From NCBI RefSeq assembly GCF_032191835.1, contig NC_083228.1:59458001-59522000 (forward strand): a stretch of 64,000 nt of DNA, given 5' to 3'. A program made the position numbers and the translations under genes. Of this stretch, positions 1 to 64,000 are shown in pieces (positions within the stretch are counted from its first letter, which is position 1; each line of letters opens with the position of its first letter). Below the pieces are notes generated by a model. It did not search any database. It saw only the letters and a list, made by a program, of their open reading frames with translations, and was not told the DNA's origin. This DNA is from Heteronotia binoei (lineage: Eukaryota).

Positions 1-714
1 TGGCAGCAGAGGCCTATGTTCCAGGGTAGATGTGTGTAAGCTGAAAGTCCAGGCGTCCTGGCAACAGAGCCAGTGATCATGAAGTTCATATAAATGTTAA
101 AGAGGGGGCTCTGGCTCACAGAATGCAATGAAGTCATGTGCCATTACATAAGATTGTTCTATACATCTTGGGGGATGAAGCATACAGAGAAATCCCAACA
201 CTTTAAAGAAATTGCGGGGATTGCATTGTGGGGTTGCCTAGCAACTGAGGCAGAAGAACCTTGGCCTAGGCAATGCCAGCATGACTATAGGTTTGGACAA
301 AAACAGCAGCAGTGGTGGTGGCAGGGAGAGAGAGGAGAAATTAGTGAGTGGTGGAGAAGAAAAAGCAATGATGGATGGGAAGGATATGAGGAAAAAGTGG
401 GAAATGGGGTGGAGTGAAAGTGGAGAAAGGGCTGCAAAGAGAAATAAAGTGGGAGGCCAGTGGGGTAGGGTAGACTATTCTCCCCCACAAGTATCACAGT
501 CCCCAGCTTGTGTTCTTATGTACCTATTCACATACACATCAAAGAGCCATTATCATGTGAGACAATGTCTTTAGCACAGCAATTTATGACTTTTTTTAAT
601 ATGGTGATTTTATACGAGTGCAGAAGGGGGAATAATTTATTCCATTTGCCAATCCTTACATGTTTTGCCTATTGCTTCACCAGGGAGGATCTGTAAAAAT
701 GAATAAATAAAAGC

Positions 715-2880
715 AGAGGAAACTGAAAGGAAAGGTAAATACAGTCAAAACCCTTGGGGAAGCTTGGAGGCTATTTAAAACTACAATCCTAGAAGCTCAG
801 ATAAAATATATACCACAAGTTAGGAAAGGCACAAACAGGTATAAGAGAAGGCCTGCATGGTTAACAAACAAAGTAATGGAAGCTGTAAAAGGTAAGAAGG
901 ACTCCTTTAAGCGGTGAAAAACTAGTCCAAGTGAGATTAATAAAAGGGAACACAAGCTGTGGCAAATCAAATGCAAGACTATGATCAGGCAGGCAAAAGG
1001 GGACTATGAGGAGCATATTGCAAAAAACAAAGAAAAAAACAATAAAAATTTCCTCAAATATATTAGAAGCAGGAAACCAACCAGGGAGGCAGTGGGGCCC
1101 TTGGATGACCAAGGGGTAAAAGGATTACTGAAGAAGGATAGGAAAATGGCTGAGAAGCTAAATGCATTTTTTGCCTTTGTCTTCACTGTGGAAGACGAGA
1201 AGTGTTTGCCCACTCCAGAACCACTAATTTTGGAAGGGGTGAATTTTGAAAGACCTGAATCAGATTGCGGTGACAAGAGAGAAGGTCCTACAACTGATTG
1301 ACAAATTAAAAACTAATAAGTCACCAGGTCTGGATGGCATACATCCAAAAGTTCTGAAAGAACTCAAAGTTGAACTTGTGGATCTCCTGACAAAAATATG
1401 TAATCTTTCATTGAAATCTGCCTCCGTTCCTGAGGACTGGAAGGTAGCAAATGTCATCCCATCTTTTAAAAGGGTTCCAGAGAAGATCCAGGAAATTACA
1501 GGCCAGTCAGTCTGACTTCAATACCGGGAAAGTTGGTAGAAACCATTATCAAGGACAGAATGAGGAGGCACATTGATGAGCACAAGTTATTGAGGAAGAC
1601 TCAGCATGGGTTCTGTAAGGGAAGATCTTACCTCACTAACCTGTTACAGTTCTTTGAGGGGGTGAACAAGCATGTGGACAAAGGGGACCCAATAGATATT
1701 GTTTACCTTGACTTCCAGAAAGCTTTTTATAAAGTTCCTCATCAAAGGCTCCTTAGTAAGCTCGAGAGTCATGGAGTAAATGGACAGGTCCTCTTGTGAA
1801 TCAAAAACTGGCTAATTAATAGGAAGAGAGTGAGTATAAATGGGCAGTCTTCGCAGTGGAAGACCGTAAGCAATGGGGTGCTGCAGAGTTCAGTACTGGG
1901 TCCCATGCTCTTTAACTTGTTCATTAATGATCTGGAGTTGGGAGTAAGCAGTGAAGTGGCCAAGTTTGCAGATGACACTAAATTGTTCAGGGTGGTGAGA
2001 ACCAGAGAGGATTGTGAGGCACTCCAAAGGGATCTGTTGAGGCTGGATGAGTGGGCATCAATGTGGCAGATGAGGTTCAATGTGGCCAAGTGCAAAGTAA
2101 TGCACATTGGAGCCAAGAATCCTAGCTACAAATACAAGTTGAAGGGGTGTGAACTGGCAGAGACTGACCAAGAGAGAGATCTTGGGGTCATGGTAGATAA
2201 CTCACTGAAAATGTCAAGACAGTGTGCGTTTGCAATAAAAAAGGCCAACGCCATGCTGGGAATTATTAGGAAGGGAACTGAAAACAAATCAGCCAGTATC
2301 ATAATGCCCCTGTATAAATTGATGGTGCGGTCTCATTTGGAGTACTGTGTGCAATTCTGGTCACCGCACCTCAAAAAGGATATTATAGCATTGGAAAAAG
2401 TCCAGAAAAGAGCAACTAGAATGATTAAAGGTTTTGAACACTTTCCCTATGAAGAAAGGTTAAAACACTTGGGGCTCTTTAGCTTGGAGAAACGTCAACT
2501 GCGGGGTGACATGATAGAGGTTTATAAGATTATGCATGGGATGGAGAAGGTAGAGAAAGAAGTCCTTTTCTCCCTTTCTCACAATACAAGAACTCGTGGG
2601 CATTCAATGAAATTGCTGAGCAGTCAGGTTAAAATGAATAAAGGAAGTATTTCTTCACCCAAAGGGTGATTAACATGTGGAATTCACTGCCACAGGAGGT
2701 GGTGGCAGCTACAAGCAAAGCCAGCTTCAAGAGGGATTAGATAAAAATATGAAACAGAGGTCCATCAGTGACTGTTAGCCACTGTGTTTGTGTGTGTGTG
2801 TATTTTGGCCATTGTGTGATACAGAGTGCTGGACTGGATGGGCCATTGGCCTGATCCAACATGGCTTCTCTTATGTTCTT
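715..2880 (+). mobile_element. 5'-truncated CR1 LINE (ORF2 reverse transcriptase region), disrupted by frameshifts and stops
   Basis: Overlapping ORFs give CR1 ORF2 motifs (NKSPGLDGIHPKVLKEL, QHGFCKGRS.LTNLL.FFE, VYLDFQKAF.KVPH, GPMLFNLFINDL, KFADDTKL, HLEYCVQFWSPH). The 3' UTR has a (TG)n tract and ends in TTATGTTCTT. Boundaries are approximate. Confidence 0.95.
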
Positions 2881-3470
2881 AGCATATCTCAAGGGACAAA
2901 GATCTAAAACAGATATTTTAAAGCTTTTTTAAAAAAAATAGTGGTAGCTGAACATATAAGAAATATAGCTGATATGCTGAAGTCCTAGTAGCCAGTGAAT
3001 AGTCAATAAATTAATGTCAATTTCTTCACAAGTCCATTTTGGGAAAAGACATTATTAAATGCATATTATTCAAAATAGTTCTTAAACTATAGGTATAGAT
3101 TCGTCTCACAAAAACACATAAGCTGTAGAATAGAGCTGACCTATAAAATAGTGTTGGCAAAAAAAAAAAAAAAACCTGCCACAGCAGTTGAGTTTCACAG
3201 AAAAGAATGTGAGCTAGACTCAAGTTTTCTCTCACATGAATGGTAGCAAATGTATTTTGTTTAACCCATAAAGGACCAGAGCCTTAAATCTCAAATTTTA
3301 CTTTTTTCCAATAACTTCCTGTAATTATGATGATTTCATTTGCATACAGTTTCAAATGTCTGTGGACAATGGCTGCTCTCTAAAAAAAAATTAGACCAGT
3401 GAGGCACCTGCTGTTTTTGTTTTTGCTTGAGATGAGTGTTACTTTTATGTTTAGCAATGTGTATCTAGAG

Positions 3471-3599
3471 CAGGGGTGGCCAACAGTAGCTTTCCAGATG
3501 TTTTTTGCCTACAACTCTCATCAGCCCCAGCCATTGGCCATGCTGGCTGGGGCTGATGGGAGTTGTAGGCAAAAAAACATCTACCGTTGGCCACCCCTG
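3471..3599. mobile_element. Palindromic hAT MITE (CAGGGGTGGCCAA TIR)
   Basis: TIRs CAGGGGTGGCCAAC / GTTGGCCACCCCTG, near-palindromic body, exact 8-bp TSD ATCTAGAG at 3463-3470 and 3600-3607. Confidence 0.92.
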
Positions 3600-4364
3600 A
3601 TCTAGAGCATTTTGCCAACATATATTTCATCACAAGGGCATAAACAACTCGGTCGAAGTGTATATGGTAAAATTCTTAACAATATATTTCTAGTCACCAA
3701 TTAAACTTTTTGTGCTGTTTGTGAATTTACAAAATTTGCAGTTTCCACAATGAAAGTGTCCCTGGAACAAGCCAAATTTTGACAAGACCTATTGGATCCT
3801 TACAGGATGAGCTATACTGCTGTGTAGTAATGGATCTCTCAAATCAATCATTCTCTTAAATGAGATAATCTTTTTGTCACACATGAGAATACTATGTAAC
3901 ATAGTCCAATTTTTATACATACTCTTGCTAAGACTAACACCTATATGGCATAGGAATCATCTAAGAAATTTCCAAGTTTCTTGCTTTGCAGAATGCCCCT
4001 CTATGGCAAAAATACTATTAATATTAATACTTCTATTTCCTATACTTTATCTCAATCTGGCAACATGGTACAGAGATTCCAATGGACAGACAGAACTCCT
4101 TCATCTATTGGACTGATGTGTCCCCATCAGTGGATAGTGTAGGTTCAAATGCAGAACTACCCACTCCACAGAGGAGGAAAGTGCATCCATATCTTCAGCT
4201 GTAATATGTGTGCCTTGGAGAACACATGTGCCTCTGGAGCAGGACAATGCAAGAAGAAGAAGAAAATTCTTATGAAACCACGGAAATAAAACAAATATGT
4301 TAATATAATTTCAAATAGGTTATTTTAGGACTTCCAGTCACAGCTGGGTAGAAGAGATGGCATA

Positions 4365-4522
4365 GTATATCCTGATCTCATCAGGTCTTGGAAGTTAAGT
4401 AGGGTTGGTACTTGAAAGTGAGACCTCCAAGAAAGACTCTGCAGATCTCTGCTTCTCACTTGCCTAGAAAACCCCTTGCTGGGGTCACCATAAATTGGCT
4501 AGAACAACTTGACAGCACTTTA
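4365..4522 (+). mobile_element. Degenerate 5S rRNA-derived SINE
   Basis: CCTGATCTCATCAGGTCTTGGAAGTTAAGTAGGG...GTACTTGAAAGTGAGACC resembles 5S box A/IE/box C. RTE/Sauria-like tail ACAACTTGACAGCACTT. Confidence 0.65.
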
Positions 4523-6340
4523 TGCCCACAGTCAAGGCTGGGTGCATTCAGGGTGACAGACACATGTTAAGTACAGAATGTGCAATCTGATCCACAATTG
4601 TGCTGTGAAAATTTAGCCTGCTTGTGTTTTTAATTTAGTTCGCTTGTGTTGCCATATGGTGGTAAACTAACCTTGAAAATAGGGACAGTTTCTAGTAAGA
4701 TCTCAGAAGCCAAGAATGACTGAGAATGTGGCTTCAGTACTCTGTACTTCCATATTTTCTTGTCTTTCCACTATAAATAGCAGGAGACCACATTGCATAT
4801 ATTTCTAAATGTGAATAATTTATTCAGATTGATAATTTACCTTTTGTTGGCACAAAATTAGGCAGAGCTTGTAAAGAGACATGGAGCTTGCTTAACTGCA
4901 TATGTTAAAGTAATGCCATTGCAAAAGAGAAATGGCATTTCATATGTTTAATTATGGAATAGTGAATGGGCATGTCCATTACAGATGAAAGATTGCTAAT
5001 CTTGAAATACTTTAGAGAGCCATCTATCATTCAGAAGTGAATGTAATCTTTAGCAAGCAATTTATGGGTTAATGTGGTGTAAGTATCTGCTTTACACATT
5101 GTTGTCTAATGAAGACGGGGTGGTAATCTCTTCTCATTAGGTTAATGTGTCAACTCTGCCAGGTTACATCATCAGCCTATTTTTAAACAGATATAATTAA
5201 TGAAAGCATGTAGCAATTCATGATAATCATTGCCATTAATTCATTAGGATACTTTGTTCAAATAATAATAATAATTGTTCTGAGGCTGTATTCTATGAAG
5301 TAAGTATATTGCTCTAAAATACTTTTTGAGTACTGAATGCATGCTGCACCCTATGAACTGTTTTCACCCATTCCTTGCAAATGGTTTATTATTACCAGAG
5401 CAACATGTATTTACTTAAGAGATATGCTGATGCTGTGATGTCTGCATCCATGATGTTCTGTGGCAGAGTAGTATGCTGGAAGAAGGAACATCCATTGGCC
5501 ACAATCCAGTGAACTGAGCTGAGCACACTTAACTCTGTTTTGGATTGGAGTAACTGTTCTACAGAACTCAGCACTGGAAATGATAGCACTGGCAAGCAGT
5601 TTCCTTCTTTACACAGTAGATTTGTTAATAAATAACCTGGGTAGCTGTTTTTCATGCACATAGAGCTAAAAAGAAGTATAAAACAATGGCACCATAGAGA
5701 CCATCACCTCAGATAAAGCCATAGTAAGGAAGCTGGAAAATGTCATTTCACTGTGCCAATTCTTGCCAGCCCATGTCAGAAGAAACTATAATTCATATGA
5801 TCAAGCAAGCCACAAATAGCAATGACACAAATACAGGAGAGCTACCAATGATGTAACCCACCCACAAAACCAGTTTTGCAAACTGCCCTGCAAGAAAAGT
5901 AACCTGAAATAAGTACAAGAAAACGGAACATTGTGCTAAAGTTTCTTTGGGTACACATTTGATTTGTTTTGTTTGTAAATTTTAGCGTTGTAAAGGCATG
6001 CGTTTGGGTTCATTAATTAACTGTGAATTCCTTTCCATTGGTTCCAATGGGTACTATATTTCTATTTGTAACTTTCCTCTGCTCTCAAGGAATCACAGGG
6101 ATATATCAGCCATTTATAGGATGTTTCTTTTTAAACTACAGGCAGAAAGAAGAAAACATGTCCATTCCAAAAGCAGAGAACAGAACAGCATATTTCCATC
6201 ACTAACCAATTATCCTCCAATTCAACTGGCATAACTTCCTCAGAGATTATAATTCTCAGTCAAGGAATCCTCCTTAGCAAACTGCAGACAGGGAGTATAT
6301 AGAGATAGCATTTTATAAGCCATTAATTCTTCCCTTAGAG

Positions 6341-8355
6341 CAGGGTTTCCCAAACTCTTCTTTCCCGTGGCCCAGTTATTTTTACACTTCTCCTTCATGG
6401 CCCACTAAAATTTGGGGGTGGAGCCAGCAGACTTTGGGGGTGCAGCCAGGAGACAGGAATTATGTCATTTTCTGTGGTGTCAAGGACCAAGTGATGTCAC
6501 TTCTGGGGCACACTGAACCAAAACTCCACCTTTTCCTGTGATGTCACTTCCAGGGCACTCCATCAAACCTGCCTCTTTTTCGGAAGTAAATTCATTTTCA
6601 GAAAAATCTCTCTGAAACTCATGCTAAGCCAAAATGAAGGTGGAAAGTGGGCGGGCCTCTCTTTTCACCCACACACCTGCATGCACCTATCTGCTTGTGT
6701 ATTCTTCTCCAGCTTGCAAGTACTCCTAATGCCCATGTTCAATTGCCTGCACCACTTACACATCCCTTCCTCAACAGCACTGGCCAGTGTATGCAGTTGG
6801 GAGTGCTGTTGCCATCGCCGTCAGGAATGCCAGCACTATGTACCACCCACACTGGGACCTTGCAGCTGCTCCACCTCAAAATATGCTAACACATATAGTA
6901 GGTCCTTCCTTTAGCCGCTACTAGTGGAACCATGTCTCAAGCTACAACCAAGCTTGCTTGGTTTCAAGAAAATCTTTTGACAGCTATTTTTCATACTTTT
7001 CTTTGGTTAAAACACTGGGAAATTGCTGTGAAAGGTAGCAAAGAATTGTACTGCAATTAATGAATTAATTTCAAGTTATATGAAGTTCATACAAGCTTTT
7101 CTGCAGTTATCCCAAAAAGGATATTTATGAGGGGCTTGCAGCTTTTTATTGGTTGTGTTTCTCATGCCTTTAAAAGCAACCTGTTGTGCAGATACTTAGC
7201 CAGTGAACTACTTTCATCCTTTTTAATATCTACAGGAGGAATTTAATTTTGGTGTCAGACAGCTGTTAAAAGCAGGACCAGTAAAATGTTGCCAAGTACC
7301 ATCTCTTCCAGTGCTATTGAGATATACCGCAGTAATATCCTGTACCATCTCTTCCAGTGATGTTGAGATATACCGCAGTAATCTCCAATAATCTCTTTCT
7401 GCCCTGCACCTTTTACTCTCAATCACTCACACAGAAATCTCATAGAAGGCCATCTGGCTACAACTGGGGGTGTCAACTTTTCACTGGCAGAGCTCCTATG
7501 TCTGCAACAACAGTATGATGAACAGAAAAGTTTNNNNNNNNNNNNNNNNNNNNNNNNNNNNNNNNNNNNNNNNNNNNNNNNNNNNNNNNNNNNNNNNNNN
7601 NNNNNNNNNNNNNNNNNNNNNNNNNNNNNNNNNNNNNNNNNNNNNNNNNNNNNNNNNNNNNNNNNNNNNNNNNNNNNNNNNNNNNNNNNNNNNNNNNNNN
7701 NNNNNNNNNNNNNNNNNNNNNNNNAGCCATATTGGATCAGGCCAGTGGACTATCCAGTCCAAAATTCCCTCATACAATGCCCAGAAAGCACCAGAATGTC
7801 CACAAGTGGGGCCAGGGGACTAGAAGCCCTCCCACTGTTGCTTCCCCCCCAGCACCAAGAACACAGACAGAGCATCACTTGCAGGGGAAAAAAGAAAGAA
7901 GGTGTCGGCCAAAGAAAAAAAAAGCCTTCCTCACCATCAGATGACCCCAGCCAGCAAAAATTCTGCCCAGGGATCATTTGGTAAAAAAAAAAAAAAAACA
8001 GCTACCAGAATGCCCACTCCCCACGCCTCCCAGCTGAAAAAAATACACACACCCTTCTTTGCCTCCCAGGCCTCCTGGGGAAATCTCCCCAAAAGAACAT
8101 ACTGCAAGGCACATGAAAGCTCATACCTTGAAGAACACTTCATGGGTCTAAAGTGCCAATGGATGCCAGCTTTTCTCTCAAACACTGGGAGGGGGAGAAG
8201 GAAGGAGAGGCAGCCCAGCTCCTGTCTGCACAACACAGAGACAGGGCGGAGCTAGCTTTGCTGGGGGTGGGGCTAGCTTTGGCTTTTCTTGTGATCTGGT
8301 AGTGAGGCTTCCATGGCCTGGTACCAGGTCACGACTCTGCAAATGGGAAACACTG
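6341..8355 (+). mobile_element. About 2.0-kb non-autonomous hAT element, family A copy 1
   Basis: TIRs CAGGGTTTCCCAA / ATGGGAAACACTG, exact 8-bp TSD CCTTAGAG (6333-6340, 8356-8363). Homologous inverted copy at about 41000-49339. Contains N gap 7534-7724. Confidence 0.88.
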
Positions 8356-8907
8356 CCTTAGAGTACAGGTACATGGAGGTGTGATTATGGTTTTTCTCTG
8401 CTAGGCTCTTAAGGTCATCAGGGTATGGTGACCTATTTTTAAACAGAGATTTTGAGGGTAATGAAACCTGCACATGTTCATAGCCTGAAGCATTTCTACC
8501 AACCCAGGTCTAACAATTTAGTCCCCACTGTATATCAAGAAGCCAGTGGGTTTGTTTGGAGAAAATTAAATGCTTCAAACAGTGCAGCACAACAAGATGA
8601 TGTGTGAGTTTTACCGTCCTTCATCCACATTTCCCATTTTTTAAAAAAAATCCCCACCTCCTGCTTCAAATCTAAGTATGAAGTGTTGTCAACAGCTGAG
8701 TCCCTCCCCTCCTGGAAAATAAACAACATGTGTGGATGGTGTGGGAGCCTAGATAACTCTCCAGGTTAGGCAGTGTAGCATCCACAAAGACAGGAGAATA
8801 GAAACTAAACCAACCAAGCAAAAACCTCCAAAGAAAGTTTAGAAAGGCAAGGCAAAATCCAAGTCAGAATCAAGGCCAGAAGTCGGGATCTTTGGGAATG
8901 CTCAAGG

Positions 8908-9437
8908 TAGGGTTGCCAAGTCCAATTCAAGAAATATCTGGGTACTTTGGGGGTGGAGCCAAGAGACTTTGGGGGTGGAGCCAAGAGACATTAGGGGTGG
9001 AGCCAAGATCAAGGCTGTGACAAGCATAATTGAACTCCAAAGGGAGTTCTGGCCATCACATTTAAAGGGACGGCACACCTTTTCAATGCCTTCCTTCCAT
9101 AGGAAATAATGAAGGATACGGGCACTTTCTTTTGGGGCTCATAGACTTGGACCCCCTGGTCCAATCTTTTTGAAACTTGGGGGGTATTTTGGAGAGAGGC
9201 ACTAGATGCTATACTGAAAATTTGGTGCCTCTACCTCAAAAAACAGCCCCCCCCAGAGCCCCAGATACCCACGGATCAATTATCTATTATTTTCTATGGG
9301 AATAAATCTCCCTAGGGAATAAAAGAGTTCCCAGCAGACATTTCCCTCCCCTCCCCCCGCTTTCTGATGACCCTGAAGCGGGGGGAGGGCCTCCAAACCG
9401 GGGGATCCCCTGCCCCACCTGGGGATTGGCAACCCTA
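8908..9437 (+). mobile_element. hAT MITE family C (TAGGGTTGCCA TIR), copy 1
   Basis: TIRs TAGGGTTGCCAA / TTGGCAACCCTA, exact 8-bp TSD GCTCAAGG. Confidence 0.92.
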
Positions 9438-11140
9438 GCTCAAGGGTAGGTAGAAATGTGGTCAAAATCTGCAAAGGGGAAAAGGAAGTCAAAAGGCAGA
9501 GATCAAGATCTGGGATGTGCAAAGCGAATGCACTGTTCTCACAACAAACTGGTTGCTTAGACTGAAGGGCCCAGCCTTGAGGCATTAGCTTTACACCTCC
9601 AAGTTCAATCCTATTGAATCCTTCGGTGAGTTGACTACCTGGAATTTTAGGGGGAAATGTTTAACTACCTGCAGACCCAAGAGTTAGAATTCAGATGGAC
9701 AGGGTTACAGTCTCATCTGTAGTTGTAAACAGTAGGCCTAACAAATACACAATAACCAGATGCTCTCAAAGTACTGTTCTCAGGCATAAAACACATTTGG
9801 TTCCTTATTGATCTGACAGTTTAATTGCAAACATCAAAAATATTGTAACTTCAAAATAAAGGGGGTGATACCACAGGAACCTTGGAAATCCTACACTTGA
9901 TAAATAGTGTTCAGAACATGCATCCTCCTACGCTCACAGGCTATCATGATCCATTTAAAAATATATACAGAAGGTATTATTTAAAAAAAAAATGGCAGTG
10001 AGCAATCTGCAATCCCAAAGCAGCAACTATCACATGCCCTGCTTTGAAGTTGCCTGCAGGAGAACCAGTTGGCTGCAGGCACAGGGCAGAAAAATCCCCA
10101 CTTTGAGTGAATTATAATGGCAAACAGCAATGTAACTGGTGAATCCACGAAACTAAGCTCTCCTGTCTGCAGTGCTACCCAAGATACAATCCATTAAGCT
10201 CTCTTCATGGAGTTCATCCCCACGTACCCCATTCAAAAGTGGTGATGCGGATCCAACCTTAGGCTGGAGGAAGTTCCTGCAGCCTAAGGATTCTTCATCT
10301 GATTTACATTGCTCTTCCATAGGAGGAAGTTTGCTTAGGCTGGAAAATGGCTTCAGACCTTGCTTAGTAGAACAGTAGGCTAGTGGTGGGATCCATGTCC
10401 ATGTGCCTACATGAGGGTGGGAGTAGCTTCCCTCCCTCATATATGACTTGTATCCTTTGGCCACTCACCCACCCATTGTGGTCCTCAAAATGTGAAGGAA
10501 GTTGGTTAGGATGCACTCAAACACTGTTTCCATCCCAGCCTTACTCTTTCTGTAACCTTCTCACTAGTCTCCTCCACCGCCAGCCTTTTAAACCCAGCCT
10601 GGCATGCTACACAGGCCCCACCCATTCACCTCCCATAGGCTAATAATCACCTGTTTCCCCCTTGAGGCTCTGCCTTAGGGTGTGGCCCTGCCTAAACTTC
10701 AGGCAGGCAATTGCCTTCTCCTGTGCTCCCTCTCCTTCTCCAGCTAATAGTTAGCTCAGTGTCTGCTTGGGGTTTAAAGGGTCAAACTGGCAACATGCAA
10801 ACAGCTCCTGTCCCTGGCCACCATTGCTCATTCTCACAATTAGATGGATCAGGCATGGCACTGCTGCCCAGCTGCATACCAGGCTCCCACCCAGGGGGGC
10901 TGCTGGGTATTAGCCTTAGACAGGGCTTTAAAGAGTTTGTTGTATCAGTGTGCAAAGTACCCTGTCTCTCTTCCCCACTGGAGCACCTGTCAGTCAGGTA
11001 GGATGACACCACTGCCTCCTGACAGTGGTCCAGACTCATCCATTGCTCACCACTGTACTCTGTTCTTCTATATTAATTCTCCTCAAGCTAGGCACAAAAT
11101 GGCAGCTTGTCTGTGTTTCCACTTGTACATCTTTGTGATG

Positions 11141-11678
11141 TAGGGTTGCCAGGTCCAATTCAAGAAACATCTGAGGACTTTGGGGGTGGAGCCAGGAGAT
11201 TTCGGGGGTGGAGCCAGGAGACATTAGGGTGGAGCCAGAATCAAGGGTGTGACAGGCATATTTGAGTTCAAAGGGAGTTCTGGTCATCAAATTTAAGGGA
11301 CCGCACACTTTTTAAATGCCCCTCCATTAGAAATAATGGAGGATAGGGGCACATTCTTTTGGGGCTCAAAGAATTGGACCCCTTTGTCCAATCTTTTAGA
11401 AATTTGAGGGGGTGTTTTGAGGAGAGGCCCTGGATGCTTTACCATTTGGTGCCTCTATCTCAAAAATTTGGTGCCTCTACCTCAAAAAGCACCACCCAGA
11501 GCCCCAGATACCCACAGATCAATTCTCCATTATACCCTATGGGAATCAGTCTCCATAGAGAATAATGGAGTGCCCAGCAGACATTTCCCTCCCCCCCCCC
11601 TTTCTGATGGCCCTGAAGTGGGGGAAGGATCTCCAAACCAGGGGATCTCCTGCCCCCACCTGGGGATTGGCAACCCTA
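11141..11678 (+). mobile_element. hAT MITE family C, copy 2
   Basis: Both TIRs present and body collinear with 8908-9437. No TSD recognisable. Confidence 0.88.
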
Positions 11679-12744
11679 TATATGTTAAAAGGATATTCAC
11701 ATGCTACAGCAGCTCCCCAATCATTCCTGAAGAACAATGCCAAAATGCATATGCACAAGGCATCTTTAGTGTGCAAGCACTTTCATTGTGAACCCAGAGA
11801 AAATTCAGGAATTGGGGGAGGCAAGCTCCCTGTGAATACTTCCTGAGAGCAGAAACAAATTCAAATGGGGGGGGGGGGGGCAGTATGTCCATCTATAGAT
11901 CTAAACATTTAAAAAATAATAGAAGCCATGTTTAGATAGAAATAATGTTTCCAAATAGCAACATTAATTCAGATAGATATATTTTGTTATATCCAAATTA
12001 GATCAGGCACCAAACAAAAGACTGGATAGAGAATAGGACTGTTTTAGTGGCAAGAACTATAACTATAAATGTCTATTGTGCCATTATCCTAATTATGATC
12101 TACTTTCTCCACTTTTCTCCTGGGAAGTGAGACTTATTTGTTGCGGGAGATATATCTATTATTAATCTTCAGGTAGTTAGTGGAATCATTTGCAGTGTTC
12201 ATTAACCAGTATCACCTTATGGATTACTAAACAGCATCTATGCTTTTGCTAATGAGCCCCAGTTGTGCAATATTTTACATATATTATAGCCAGACAGTTA
12301 GAGAATGCTTGCTTTTTGAGAGTGAATATGAAAATAAATTGTTTTGGACATAAAGCAGATGCAGAGATAGATGGCAGTAACATGCAAGTGGCTAGCATTA
12401 GAAAACCTAATGGGACATAGAGTAATATATGTAAAATGATATCATTTCCTACATTTAAAAAATCCTGTATGCTACTATAATGAGTAGTGGGGACCAAATA
12501 ACCCCCCTAAGGACAGTTACCTCCTTTCAAGGACAGCAACCTGGCTGAGCCCCATTTCAATATACATGACATCATCTACTTAACGCCTGTTGATTCCAAA
12601 ATTGGCCAAATATATTTGCATTCATTTGTTTGTTTGATAGATTTATACTGTGTCTTTCTACCTGTGGTCACCAAGGCAATTTACATGCAAATGTCAAATG
12701 AGGCAAGAATAAAGAAAATGCATGGATATCAATGTGACAGTTGA

Positions 12745-12930
12745 ACATTTGAATTTGCCTTATACCAAATCAGACCATTCATCTGTATAGGACAGTATTG
12801 TCTGCTGTGACTGGCAGCAGCTTTTCAAGTCTTGGGTCAAGCATATCACCAACTTCTTTTAATGGGAGACTGAACCTGGAACTTTCTGTGTATAAAGCAG
12901 GTGCTCAACCACTGAGCCTTGGCCCCTTTC
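12745..12930 (-). mobile_element. Old tRNA-derived SINE
   Basis: Reverse complement resembles the SINE at 50584-50798 (GCTCAGTGGTTGAGCACCTGC head; GACAATACT and GTATAAGGCA tail segments). Confidence 0.6.
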
Positions 12931-12991
12931 CCCTAAAATCAAAAGCAGAAACAGCACTAGTATTAATCAGGACTGAATCTGTACATGTTTT

Positions 12992-13154
12992 TTGATGGGG
13001 GGGGGGCAAAATTAAAAAATGGTGCCCCCTTATGGGTCATTTTATCTTATGCTCCCATAGAATACAATGCGCTCCATACCCAATTTGGTGCCCCCCCTCC
13101 ATTGGTGCCTGGGGCAAGCACCCCCCTCTGCCCCCCCCCCTAGATCCGGCCCTG
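12992..13154. mobile_element. Partial hAT MITE (CAGGGCCGGATCTA-type end)
   Basis: Ends in TAGATCCGGCCCTG. A related fragment follows the gap at 33087. Confidence 0.55.
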
Positions 13155-13229
13155 GCATTAATAATAGGTAAAAAACAGCAGACAGATGGTCGTTCTGACC
13201 CTAGTCCAATGCCATTTAGTGCTCTAATA

Positions 13230-13330
13230 GGCCCAAACCAACATAATAATCATAATAACAACAACAACAATACTTTTTATTTATATCCCGCCCTCCCCGC
13301 CAGGGCAGGCTCAGGGCGGCTCACAATATA
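13230..13330 (-). mobile_element. L2 LINE 3' tail with AAC/AAT microsatellite
   Basis: TTTATATCCCGCCCTCCCCGCCAGGGCAGGCTCAGGGCGGC, the same tail as the L2 at 29895. Confidence 0.8.
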
Positions 13331-14052
13331 CGAGTATAAAATACAATAAAACCATACATAGTAAATTACAATTTCAATAATAAAATCATCATTAAACCAT
13401 TAACTATATTAAAATTAACATTGTAGTGCTATAACTAAGGTCTTAATATGTTGAATACAAGTGCCAGAAAATGTACAAGAAGCTTCCCAGCAAATATGAC
13501 ATGTCCCAGTTAATACTTTGGCTGCTGTGTTCTGAACCGATTGAATATTTTTCATAGATTACACCATATATGATACAGTAATCTAACCTGGACACTGTGA
13601 GGCATAGATAAATGGCAATACCCCTGGTTGCAAGCTACAGTAACTGCACATACAATCCCTGTAAAGCACAAACTTGATTTCCCCTTGTATATGTGTTAAG
13701 TAATTCTCACATTACCTTCAATTAATGTACTGCTGAATGTGTAACTGAAAATGCACATTTATCCATATGGTTCCCTAGTTTCATTTGTAAATTAAAGGCA
13801 CCTTGGCTGTTTCTTACAAATGTATGTATGTATGCAAGATATACATGTGTTCAATATAATATGTGAACAAGGATAATGCTGGGGTGATGGAGTTGTATAA
13901 GAAGCCATAGGTGGTTCCAGCTAAAGTTCATAAGAAAGTGCCATACACTTCAGCTTGATGCCATCTACTGTGACTGGCAAAATCTCTCCTGTCTTCAGCT
14001 GCCTGCTTTCCTGCTACCTGCTGAGACCCTTGTAACGAGACAAGTTACAGAT

Positions 14053-14162
14053 GGTGCATTCACACTACACTAAATAATGTGTTTTATGTCCGGATTTTTG
14101 CCATTCTTACACAGTTAAAATCCAGATGTAAAATGCATTATTTAGTGTAGTGTAAATGCACC
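14053..14162. mobile_element. Hairpin MITE
   Basis: GGTGCATTCACACTACACTAAATAATG ... CATTATTTAGTGTAGTGTAAATGCACC long inverted repeat. Related piece at about 51384-51490. Confidence 0.75.
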
Positions 14163-15350
14163 GTCTGATATTCTCTGCACACTAAGTATGTACTGTACCA
14201 CTCAGCTGTTGTTGACAAGAGACAGCTGATTGGTCATAATGGTGCAGAGTTTTCCTCTGACCTTGGGCTGATGCAGGAAATCAACTGCAGCTTAAGCCTG
14301 TTATGTTTCATCCACGTGTGCTGGTATATCTGTGAATTCTGGGGGAGTGAGTAAATGTGGACTGAATCATGTATTTATTTTGGAATCGGTATGTCTGCGC
14401 ATAGTGACATTATCACCTTCACTTCACAATGTTTGTGCGAAATTAACAATTTACAGGGGGTGGGGGCTATTTCTCACAAACACCTCCATATAAAAAGGAG
14501 GTGGCAAAAATCACTGTGTGAAAACTTTGCCACCTGAATGTCTGATTAGGTCTATGACAGGATTGCCACGGGCAAATGTATCACACTGTTATGGCCCCAT
14601 TTTTATTGTTCAGAGGGAACTACTGGGAAGCAAGAAGTAGAGTTGTATGTCCAACATTTTTTAAAAAATGAACAGTGCCACAAACTGGCTGGTGCTGTTT
14701 CCTTGGGGTTTCCTGGTGCCATGCTCTAGCATCTCTGCTTTTCCTTCACTTTACCCCTGTTTCTTGCCAATCTCTTGTCAACTCTCTGTCCTGAATATTA
14801 AGTCCAACACCATGTTGCACAAAGATTAATGTCTTTGTAGCAGCTCTAGATTGCAGTGTGCTTTGCTGCATTGCTCTTTAGTTTGCTGCTTATGTCTTTC
14901 TAGGCTGACCCTCCTCTTCATCCAAAAGGACTATTTTAATCCATTCTACTTATTCTGATCCATTATACTCGATCTGAAACAGAAATATACAAAATATATA
15001 CATATACATCCATGTGTGTGCTGTCTTCAAAGAAACAGGGCTGAAAGAAAGCCAGTACAAGCCAGTTCAGAGGCCAAAACGATCATTCCCATCTTTAGCT
15101 ACAAGCCTCTTGAAAGACAGACACTACTGCTTAGAAATTTGTTACTTTTTTTTCTGCTGAGAAATTTGTTACTTTCTCTTCTAACAAGGAAAATCTAAGA
15201 TGTGTCATTTTTCTTTGCTTAAGCCAAAACCAGTTTCATCCCTCTTCCTTGTTTCTAGGCTGTATGGACATACCTGTATCTTTACTACTTACATAACAGA
15301 AGAAACTTCCACCATTGCAGTTTGTCTCACATTTTGGCAAGTGTAGAATG

Positions 15351-15963
15351 TAGGGTTGCCAAGTCCAATTCAAGAAATATCTGGGGACTTTGGGGGTGGA
15401 GCCAGGAGACTTCGGGAGTGGAGCCAGGAGCAAGGTTGTGACAAGCATATTTGAACTCCAAAGGGAGTTCTGGCCATCACGTTGAAAGGGATGCACACCT
15501 TTTAAATGCTTTCCCTTCGTTGGAAATAATGGATAGGGGCACCTTCTTTTAGGGCTCATAGAATTGGACCCCCTGGTCCAATCTTTTTGAAACTTGGAGA
15601 GCATTTTGAGGAGAAACATCAGATGCTATGCTGAAAATGTGGTGCCTCTACCTCAAAGAACAGTCCCTCCAGAGTCCCAGATTACCTCCAGATCAATTCT
15701 CCATTATACCCAATGGGAATCTATCTCCATAGGGAATAATGAAGTGCCCAGCAGACATTTTCCTCCCCCACCCCCCATTTCTGATGACTCTGAAGTGGGG
15801 GATTGGCATTCCTACTCATAAGTTGCAGAACTTCCAACTTCTTCAAAGTAACACAGAACAACCAAAGGTTCATTCCCCCCGCCCCCTTCTGATGATCCTT
15901 AAATGGGGGAAGGGCATCCAAACTGGGGGATCTGCTGCCCCCACCTGGGGATTGGCAACCCTA
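15351..15963 (+). mobile_element. hAT MITE family C, copy 3 (3' segment duplicated around an insert)
   Basis: Both TIRs present, TSD GTAGAATG / GTGGAATG (7/8). Confidence 0.9.
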
Positions 15964-16904
15964 GTGGAATGCCATGTACTGATGAGAAAAGCTGCCCCAA
16001 CTGAAATTCTGTCATATAATTATAAAAGAAAAGCTGCTAAAATCCCTGTCTTCTGAACTATTAACATTCAGAAAAGAATTTCTGAACACAGAAGGCTCCA
16101 TTTAAGGATCATAGGTAACTACAATTGATGGACAATAATTCAAACACTTTCTGTAATTTCTTATACAGCCATCTAAACAAGTGGTCATCCCTTGATCCTG
16201 TGGCAGTACATTTCACAAGTTAATTATACATTCTGTGAAGTTGTACTTAACTTTTGTCTGCTCTGTTATCTTCATTGGGTACCCCTGAATTACAGTACTG
16301 TGAGAGAGGAAGAAAAAAGTTGCCTTTAACTCCTTTCTTTACTCCATTCCTAAATCCTCATTCCTCAAATGTCAGCATTATCCAGCTTTGTCATCAAAAG
16401 GCTGTGATCCAGAAAAGGTATAATACATTAGAATAAAAGAGACTTCCATTTACATCAACTTGGAGTAGCCCCATGCAAATTGCTGTTCCATAGCTTCAGT
16501 TCTCTATTAAATGTGACTTCATAGTTGCTGTGAATAGAGATTATTGAATTTTAGGAGATTGCAGGTGTTCAAAAATCAGACTTATTTTGCTCATGATATT
16601 CATTTTTGGTCAAGTCAAATGAAGATTATTTGGTTGCTATTAAAAATGAAGTATTTCCAGCAATTTTGCATCTGTACAGCAGGTACTATTCTGCATGGTT
16701 GCTAGTTGAGTAACTGCTGCTGGTTCATGTTCTCAGTTTGCTATTTGGATTACCTCTAGCTAAGAGGTAACAAGGACTAACCATTTCAATTAAACTATAT
16801 TTTAAATTATGTGATTTTCACCATGTTGGTGTATACGCAGAAAATAGTGGGTCAAACTACAGTTCCAATCAGCATTGTGAGAATTTCAGTTTAATTTAGA
16901 AAAA

Positions 16905-17005
16905 AAGTTTGAGTCCAGTAGCACCTTTAAGACCAACAAAGTTTAATGCACACTTCATCATTTTGTTCTGTTGCTTCAGACCAGCAGGGCTACCCACCTG
17001 AATCT
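16905..17005. mobile_element. Penelope-like element terminal fragment
   Basis: AGTAGCACCTTTAAGACCAACAAAGTTT...GTTGCTTCAGACCA...GGCTACCCACCTGAATCTA resembles squamate PLE ends as I recall them. Not searched. Confidence 0.5.
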
Positions 17006-17362
17006 AATAGATTTACTTAATTTGTGGGGTCAGAAGGCAAAATGGACAAGGCTGGAATATTATAGAGAATATTATTTCCCCACCTTCAACTGCACCCCAA
17101 AATCATAGAGATTACAAAATAAAGTACTTCATTTGTAAATTATTTTTTGTTCTGCCACACAAACACAATAGGTGCAATGCGATTTAATAACACTTTAGAA
17201 TATTGAACAAAAAGCAAATGTTTTCTGAATGACTGAGGGTGCTTTTACAATTTTTGTAATTTATGACCAAATTATAGTTTGACCTGAATTTTTCCCCTTC
17301 TCTGGTTATGACAATTGAACATCACTCTGTAGGGCTGGTGTTATAGAGATGATTAATAAAAC

Positions 17363-17563
17363 CAGGGTTGTTTTTTTTCAGTAGGAACACACAGGAACAC
17401 AGTTTCAGCTGGTTTGGTGTCAGGGGTGTGGCCTAATATGTAAATGAGTTCCTGCTGGATGTTTTCTGTGAAAAAGGCCCACGTGAAACAATGGTGATGT
17501 CATGAGGTGTGGCCTAATATGCAAATAAGTTCCTGCTGGACTTGTTCTACGAAAAAAGCTCTG
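17363..17563. mobile_element. hAT MITE with duplicated GGCCTAATATG(C/T)AAAT motif
   Basis: Ends CAGGGTTGTTTT / AAAAAAGCTCTG, TSD AATAAAAC / AATTAAAC (7/8). Confidence 0.7.
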
Positions 17564-20500
17564 AATTAAACTATCAGTGAAGGCAGTTTTGAGTTTATTC
17601 AACAAACCAAGAATGAGCATATTAACATATAAAGCTACCATATGAGGTCATTGGTCGTCCCAGTATTAGTTACAAAGGCTTACTGTGCTGTAACTGGTAG
17701 GTATTCTTTTCTATCCCTTTTCTCTAACTGTAGATGCTCGTGTCTGTACCTTACTTGGAGTAATGAAGTTCTGTCCTTTCTTCTGATTCTGGACTTCAAT
17801 ATGATTTGGAAGAGTACATTATTGCTTTTTCACATGGAGAGTTAGAATTAATTTGTTATTTGTAAGTAGTTAGAAAAATCAACCCTTCATTAAGGCTGGA
17901 AGCAGCTGGCCTTCTTAAATGCATGGATGGTTTTCTAGAAATTCTCTTCTTTGATAGTAGTTCAAATCTGAGTCATCCAGTTATGAATTGCCATAGAAAC
18001 ATTTATGTATGTCTGAATACAGGACAATATCCTCTGCAACATCCAGTTCCTGTTAAAGCACTCCACTGAGTGTCCCATAAAGCTTTACTGAAAGAGCCAC
18101 TTTGCTTGCCTGTCCCACGTGCATATTAATTTAGAGTGTTCTCCCCATCAATATGTTTTCAGTGTTTGCTATACTGAAAAGTGTTCTTGAGCTTCACTCG
18201 ACTGGCAGACGGACAGAGAGGAATAAAATTACCCTCTGAAATACAGTCAGCTTGATTTTTTAACAGAATGCTTGCATTTATTTATTTTTTAAAGTTTGGA
18301 ATCTAACTCTGTTTATGCCGTCTTTGCCATCAGGCAAAAAGCTAAATGCCCATAAACTGCTGCATTAATTTCAGGGTGGTCATTATGAATACACAATACT
18401 GAATTGGTTAATGCTCAAATAGCTTTCTTTGGGGGAGGAAATGGCAGTCCACTTCCAAAACATTGTCAAGTTCATAAATGAGCTTTTGAATTAAGATATT
18501 GCTGTGCACCTTGAATGCTACCCAAATACTGAATGCTTAAATACTTAGATGTTTTAAGCACTGAAATCAAGGGCTTCATGTTCATTCTAGGTTTTAAGTA
18601 CTTCTTGGCTGTTCATTATGTCTTTTACATTATTATTGTGGATTTTTCTGTTCTGGGATTTGAGTCTTTGCCTAACATAACAAGTACCAAGCCAGTCTTA
18701 ACATTATACCTTTTCTGTTCAATGCTCCACCTAGTCTGTCTCGTCCAGTGCACCCCCAGAGAGGTTGCTTCAAGGACAGAAGGGAATAATTTGTTTTCAA
18801 TTGCCATTAGAATTTTCAGCCTCTTTGACTAATAGAAGCTGCCAAAAGAGGCATGAATTAATGTCAGATTGGGTGATGGCTTGGGTAGTTGGGAGAATGT
18901 GATTTGATGGTGCAGAACACAACCCATAAACTTACTGTATGTAAAAAAACACTGGTGCTGTAACAATGGAATTGCACTTGAAACACCAACACTCTAATCC
19001 AGTTATTCCATCCAGTAGCTATGCAGAATTTTCTCTGTACTCCAATGCCTTTCCCATTCATTTCAATGGAGGAAACAGTTCTGTGTGAGCTTTTCAGTAT
19101 GTAAACAGGAAATGAATAGCGCAGACATAGGAACAGACGCTCACTGTGCATACCCAAGTGCTCACAAGGTCTCTGGATTGGGTTGATTTTGTCCATCATG
19201 TGGCAACAAACTATTTTAAGTGCTGCAAGATGACATGGGCTTCATCACAAGTCTTCCTTCTTATGCACTGCTTAGCTTCTTTGACCTTAGCTTACAGAAG
19301 AGCTGAGAATTTTTTTTCTTTAAAAGAATGCCACAGTTACAGCTGTGGCATATGTAATTTTGTGGGTCAGTAGGCTCAAGCTACAGTCTGTGGGACTACC
19401 AAAGAAAGAATCCAAGTTCTTGACCAGTTTGCAAAAAAAAAAAGTTTGGCTATTTGCCTTGAATATGTCAGTACTCTATGGTGTCAGAGGGCAGTTTGTT
19501 CAGGTGGAAATTCCTTTAAATACAGCCAAATGCCAAAAAGTCTGTCTCATTATTTTTTAAATACACACTTACATACAATGACCAATTCCCTGCCCTGAGC
19601 TCTGCAGAAAACATTTCTGAGCCAAGATCTACATGTGGATAGTGGCTGGAAAAGGATACAAGAGGGCTGAGATAACTAGCAAGTAGTCTGTCATCATTAG
19701 TTTGTGGTCTTTAGATGAAACATCCTAGAAATCAGATCAGAATAGAGGCTCTGATAAGAAGGACAGGAGATTGGGAAAACATGATCAGTGCCTTTTTTGA
19801 GTTTTCCTTATCTTGATATTGTCAGCAGTTACCACAGAATAAACAAAATATCTACACAGCATTACCAAAATTCCACTTACCATCAGGAAATTCACATCCA
19901 ATATCACTTTTACCATGTGTTCTTCAGGTTCTTGGTAATCATTGATAGAATATTATTAGTTGATAAAAGGTTGGCTTTTTTTTTTACTTTTCAGGCTTCC
20001 AAAATAATTGTTTAGAAGTGGATAGAATCTTTAGCTATTTTCAGTAGCTCCTTTGTGATCCCACTGAAATGTATGGTACACCCTGGGATATCATCAAAGA
20101 AATGCACTTGACGGCAAAACTTTAAAATATTGGTGGCAGAAAGCATGTGACAGCAAAAATTTAAAATATTGATTTAGGAAAAAAGAAAATCTGAATGCAT
20201 CCATAAATAAATCCCATAACTGGATTAAATGTGATCTTTGAAAGCCCCCAAATCATGATATTCAAGAACAAGCAAAAAAAAATTGACTTTATTTTTCATT
20301 TAATCCATTTTACTTCACCTTTCCATTTTCAGACAGATTCTCAAGGAAGCTAATTAACACAGCCCTCTTCCCAGCATTCTTCATGGCAGGTTTTCTTACC
20401 TGACCAGCACTGCTAAGTGCAAAAAGACGTGTTTCTTTTCTGTTGTTCTGGCAAGCTGATAGCAGTATTCATGGGACAATGAGAGAAAAGCAAAACCACT

Positions 20501-20849
20501 TCCACCCAAGCCCAGAGGGCATACTTACTCTACATCTCTAGTTGCTGCTACCATCTATCCCAAAGCAAGATGCAAATCTCACTTGCTTTAAAAAATCAGA
20601 AGATGGATCACAAATCAACGATGGGTATTGCTAGAACCTTGTATCAGTTTTATCCCAATTTAACTGTCATCACTCCCACCCAAAATCCTGACATTTTTTT
20701 TGTTGAAGGTGCTAAGAATTCTTTCTTAGAGATTTTTACCCCACCTTCTCTCTGAAAAAACAGCTCCCTCGAGCAAGGGAAGGACTGTTAATTCAGCCGA
20801 AGTCCATGGCACAGACAAATCCTATGATCTGTGTGCAGACAATATCTTT

Positions 20850-21650
20850 TGGTTCTTACAGGAATCCGGCCCCACCCTGGCCGTGCCGCAAAAGCGGCTA
20901 TGGCCGCGGGGCCGCACTTTGCAGCCCCGGCAGGATCAAAGGGCTGCTTCCCGTGCATCCAGGAACTCGGCGCGGGCTGGGGCCGATGCTATAAGAAGCC
21001 TCGGCCCTGCCTCTCCCCACGCAGTCCCGGGGAGTTGTTGGCCCGCCCACCCACCCTGCAGTAGTATGGGTTTTACCGGTCGCCTTATTAGGGGCCAGGT
21101 AGGAATTTTTTCACTATCACCTGATTGGCCGTTGGTGGTGTGTTTTTCGCCTACCTTGTACTGCAAGCAGTGGTGTGGTTGTTAGGTAGGTAGGTAATTC
21201 GGTCACTTGGCGGAATGAGCAAGGGGTTCAGACCTTGCCGGTGAGCACCCAGGCCTAAGCACCTGCATTGTGCAGGCGATCCGTAGGAAGGCAGATGGGC
21301 TTCACAGCTCAATGTCATGAATACGGATCGGGTTTCATGCGTCCCCTTGGTCGCCCCCTTCTGGTGATCGGGGCGGGTTTAAGGTGAGGGCATGTGTGGT
21401 CTGCCGGCCCGGTTCTAGCCACATTAGTATGGCTGGGGTAGGGTGGCTCGCCTGTTCGTGGGACTTGGCGGGGTCAGGTGCTGAACTCAGGGCTTGTCCT
21501 ACTTCAGTTTACCTTGCCAGGTTGTGTTATGTTAATAAAGTGTCCCGTTTTTCCCAATTCTTGTGTATGCCTTTTTATTCCGTATTAGGGTGCAATGTAC
21601 ATTTCCAGACCTTTTTGAGTGTCAAACTTATTTTGGGGGGTTTGTGACAA
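20850..21650 (+). mobile_element. CpG-rich LTR-like or DIRS/Ngaro-like terminal repeat (unclassified)
   Basis: Abrupt CpG-rich block with TATAAG at about 20989, AATAAA at about 21534 and a TGTGACA end. No TSD identified. Confidence 0.4.
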
Positions 21651-23632
21651 AGGGCCCTTTTACTATTGAAAGTTCATACCCTTAAAAATCTTGTTGGTCT
21701 CTAAGGTTCTGTTGAACTCAAATCAAAGTATCCTTATTCACATAAACGATGTAAAGGTGTTTGTGTGTATTCATAAACTAGGACACTTGAAATTAGATTT
21801 CAATCTGTCTAATTTTATTCCATCCAGGCAATCAGCCTCAAGTTCCTAGGCTTTGGTAGGAAGGCACCTGATCATCTGCCTTGCATCTGTCTGTTTACTT
21901 GTCTGTCTGCCATCTAAGAATATTACCAAATAGCAGTACAAATATGTCACTGAGTGTGTGGTGTAATTATTGCATTTTCTGCACTCTGAGTAATGACTTT
22001 CTGCCGTTCTGCTAAGATAATTATAAAGGTGCTGATGAGTTAGGCATCTGTGGGAATGAGATTGCGTTTGGCAAGAAGCTCCTATGAAACATCAAAGATT
22101 TTCAAGGTTGAAATGGGGGGTAGGAAAGACCCTCATTTAAAAATGAAGGTTAGTTAATACACAGATCCAAACACATGCACATGTACATACAAGGGACTGA
22201 AATGAAAAACAAGCAAGATTTGTGTCTCTCATTTGGATTGTAATCACTTTAGGGCTGTGACCCTGTCTTCTCAAAGAGGCATATGTTTCTGTGCTGCCAT
22301 CTTGAAGAGCATAAATAACAATGAAATTGGTTTAATTATGTGCTTTACTCCCAGATAGAACCTCTCAAAATTATAACACAACTGCTTCTCACTTTTAAAG
22401 ATGAGCCCATCTGTTGATCTAAACCTTCTGTGTAGATTTCATAAATCAAAAGGCAAGGCATAATATTTAAATAAAAAACAAAATAAGTAGCTAAGATATT
22501 TCTTGGATTTCCTTCACTATCCCCTAAGCAGGTCTTTAAAAATACAAGGACCAGTGTCCTACCATGACATGGAATTGTACAGAATGTTGTCCTAGAAGGA
22601 AAAAGAATGTTCTAATGCTCACCATGCTGTGGTAAAAGGCAGAAATACTGGACAGAATGCCAGCTTCCTTCTGTATACTTCCTGCATATCTGCAGCCTCT
22701 CCTCCTTGCCTTATATAGTCAATTCCTTGTAGTCTTCTGGTGGGTGCTTTATTTCCATACTTACTTTGAAGTCTTTATTTTTTTTTAATGACTGCATAGT
22801 ACAAGTACATCCCTTTAGTAGGCAATCAGCTATTATTGAACCAATCAGAGTCAAAGGATACGAATAATCAGTTTTTCTTTTTTTAAAAAAAATAAAAACA
22901 TACTTTATTTAATCATAAAACATCATAACAATGAAAGGAGAGCAGAATGCAATACAGCAACCCAAAAAAGATAAATATATGAATACCAAATGGACAAGCT
23001 TACAAATATAATAACCTTGAGTGAAAATGAGAGGAATATTGGTACAAGTATCAGTTTGTTTCAAAACAATAATCAGTTTTTCTTAATAGACAAATCTTTG
23101 TATTCCTTGGTCACCATAAGCTTCTATCAGTACTTCTGCTTTTATTTTTTTTATATTCTTTGCCAAAAAGGCCCATTTTACTATAACACTGAAAAACTAT
23201 GTTGAAAATGGAATGGGGAAAGAATTGAAAATAAAAATTACGGCTTAAATAATAATGCCATATTTAAATACCTGAACAGTTACAAATGCCCAGTTTCTAA
23301 AGACTTCTTGGGCTATGGCTATGGCTATGGCATTGTGCCTTTTCATCCCATAAAAACCAATATAAACAACTCTGACATGAGTTTGCTGTGATGGTTCCCC
23401 CTTATTTCCTAAATACCAAGCTAAAAAGGTTCTGATAGTTCTAACTAAGAACACAAGGATGACCAAGAGACTATCATCAGCAGACATAGGGTTGACAGGC
23501 CTAGCCTGGCCTGGCAACCAGAAAAAACACAAAGGGCAGGGGGGGGGGGAGGAGAGTGTGCAGCAATCAGATACAATGTGATATTTAAACAAATCAGCAC
23601 TTAAATGCTCACCTGGTTTTAGGGATGGTCTA

Positions 23633-23885
23633 ACAGCCAGTTTGGCATAGTGGTTAAGAGTGGTGGACTAGAATCTGGAGAACTGTCTTTGATTCCCTCC
23701 CCACTCCTTCACATGCAGCCAGCTGGGTGACCATGGCATGGGCCAGTCACAGTTCTCCCAGAGCTGTTCTCTTAACAGCAGTTCTCTCAGCGCTCTCTCA
23801 GCCCCACCTACATCACAGGGTGTCTGTTGTGGAGAGAGGCAGGGAAGGAGATTTTAAGCTGCTCTGAGATTCCAAGTGAAGGAGT
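23633..23885 (+). mobile_element. tRNA-derived squamate SINE
   Basis: AGCCAGTTTGGCATAGTGGTTAAGAGTGG...TTTGATTCCC (boxes A/B), body matches 27178-27452 and 34330-34578. Confidence 0.85.
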
Positions 23886-24169
23886 CCAAATTCACCCACA
23901 GCCACCACCCACTCAGGCTCAGACTGACTGTGCCATCAATTGCTCAGGTAGCTGAGAGAGAAGAAGGGGGGGGGGAGAGAACCAGCATGAAGGTCTGAGG
24001 TAGTATTATCATAGGGCCTCTAAAACTGTCATTTTTTATGGCCTCCTTATGTTAGAATCTGGTCCTGTCAAAGGAAATACTAAAAATAGGGTCTGTCCCT
24101 GGCAAACAAAGACAGTTGGATTGCAGCATATATAAACTCAGACTTAAACTAGAGTTGTCAGGTCTATCC

Positions 24170-24545
24170 TGGCAATAGGCAGGGAATAGAAAGGACTTAC
24201 TAAAAACAGGAGGGAGGCCCAGGTGACATAGCACGGAATGTGTCTATGTCACTTCCAGCATGCATTGGAAATGATGTCACCATATTGTTCTGTCCTGAAC
24301 AAAAACTCAGTGACTTCTACCATGCAGTTTTTGTCCAAATACCAGAGCATCCCCTAGACTTTACTGACATGATGACATCAGTTCCTATGTGTGTTGGAAG
24401 TGATATCACCATGTTGCTGGCAATGAAGCCTGGACTTCTTTCTCTCTGGTAAGTCCCCTCACCAGCCAGCTGATTGGTGGCAAGGGGCAGGGCCTAGTAG
24501 TGGAGAACCCCCACCTCCTGGAGGGAGGGCGGTCTGGCAACCCTA
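24170..24545. mobile_element. TAGGGTTGCCAG-type hAT MITE remnant
   Basis: Ends CTGGCAACCCTA. Internal TGACATGATGA/GTCACTTCC motifs shared with 28877-29292. Confidence 0.6.
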
Positions 24546-27177
24546 CCTTAAACTGAGTTTCAAACTGAAAAGCATTTGCAATAAGAGCACAAAGTGATGC
24601 ACCACCGTAGTGATCCAGTGTCTGATAAATGACTGGATCAAGCTTGGGAACTAAGTTTGTTTGAAACAGATACTGGACTCAATGAACCATCAGCATGGTT
24701 GATCTTATACTGAGTGCTTCACTGTAAACGGGTTTCCTGCTAATCTTCAGAATCTGGATCTCCATGCTTAAGGGGCATTTTTCACTGAGACAAGAATTAA
24801 TGGAAGGGGGTAGCTGTGTAAACAATGGTCATATCTCAGCCACTAGATCAAATCAAACTAAAGAACAATAAAGAGTAAATTGCAAGATTTTATAACCAAA
24901 ATTGCAGAAATAAATTACATATATCTATATAATTCTATATCATAGAATTCCATTTCCAGTGACACATAATTTATTATTGGCAGCCTTTCCCTTGCACCAT
25001 GTATCCTGAGCCATCATACATAAATCTTGTCCATGCTATCTCAACTAAAATGCTATCATAAACATCATCGCCACTGGGAAATTCTTGCCACTTAGCAGGT
25101 ATTTTAATGTTCCTGTTGCTCAGACATTTGCTGATCAGTCCTAGGAAGAATTATGCTGAAGGCAAAACATTGACTTTATTGCTGTCTGTAATAGGCAGAT
25201 ATTTCTTGCAAGGGATTTCCTGCAATAAATACCTGTGTCATTCTGACTACAAAAAGTTGTTGCCTTGTAACACTTTGCAGTTGAAATGCAGTCTTTGTAC
25301 AAGTAATGATTATATAAGTACTACCACTCTTGAACTAACAATGCAGAAAAGATAATGAAGAGAGGAGTTTTATGTTTTCCATCATAATTTTAGTGAAAGG
25401 AAAACATTCCCTGGCTAGAGTACAGCTGACTGGATGTAACTGCTAGGCATCTGCCGGCAGAAAAAAAGAGTACTCAGCAGGGGATTCAAAAGCCACAAGG
25501 AACATTTTAGCCATTTTTTACTGATCCATATTATATTGTTTTAATTTTTAAAAAGAAAACAGAAAATATCAGATGAGTAGGAATAGGTAAGCTTAGTATT
25601 GCACCTGTATCTTTTAGGAATGGAAAAATGAACCATTATATTGCTGTGACTGACTGTCAACAGGTAGCAAGCAATCACTGAGGAAACACTAGCTAAATGA
25701 TAAACCAAACAGAGGAATGATCAGCTAGCATGTCTGTGGAAAAGAGAGGGAGAAGGACAGTGTAAAACAGATATTTTCAGAGATGCCAAGCAAGAATAAA
25801 GTTACTGCTACCTACCATGTTTTTCTGGAGGCAGAAAATACTTCTTCCAGAAGAAAATGGGGAGATTTTGACATTTCTCCATCCCTTTGTTGACCCCCAC
25901 AGAGATACCTGTACATACTGTTCCATAGGTCCACTAGCACCTGGAAACATTTTTAGGGGACTGCAGCAAGTTAGAGAAGTGGGAAAGTTGGCTCCAGTTA
26001 TCTAAACCAATGACAACTGAGACTTTATAATGCAAGAACATTTTATAAAAATACTTCTGTCAGTTCTTTGCTTTTCTGAATTAGCAGCTAGTAACTATAC
26101 CACTACATGCAAAACTTGGGTGAAGCATTTTAGGGTGCATGATCTTTCTCTCTGTGTCTTGATTTGGTGCGATGCCTTGTAAGTATTACCCTTTGCTCCC
26201 ACCTGTGGCCTATTCACATATTTGTAAATAAATATGGCATGGACATTATGCGTCTCCAGTGCTTCCCCACCCAAAGGGAAGCAACCTGAATATACTGCCA
26301 CTGAAACTTCATGCTACACAGAGAAATGGGGAGCAGGTCACTATATCCTGCAGTTTCTTACTACACTTCCAATAGTGGCTCAACAGGCAAAGTCACGTTT
26401 TTTACATGGCTCCTCACAGATGCCAAGCTGGAAAGAAAGAAAAAGTCACTGCTGCCTACCAGTTAAGGTCTCACAGAAGAATGAATGGGCCAGATGAAGC
26501 AGATTAGGAAACTGATTAGCAGCAGTCTTTTGCCTTTCCAGAATACACATAAGCTTACACTATAATAACATTTAGTAGGATTTACACCTGATATTTCATT
26601 GCTTCTTGGAGTAAACAAGCAATTAAGACATATAAAGAGATTAATAGGTGCTGTATCTCTAACACTTGAAACTTTTGAAAGCAGTTTTGTTCCTTTATAA
26701 ATAAAACAGTGAGCCAGAATTGTTAACACAGTTTGATTGAAATTTGATATGGCCAGTGGGGTAGTCCTATTAAAGTCAGTGGGATGCTTCTAAAGTAAGT
26801 AAGCTTTGAACTGCATAATAATTAAAGTCACAATTTTAATGACTATTTCCCCTTGAGAGGATATATTGCCTGATTTGTATAAAATGACAATATAACAATC
26901 CAGGCTATTTATTTATTAGACTGATTAATATCTCAGTTTTTCCACTGTTTATACTATAGAAAGTGGATTGAAAGTGCATTATTTAGTGTAGGTGATCACA
27001 GCCAGTCACAACCTATATGTTAGCTTTCCCTTTTCTGGTGCCATGGCCAAAAGCTAGATTAAGTATTCCTACCAGTCTCTTTGGAGGAGGGGGGCAATAA
27101 TATGTCTGGAGCAAATCACAAAACATCAGCATTACACGTAGCCTGGCCATGTCTCCCCATGTCATGGCAGCATAACA

Positions 27178-27452
27178 GAAGAAGAAGAAGCTGCAGATTT
27201 ATACGACCTTCTCTCTGAATCAGAGACTCAGAGCGGCTTACAATCTCTCATAACTTCTTCCCCCATAACAGACATCCTGTGAAGTGGGTAGGGCTGAGAG
27301 GACAACTCCTGTGAGGACAACTCCCTTTCAAGGACAACTCCTGTGATAGCTATGCTTAACCCAAGGGCATTCCAGCAGCTGCAAGTGGAGGAGTGGGGAA
27401 TCAAACCCTGTTCTCCCAGATAAGAGTCCACACACTTAACCACTACACCAAA
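27178..27452 (-). mobile_element. tRNA-derived squamate SINE
   Basis: Reverse complement has head GTTTGGTGTAGTGGTTAAGTG and a (CTT)n tail. Confidence 0.85.
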
Positions 27453-27522
27453 CAGATATCAAGTACTATTTCCTGGGCCCTTAGTTATGTAGAATATGCT
27501 TCCCTAATCCTATCCAGCAGGA

Positions 27523-27755
27523 GAGCCAGCATGGTGTTATGTTTAAGAGAGGTGGACTCTAAACTGGAGAACCTAGTTTGACTTCCCACTGTTCCACACG
27601 AAGCCTGCTGGATGACCTTAGATCAGTCACCGTTATCTCAGAACTCTGTCAGCCCCACCTATCTCACATGGTGCTTGTTGTGGAGAGAAGAAAGGAAGGC
27701 AATTGTAAGCTGCTTGGAGTTGAGAAAAGCAGTGTATAAAAATCAACTCTTCTTC
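27523..27755 (+). mobile_element. tRNA-derived squamate SINE
   Basis: GGAGAGCCAGCATGGTGTTATGTTTAAGAGAGG head, tail GTATAAAAATC...TTCTTCT. Confidence 0.75.
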
Positions 27756-27854
27756 TATCCAATATGTTTCCCTAATCGTATCTGATATATGCATCTCAAA
27801 ATCCATGAACTTTTGCATAAACTCTGTGTGTGTGAGTGAGAGAGAGAGAGAGAG

Positions 27855-28690
27855 GTCAACATTATGAATTAATGTTCTCCAAAATGTCCTATCAGCAACA
27901 GCCTTATTCAGGTGTTGCAAATTGAGGGCCATAGTGTCCTTGATAGAGTCAATCCATCTCTTGTTGGGTCTTCCTCTTTTCCTGCTGCCTTCAACTTTTC
28001 CTAGCATTATTTTTCCCCGTTACTCTTGTTTTCTGATCATGTCTGTCCCCAGACATGATGATGTCACTTCCAGATCATATAGAAAATACTATAGCCTCCA
28101 TTTGGTCATTTTAACTTCTAGGGAGGGTTCAGGCTTAATTTGTCTTTTTGGTGGTCTACAGTATCTGTAAAACTGTTCTCCAATAACACATTTCAAAGGA
28201 ATCAATTTCCTGTCAACTTTCGTCATTGTCCAACTTTCATATCCATACATAGTGATGGGGAATACTATGGCATGAATTGACATGATCCTGGCTGCCTTCC
28301 CCAGTTTCAATCTCCTGACTTCTTGGGTGCAGTCTCCCTTTTGGTTGACGATGGAGCCAAGGAATAGAAAATCTTGAACAATTTGAATTTATTTTTCATC
28401 AGCCTTAAAGTTGTGTAATTCCACAGTAGTCATTTTGGTCTTCTTGATGTTCAACTGTAATCCTGCTTCAGCACTTTCTGCTTTAAGTTTTAGCAGTAGC
28501 CATCTCAAGTCTTCACTGTATTCTGCTAGTAATGTGCTGTCATCTGCATATCTCAAATTGTTTCACCAGTTTTCACCACACCATTTATATCTAATCCAGC
28601 TTTCCTTATGATAATGTTCTGCATATAGATTGAAGAGATAGGGAGATAAAATATATTCTTGTCTGACACATTTGCCAGTTGGAAAATAAA
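27855..28690 (-). mobile_element. RTE/BovB-like LINE 3' fragment
   Basis: Peptides MLGKVEGSRKRGRPNKRWIDSIKD..., VFPITMYGYESWTM, VRQEYILSPYLFNLYAE are typical of the RTE ORF C-terminus. Fragmented. Confidence 0.9.
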
Positions 28691-28876
28691 TAATATAGAA
28701 TAGCATAACTAACATAGTAATAAGCAACCTAGGTCCTGCTAGAACTTCACCCCCCACCACTCAGTATTTAAACACTGCATCATACCATTGTGCATTTCTT
28801 TCTCCCTTCCACCAATGAAGGGGAGCCAGGTTAGGAAAACACACAATACAAAGACACCACAGCATGAAGTGAATAC

Positions 28877-29292
28877 AGGGTTGCCAGACACCCCCCCCCC
28901 AGTGGGGGTGGGGTCCCCTGCTGACAGGCCCCACCTCCCTGCCACCAATCAGCCAACCAGTTTTTTTGGGAACTTACACCCCCCCCCCCAAAAAAAAGAG
29001 GAAGATCCATCCAGTGTGCAGCAATGTGTCTATATCAGTGTCCATGTGACCCAGATTTGACATCATCACATACCCTGGTATTTGAGCAAATAACTCTATA
29101 GTAGAAGTCAAATAGAGTTTTTGCCCAAATACCAGAGCATTGTCCTGATGTCCCCAGACATGATGATGTCACTTCCAGGTAATATAGGAATTGACATAGA
29201 CATGTTGCTGTATGTCAGATGGGCCTCTCTGCTGCTCCCAGTAAGACCCTGCCTCCTCCCCCACCAGTTGCCAGGATGGACCTGCAAGTCTA
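28877..29292. mobile_element. hAT MITE remnant (CAGGGTTGCCAG end)
   Basis: Starts CAGGGTTGCCAG with a degenerate right end. Internal motifs shared with 24170-24545. Confidence 0.6.
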
Positions 29293-29816
29293 AGTAAATA
29301 CCAGTGCATGGAACTGTGCTCTGAGATGAAAAGGTATTATTTCAGATCCAGAATTCAGGGAAAAGCCTTTACCATGATTGCTGATCCTCAGGTGGGACAC
29401 TACCAGTTCTGGATTCAAATTTGTGTGTTTTGGAGGGGGGGTCTGGAATTTTGGGAGTGTTATTTTCAATGGGGAATCAATTTGTCCTCTTGAAACTTAG
29501 TAGAACTTTAGATGAGAAGATCTACTAAGTTTCAACCAGAACGGACAAAAAGGTTTGATTTTACGGACCTATGAAGTAGGTGTCCCTTGGCCCAGTTGCA
29601 CTTCTCTCCACTAAATTCTACTAGGAGGAATGGTGGCAGTAGCTCATCAGGAGACCTCCAGCCAGCAGCATTTTTTTAAAAAAATCCTGTTTGCATCTTA
29701 CAGTGACTGACAAACAGTTTTTAAAAATTATCTTTCCAGTGGAAACTATGCATTTGCCATCCCTCCTTGTTGGGGTACATTGTTTCCTTTCCCAAAGTAA
29801 ACAAGGCTTCTTCTGC

Positions 29817-29817
<1 letters not shown>

Positions 29818-29895
<78 letters not shown>
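29818..29895. repeat. (TAA)n microsatellite at L2 tail
   Basis: About 25 perfect TAA units. Explains the poly-Ile and poly-Tyr ORFs. Confidence 0.97.
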
Positions 29896-29897
<2 letters not shown>

Positions 29898-30332
29898 TTT
29901 ATTTATATCCCGCCCTCCCCACCTCGGCAGGCTCAGGGCGGCTAAAAACATTTTATAAAAAATTTAACAATATAAAACATTAAAACATTAAACTTAATAA
30001 CATTAAAACCAATCCCAATAAGTGCAGTTATTCAGTGGTATAGGTCTTCAAACCGCATTGGCGGATCTTTAATTACCAATCTTCTTAGCAGTCCAAGTGT
30101 GCAAGTTTAAAAAGGGCGGTCTTGCAGGCCCTGCGGAACTGATCAAGGTTCCGCAGGGCCCGCACCTCCTCGGGGAGTCGGTTCCATAGGGTAGGGGCCG
30201 CGATTGAAAATGCCCGTGCTCTAGTGTTCTGGTATTTAATCTCCTTCGGCCCAGGGATGGTCATTAGATTTTTCCCGACTGACCTCAGTGCTCTCTGGGG
30301 TTCATACGGGGAAAGACGGTCCCTCAGGTACC
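29895..30332 (-). mobile_element. L2 LINE 3' fragment
   Basis: ORF 30085..30420(-) contains YLRDRLSPYEPQRALRS...RAFSIAAPTLWNRLPEEVR...FRRACKTALF (L2 ORF2 C-terminus), followed by an L2 tail. Confidence 0.92.
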
Positions 30333-31511
30333 TCCCCACCCCCCCCCCACCCCTGCAACCTTTACAAATAGTTTTTTTTTTCAAAAACAACAGAGCACAT
30401 GTGTGTATGTGATGAATCAATCATCCAGTTGCTATGAGATACACATCTCCACACTGGGGGTATCCACTGCAGGGGTGCCTTCATTAGTTGTTAATACTAC
30501 TACTATTTAAGGAATTCCTAGAGGATAATGAAGAGGATGTGGCTAAGGGCTGGGGCATGGGAGCCTGAGAGCTAAGCTACATGATATGTTTATTTGAATT
30601 GTCTCCAACTTTATGGGTTTGATCTCAAACACATCAACTCCAAGAACATCACTTTAAAAGCCATAGAAGCTGGTTTTGCTGACGAGGGAGCAGCAAAGGT
30701 GGAGGACGGGGCTCTTGCTTCCACCCACCACCTTTTTCTTGATCCCAAAGATCCCCTCCAGTGGGAAGTTGTTGACATAAATTTGGAGCTGCACATGGAA
30801 TACCCCAAGCACTCTTAGCTTGATACAGGCTCCTTCCTTCTCTAGGAGTTGTCTCCAAAGGTGACTGGCTGAGAGTACTCACCTCCTGATCCCTTGGCAA
30901 AGATCTAATTGGAAAGGAGAAACGCCATTACCTGAAAAATCAGATGAATCAAAGAAAAATGAAAGACATGCTACTGCTGACAGTAAGTACCTGAACACAA
31001 AAAACAACACAGGTTTTTCAAGTGTTTTTGATAATCCAAAAAATCCAGGGTTCATGTTACTGTTTCAAGAAATCATGGTAACAGCTTGAAACAGAAATTT
31101 TTGTGTATGTGCCTTCAGAATTTTAGAATGCACATACCTACTAAAGCATGTTATCAAGAGGAGTGAATGAGTGTGATGTGGGGATGTTATTTTTGCTAGC
31201 AGCCCTCTGTCTTACAGTGATTTGTGATTTGCCTTACACTTGTATTTTCCAACCTTTGCGTAGTATAGAATACAACATTAAGAGAGTTGTCACAACAATG
31301 AGTATGAATGAAAAATACAACTGTACATTTACTTCTTAGTAATATTGTCACAGTTGTATTTTTTTTCATTCACATAGTATAGTGCAGGCATACTATTTCT
31401 TAAATTAAAATTAGCAGTCCACTTCACTCTTGTGGCCAAAAAAGTTTACTAATTATGCATATTGTTAGCATATGAACTAAACACCTCCAGAAATAGCACA
31501 CCTGTATTATT

Positions 31512-31812
31512 AGAGCCCCATGATGCAGAGTGGTAAAGCTGCAGTACTGCAGTCGGAGCCCTCTGCACATGACCTGAGTTCAATCCCAGCGGAAGCTGGT
31601 CTCAGGTAGTCAGTTCAGGTTGACTCAGTCTTCCATCCTTCTAAGGTCAGTAAAATGAGTACCCAGCTTGCTGGGGGGAAAGTGTAGATGACTGGGGAAG
31701 GCAATGGCAAACCACCCGGTAAAAAGTCTGCCGTGAAAACATTGTGAAAGCGACATCACCCCAGAGTAAAAAATGACTGGTGCTTGCACAGGGGACTGAC
31801 TACCTTTACCCA
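31512..31812 (+). mobile_element. Sauria SINE
   Basis: tRNA-like head GCAGAGTGGTAAAGCTGCAG, then GGTTGACTCAGTCTTCCATCCTTC...GGAAGGCAATGGCAAACCACC (BovB-like core) and an ACCTTTACC tail. Confidence 0.9.
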
Positions 31813-33971
31813 AATTCATACAGAGATGCAACAGGCAGTTCCTGAAATAAGAAAAATAGTCACATCTGTGCATTGGCAAAGACTGAATACATGCCTGAAA
31901 CAGAAAGGTAGGACTGATATTTCCTGACCCAGGGGAGACTGGATTGAAATTCACATTCAAAGCAATACATATACAGAGTATCCTGCAGACACGCTTCTTT
32001 TTAGGTGTGTATTTTGCACTTACAAGAGCCTTTTATTAATTGACTTCTTATGACACACTGACCTTTTTTTCATGGCCCACTGGTACATTGAAGCAAAAAA
32101 TAAAGATTTTTTGACACTTCAGGCCAACTCTGGTTCAGTTGGAAAGTTCAAGTATTTTTGTTTGTTTGTTTGTTTTATAGTTTCTTCTCTTTCTGACTGA
32201 AATTGTGGTCATATATTTTCCCAGACTGTATTAATTAAATTCAATAGAAACACTGTTGTTAAAAAAATTGCCCATTTTAACCAAAACTGCATATAAATAG
32301 CATTAAACAAAAGCAGTATATAATGTATAAACGGTATAAACCAAACCAAGCGAACAAAAGTGGGAAATTGCCAAAGAAAACAGGCAGAATAAAAATTCTC
32401 TTTCTAACCATGCATGAAAATTAGGAGAAATTAAGATAAATGAAAAATGCATGTCCATAGATCTCTAAATAACAACATTAATAAAAGCAAGAAAAGAAGC
32501 CAGGCCTCTGGGCTATGATGGACATTGATTTTGGCCCTCAATGTTAAATAAATTTTCCATCCTTGGTGGACCTAATGCTATGGCTTGAAATAAGATGTTG
32601 GCAACATGGCATAAATATTAGCATGTTTTCTATTTTGAAAAACAGTTTTTTTACTACTTCAAGCAGTACATTAGATCCCAAATTGACAAAACAGCTCATG
32701 ATGCTAGTGAAAATGGACTACACTACTTCAGACTGTAGGTAGGAAAAGAAGTGACTGAGAAGCATCCCACACAAAATATGCAGGGTTGTTCCTACTCCCA
32801 CTGACATCTCATTTGCAACATTTAAGGAAGNNNNNNNNNNNNNNNNNNNNNNNNNNNNNNNNNNNNNNNNNNNNNNNNNNNNNNNNNNNNNNNNNNNNNN
32901 NNNNNNNNNNNNNNNNNNNNNNNNNNNNNNNNNNNNNNNNNNNNNNNNNNNNNNNNNNNNNNNNNNNNNNNNNNNNNNNNNNNNNNNNNNNNNNNNNNNN
33001 NNNNNNNNNNNNNNNNNNNNNNNNNNNNNNNNNNNNNNNNNNNNNNNNNNNNNNNNNNNNNNNNNNNNNNNNNNNNNNNNNNNNNNATTTTTGGAGGGGG
33101 GGCAAAAGTAAAAAATGCCACCCCTTAGTATTTTTCCTTTATATATACATATGCAGGGATTTTTTTTGCATATTAGGCCACACCCTTCTGATGTAGCCAA
33201 TCATCCAATAGCTTACAGGGCTCTTCTTACAGTTCAGGTCAGGAAATGGGGACCCCTCTGCCTGTTGGGGGTGTTCCCATAAGGTAGGCAGCACCTCCTA
33301 GTCACAGCTTAACATGGATAACTTTCTGGAAGTTAGACAATAGAAGCTACTTCTTCACCAGACAAGGGAGCTTGTCAGATGCCAAACTAGCTTCTCCATC
33401 CAATACAGCAATGGAGGAAGCAGACCTGATCTCGGCAGTTAGCCAACTTTATTAAACCAAAATGCACATTGCTCTTGTCCATTTTAGCTGGTCAGTTTAT
33501 GGACACTGGGGTAACATAGATCAGGCCACCCAAAGCAATCTTAACACACACTTATTTTCCACCACACTTCTAGAAGCATACGTGGTGAGAAATGCATTCA
33601 AATAAATTAAAATAGCAACTTTCAGCTAAATGCCAGGGTGAATATGTAGAGCAAAAAGATGTTGGATTGAGAAAGGAAAACAACAGCCAACTGACACATC
33701 TAAAATGACCAAAAGCAACTGATCTAGACCTCACCATTTCATTCAAAAGTTGCTAAACAATTGAGAAAATGCAGGATTGAGTGGGGAGCTAGGGATGCCA
33801 GCCTCCAGGACCTGAGGATCCTCCAAAACTACCCCCTCATTCCATGCCAGTGGCTACCCCCTCATTCCATGCCAGTAGCTGGGGGAGGGGGGAATGGCAA
33901 CCACAATCCCCAAATCTCCAGGAGTTTCCCAACCTTGATGTTTTCTGTGGCCCCAGAACATGGAGCCAGAA

Positions 33972-34193
33972 CTAGCACTAGGAAGAACTTCCTGACAGTT
34001 AGAGTGGTTCCTAAGTGGAACAGGCTTCCTCAGGAGGTGGTGGGCTCTCCTTCCTTGGAGATTTTTAAACAGAGGCTAGATGGCCATCTGACAGCAATGA
34101 GGATCCTGTGAATTTAGGGGGAGGTATTTGTGAATGTCCTGCATTGTGCAGAGGGTTGGACTAGATGACCCTGCAGTTCCTTCCAACTCTATG
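33972..34193 (+). mobile_element. CR1 3' end fragment
   Basis: RKNFLTVRVVPKWNRLPQEVVGSPSLEIFKQRLDGHL followed by GGTTGGACTAGATGACC...CCAACTCTATGA. Confidence 0.92.
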
Positions 34194-34329
34194 AGGCAAC
34201 CCCTTCACCCCCATTCCCTTCTGGTAGCCAAGGAGGACTTCACTTGGAAACTCTAGCAACTCTGAGGTGAGCAAAGTATTGAACACAGCAACTAGCCAGC
34301 TTTTTAAAGAAGAAGTAGTTAGATTTATG

Positions 34330-34578
34330 CCACAATCTTCATTTGAAGTGTTAGAGCTGCTTACAAATCTCCTTTCCCTTCCCCACCCCACAACAGACAC
34401 CATGTGGGGCTGAGAGCCCTCCCAGAACTGCTCTCTTGAGCAGAACAGCTTTGAGAGAACTTGTGGCTGACTGACCCAAGGTCACATCAGCAGGTGTATG
34501 TGGAGGAGTAGGGAGCCAGACTGGGTTCTCCCAGATAAGAGTCTGGGCTGTTAACCAAGTCCACTACACCAAAGCTGG
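34330..34578 (-). mobile_element. tRNA-derived squamate SINE
   Basis: Reverse complement has head GCCAGCTTTGGTGTAGTGG, body homologous to 27178-27452. Confidence 0.8.
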
Positions 34579-34830
34579 CAGACTTGCTCAAGGATCAAGG
34601 GTCTGAGGGAGGATGATGGGGGTGAGAGAAGAAGGTAAAAACCCACATTCGATGAGTTACAGTGACATATTACCCGCCCCCCCAAGTTCTGAACAATTTC
34701 TGCCCCGGGGAAGGGCTGCCTGCTCTTTGTCCCCCCCCCCCCGGCCCCAATTGTCCCACGCTTTTCCTCCCATTCAGATGATGCACGAAGTGCTCACCCA
34801 AGGGACCGGGTAGAAATTTTGCGACTCCAA

Positions 34831-34914
34831 GCAGTGCCTTAACTTCTTCTATGGGTGGTGGTGGGGAGTTTCGCACAGTCAGCCTGAGCAGACGACCTCG
34901 CCGCTGCCACTCAT
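34831..34914 (-). pseudogene. GAB1/GAB2: Decayed copy of GAB-family (GRB2-associated binder) coding exon 1, start of PH domain
   Basis: Minus strand ATG AGT GGC AGC GGC GAG GTC GTC TGC TCA GGC TGA CTG [TG] CGA AAC TCC CCA CCA [CCACCCA] TAG AAG AAG TTA AGG CAC TGC reads MSGSGEVVCSG*LRNSPP*KKLRHC, versus recalled GAB1 [24 protein letters not shown] and GAB2 [25 protein letters not shown]. Two stops, two small insertions, CpG-type substitutions. Confidence 0.8.
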
Positions 34915-36672
34915 CCTGCAAGGAGACCCCCAGCTAAAGGAGGCACCCTGCTGGCCTCTGCCCACCCCCCCACCCCCCCACCCCCGTTCGCATCTGGTCA
35001 CCACTAGGATTGGTCATGCATGCCCTGCCCACCTGCTGGGGAAAAGGAGGCAGGTCTACTGCTGCCTCCTCCTTTGTAGCTGCCTGGTCAATTTCACAAC
35101 TCCCCCCCACTTCTTCCTCCTCCCGCTGGTCAATTTCACACTTGCCATCCAGTGCCTCCTCCCCCCCTCCCCCGTCTCAGCACGGAGCCAGAGCCAGCTA
35201 GTCTCTCCAGATCACAGAAGTATGGAGGGGAAAGGGTGGTCAGTCCAGGCAGGTGGGGCTGGTCTGTGATGTGCAGCACCGACGGCAGGGGTGGCAGGAA
35301 GGCGGAGGCACAGCAAACATTTCCCTTCACCCATCAAGTGCCTTGCCACTCTGATGCCACCCCCCTTTCCCAGCACCCGGGACAAGCTACCCNNNNNNNN
35401 NNNNNNNNNNNNNNNNNNNNNNNNNNNNNNNNNNNNNNNNNNNNNNNNNNNNNNNNNNNNNNNNNNNNNNNNNNNNNNNNNNNNNNNNNNNNNNNNNNNN
35501 NNNNNNNNNNNNNNNNNNNNNNNNNNNNNNNNNNNNNNNNNNNNNNNNNNNNNNNNNNNNNNNNNNNNNNNNNNNNNNNNNNNNNNNNNNNNNNNNNNNN
35601 NNNNAGCCCAGAAAGAGTTTTGCCACATGATGAACTGACGCCCCTCTCCTAATTTACAACATAAAGAGTGTTAATTGAACACTAATCAAGCCATCTTTCA
35701 AACATTCCTTTTCCTTTCAAACATTCAAACAAAGCCCTTAACAGGTACAAACACACACAAACACAATCCTATTATATTTAGATCTTAAAAGTCAAGGTCT
35801 AAGCACCTGAAAAAGTAAAGGGTTGCATTTATTTGTGTAGTCCTAGTTTTGACACTTGTTCTTATTTGTATGATAAAAATGAAATTTTATTTTCCATGTA
35901 AGTTCTCTGCCTTGTTCACTGCCCCAGACAAAGTCATGAGGAGTCAGAATTAAAGCTGTACAAGAGCCATAAATTAAGCATTTACTAACATTTGAGAAAT
36001 AGGCTTTAATAATGCTCTTTTCACATAGCTTTTCTTCATGTAATATATATTTCACACCCATGCTGTTTCAGTGATTTATAAGCCTAAATCCACATATAAA
36101 GCTTTGGTTTATATTTGACTTGGAAACTGTGTAAAGTAACTCTTTACTTTACACCAAGGTTGCAGAGTTAGGTTGCATGTGTTCATTCAGCGTTGCATGT
36201 GGGCTTTTTTACTCACAGCCACAACATGCATGTTCTACGCACAGCACAGGAGCCACTCTTGGGCTCTCTGGGCCAAACTATATATTATGCATAATTCCAT
36301 GATCAGGTTTTTTTTTCTTCCTACAAGTTGCTTTTGTTTAATAAAAAGCAGCTGCTGGTGGCTTGAGACAAAGATGAGGACCAGAAAGGGGTGGGGGGGG
36401 CACTGAAGAGCTTAACTCGTTATTTGCCTGCAGTTTGTGTGCTCAGATTGGCCATTGCCTAGCAAGTTGCTTTCTCCTGATGTGGAAAAGGATGTGAGCT
36501 CGTCATTCCTTTGCCCCCAAAGGTGAAACTGGAAAGCCACTTAGGGGAGGGAATAAATGAAAACAGATAAGAGTTTACTTCTGCATGGATTAGCCCCAGT
36601 TCATACTACATGTCCTACAAAAGAGGCACAAACCCAAGGCATGCTCATGAACACACACATAACACCTGTAGG

Positions 36673-36866
36673 CAGTGTTCCCTCTAAGCTGAGTTAGCAT
36701 GAGCTAGCTCACAGATTTTTAGCCTCCCACTCGCACATTTTTGTCTTAGCACAGGAAGGATGACCCCAGAGCACAATAATTTATGCAGTAGTTCACAACT
36801 TTAATGCCAGGAGCTCACAAAGTAGAATTTTTGTTCACAAGTCTCTGCAGCTTAGAGGGAACATTG
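36673..36866 (+). mobile_element. hAT MITE (CAGTGTTCCCTCTAAGCTG TIR)
   Basis: TIRs CAGTGTTCCCTCTAAGCTG / CAGCTTAGAGGGAACATTG, TSD CCTGTAGG / CCTGTTGG. Confidence 0.88.
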
Positions 36867-39800
36867 CCTGTTGGATATATATACTGGAAGTTTCTGTAGA
36901 CCCCCTCTGATGTTTGAGCAGAAGTGCAGATGAAGCAAGACCTTGCTAATTCATGTAGCCAGCTATAGTCCCATGTTCTCTGTTTTTCTGGGCTAGTGGT
37001 TGCTGATCCTGGGACTTACTGACCAGTTTGAGAAGCCCAACACTTTCCTATGGACAAAATCTTTTTTTTTCTATGACTAACCAAATATTCAACAATTCTA
37101 CAGGGTGAGGGGTTTTCAAAATTAGCAGTTTCAGAAGGGAAATTTTTTCTTGCCTTCAAAATATTTATTTATTATAATATTACCTACCTTTTCCTAGAGT
37201 TTCAAAGAGCCTACAGAATGCTACCAGGCAAAGAGTACAATAAAATATAACAATAGTAAACCAAAATGCAAATAACTACAGAATCACAGGCTTGGCTGCA
37301 AGCTATATGTTTCTGGTTAAAGCTAAAGCTTCGCCACCACAATTAACTTCCTTAATATTTTTAGATAGCTTTTGTTCAGGCTGGTTGAGAGCAATTGAGG
37401 ACAGGCTGCAACTCTTTTTTTTCACTCTGGTTCAACGTATGTGCCCTTTTAGAAGGGAAAGATGCATGTACCTGGTGTGCAAAATGCCTATGCCCATGCC
37501 ATTTGGGTATGGTAGAGACAATTGTGCACATCTTTTTTTTTCCTGTTGGTTTTACCAGAACATTTGGAATATGTAAATTAATCCAGTTATGTCCCATCAT
37601 TCAGGTAAATGTAACCAATTTTATATTTCTCTTATGCTCAGCAATCAGTACAATGAAGTTACTCTTAAAGCCAGATTTTGTTCCTTGGCAGACAGAAGAA
37701 AACGTTATCATTTTAACAAATGTTTTTGAACCACTGTATTTTCCAAGGCATATTTGATATATTTATCTAAAAAGTATGTTTCCTGAAGAATCCATTTCTA
37801 ATCTTGAATTGTAATAAACTGACTGTAAAAAAAATAACTACAGTTAAATATTCTATTTTGCATTCCTACACACTTCAGTTGAGCAGAATCAGAGGATACT
37901 CTGTTAATTACCCTCAAAAGGGAGACTAAGCTAAATGAAACATTCTCTAGTTCTGAACCTTTACTGTGGTAGTTAGTTCTGCATTTTCTGAGGCTACACT
38001 GCTTTTGGCTTCCACTTCCCACACTGCCCTCAAGTTTCCATTTCTCCAGGCTGAGTGGGGAGAGCAGTATGCTTTACACCTATTGCCTTCTATCCAGTAA
38101 TACCCTGTGATGATGGCTAATGTCATTCCTGATTGGTATTTCTGTGCACAACATTCTTCTCCCCTCCTTTCATCACACTGGTGGCTAAAGGGTAGAGAAA
38201 GCATTTACTCCACATAAGAGGACAGCTTGCCTGAACCATGCAAGCTATTCAGCATTAGCCTGATGGAAGCAATAGGCAAATGTGTGGCTTGCAGCCAGTG
38301 GCAGTGTGTCAGATTGGGTGAGGGGAGAGGCAGAGTTTTTTTGTCTAGGCCTAATTCAGCACACTCTCCAGGAAGCCTGCTACATGCCTGGTATCTCTGG
38401 GGAAAGAGGCAAAGCATTCTCTATAAGGGAGTTCTTGTTCAGAAAAGGTTGTTGTGCCAGTGAGCAGGTGGGCATTAGCCGAATACTAGAAGCTATGTTT
38501 GCTGTCTTCCATTCCCACCAGAGGCTCACACTACCCCTGATACACACCTTTTCTGTGGTGAAGAAGCTATGGGTCTTCCACTTACTCAAAAGCAAAAAAG
38601 TAAAAGTAAAAGTAAAAGTAAAAGAGGCAGGATGAAAGAAGAGAAGGATCAGGTCTCTTTTCACCTAAACACATCCATGTGGGAGGGTTGCCACCCTGCA
38701 GGTGGAGCCTGGAAATCTCCTGAAATTGCAACTGACCTCTAGGCTACAAAAATCTTCTCAAGTCCCCTGTGCCCCATTGCCAACAAAGGTAAGGCAGGTG
38801 CCCTGACCACCAAAGGCATGGCTTTGGAATGGTGACACATTACCTTTGGAATTTCCCTGACATCTACTTTCCTTTCCTTTAAGGGACAGACCAAAACATT
38901 TATATTTACCCAGGCTTTTAAAAAGTTCCATCTTCTTATCTCTTTCATCGTCTCCTAATATTTTTAGGGCTGTTTTATCAATATCATTTTAGATTGTTCT
39001 ATTTGTTTTATGTGCTTTATGCTTTTATTGGTATGTTTGTATAGACTTTCTCTTAATTTTTTAATGACTTGTCTGTTTTCTTTATTATTTTCATTGGCAT
39101 TATTTGTTTTTATTTACTTTGTTTCCCTTGCTGGATTTTATTCTAATGTTTTTGTTGTGAGGTGACTTGAGCGAGTCTAAACAATGGGTCAACGCTATGC
39201 TTGGATCAACACTATGCTTGGGCCCCCTCTTCGAGGAACTTTAACTACTTGTAAAACTAAAACTCCTTTTCTGTTACCTGACTGAAATGTGGGAAGGATG
39301 TTACCATAGATGAGGGGTACTACCCTAAGAAATTCACCTTAATTCCCAAAAAAGTCACAGGTGGGGATTGCTTAGTTATTGAAACCTATAAAAATGTCAT
39401 CTGAAAACCATAGTAACCCTGGACATGTGATATACAGATATTAAAGAATTCAAACAAGCTTTTAATGAGCCGAACCTGAATAAAAACACAAGAATGAATG
39501 AAAAACCCAAGTATTTTTTTTTCACAGTCACTACTTTACACAGCATATGGGTTGCAGTCAAAAAGTTCTTTTGAAGAAGGAATTCTCTAAATCAGAACTC
39601 TCTCATAACGGACCCTCACATATTCTCTTGTACTCTGGCCTGTGTAAGAATTCAAAGTCAGATCCCAGAAATCAGATCATATAAATCAGGGGTGATTATC
39701 GGTGAGTGGTGAAATGAATATTTTTGTGTAATGAAATAGACACATTTGGCTTTTGGAATTTTTGTAGTTACACTCATTTCAAGCTGCTAAATTCAAAACA

Positions 39801-40751
39801 GATGCCAAAACCAAGCAGTAAAGTTTACTAAGACAGATTTTCACATTTTTTTGGGTGAGTGTTTTTTAACAATAATACACATGAAAAGGATCTGAGAATC
39901 TTTATTGCATTAATTTAATTGCCATAAATCAACAGATAATGGAAGTTCATTTAAATTAACCACCTTGGAAATAAGACAAAAACAATAGAATGTTATGCTT
40001 CACATCCTTACAGTGCAATGCAATGGATGAGATTTCATTTATGTTTGAAATTTAATATAATGTTCATGAAATGTCAGAATTGGATTCAACTAAGATATTA
40101 TTGGTTGCTTTATTTATGGAACCACATGTTAAATCAGTCAGTTATAGCCCAGTGGAGAACAAAATTATGCCTGATCCAGTACAAAATAATCTTGAGACTG
40201 CTTCTTGAATGATGTTTTACTACTGCAGATATACACACAGAGCATCTATACAGAAAGCAAATATGGTAGTAGACAAAATGTCAAGGTCAGGAAGGCCATG
40301 GATTCAAATGCTCTTATGAGCAAGAAACCTAGCGCGAGTCACTATATCTCAGCCAAACCTACATTGCATAGTTCGTGTGAAAACAAATTGCTGTGCTTCC
40401 TTCAGCTCTTTCAAAGGCGGTATACAAATATGGTTAGTGAATGCAGAGGTTCAGGAGAAACCCATACCAATTCAGAAACATATTAGGCAAAGTGGCTAGA
40501 ATTTTTAGTCGAGGCCACGTTAATCCTAGCTTGAATCCCTGCTCACCCAGATCTACATGTGCTCTTAGACAACCACTGCCTCTCACACATCCTAGAGGGC
40601 TGTTGTGAGGCCAAAATGCCACTCTTTGGGGAAAAGGGGAGGACGCAGGTATTGCTATGCATAAGTATGCTACTATACATGAAGGTCATGTGAGTTTCTT
40701 TTACTATGCAGGACTAGCTCAATGGTTTTTGGCATTCTAAAGTTAAAGCAT

Positions 40752-40946
40752 GCTGTGTAGTCACAACTGACCCATGGTGATCCCATGAAGTTCTACTTAA
40801 TGGGATTTGCAAAGCAACAGAAGCAAACAGGTGGTCTGCCATTGCCTTCCTCTGCATTGCAACTCCAGTCTTCCTTGGTGGTCTCCCATCCAAGTACTAA
40901 CCATGACTTGCAATGTGTAGCTTCTGAGCTCTGATAAGATCAGGCT
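40752..40946 (-). mobile_element. 5S rRNA-derived SINE with RTE/Sauria-type tail
   Basis: Reverse complement AGCCTGATCTTATCAGAGCTCAGAAGCTA...GGTTAGTACTTGGATGGGAGACC (5S boxes A and C), then GGAAGGCAATGGCAGACCACC. Confidence 0.85.
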
Positions 40947-42560
40947 CAGCTGGGCTATTAGGCCTGTTAATTTGGCATTCTAGGGGTGAGAACAGACAGG
41001 CATTTAAAGCCGCCTGGAGGATGGGAGGCAGGTGGACCAAAAAGCGTGTCCACACGCACACATCTGCACATTTTTCAGCCAGGAGGGGCAGGGAGTGGCC
41101 ATTAGGGATGTGCATTCGGCTCAGCCGAGCCGAAAATACAGCCGAATCAACGCTGATTCGGCTGTATTCGGCATTGCCCGCAGCCGAATGCCCTTGCCGC
41201 CAAAAATGCGGCTCCCGAATGCGGCTCGCCGTAGTCTCCCGAACCGCTATTCGGGAGAATACGGTACGGCTGTCAAAAGGCTGCTGTCAATGTAAAATTC
41301 CATAGAAAAGGCGGGAAGCGGATTCTGCAGCCTCAATGGAGCTGCTTGCTTAGCTTCCCGCCTTTAGTGCCCTCTTCCCGCCTCTCCTATAGCCTCCCTG
41401 GGGTCAGGGAGGGGGGGAGGGGGAAGAGGAGCCCCAGCAGCCAATCCAAAGCATGCATTTGCAAAATGCATTGCAAATGCATGATTTGCAGGGCTGTTGT
41501 TGTGTACTGTGTATGTATGTGTAGCTGATGGCCCAGCCATCAGCTACATTGTTATTTTGATCTTTTGCTTACTTGGGTATCCAAGTAAGCAATGTTCTCT
41601 GGCCAATCAGAGAGAGCAGTGCTATTTTTTGAAATTGCTCTCTGTAGGGCCAGAGAACCTTTTTAAGGAGTCTTCCTGCTGGACTCCTCCATTGCTGTGT
41701 TGGTGTATGTGGTGTGGGTTGGTGTGAGAGAGATTGTGCTGCTGCTAGTGGCTGGCCCTTGGCTTCAGCTCCTGCCTGCTGCTCTCTCACTGCCTTACCA
41801 GAGACCTCCCTGGACTCAGAGAAGACAAGGTAAGACAGTTTTGGGGTTCTTGTTTTAGTTTTTGTTGGTAAAAGGACTAGAGTCCCTTTACTTGTTCAGA
41901 TTTGGGTGGGTGAGTGCTGGGTGGGTAGGGTAGCCTATTTGGGGTTGAGGTTAGGTTCTGCTGGGGGTGGGGGGGCCTGGGGTGGAGTGGTTTTGCTAAT
42001 TTGCCCATATCTTAATTTAGTGAGAGGACTTTTTAAAGTGCAGTGTCCTTTTACTTCTCCTGATTTGGGTGGCTTGGATTTCTTGGGGTTAGGGTGAAGG
42101 GGTTTTTTTGGGGGGGGAGTTCCTGTATTATTAAAAGTTGAGTTTTTTACTGTTTCATTGTTTGATTTGTTGCTGCTGTGTTGTGTTGCTGCTGTGTTAC
42201 TTTTATCTTCAGGTTATTGGGGGGGGGGCTGTTTGGCCTAATTTTCATTGTTTTGTCCCCCTTTTCTGGTTCTGGTTTTAGGGGTGGGGGTGTTGTTGTT
42301 GACTGATTTGGCCTGAGTTTTCTTATTGGTGAAAGGCCACTTTTTAAAATCTTGAGTTGCTTTGCTTGGCCTTTTTTTTCCTGTTGTCACTTTCTTGGTG
42401 TGGGGTTGGGGGGGGCTGGGGGGGGGTTGTTGACTGATTTGGCCGGGACCAGCCAACCATCCATCACTCAAAGTAAGTCAAAATGCTTCTTGCTTTGTGT
42501 TGCAGAATGATGTTGAGCTAGGTGTGGTAGTCCACCACTTCTCTTGTTTGAGAGACTAGA

Positions 42561-43170
42561 GTTGTGTTGTTTGGGGCAGGGAAGCTGGCACCTGGGTGAG
42601 AGACCCAGAGGCAGCAGGCTTTTTGTGGTTTGCCAGCTCTCCCCATGTTGTTCGGGGCAGGGCTGGAGAGCTGGCACCTGTAGATTGTGTTGTTTGGGGC
42701 AGGGAAGCTGGCACCTGGGTGAGAGACCCAGAGGCAGCAGGCTTTTTGTGGTTTGCCAGCTCTCCCCGTGTTGTTCGGGGCAGGGCTGGAGAGCTGGCAC
42801 CTGTAGATTGTGTTGTTTGGGGCAGGGAAGCTGGCACCTGGGTGAGAGACCCAGAGGCAGCAGGCTTTTTGTGGTTTGCCAGCTCTCCCCGTGTTGTTTG
42901 GGGCAGGGCTGGAGAGCTGGCACCTGTAGATTGTGTTGTTTGGGGCAGGGAAGCTGGCACCTGGGTGAGAGACCCAGAGGCAGCAGGCTTTTTGTGGTTT
43001 GCCAGCTCTCCCCATGTTGTTCGGGGCAGGGCTGGAGAGCTGGGACCTGTAGATTGTGTTGTTTGGGGCAGGGAAGCTGGCACCTGGGTGAGAGACCCAG
43101 AGGCAGCAGGCTTTTTGTGGTTTGGCAGCTCTCCCCGTGTTGTTTGGGGCAGGGCTGGAGAGCTGGCATC
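42561..43170. repeat. About 5 x 123-bp tandem minisatellite inside element B
   Basis: Units start near 42561, 42684, 42807, 42930 and 43053. The 41-aa peptide repeat in the ORF track confirms a 123-bp period. Confidence 0.95.
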
Positions 43171-43759
43171 TGGGTTTGCTGCAGCCAGGTCTGCAGAGCA
43201 GACCTTGAGCAGATTGTGTTTTGTACTGCCACGACGTTGGCAACTGGGTTTTTATTGGTGCCAGGCCTGCAGGGTTCATAGATTAGATAGAGGGATGTAG
43301 TGCATTTGGGGCCTATAGAGATTCTCTGGTGTGAAGTTAGGTTTGGCTTTGGGTGCCCCAGGAATTGGACCCCCTGGTCCAATTTTTTTTTTGGCCTTGT
43401 GGGTTTTGTGTGGGACAGTCCCCTGAAGCTGCACAGCAGTTTGGGGGGCTCTCCTCAAAACCTCCTGCTCCCCAGAGCCACTTTTCCCACGACAATTGCA
43501 GTGAGGAAGTGGCTCTAATTGGTTTTTTCTCACCATTGGGAGCAGTGTTCCTTTTGGGGTGCCCACAGATGGGTGCTGTCTTTTGGGGCCAGGGGGGTTG
43601 CATGCTGGGGAGTCCCCTGAAGCTGCCCTGCAGTTTTGGGGCCTCTCCCTCAAACCCCCCTCTGGCCAGAGCCACTTTCCCCACAGCAATTGTAGTGGAG
43701 GAAGTGGCTAATTGGGCTTTCCCCATCATTGTTGGCAATGGGCCTTTTGGGGAGCCCAA

Positions 43760-44530
43760 AGACAGGGACCCCCTGGCCCAATCTTTTTGGGACTTGGGGG
43801 GGTTGTAGGGGAGAGTCCCCTGCAGGTCCCCTACAAATTTGGGGGCTCTCCCTCAAACCCCCTCCCCTTCAGGCGGCTTCAATTATACCCTATTTGCCAT
43901 TGATTTCAATGGCCCATAGGGTATAATGATGGAATAGGGGCACCCTCTTTGGGTGCCCCTGGAATGGGACCCCCTGGCCCAATCTTTTTGGGACTTGGGG
44001 GGGTTGTAGGGGAGAGTCCCCTGCAGGTCCCCTGCAAATTTGGGGGCTCTCCCTCAAACCATCTCCCCTCCAGGCGGCTTCAATTATACCCTATTTGCCA
44101 TTGATTTCAATGGCCCATAGGGTATAATGATGCAATAGGGGCACCCTCTTTGGGTGCCCCTGGAATGGGACCCCCTGGCCCAATCTTTTTGTGACTTGGG
44201 GGGTTTGGAGGGGAGAGTCCCCTGCAGGTCCCCTGCAAATTTGGGGGCTCTCCCTCAAACCCCCTCCTCTCCAGGCGGCTTCAATTATACCCTATTTGCC
44301 ATTGATTTCAATGGCCCATAGGGTATAATGATGGAATAGGGGCACCCTCTTTGGGTGCCCCTGGAATGGGACCCCCTGGCCCAATCTTTTTGGGACTTTG
44401 GGGGTTTGGAGGGGAGAGTCCCCTGCAGGTCCCCTGCAAATTTGGGGGCTCTCCCTCAAACCCCCCCCCTCCAGGCGGCTTCAAATATACCCTATTTGCC
44501 ATTGATTTCAATGGCCCATAGGGTATAATA
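43760..44530. repeat. About 3.8 x 201-bp tandem repeat inside element B
   Basis: GGGCACCCTCTTTGGGTGCCC recurs near 43938, 44139 and 44340. Confidence 0.92.
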
Positions 44531-45894
44531 GGGCCGTATATTCGGAAATAGCCGCGCATTACCGTATATGCGGCTATTCCGAATACTGCATTCAGCAGTA
44601 CAGGGGGAATCCGAAATTTTTTTCCCCGTGTACTTCCGAATCCGTGCACTTCCGAATTTTTTTTTTTTTTGCACATCCCTAGTGGCCATTCCAGTAGCTA
44701 CTTTTTTTACCAAACAACCCCTGGGCAGAATTTTTGCTGGCTGCGGTCATCTGATGGTGAGGAAGGCTTTTTTTTTTTCTTTGCTCCCCCCCCCCCTTCT
44801 TCCTTTCCCTGCAAATGATGCAACAGTGGGAGGGCTTCTAGTGCCCTGGCCCTACTCGTGGACATTCTGGTGCTTTTTGGGCATTTAATAAGGGAATTTT
44901 GGACTGGATAGTCCACTGGCCTGATCCAATATGGCTCNNNNNNNNNNNNNNNNNNNNNNNNNNNNNNNNNNNNNNNNNNNNNNNNNNNNNNNNNNNNNNN
45001 NNNNNNNNNNNNNNNNNNNNNNNNNNNNNNNNNNNNNNNNNNNNNNNNNNNNNNNNNNNNNNNNNNNNNNNNNNNNNNNNNNNNNNNNNNNNNNNNNNNN
45101 NNNNNNNNNNNNNNNNNNNNNNNNNNNNNNNNNNNNNNNNNNNNNNNNNNNNNNNNNNNNNNNNNNNNNNNNNNNNNNNNNNNNNNNNNAAACTTTTCTG
45201 TTCATCATACTGTTGTTGCAGACATAGGAGCTCTGCCAATGAAAAGTTGGCACCCCCAGTTGTAGCCAGGTGGCCTTTTATGAGATTTCTGTGTGAGTGA
45301 GTGAGAGTAAAATGTGCAGGGCAGAAAGAGATCATTGAAGATTACTGTGGTATATCTCACAGCACTGGAAGAGATGGTACTTGGCAACATTTTACTGGTC
45401 CTGCTTTTAACAGCTGACACCAAAATTAAATTCCTTCTGTAGATATTAAAAAGGATGAAAGTAGTTCACTGGCTAAGTATCTGCACAACAGGTTGCTTTT
45501 AAAGGCATGGGAAACACAGCCAATAAAAAGCTGCAAGCCCTTCATAAATATTCTTTTTGGGATAACTGCAGAAAAGCTTGTATGAACTTCATATAACTTG
45601 AAATTAATTCATTAATTGCAATACAATCCTCTGCTACCTTGCACAGCAGTTTCCCCGTGTTTCAACCAAAGAAAAGTATGAAAAATAGCTGTTGAAATAT
45701 TTTCTTGAAACCAAGCAAGCTTGGTTGTAGCTTGAGGCAGGGTTCCAGTAGTAGCAGCTGAAGGAAAGGCCTACTAAATGTGTCAGCATATTTTGAGGTA
45801 GAGCAGCTGCCAGGGCCCAGTGTGGGTTGTACACAGTGCTGGCATTCCTGGTGGCATTGGCAACAGCACTCCCATTTGCATACACTGGCCAGTG

Positions 45895-45952
45895 CTGTTT
45901 TATTTTTATTCAATTTATATCCCACCCTCCCCGCCAAAGCAGGCTCAGGGCG
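45895..45952 (-). mobile_element. Short L2 tail inserted in family A copy 2
   Basis: TTTATATCCCACCCTCCCCGCCAAAGCAGGCTCAGGGCGG is absent at the homologous site of copy 1 (about 6770). Confidence 0.75.
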
Positions 45953-46009
45953 GAAGGGATGTGAAGGTGCTGCAGGCAATTGAACATGGGCATTAGGAGT
46001 GCTTGGAAG

Positions 46010-48971
46010 CAGGGGTGTGCATTCAGTTCAGCCGAACCGCATAGACCACTGAATCACCCCTGATTCGGAAGTATATGGCACCATATACTTCCGATTTCAT
46101 TTTCAGGACATTAAACGGGAACCGTATATGGCTCCCCATATACTTTGGTATAGATATTCGGAAGTATACGGAATTCAATGCAAAAGGCGGGAAAGGGGCT
46201 TCTGCAGCCTCAGGGGAGCTGCTTGCTTCCTTTCCCGCCTTTGGAAACCCTTTCCCGCCTCTCCCATAGCCTCCCTGGGATCAGGGAGGCAGGGGGATAG
46301 GAGCCCCAGCAGCCAATCCAAAGCATGCATTTGCAAAATGCATTGCAAATAAATGCTTTGCAGGGCTGTTGTGTAGTTGATGGCTGGGCTAATCCACCAG
46401 CCATCAGCAACATTGTTGTTCTTTTGTTTACTGGGTTTACTGCAGCCAGTGTTATCTGGCCAATTACAGAGCAGTGGTATGCTCTGTATAGGGTCAGAGA
46501 ACCTTTTTAAGGAGTCTGCCTGGCTGGACTCCATTTCCATTGCTGTTGTGTTGGTGTGATAGAGAGATTGTGCTGCACTGGCCCTTGGCTTCAGCTGCTG
46601 CTGCTCTCTCTCAGCCTTGCCTGACCTGCCAGACAGTGCCTGGAGAAGAGAAGACTAAGGTAAGACAGTCTTGGGGTTCTTGTTTTTATTTTAGTTAGTA
46701 AAATGACTTTTCGTTAGTAAAAGGACTTTTACTTATCCAGATTTGGGTGGGTGAGTACTGGGTAGCTTATTTGGGGTTAGGGGGTTCTGCTGGGGGTGTG
46801 GGCCTGGGGTGGGGGGTTTGCCAATTTGCCTGTATCTTACTTTAGTGAGAGGACTTTTAAAAGTGCAGTGTCCTCTTACTTTTCTTGATTTGGGTGGCTT
46901 GGATTTCTTGGCGTTAGGGTGAAGGGTTTTTTTGGGGGGGAGGAGGGATTGGTTTTTTTACTGTTTTAAAAGGATTCTGTGTTTGATTTGTTGCTGCTGT
47001 GTTGTGCTGCTATTGTTCCTTTTCTCTTCTGGTTCTTTGGGGGGGGGCTGTTTAAAGGCCACTTTTTTAATAGTTGAGTTTGTTGGCCTTCTGTTTGGAT
47101 CTATTCTCTATTGCTGCAGGTTTTGCATCCTCCTGTTCTGGTTTGGGGGGGGGGGGGTATTGTTGACGGATTTGGCCTGAGGTTTCTTATTGGTGAAAAG
47201 GCCACTTTTTTAATAGTTGAGTTTCTTGGCCTTGTCCCTTTTCCTGGTTCTGGGTTTGGTGGGGGGGGGGAGTTTGATTTGTTGCTGCTGTCTGTGTTGT
47301 GTTGCTGTTGTTCCTTTTCTCTTCTGGTTCTGGTTCTTGGGGGGGGGGGCTGTTTGGCCTAATTTTCATTGTTTAAAAGGCCACTTTTTTAACAGTTGTG
47401 TTTGTTGGCCTTCTGTTTGGATCTATTGTTGCAGGTTTTGCATCTTCCCTCTAATGGGACAGTGATGCTGGTGTGTTGCTGAGCTGAGAGAGAAGGAATG
47501 GTTGCCTTCCTCTCACACAATCCCAGTGATCTTCCTCATTCGGGGTGCAATTCTGGCTCGCCTCCTCATGGTGCACCCTGGGTAACACAAAAGAGCCTGG
47601 ACCAGCCAACCATCCATCACTCAAGGAAAGTCAAAATGCTTCTTGCTTTGTGTCAGATACAGAATGATGTGGAGCTAGGTGTGGTGGTCCACCACTTCAC
47701 TTATTTGAGAGTTGTGTGGGGCAGGGCTGGAGAACTGGCATCTGTAGATTGTGTGTTCTGTGGCAGGGAAGCTGGCACCTGAGTGAGAGACCCAGAGCCA
47801 GCATGCTTGTTGTGCTTGGCCAGCTCTCCCCATGTTGTTTGGAGCTGGGCTGGAGAGCTGGCATCTGGGTTTACTGCAGTCTGCAGAGCAGACCTTGAGC
47901 AGATTGTGTTTTGTGTGGCAGTGACATTGGCAACTGGGTTTATATTGGTTCCAGGCCTGCAGGGTTCATAGAGTACATAGAGGGATGTAGTGTATTTGGG
48001 TCCTATAGAGATTCTCTGGTATGAAGTTAGGTTTGGCTTTGGGTGCCCCAGGAATTGGACCCCCTGGTCCATTTTTTTTTTTTTTGCCTTGTGGGTTTTG
48101 TGTGGGACAGTGCCCTGAAGCTGCACAGCAGTTTGGGGGGCTCTGCTCAAAACCTCCTGTTCCCCAGAGCCACTTTTTCCACGACAATTACAGTGAGGAA
48201 GTGGCTCTAATTGGTTTTTTCTCACCATTGGGAGCAGTGTTCCTTTTGGGGTGCCCACAGATGGGTGCAGTCTTTTTTGAGCCAGAGGGGTTTTGTACTG
48301 GGGAGTCCCCTGAAGCTGCCCTGCAGTTTTGGGGCCTCTCCCTCAAACTCCCCTCTGGCCAGAGCCACTTTCTCCACAGCAATTATAGTGGAAGAAGTGG
48401 CTAATTGGGCTTTCCCTATCATTGTTGGCAATGGGCCTTTTGGGGAGCCCAAAGACAGGGACCCCCTGGCCCAATCTTTTTGGGACTTGGGGGTTTTGTA
48501 GGGGAGAGTCCCCTGCAGGTTCCCTGCAATTTTTGGGGCTCTCCCTCAAACCCCCTGCCCCCAGTAGCCTCTAATTATGCCCTATGTTGCCATTGATTTC
48601 AATGGCCCATAGGGTATAATGGTGGAATAGGGGCACCCTCTTTGGGTGCCCCTGGAATGGGACCCCCTGGCCCAATCTTTTGGGGACTTTGGGGGTTTGT
48701 AGGGGAGAATCCCCTTCAGGTTCCCTGCAAATGTGGGGGCTCTCCCTCAAACCCCCTCCCCTCCAGGCAGCTTCAAATATACCCTATTTTGCCATTGATT
48801 TCAATGGCCATAGGGTATAATGGGGCCGTATATTCGGAAATAGCCGCGCATCTACCGTCTATGTGGCTATTCCGATTACGGTAATAGGAAATACACGGTA
48901 TTCTGTATTTTTTAACCCCATGTATTTCCGAATCCGTGTAATTCCGATTTTTTTTTTTTTGCACACCCCTA
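46010..48971. mobile_element. 3.0-kb non-autonomous hAT element, family B copy 2
   Basis: TIRs CAGGGGTGTGCA / TGCACACCCCTA, exact 8-bp TSD CTTGGAAG (46002-46009, 48972-48979). Collinear with 41103-44681. Confidence 0.92.
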
Positions 48972-50109
48972 CTTGGAAGCTGGAAAAGAATACACAAACA
49001 GATAGCAGCATGCAGGTGTGGGAGTGAAAAGAGAGGCCCACCCACTTCCCACCCCCATTTTGGCTCAGCATGAGTTTCAGAGAGATTTTTCTGAAAATGA
49101 ATTTACTTCCAAAGAAGAGGCAGGTTTGGTGGAGTGCCCTGGAAGTGACATCACAGGAAAAGGTGGAGTTTTGGTTCAGTGTGTGCCCCGGAAGTAACAT
49201 CTCTTGGTCCTTGATACCACAGGAAATGACATAATTCCTGGCTCCACCCCCAAAGTCTCCACCCCCAAATTTTAGTGGGCCATGAAGGAGAAGTGTAAAA
49301 ATAACCGGGCCACGGGAAATAAAAGTTTGGGAAACCCTGATCTAGAGAACCCTGCAAAACTGAAATAGGTTACATCAGCAATGCCACATTAAGCAAATAT
49401 ATAAAAAGAGAGAATAAGATAAACAGAATGACAAACGAAATTGCTCCCTGACACAGAACAGCTATGCAGAAGGAGTGAATTTTCAGCACCTTTGCTAGGC
49501 TTTGCTGCACCTCATGTAGTGAAATGACACTGGCTCTCACCACAAATAACTTGATCAACAGTCACCTTTTTGGCAAAGAATATTTAATTTGCACTCTGAT
49601 AATATTAAGAGATTAGCCTAAATCCACTTCTCTAGCCTAAATCCACTTCTCCAGGCAAGACAAGAAGCTATGAGGTTAGATTCAGCTGGAAACTAGTTGC
49701 ATGGAAAGAAAATGTATCACTATGTTCATGGCTGTCCTAGGTGATTGTTTGAACACACTGCTCATGAACAGCTGAACTGGCCAGTTTAAAAAAAAAAAAT
49801 CACCACCACCCCCTGGTCATAATCAGTAATAATATTAGCCAAACCATCAGGTGCATCCCTACTCCAGAAACTGCAGAAAACAGAGGCCACTAGGATTTCT
49901 TTGAAGACTCTGCAAGTATAAGGGAGAGGTTTGGATTGAGAATAAAATGAGGTAGAATCTGGCTATTTAGGGAGAGGCATTTTTTTAACAAAAAAGAAGC
50001 CATTAGGAGGTTTAGTCTGCTGTGTCACCAATGTGGGGATTATATGTTTACCTATGCTTACCTTTCTTCTCCAACTAATTCCAAGGATGCTGCTGATGTT
50101 CTGAATTGG

Positions 50110-50210
50110 TGCTTGGAGTCAGCAATGGGCTAGATGAGGGTGAACAATCTGAAACTTAATTCTGTGAAGACAGAGGTTCTTGCGGTTAGCAGAAAGACAG
50201 CTATCTGGGT
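50110..50210 (+). mobile_element. Old L2 RT fragment
   Basis: Translates to MRVNNLKLNSVKTEVL, matching the L2 W(M/L)..N.LKLNP.KTEVL motif. Confidence 0.65.
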
Positions 50211-50318
50211 TTTTTAAAAGGCTTTCTGGAATTTCTCTTATTATAAGAGTAAACTGAAAGCAAGATGCAAGGGATGGAAGAATCATATTGGGAAAAGAAC
50301 TCTTAAAATGCCTTAGTG

Positions 50319-50455
50319 CAGGGGTGGCCAACGGTACCTCTCCAGATGTTTTTTTGCCTACAACTCCCATCAGCCTCAGCCAGCATGGCCAATGACTGGG
50401 GCTGATGGGACTTGTAGGCAAAAAACATCTGAAGAGCTACCATTGGCCACCCCTG
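50319..50455. mobile_element. Palindromic hAT MITE, same family as 3471-3599
   Basis: TIRs CAGGGGTGGCCAA / TTGGCCACCCCTG, exact TSD CCTTAGTG. Confidence 0.92.
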
Positions 50456-50583
50456 CCTTAGTGACTAGGAAGACTAAACCTGCAGCTCTTTTCTTACCCG
50501 GTGGTGGCAGTGGAAAAACCAGATCTGGAAAGTTTTTCCTTGTTCAATAAAAGAAATGGATGGGAAGAGTAAATGGCATCAGT

Positions 50584-50798
50584 GAGGGATGGTGGCTCAG
50601 TGGCAGAGCATCTGCTTGGGAAGCAGAAGGTCCCAGGTTCAATCCCCGGCATCTCCAAAAAAGAGTTCAGGCAAATAGGTGTGAAAAACCTCAGCTTGAG
50701 ACCCTGGAGAGCTGCTGCCAGTCTGAGAAGACAATACTGACTTTGATGGACCCAGGGTCTGATTCAGTATAAGGCAGCTTCATATGTTCATATGTTCA
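50584..50798 (+). mobile_element. Young tRNA-derived SINE with (ATATGTTC)n CR1-like tail
   Basis: GGTGGCTCAGTGGCAGAGCA (box A), GGTTCAATCCC (box B). Nearly identical to 61556-61763. Confidence 0.9.
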
Positions 50799-51699
50799 GT
50801 GATGGAAGGTAACCTGGAACACTTAATAATCTGGTACATTCTTCTCCTTAATAAAACAAGGAAGTCCATTTTTTTACCAATTAAAGTACGATAGCTTTGT
50901 CCTCTTTTTCATCTCATCAACTCATGGTGAGTTTTACAGAGGTTACATGAGAGCATACAGGTGTACAGTATAAGGGACCAACCTGGGGAAAGGGAATGAT
51001 GGAGACCTGAATATGCAGTGAGCTGAAAGAATTATTATTTTCAGTATGTTCCAGTTCCTGCCCTTTAATCTCCATAACTGTCTTCATCAAGAAATTACTG
51101 AACTGAGAATCAGGGTTCAAGTTTATCTGGAAATCATAGCCTCTGATTTGGTAATCTTTCCAGTAGTGAATGACTGCCCATTCTAATAAGGAACTAAGGG
51201 CTTGGGAGGTATAGCTGGCAAAGCTGCACATGAAACAATATTGAAGAAGAGAAGTCAGTTTCTGAGTTTCTTCAGCAACCTAATCACAATGCTCATTTTT
51301 AAAAGGTACTTGTGACATCTGGGCACTTGGATTTTTCCTTAACTGTATGCATGCGGATCAGTCTTTATTGTGGACTATCTAAGTGCATTCACACACACTA
51401 AATAAAGTGTTTTGCAACTGGATTTTTACTGTGTAAGAATAGCAAGATCCACTTGCAAACAGTCACTATGTGAAAGCACCTTCTGCATAACATTTCTAGG
51501 AAAGGTCCCATTGTCCAGAATTCTCAAAAATGAAATGAAAATGCAACTTGCAAGGGAGTACCTGTGCCACAAGGAGTCAAGATTAGACTCATTGGTTCCA
51601 CAGAATGCCACAGCTCAATTACTATCAGGAGCTAAGTGAAACATGTATTTTAATCCCATTCTGCAATCAGTCCATTGGCTGCCCATCCGTTACCAAATT

Positions 51700-51990
51700 C
51701 AATTCAACATATTGACTATCACATACAAAGCCCTTCACGGCCTTATTCCCTTGTAGTGCAGGACTACCTCTTACCTATGCTCTGCAGTTACAGTTTTGCT
51801 CATCAGAGCAGGGCCTCGTCCAAGTGCCAGCCTGCAAATGGGCAATATCAACAACTGCCCATACACTTGCATGCTTTGTTGTTGTCCTCATCTTACAGAA
51901 TGGCCTGCTTGATAAGATCAGAAAGGCTCTCAGTCTCCTAGCTTTCTGTAAGCCATGCAAAACTGAATTATAAAAGACAGCTTTTTTTAC
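51700..51990 (+). mobile_element. Old L2 3' fragment
   Basis: Degenerate L2 ORF2 end (ACATACAAAGCCCTTCACGGC...AGAATGGCCTGCTTGATAAGATCAG...AAAACTGAATTAT). Confidence 0.6.
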
Positions 51991-52119
51991 ACAGGTTATT
52001 AGGGCTGTATTGTAACAAAACACTTTGGTAAAAGGATAAGGACTGTAGACTGCACTACTATGTATAATGTGTTCTATCTGTTGGTGTAAGTATGATCTTA
52101 CAATGCAATTTTCCATCAT

Positions 52120-52470
52120 TTATTTATTAAAACATTTCCTCTTGGTACAAGGAGGCTTACAATAATAGTTAAAACATCCGCAGCTAAAAAATAGCAAATC
52201 CCAAATCTTTTCCCTCTCCATCCTTTAAAAGGTGCATGCTATTCAAACCCACCTCAAAAGCCCTGGCAAACAGACAGGCCTTGCAGCAGCTCCTGAAGCT
52301 CTCCAAGGAGGGGGCTTCTCTCATCTCTTCAGGGAGCCCATTCCCCAGCAACCAAGCCACGAGGGACAAGACCTGGTCTCTGGTTGATGCCAGACAGGCC
52401 ACCCAGTGTGGTGGGATAGCCAATAGACAGACTGCCGGATGACCACTGTTGGCACATGACATCCATTTAC
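52120..52470 (-). mobile_element. L2 3' fragment
   Basis: ORF 52184..52462(-) has NGLPEEMREAPSLESFRSCCKACLFARAF (L2 C-terminus). Confidence 0.8.
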
Positions 52471-53387
52471 CATGCCATGTTAATGTTTATCCTTTGTTTC
52501 AGCTCCATTTTCAGTCTTCTGCTTGATTTCAGTTTTCTGCAATCCAGACCTTATTGCTTTGCTTACTGGATCTCTCATCCTGGTGATGGTATTTGACCTA
52601 TACTGTGTGATCCACCTTGAGTTTCAGTGAGACAGGTGGGCTATAAATGATATAAATAAGTAAATAAATTATAAATATTTCTTATAAAACAATTTCTGAT
52701 GGTGGTGGTATTAATTACTGTCTCACAGGGTGATGGAGTAAACATGTGCATAGGGCATCTGCACCTGCTACTCCTCTCTCTGGGGCTAAGTCTAAATGAT
52801 ATGGTTTACCAAGCTCCCAGTTGTGAGGTGATGCATGGCATCAGTGCTTGCCATGTATGTTGATTGCTGCAAATGTTGATTGCTGCATTGTGCAGTATTC
52901 ATGTTTAAACAAAAAAGACCTTTTGCCATCAGGATATGCCTTTTCTTTCTCTCACACAGAGTTTGTAAGTTATTGCTAGATTTTTAAAGAAAGCTGAAGA
53001 TGGCACTGTATTAAAGAGAGAATCACGGACACAGATGGCTAGATACTCTCAGTTTTCTTGGGCAGTTTAGAATCAGAACTCTGTGGTAGAAGATACCAAA
53101 AACATAATTTAATGCCCTGTGAGCATTCTGCAAACATTCAAAATGCCACAAGCTAAAAATATCACAGAATTCTTGAAGTGGACAAGCTACCTGCTAGAAC
53201 TTGACAAACTACCTACTCAACATGCTAAATTCACATGATTACTCTTCTAAACAAACAAGTCCGTCACATGAAAACAGAAATCTCCCCATGGTCAGTGCAT
53301 TGTTTTTTAAAACTTTTTATGTAGCAAGTTGCTACTAGATGTATTATAGAAATATCCTCAACTGTAACAAATAATTCAGTGTATTAC

Positions 53388-54184
53388 CAGGGGTGTCAAA
53401 CTCATAAGGGTCAAATCTGACATAAATGAGAATTTATCATGCCGAGCCATATTGTGTTGGGCCGGGCCATATGTGTACATATTTATGCTTAGGTAGCAGA
53501 TTTATAAACTTTATAAAGGACACAGACAAACACAAAGTTTTTTTTTTAACTCTTTAAACATTAGTACCAAAGTTTTCTCTAAGATATGGAGTCTAGTGAG
53601 CAAAAGTTCTACTTTGTGAGCTATTGGCATGAAAGCTGTGAGCTGCTGTATTAATTAGTTTGCTCTGGGGCCATTTTTCCTGAGCTAAGACAAAAATGTG
53701 TGAGCCAGAGGCTTAAAAATTGTGAGTTAGCTCACACTAATTCAGCTTAGAGGGAACACTGATTAGTACTTGTTCATCTTAAAGGTGCTTTCTTTTTATT
53801 TCTCCTCCATGGGATCCACGGAAAGGCAAAAGTAGCTCTGGCTCATTCTTTTCTTCCCCAGGGAACCAGGAGAGGGAGGAGCCTCAGCCAATAGAAGGAA
53901 GAGAGGCTTCACTTAGTAGCGCTGCTGTGCCATTGAGAGAGCCTAGTAAAGCAAGCTATCCCTCCCCCCTTCCTCCCCAAAGGAGGAGCCTCAGCCAATG
54001 GAGAAAATAGAGGTTTTGCTCTGTAGCTCCTGTGTGATTGAGCAAACCTGGCAAAGCAAGCTGTGATGCCAAAGGAAACAAGAGAGAGGGAGAAGGAAGC
54101 AGATGACAGCCAGTTGCTTGAGGGCCTAACAGAAGCTCTCCAGGGGCCTGATTCAGCCCCCAGGCCACATGTTTGACACCCCTG
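53388..54184. mobile_element. Non-autonomous hAT element (CAGGGGTGTCAAAC TIR) with nested MITE
   Basis: TIRs CAGGGGTGTCAAAC / GTTTGACACCCCTG. TSD not conserved. Confidence 0.8.
53568..53761 (-). mobile_element. Nested hAT MITE, same family as 36673-36866
   Basis: End CAGCTTAGAGGGAACACTG, exact TSD ATTAGTAC on both sides. Confidence 0.88.
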
Positions 54185-56045
54185 ATTTAGACTAACCAAA
54201 TCACACAACTTTTTAAAAAACAAGAACCCCACAGTAATAAAAAGACTGGCAGTCCCATCTTCCATGATGTTGTTATATCGTATTCCACAACTGATCCTGT
54301 TCAATAAAAGTTGTGGCTGCTTCACCTGCCTGCATCTCTGTGACATCTTCAGATATAGAACTAACATTGCCCTTTTAATATAGTTATCTCTATGATGGGT
54401 CAGACACCGTAAAAAGAGGGACCATTAAGTTCTCCACAACACTGAAATGATGAAAGAATGAAGGGGAAAGTTTTAGCAACCCAATGTCCTCCTGGTTCTC
54501 ACCACTCATAATTACTTCTAGTGTGATGATAAAGCCAGCAACTAGGCTACCTGAAGTGGAAGGTAGTAGAGGAAGAGGATAATAAAGTGTCTTGGAATGA
54601 TAATGAGTAAATTTTAGCAATCAGTCAAAGATGAAGGGGAATTAACAAAATGAATGGCTTCATGGGTCAAGTATTCACCTGAATAACATTAATATCACAG
54701 TGATTCTACCAGTCTGTAACACTGCTGTGATGTGCATATATCTGTTCCCCCACCCCCACCCAGACCTTTCCCCCTTGGAGACCATAGCCAAGAACTGAGT
54801 CCACAACCTCAGATATGATAATCTGTGTTATTCCACTGAAGACTCCCTTTAACTATTGAGCTATATAGTTTCATCCACACGCAGCCTCTTCAATTAGCAT
54901 CTTTTCTTCCTGCGACTGTGATGTAAGGTTGTTTCTTTCTGCAGAAGGATGCCTGGGTTCTATCCCTGCTACAGTTTCCTTTTTACATCTAAAATTATTC
55001 TTGCCATCTATACCCTCAAAATGGAGGCTTTACCATGATGACCAGAGTTCCCTAGATTGGAACCCAAACTTACTTCTTCAGTTTTCCATAACATTTCCAT
55101 TTTCCACTGCACTAAGAGGCAGTTTATAACATTCCCTCTTGTGATTTTGTTATGGTGGATTCACTTCTTCTTTGTGTATGGAGTATACATTCCTCATGGC
55201 AGCTCATGGTGGAAGTACGCACATGATATTTCTATGCTATAGATTTATAGTGGTTTTATATTGATTTACCCATTATGCTTTGCCACTGAAAATCCTAAAA
55301 ACTGGTTGTCTGGAGAAGAATTATCTGTTAGAAGTCTCTAGAACCCTCACAGAGAGGTTCCCTGCAGAGCAGGAATGACTGTTAAACAGCTTGGTGGCTA
55401 TGGTGCACATAAGTGCTATGACTGCAGTTCTCTTTCAATCCAAAAATTTGAGAGAGGGAGAGAGTTTCCATCACAACATAGTTTTTGTTTAAATCAAATG
55501 AAGGTGTTTGTAAGAATCTAGGGTCAGCCTTAACGATTCTAGGATCCCAGGCAAAAGTCCAGGATGGGGTCCCAGAATTATTACTGCTGCTGCCACTGGG
55601 CCAAGCACTCACCCTGTGCAAAAGGGAGAATCAACAACCAGAATCCAGTTGCCTAACCCCCAGACATGGTGGGCACAAGTGCTGGCAGCCACCTGCTCTT
55701 CTTCTTTTCCCCCTCTTTCAGGGGGACATGGGTGGTCAGGGCATTTAACCATGGGACCTGGGGCAGCTGCTCTTGTTGTCCATGTGCTAAGACTGCTTCA
55801 GTAGCAATCTAAACTGTAACATGGAATAAACTCATCTTAGCCTATCTGTTTGTAGGAATTTTTTCTATATGGGTCATGGTGGTTAAGGTACACTGCATTG
55901 AATCCAGTGATGCATGAGCAGGAAGTTAAATTGACATAACACAGTTTTGGTTGTACAAGCAATAGCACAAAGGTCTACTGGTGTATGGACCAAGAAAGAG
56001 ATAATAAAATCTGTGATCACACTGAAGAAGCTCTTTTAGCACTTA

Positions 56046-57842
56046 CAGCCCAATCCAGACATACGTGGCGGGCAGGCACTCGGGCGTGGGTGGATCTACG
56101 GTGCCACTTGTTGGCTTCCAAAGGGGAGACGGAATGCCAAGCCATTGGCCCACTGCCGAGGCGGGGGTGGGGGAGGCGCAGGCTTGCGCGGGACGATGGG
56201 ATTGGCAGCCCGTTGTACATAACCAGGCGAGGGGGCAAAAAGCCCATGCCTGAGAGGCCATCAATCCCCCACTCCCTCCCGCTGTTAGAGACTCTGCCAA
56301 TGGCAAGCTGACGGCCAGGGGCATGCGCAGACAAGCAGGAAGTGCCAAGTGCAGGAGTTCCCTGTCCTAGACAGTGGCTGGAATGTGTGTCTGGGAGCGG
56401 CCAGACCAAGTCCAAAAGACACCACCACCAGCACCTGGGCCCTCCCCTGGTGTTGCCCTGCTGCTGCCCCCTGCTATGTACAAGGAACACCTCACCTGGG
56501 AGCCACAGAACTCAGAGTGCAAGCCACTGGACATGCATCCACTTCAGCACACACACCCCAAGTGCCTAGTGCACAGCAGCCCTGTGCGGTCGGGTAGGCC
56601 GTCAGCCCGGGCAGGGGCTCCGCTCTGGGCAGTGGGCAGAAGCAGCTGAGGGAGTGGGGGGGTGGAGCAGCACACGCAGAAGCCTCTGCATTGCAGTCCC
56701 ATCTGCAAAACAGAGACAGAGATCAAGAGCACCTGCAGGGGCAGCGGCTGGAAGAGCAGGCTGCGTTTCAACTGAGCACTCTCTTCAAAGGACAGTCTCT
56801 GACCCATCTCCCCGCAATGGGCAGCTGCCACACACACACACACACCCTGTACCCTGCCAGGGGTTGGGAACATGGCAGAGGGCAGACCAAGGGAAGGGAG
56901 CAGGCAGCAGCACAGGGGAGCGAGGTCAGCAGATCTCTCTGCCGGAGCCCACTGCCTGGTTCAAGTGCCAGAGATGCTCGCACACCAAGTGGTTGAGAGC
57001 GAGGGGAGGGAGAGGCTGAGAGAGTGCAGTGGAACTTACCTCTTACAGTCCTCACATGCAGAGCCTCTGGGAGCCCAGAACCTGCGGAGACCTGGAAACA
57101 AGAGCAGTTAGCCCCAGGGGAGAGATCTCTCTCTCCCCCACGCAAGTCAAAGATACTGTCAAAGCAACCGTGAGGTGCAAAACCCGTCACCAACATGCCT
57201 GCCTGCCTGTCGCTCCCTCTAAGTCTGTATGGGTGGGAGCTCGCCGGCAGAACTTCCCACCATGCACTCCTCTCCCTAACAACTGAGTTGTGTGAGGCCA
57301 GAGCAGAAGTATTTCTAGGAGAGGGGAGACCGCGGAAGTATTTCTAGGAAGGGGGAGACCGCGATTGGGTGCTGGGGAGGGGGCTCGTCAACTCAAGGTG
57401 CAAGGGGATTGGTGAGGCAATTACGTCGCTCCCTAAGGGGTTTGCGAGCTTCTGCAGCGACGGAGGCAACCTTTGTTTTTGGTTTCAACGAGTGCCTATG
57501 GGGCATGCCGCCATTTTTGCAGACATAAAGCTGCACCTCTCAAGGGGGGGCGTGTCATGGGCCAAACTGCTCAGGAAGCCGCTTAAGCCTGGCCATGCCC
57601 CCAACTCTACCCCCTCCTCCGCCTGAACACCACACTCCTCCTCACTTCTGCCCACGCTCAGGTGCAGCCCTCAGGCGCCACTGCCCTTGGGTGGAGTGGC
57701 GCTTGGGCGGCCCCCCACCCAGGTACCTCCCCCTCCACTGCGGCAGTGCCGGTCGTATGTTGGCGCAAACCCTTCCTGCGCCCATGTACCAGCTCGTCTG
57801 CTTCCAAAAGACTTTCCACCCCCGCCCCTCTGGATTGCGCTC
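56046..57842. mobile_element. About 1.8-kb GC-rich non-autonomous PIF/Harbinger-like element
   Basis: TIRs CAGCCCAATCCAGA / TCTGGATTGCGCTC, 3-bp TTA on both flanks (56043-56045, 57843-57845). Confidence 0.7.
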
Positions 57843-58074
57843 TTAAACTCTTAGCTTTGTGATTTCTTAGCTCTTGGAAACATTTGGATTCCATCACAAT
57901 TCCCAAAGATAACCACAGGCACATAGTACTGAACTCAGGAGGAAATGAACTTTAAATACACAAATCAAGGTAATGGATGATTTCTCATTGTTGGTCCTCT
58001 CTGTAATTACCATCTATAGCGATACGTACAACATTAAGGTTAGAAGACTGCATTTTTATCGACTTTTCTTTTAA

Positions 58075-58260
58075 TCCTGATCAAGCCTGATCTCATCAGA
58101 TCTGTCAAACAAAGCAGGGTTGACTCCAGCAAGTACTTGGATGGGAGACCTTCTTGGAAAGCCAGTAGTCAGGAGGACAGGGGCAGACTTCATTCAGCCA
58201 CTCTCTGAATATCCTCCAGGCCCCAGTAGGGGTCAGTCACCAGAAGTCACCATGACATCA
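58075..58260 (+). mobile_element. 5S rRNA-derived SINE
   Basis: AGCCTGATCTCATCAGATCTG...AAGCAGGG...AGTACTTGGATGGGAGACC followed by a non-5S body. Confidence 0.8.
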
Positions 58261-61200
58261 AAAAAATGCAAAACAACAAAGTATTATTGGATGTCTGAGC
58301 TCAAGCAACAGATGGAATAGACCCTAACAATTAGCTTGACGGTAGTTGTGATATCCAGAGAGAGAGAGAATCAGGGAGCAGAGAAAGAGAAGCCTCACTG
58401 GGCAGGCAACCTAGGAAGTCTGCGTAATTTTCTCATTCCCACGTGGGCAGGAGTGAACATTTGTGAGACCATTCCCCCACAGTGAGGGGATACTTTGTGC
58501 CATATCTTATGCTCACAGAAAAGATAGTGGGGGTGCAATTGCTTTTGCATGGCACAATCATTCAGCAAGGAGCAACTGTAGTGCCTCTTCTTGTGCAAGG
58601 ATTGTTGCACATGCAGAAATCTTCCCTGGGATCCAATGCACTGAGAACCTGTGGTGAACACATTTGAGTGTATTTTTCACAAGGAGGTTAATAACCTTCA
58701 TATTCCAAGGACCACGATGTAGAATTCAGAAAATTGATTTGCACCCTAGTTGGAAAGTGAATTATTGTTTTTTATTTGTTTGTTTGTTGCAAAATTACAT
58801 GTCAGTCAAAAGCATAAAGGGAGCTGAATTGTCATTGCTGAGAATCTTGGAGACATTTACTCTCAAGTCTGGCTGTGTTCCACTGAAGAAGGAAAAACTG
58901 GCTTTAAAGTTCTAACAGCCCTAAACAACAACATCTTAAAGATGATGACTCAGTGTTTTGACAAGGTTTTTAAAATATTTTACACATGAGCATATGAACA
59001 AATTTCAATCTGGGCTTCATATTGAAATAAGCTTGTTCTTCTCAGACATTAGTCTGCCATTCTTTGCCTTCTGGGGCCTATTAATATAATGTTTATGCAT
59101 TTCATAGCAAAGCAAAAGAAAATACTTTGAGCCTAGCCCTAAAATCTGGGTGTAACTTCAAATAAACATGAACAACAGTGCAATGAAACTGGGAATAAAT
59201 CATAGAAGAATGGCATAATGAAATGATGAGAGTATGAAATTATCTTTCCTCCATCATCTTATTATCTCTTTCTTCTTCTTCAACTCCACTTTAATGACAT
59301 CTTTATGGTACATCATTGAATTCTAAAAATCTAAAATAAATGATTTTCAGACTAATGCAAGCTGAGGAGATAGGCTTTGCTGTTAGGCTTCCTCAGTGGT
59401 CCTTGTAGAAGCATTAGTAGCTGGTGACTATTAAAACTGCGGGAAAAAGTATAGCCAGAGAAAGAAGCTAAAATATGGCTTGTATAGCTGGCTGCCAAGG
59501 AGAAGCCTTAGGGAATGGGCCCTAGGGGGATCCTGATAAACCATGTTACTCTTAGAGACAGTCTCTCCATTGCTGTATCTTTGTTAATCAGCTTACAGGC
59601 CACTAGTGTTTCTAGGTGCTTCAAACAATGTATAAATAACCTGCACATTTTAAGGGGTTGGTTCATAAAGGGGGCAACTTAGAATTTTCTGCAACATAGA
59701 TATTGCAAAAACATCATTGGTCTCTAGTACTCACTCTTCACAAGGAGACCAATAGTGTAAAAGAGTGTTCAAAAAACTTCCCACAATCTGGAGGAAGTGG
59801 GGAGCGCAGAACTATAGGAATTTGATTAAATGTTATTAATTCAGCTATCAAAGTGCCTATTTTATTGACAACTTCCACAATAGATCAGGAAATAGAAACC
59901 CAGGTCAGAGAATCATGAAACAAGGTGCAGGGGTATCTTAGACCAATGGCTGTCATATTTTCTATCCCTTGGGTACCTTTTCCACACTGATTTGCCTGCT
60001 CAAAAACTCTCATTGGCTGCCATATCCCTCCCTACATACTGTAGAGGATTCAGGGATAAGATCTAAAGTGCAGCTCCAGTTTGTGTTGGACCTAGCTGCC
60101 TTTCAGGCAGCTTGTTCACCATTAGTGATTCCTTATCAAGTAACCCTAGGGTATTTAGAATACAGTCTGAAAACCACAACTATACAGTACCATACTCTGC
60201 AAACTGAATAGTTGATATACTCCCTTTAAGACAAACTGCAGTCAATTCTTCCTCAGAGTCTCAATGGGAATATAATCCCTGACAGCCCCTATTGTTGCCC
60301 TAGGCCCTATAACCTTTCCATTAGGAGCAAGAGCGTTCCAGGTTCTCCATTTTCAGAAACTCATTCTTTCCTGAATGCACAACAGCTAAAGTGCTTTTAA
60401 TACAGATATATAGCTAACAAAAAGGTCAGATGCATAGGTGATATGTAAAGCAGTATGAGTTACACATTAACTCCAAGGGAGTTTGCATTGGTGTAATTTA
60501 TACTCACAAAAACAGCCAAAGTGTGATAGATGCAGTGTTCTATCTAGCTGCCATCGCCAGGACTTACGTTGTGTGTTGTGTTATTCCTTTGTATTGTTCT
60601 GTTGTGTAATGCTATCCCTCAAACATCTGCACATTTGCAACACTGATCTGTGTTAGAGCTACAGGTGAGGTTGTAATTTGTTGTGCTTTACCATCTGTCC
60701 TTGCAGTCTTGACTTGCCCAACCCTCTTGGGAATTATTTCACATGAGCAAAAACCATGCTTGTTTAACCACAGTTAAAATTCACCTTCATGTCCATTTCT
60801 TTGGAGAGTTTCTGGAAAATAGATACAATATCCAGGTACCATACAGGTAATAACCTCCAGGTGGAGGTCGACAGGTGCAATTTAAAATGTTAAGGTAATT
60901 ATGCAGCCCTTCCAAAATAGTTGGTTTTAAGAGCACAAGTGCTTGCTTTCTCGTCTGCTAAAGAATGCTAATAAAATTGAACATCCTGGCAAATTAAACC
61001 ATTCTTCCCACAAATCTATAAATCAGACCTTCCAGTTTGTTCAATACATGGCTTTGCTGCTGCCCTGGTGTGTTATATGCCAGTGCTGGCAAAAGACTTT
61101 CATGATGGTCACAGTGGAACTGTTAATGGATGATGAATCTACAAAAAAAAAAAAATCCTAGTAACTTGTAGGATCAAGATTAATTGGACATGATAGTAGC

Positions 61201-61555
61201 AAAGTGAAAGTACTGGGGACTGACTGACTTGGTGGGCAATGAATCTTGTGAATGTGTCTCTTTCTGATATTTTTCAGGATTTCAGCTCACCATTTCTTGG
61301 CTTTATCTACAATCAAAAGTTTTCTAAAAAAGTTGATCTACAATCAAAAGTTTTCCAGAAGGTGAACTAGTGTTGAAAATGTGCTAGAAAATTGACAAGC
61401 TTGGTCCATCACACCAAAGACTCTAAACTTGTTATGGTTCCCCATCCTCACTGCATTGTCAAAGTTATCATATTAATCATTCCCACATCTAAGACAGAAC
61501 CAGGACCAGAAGAAAAGAAACAGGAGATACTCCAAAGTCCAACAGATCCAAAACC

Positions 61556-61763
61556 GGGGGGAGGGACGGTGGCTCAGTGGTAGAGCATCTGCTTGGGAAG
61601 CAGAAGGTCCCAGGTTCAATCCCTGGCATCTCCAAAAAAGGGTCCAGGCAAATAGGTGTGAAAAACCTCAGAGACCCTGGAGAGCCACTGCCAGTCTGAG
61701 AAGACAATACTGACTTTAATGGACCAAGGGTCTGGTTCAGTATAAGGCAGCTTCATATGTTCA
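61556..61763 (+). mobile_element. Young tRNA-derived SINE
   Basis: Same family as 50584-50798. Confidence 0.9.
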
Positions 61764-61950
61764 TATATACACATTGCTATATGGGGAAATCCTGTACAAG
61801 ATCATGTATGGTATGCTGCACAAGTGTTTTTTCCATACTAGTTTGATATGTATTGACTACCTTACCAATGTATTTACAGCAAAATCTACAGCCATGCCAT
61901 ATTTTGCAAATAATGGATGTTTTCTACTTGGAGATTGTTTCTGTTCAATA

Positions 61951-62385
61951 CAGGCCTCATTTTGGGCAGGAGCTCACAGGAGCAGAGCTATAGAACCTCT
62001 AAATTTTATTGTGCTCTTTCTTTCTTACCCCTCCCCCCAAAATTGCTTCTGGGGTCGATTGTTCGACCCCCCCCCCCGGTGAGAATTTTGCTGAACTTTG
62101 ACAAACTTTCTAATATTTTTCCCCACAAAAAATGGGAAAATAATCATAACATATAAAGCAAACAGATGGAATTCTTCATCATGCCACTATGGCAACATAG
62201 GAGAAAGTAATTTTAAAATTATGATGGGAATAAGGTTTTATTATGACAATTATAATTCAAGAAGCATTTTAAGGTAGATGCTGAGCTGATATAATCTAGT
62301 ACACATTCTGGTGATGTCAGGGGTATGTGGCATATGCAAATGAGTTGTGCTAAGTGGCACTTATTTTTCTATAAAATGACCCCTG
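61951..62385. mobile_element. hAT MITE carrying an ATGCAAAT octamer
   Basis: Ends CAGGCCTCATTTT / AAAATGACCCCTG, TSD GTTCAATA / ATTCAATA (7/8). Confidence 0.8.
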
Positions 62386-63198
62386 ATTCAATACAAATGT
62401 CATAAGTAAATGTAATCTGAAGAGATTTGGACTGAAGCCAGAGGATGGTCAGAGAAACAGGTCTAACAGCAGTAAAAGCAGAAAAAAGGAAAGATCTATA
62501 TAGGAGAAAACTTTTTAAAAGTTTGTTGCTGCCTGTACAAAATTGTGAATAGAAACAGGACTTTATACAAATCGGGAGCCCATTCAATCTGAGCCTTAGG
62601 AAGAAAGGGAAAGGTCCCAGGGCAGTATAGTTATTAGCATGAGAACATTCCTCTATGATCCCAAGGACTGTATAACCAAAGAGAGATGTTTTATAATGTT
62701 TTGTGGAAAGAACCTAGATCCAAAATCCACCAGGCCTTAACAGGCCTCTTACCTGCCTTCCTTGTATCCTTGGCCTGCAGTGTTTTTCTTAACACCATTT
62801 CACAACACCTGGCTTCAACCTTATGAAGTGCCATTCCCTAAGGTCATGCCTATGTAAAAATGGGAGAGGGTGGTTTGTTAGCATGTGAGTGGTTTAGTGA
62901 CCAGATTTATACCATGTAGAAGTCTACTGTGGCACACAGCGTTGAAAGCTGTGTTGTACTGCAGATTTCTCAGGATCATCAGAACATAATGTTTTAATTA
63001 TTTTAATGCATTTTTCTAGCGTCTGGAAGTTTGTGCAAGGGAGCCTTGAAGGCCTTCAAGAAATAATTACTAAGGGCTCAGAAACCAAACAGTCTGGAGG
63101 GCAGAGCTTTCAGTAGTAAGGTAAACTCATTGTTAGGCATAGAATTTATTAGCCTACCCTAACAATGCAATCCTGAACAGAGTTATACCATTCTAAAT

Positions 63199-63859
63199 TA
63201 GGGTTGCCAAGTCCCATTTTAAAAATATGTGGGGACTTTGGGGGTGGAGCCAGGAGACATTGCGGTGGAGCTAGGGGGAGGGGGAAAACAGCGCTGGGGA
63301 GCATGGCTGCTCCTCCGAGATGGGCTCAAGCTGGGCCCATCTCGGAGGAGCAGCTGCGGGGGGGGGGCAGCGACATCGTGCGCTCCGCTCCGCCTCTGGG
63401 TTGGAATCGGGGGCTGCTGCAGGAGGGAGACATGCCGGCCTACCGCGGCCTGCTGGCCCAGTGCCTTGTGGGGCTGCCCGCCCCGCCACTGCCGGCCGCT
63501 GAGCACGTGTCCCGCTTCCGTCCCTTGCAGATTTCCAGCCCCTGCGAGGTGGTCGGGAGGGTGGTGGGGCGGATGTGCGCACAGGGCAAGAAGAACGTGC
63601 TGGCCTCCAGCTACGCCCTGCTGACTGAGAGCAGAGCCCCCTTGCCCGGCTTGCCCGCCCTCGGCAGCCTTTGGCCCAACAGCGCCACGGAGGAGCAGCT
63701 GCGCAGGGAGGGGGCGGCGTCGCCCACTCTGGGATGGGGTGGCTCGCCATGGTTGTGGCACCGTTTCCCCCCTCCCCCCGCTTCTGGTTTTTGGGGGAGC
63801 GGGGGAAGAGGGTGTAAATCCTGGCGTCCCCCGCCAGAGCGGGAGGGTTGGGAAGCCTA
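63199..63859 (+). mobile_element. Pack-type hAT element (family C-like left end) carrying a TERT fragment
   Basis: TIRs TAGGGTTGCCAA / TTGGGAAGCCTA, exact 8-bp TSD TTCTAAAT (63191-63198, 63860-63867). The first ~70 bp match family C MITEs. Confidence 0.9.
63411..63693 (+). pseudogene. TERT: Captured telomerase reverse transcriptase fragment (TEN domain, exon 1 3' part plus exon 2 5' part)
   Basis: GLLQEGDMPAYRGLLAQCLVGLP...QISSPCEVVGRVVGRMCAQGKKNVLASSYALL...WPNSATE aligns with recalled human TERT [23 protein letters not shown]...[32 protein letters not shown]...LPNTVTD and chicken QLSSQSEVITRIVQRLCEKKKKNILAYGYSLL. No RNA-binding or RT domains present. Confidence 0.9.
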
Positions 63860-64000
63860 TTCTAAATCCATTGACATCAGTGGGCTTAGAAAGGCACACC
63901 TCTGCTTAGCACTGCATTGCTAGTCTCGTAATGTTGCTTCTCCAAACCCACAGCCAGAGCAATATGTATTCTAAGATTCCACCATCACGACTGACAGAAC

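Follow-up and report, generated by a model that had tools for sequence, protein, structure and literature searches.

Capture of gene fragments by DNA transposons is well studied in plants, and the animal cases are thought to be mostly single-copy and independent of transposition. Plant Pack-MULEs show a preference for the GC-rich 5' ends of genes, their cargoes are frequently multi-fragment chimeras, and many of them are multicopy and expressed. Elements of the hAT superfamily, to be considered here, are recognised by an 8-bp TSD and by TIRs beginning with YARNG. A survey of 100 animal genomes found 370 Pack-TIRs, of which 208 are hAT, and 4 multicopy (frog, alligator) (Tan et al. 2021, Nat Commun, PMC8277862). 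The sole lizard genome surveyed (anoCar2) contained 0, and microhomology-guided capture at a hairpin or fragile site is the model proposed for these animal elements (PMC8277862). A term search of the supplements of that study found no gecko or TERT entry (PMC8277862). The author of an earlier note on the DNA analysed here knew of no description of TERT-carrying hAT elements in squamates. No publication on a TERT-carrying transposon was found in a literature search, but the novelty was overstated, as Pack-hATs are documented in animals (PMC8277862). The element is a new example of this documented type of gene-fragment capture.

A hAT-type MITE nested in an older repeat

The window, the whole 64,000-nt stretch of gecko (Heteronotia binoei) DNA that was analysed, carries at 63199-63859 a 661-bp non-autonomous MITE of hAT type. 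Its features, and those of its immediate surroundings, are as follows.

63159-63923, unstranded: older palindromic MITE (inverted repeat) that the insertion has divided, with arms at 63159-63196 and 63886-63923
63191-63198, unstranded: left TSD TTCTAAAT, exact (8/8) against 63860-63867
63199-63367, plus strand: left MITE backbone (5' TIR TAGGGTTGCCAAGTCCC, subterminal GGTGGAGCCAGG repeats, hairpin, G-run), the first ~80-90 nt aligning to the sister copies
63306-63354, unstranded: hairpin with a 23-bp stem, arms 63306-63328 and 63332-63354, 96% complementary
63343-63367, plus strand: left copy of a 25-nt duplicated MITE segment, 88% over 25 nt (repeat search)
63368-63412, plus strand: 5' portion of the cargo, probably from the upstream region of TERT exon 1 (similarity at the protein level only)
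63413-63496, plus strand: TERT exon 1 piece (LLQEGD...GLPAPPLPA), lacking the last ~18 nt of the exon (blastn)
63497-63530, plus strand: TERT intron 1 remnant (3' end, with pyrimidine tract and CAG acceptor), collinear with Gekko intron 1
63531-63693, plus strand: first 54 codons of TERT exon 2 (ISSPCEVV...PNSATE), ungapped nucleotide alignment to Gekko exon 2
63688-63712, plus strand: right copy of the 25-nt duplication, overlapping the end of the TERT homology (repeat search)
63713-63859, plus strand: right MITE backbone and 3' TIR, the last ~100 nt aligning to the sister copies
63860-63867, unstranded: right TSD TTCTAAAT, exact against the left TSD

The TSD is an exact 8/8 repeat of TTCTAAAT (63191-63198 and 63860-63867). 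The element begins with TAGGGTTGCCAAGTCCC and has TAGGCTTCCCAACCC at the other end when read on the reverse complement, an imperfect inverse in which both TIRs start with TAGGG and 13 of the 17 terminal bases are complementary (hand count). An 8-bp TSD and short TIRs starting with YARNG place the element in the hAT superfamily. With up to 3 mismatches allowed, the window contains 7 occurrences of the 5' TIR 17-mer where 0.19 would be expected, and the extra ones pair into three sister elements (8908-9437, 11141-11678 and 15351-15963). One sister copy has the TSD GCTCAAGG/GCTCAAGG (8/8) and another GTAGAATG/GTGGAATG (7/8); no TSD is recognisable for the copy at 11141-11678. When the four elements are aligned, their first ~80-90 nt (5') and last ~100 nt (3') prove to be shared. 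The three sisters also have a common interior, AT-rich and CpG-poor, to which the interior of the 661-bp element, with ~70% GC, is unrelated. The sister copies are 530-613 bp long, and the copy at 15351 has an additional ~70-bp internal segment. Among the ORFs of at least 150 aa in the window, the 7 scanned against Pfam yielded only an RVT_1 fragment and no hAT transposase; the 661-bp element itself is without transposase coding capacity and has no Pfam match.

The insertion interrupts an older palindromic repeat (arms 63159-63196 and 63886-63923). In contigs of runs X1 and X3 the two halves of this older MITE lie adjacent in other copies, and contig loose ends at 63860, together with a joint 63185>63868, mark such uninterrupted copies, the joint coming from a paralogous copy of the old MITE. 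Thus a complete 661-bp hAT element with an exact 8-bp TSD, nested in an older MITE, as the earlier note had described it, is what is found: TTCTAAAT stands on both sides, TIRs and sister copies are present, and the inverted repeat of the host MITE is split here and uninterrupted in contigs of other runs.

The older palindromic repeat (GCAATCCT.. and CAGAGTTA.. arms; 63159-63198, 63860-63923) is also abundant in contigs of three other organisms, which makes it a widespread squamate MITE or SINE-like family.

TERT DNA in the interior of the element

At the protein level, the best match of the translation of 63303-63719 is TERT of Gekko kuhli (KAL8173204.1; E 3.9e-19, 60% identity), the next closest gecko TERTs being those of G. 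japonicus, Euleptes and Sphaerodactylus, and that of 63360-63719 aligns to residues 27-135 of human TERT (solved structures, e.g. PDB 7qxa) with E 9e-13. These matches agree with the TERT N-terminal identity proposed earlier for the interior. An HMMER search of 1.8 billion representatives gave 13 matches, of which 12 are TERT N-termini and the sole other one is a repetitive protein (P0011, E 1e-4). The motifs GD..AYR.L..QC.V and KKNVLA..Y.LL are common to the cargo and the TEN domain. A Pfam scan of the ORF and the cargo found no family even at E 10, which is uninformative because the squamate TERTs examined are also without the TEN model PF11474.

At the DNA level, the cargo was compared with the TERT loci of G. 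kuhli (L001, 19.9 kb) and G. japonicus (L002), and also with those of Podarcis and Python. TERT-derived DNA extends over ~63368-63693, about 320 bp, which is wider than the 63411-63693 of the earlier note. In its first part (63368-63412), HMMER pairs IVRSAPPLGW of the cargo with FVRRLGPQGW of human TERT, and the DNA of 63340-63412 has no match to Gekko exon 1 above shuffles (score 16, shuffle mean 20). Positions 63413-63482 are 81% identical in nucleotides to exon 1 of G. kuhli (L001:6099-6168, blastn), and the extension of the exon 1 piece over 63483-63496 is a codon reading by eye, not a computed alignment. Positions 63497-63679 are 74-77% identical to a block that starts ~36-40 nt upstream of exon 2 and runs through the pyrimidine tract and CAG acceptor. 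In both G. kuhli (L001:8830-8868) and G. japonicus, the intron remnant lines up collinearly with the final ~36-40 nt of intron 1. When searched by themselves, the 48 nt of 63483-63530 find their best match in the 19.9-kb locus at exactly the collinear position, with a score of 25 that is within the shuffle range; the significance of the intron remnant therefore lies in its position and collinearity. Exon 2 (63531-63693) aligns to that of Gekko without gaps, at 73.5-74.7% nucleotide identity, and the exon begins where it does in Podarcis and Python. Gekko, Podarcis and Python agree in the codon at which intron 1 lies, and its length in G. kuhli, Podarcis and Python is 2.5-3.7 kb; almost all of this intron is missing from the cargo, as are ~18 nt at the end of exon 1. 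Chance similarity to TERT is ruled out by the E-values and the DNA collinearity. A 22-nt probe for the exon 1/intron junction, searched against metagenomes, matched one microbial contig over those 22 nt only, which is a chance match.

Because the 3' end of intron 1 sits between the exon pieces, the cargo is genomic DNA and not cDNA, composed of part of exon 1, ~34 nt of the intron 1 3' end and 54 exon 2 codons. A processed (retroposed) TERT pseudogene fragment of cDNA origin inside the MITE would account for the exon 1 and exon 2 parts looking contiguous as protein, and the 16-25-nt direct repeat flanking the insert is like a LINE-mediated TSD. However, the retained ~34 nt of intron, the lack of poly(A) and the origin of the piece in the internal 5' part of the gene, not its 3' end, make this extremely improbable. 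The capture of TERT-derived DNA by a non-autonomous hAT, as first proposed, is thus upheld, but what was called a TEN-domain region is a two-piece genomic fragment with an intron remnant. The interior had also been singled out for translating without stops. The plus frame is indeed open, but it passes through the intron remnant and owes its continuity to chance, through a net +15 nt. Its openness is also uninformative, as a GC content of 70% leaves 3 of the 6 cargo frames free of stops.

A genuine TERT 5' end with its other exons beyond the window, a possibility that the earlier note had itself raised, could be suspected from the 141 bp between the element and the window end and from the ATG-initiated ORF that spans the element. 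Against this, the homology stops after codon 54 of the large exon 2 (...PNSATE), where true TERTs go on with [GAT][IV][CR]Q.VLW, and passes into MITE, TIR and TSD. Moreover, the intron is collapsed to 34 nt, the flanks are AT-rich old MITE, and 10 of the 42 alignment columns that are invariant in squamate TERTs are changed. The chance that this is the true locus is close to nil. The window shows neither genes of the TERT neighbourhood nor synteny with it, and its matches to the Gekko TERT loci are only interspersed repeats, many of them common to both (75-87% identity). From these common repeats and the TERT matches, the host is a gecko related to Gekko.

Several observations on the window and the compared loci stand beside these results. 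An ORF at 1830-2669 contains a reverse-transcriptase fragment (RVT_1, E 6e-10), and 2144-2782 matches, with 87.5% identity, the opening 641 nt of L002, where the flank upstream of the G. japonicus TERT model begins; this is an RVT_1-bearing retroelement common to both geckos. The region 42468-43382 has 54-60% GC, strong GC and AT skew and five overlapping ORFs on both strands, and at 43914-44539 there are three tandem ~215-bp units, each matching L001:13378-13604; this is probably a satellite or tandem repeat common to Gekko. The G. japonicus TERT model (P0020) has a spurious first exon (MAENRDASS...), the real exon 1 not being in the model, and the G. kuhli TERT protein (P0001) is tagged 'UNVERIFIED_CONTAM' though its gene stands at a normal TERT locus that contains gecko repeats. 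In Podarcis muralis, an SNF-family (SLC6) transporter gene (L003:31533-49656) is called on the other strand, inside the span of the TERT model. Such a position fits the conserved TERT-SLC6A18/19 neighbourhood, and is also consistent with an over-extended TERT model.

Evolution of the cargo was followed at 162 exon 2 sites (63531-63692), polarised with Podarcis and Python as outgroups at sites where both agree. There are 22 changes on the element branch and 4 on the Gekko branch, a rate of change in the cargo lineage ~5 times that of Gekko TERT. Of the 22 element-branch changes, 12 affect codon position 1 or 2 and 18 are AT to GC; GC3 is 0.91 in the cargo versus 0.65 in Gekko. The dN/dS against Gekko is 0.88 in exon 1 and 0.33-0.43 in exon 2, and from the latter value much of the divergence may predate capture. 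The CpG retention reported in the earlier note is evident: the cargo has a CpG o/e of 0.66, while the sister MITEs reach 0.06-0.18 and the flank 0.10. The cargo is without the usual methylation-driven GC-to-AT decay, and its richness in CpG and GC could come from youth, hypomethylation, biased conversion or an unusually GC-rich host TERT parent. The AT-to-GC bias on the cargo lineage is opposite to what is expected for methylated junk DNA, and the flank has only 40% GC.

As a telomerase, the encoded product would have neither a complete TEN domain nor RBD, RT or CTE, and it would carry the intron remnant in frame together with changed invariant residues. TERT function is unlikely, since the rest of the gene is missing, intron DNA is read through and change has been ~5 times faster, and the sequence comparisons point to a passenger free of TERT constraint, the element alone being most likely inert. 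Co-option would take the form of a chimeric TE-ATG::TEN-fragment peptide that disturbs telomerase recruitment, or of an antisense or small-RNA source acting against TERT. An ATG at 63303 does open a 206-codon frame, the cargo is CpG-island-like (CpG o/e 0.66 at 70% GC), related sequences occur in an RNA library (X1), and the captured part would overlap the TEN/N-DAT region, which is used in telomere recruitment. Yet base composition by itself leaves 3 of 6 frames open, the ORF runs across intron DNA, residues that are otherwise invariant have been substituted, the copies have private nonsynonymous changes, and contigs from an RNA library are no proof of transcription. The 206-aa chimeric ORF, used as a query for homologous predicted proteins, had no match, and thus there are no annotated paralogues. 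Co-option of this ORF, which is without any sign of constraint, is not supported and is judged very unlikely.

Junctions, capture and copy number

On either side of the cargo (63368 to ~63693) stands one copy of a duplicated 25-nt MITE stretch (63343-63367 and 63688-63712); the two copies are identical in their first 16 nt and 88% identical overall. The left copy forms the right arm of the hairpin at 63306-63354, which folds as DNA with -31 kcal/mol (z -7.3; 0 of 200 shuffles equally good) and ends 13 nt before the cargo starts. At the right breakpoint, Gekko TERT itself resembles the duplicated MITE stretch, and this resemblance is plausibly a homeologous landing site (junction microhomology or homeology).

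In DNA contigs of run X2, 63304-63367 is present as backbone through the G-run, and the contigs diverge beyond 63364-63367, placing the left breakpoint at 63367/8. Other runs have 63258-63367 and 63728-63859 at high depth and the cargo at trace depth. Contig depth is very high over 63211-63257 in three other runs and high over 63728-63868 in X1 and X2, and a contig loose end at 63763 represents other copies with a similar upstream backbone. A cargo-free copy of this exact backbone subfamily was not recovered, and the insertion boundaries therefore rest on the duplication and the depth profile. Among the contigs of the runs compared there was no empty-site or junction-bridging contig; the X1 contig at the TERT-to-MITE junction reaches only ~9-15 nt into the MITE side, where the bridging rule is 31 nt.

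From these junction features, we infer a capture mechanism by hairpin break and template switching. The starting state would be a non-autonomous hAT MITE of ~316 bp, with ends recognised by a trans-acting hAT transposase. A break or stalled fork at the 23-bp hairpin inside the MITE would be repaired by DNA synthesis, which would switch template from the MITE to the TERT locus. One jump within TERT would pass over the closing stretch of exon 1 and almost the whole of intron 1, and a return of synthesis to the MITE at the TERT-like stretch would leave the 25-nt MITE duplication around the cargo. The loaded element would probably then have transposed, giving the TTCTAAAT duplication at the present site. 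The model proposed for animal Pack-TIRs (PMC8277862) fits these steps, but the gecko element would have one extra switch inside TERT.

Copies of the cargo other than that in the window are suggested by run X1, an RNA library. Short contigs over 63522-63601 (two variants) and 63570-63702 are 93-96% identical to the window, and each of the variants has private changes, affecting first or second codon positions, where all four of the squamate TERTs compared agree. A further private change, Gly to Ser in the LAFGY motif, belongs to the window copy. The two variants differ by ~3.75% over 80 nt, which was judged too much for alleles, and they look like several independently decaying copies, though they could be orthologues in another species or in pooled animals. 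The number of X1 cargo variants is at least 2, with no contig bridging any TE-cargo junction by 31 nt. A search of sequencing runs with the words of the element found no run containing >10% of them. It is quite likely that the loaded element is multicopy or was mobilised.

The order of events could also be reversed, with an empty MITE having inserted, creating the TSD, and a later break at the hairpin having been gap-filled by TERT DNA, so that the loaded element never moved and is single-copy. In animals, 98.6% of Pack-TIRs are single-copy, and transposition-independent gap filling was considered their best explanation (Tan et al., PMC8277862). Both orders are equally compatible with everything inside the window, and the hairpin-adjacent junction and microhomology fit equally well with either. 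However, run X1 contains at least 2 further cargo variants (93-96%) with private changes, and there is no TERT synteny in the window; the cis bias expected for gap filling is not evident, since window matches to the Gekko TERT loci are only interspersed repeats. Capture in situ is therefore considered rather unlikely. The best explanation, and a probable one, is a hAT MITE with TERT genomic cargo that was captured by template switch, is now an inert passenger and probably transposed after capture.

Comparison with described Pack-type elements

The interior of the gecko element is non-TE DNA that is homologous to a host gene (TERT) and is missing from the sister copies, as in a Pack-TIR, which makes the element a Pack-hAT, or transduplicate. 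This is a clean squamate case with readable junctions (hairpin, 25-nt duplication, two-piece cargo with a splice acceptor) and hints of several copies, which makes the element useful for studying the mechanism of capture. Such fragments can also seed spurious 'TERT-like' gene models and confuse analyses of telomerase copy number and expression in reptiles. More tentatively, and with less than even probability, a lineage of gecko hAT MITEs may have repeatedly captured GC-rich gene 5' ends at an internal hairpin and then amplified them, the TERT element being one multicopy, transcribed member that is rich in CpG and GC through hypomethylation or biased gene conversion. If true, this repeated capture of first exons or CpG islands by a hAT MITE would be the animal counterpart of rice Pack-MULEs.

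In relation to vertebrate TERT, the cargo is homologous to the TEN domain over human residues 27-135, but it amounts to only ~105 residues' worth, includes intron-derived codons, has conserved residues replaced and is without RBD, RT and CTE. Pack-MULEs of rice and Pack-CACTA likewise have gene fragments transduplicated between TIRs, but belong to the Mutator or CACTA superfamily, have a TSD of 9-10 bp or 3 bp, and are found in plant hosts. Pack-hAT-N8_XT of Xenopus tropicalis, which carries a CAPSL 5'UTR fragment, is likewise non-autonomous and of the hAT type, and combines TIRs with an 8-bp TSD (PMC8277862). The gecko element resembles the animal Pack-hATs in having a few hundred bp of host-gene DNA internally, microhomology at the breakpoints and possibly several copies (PMC8277862). 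It differs from the animal Pack-TIRs described (PMC8277862) in its gecko host, in its TERT cargo with two non-contiguous pieces of one gene, and in the unusually long 16-25-nt flanking duplication with an adjacent strong hairpin.
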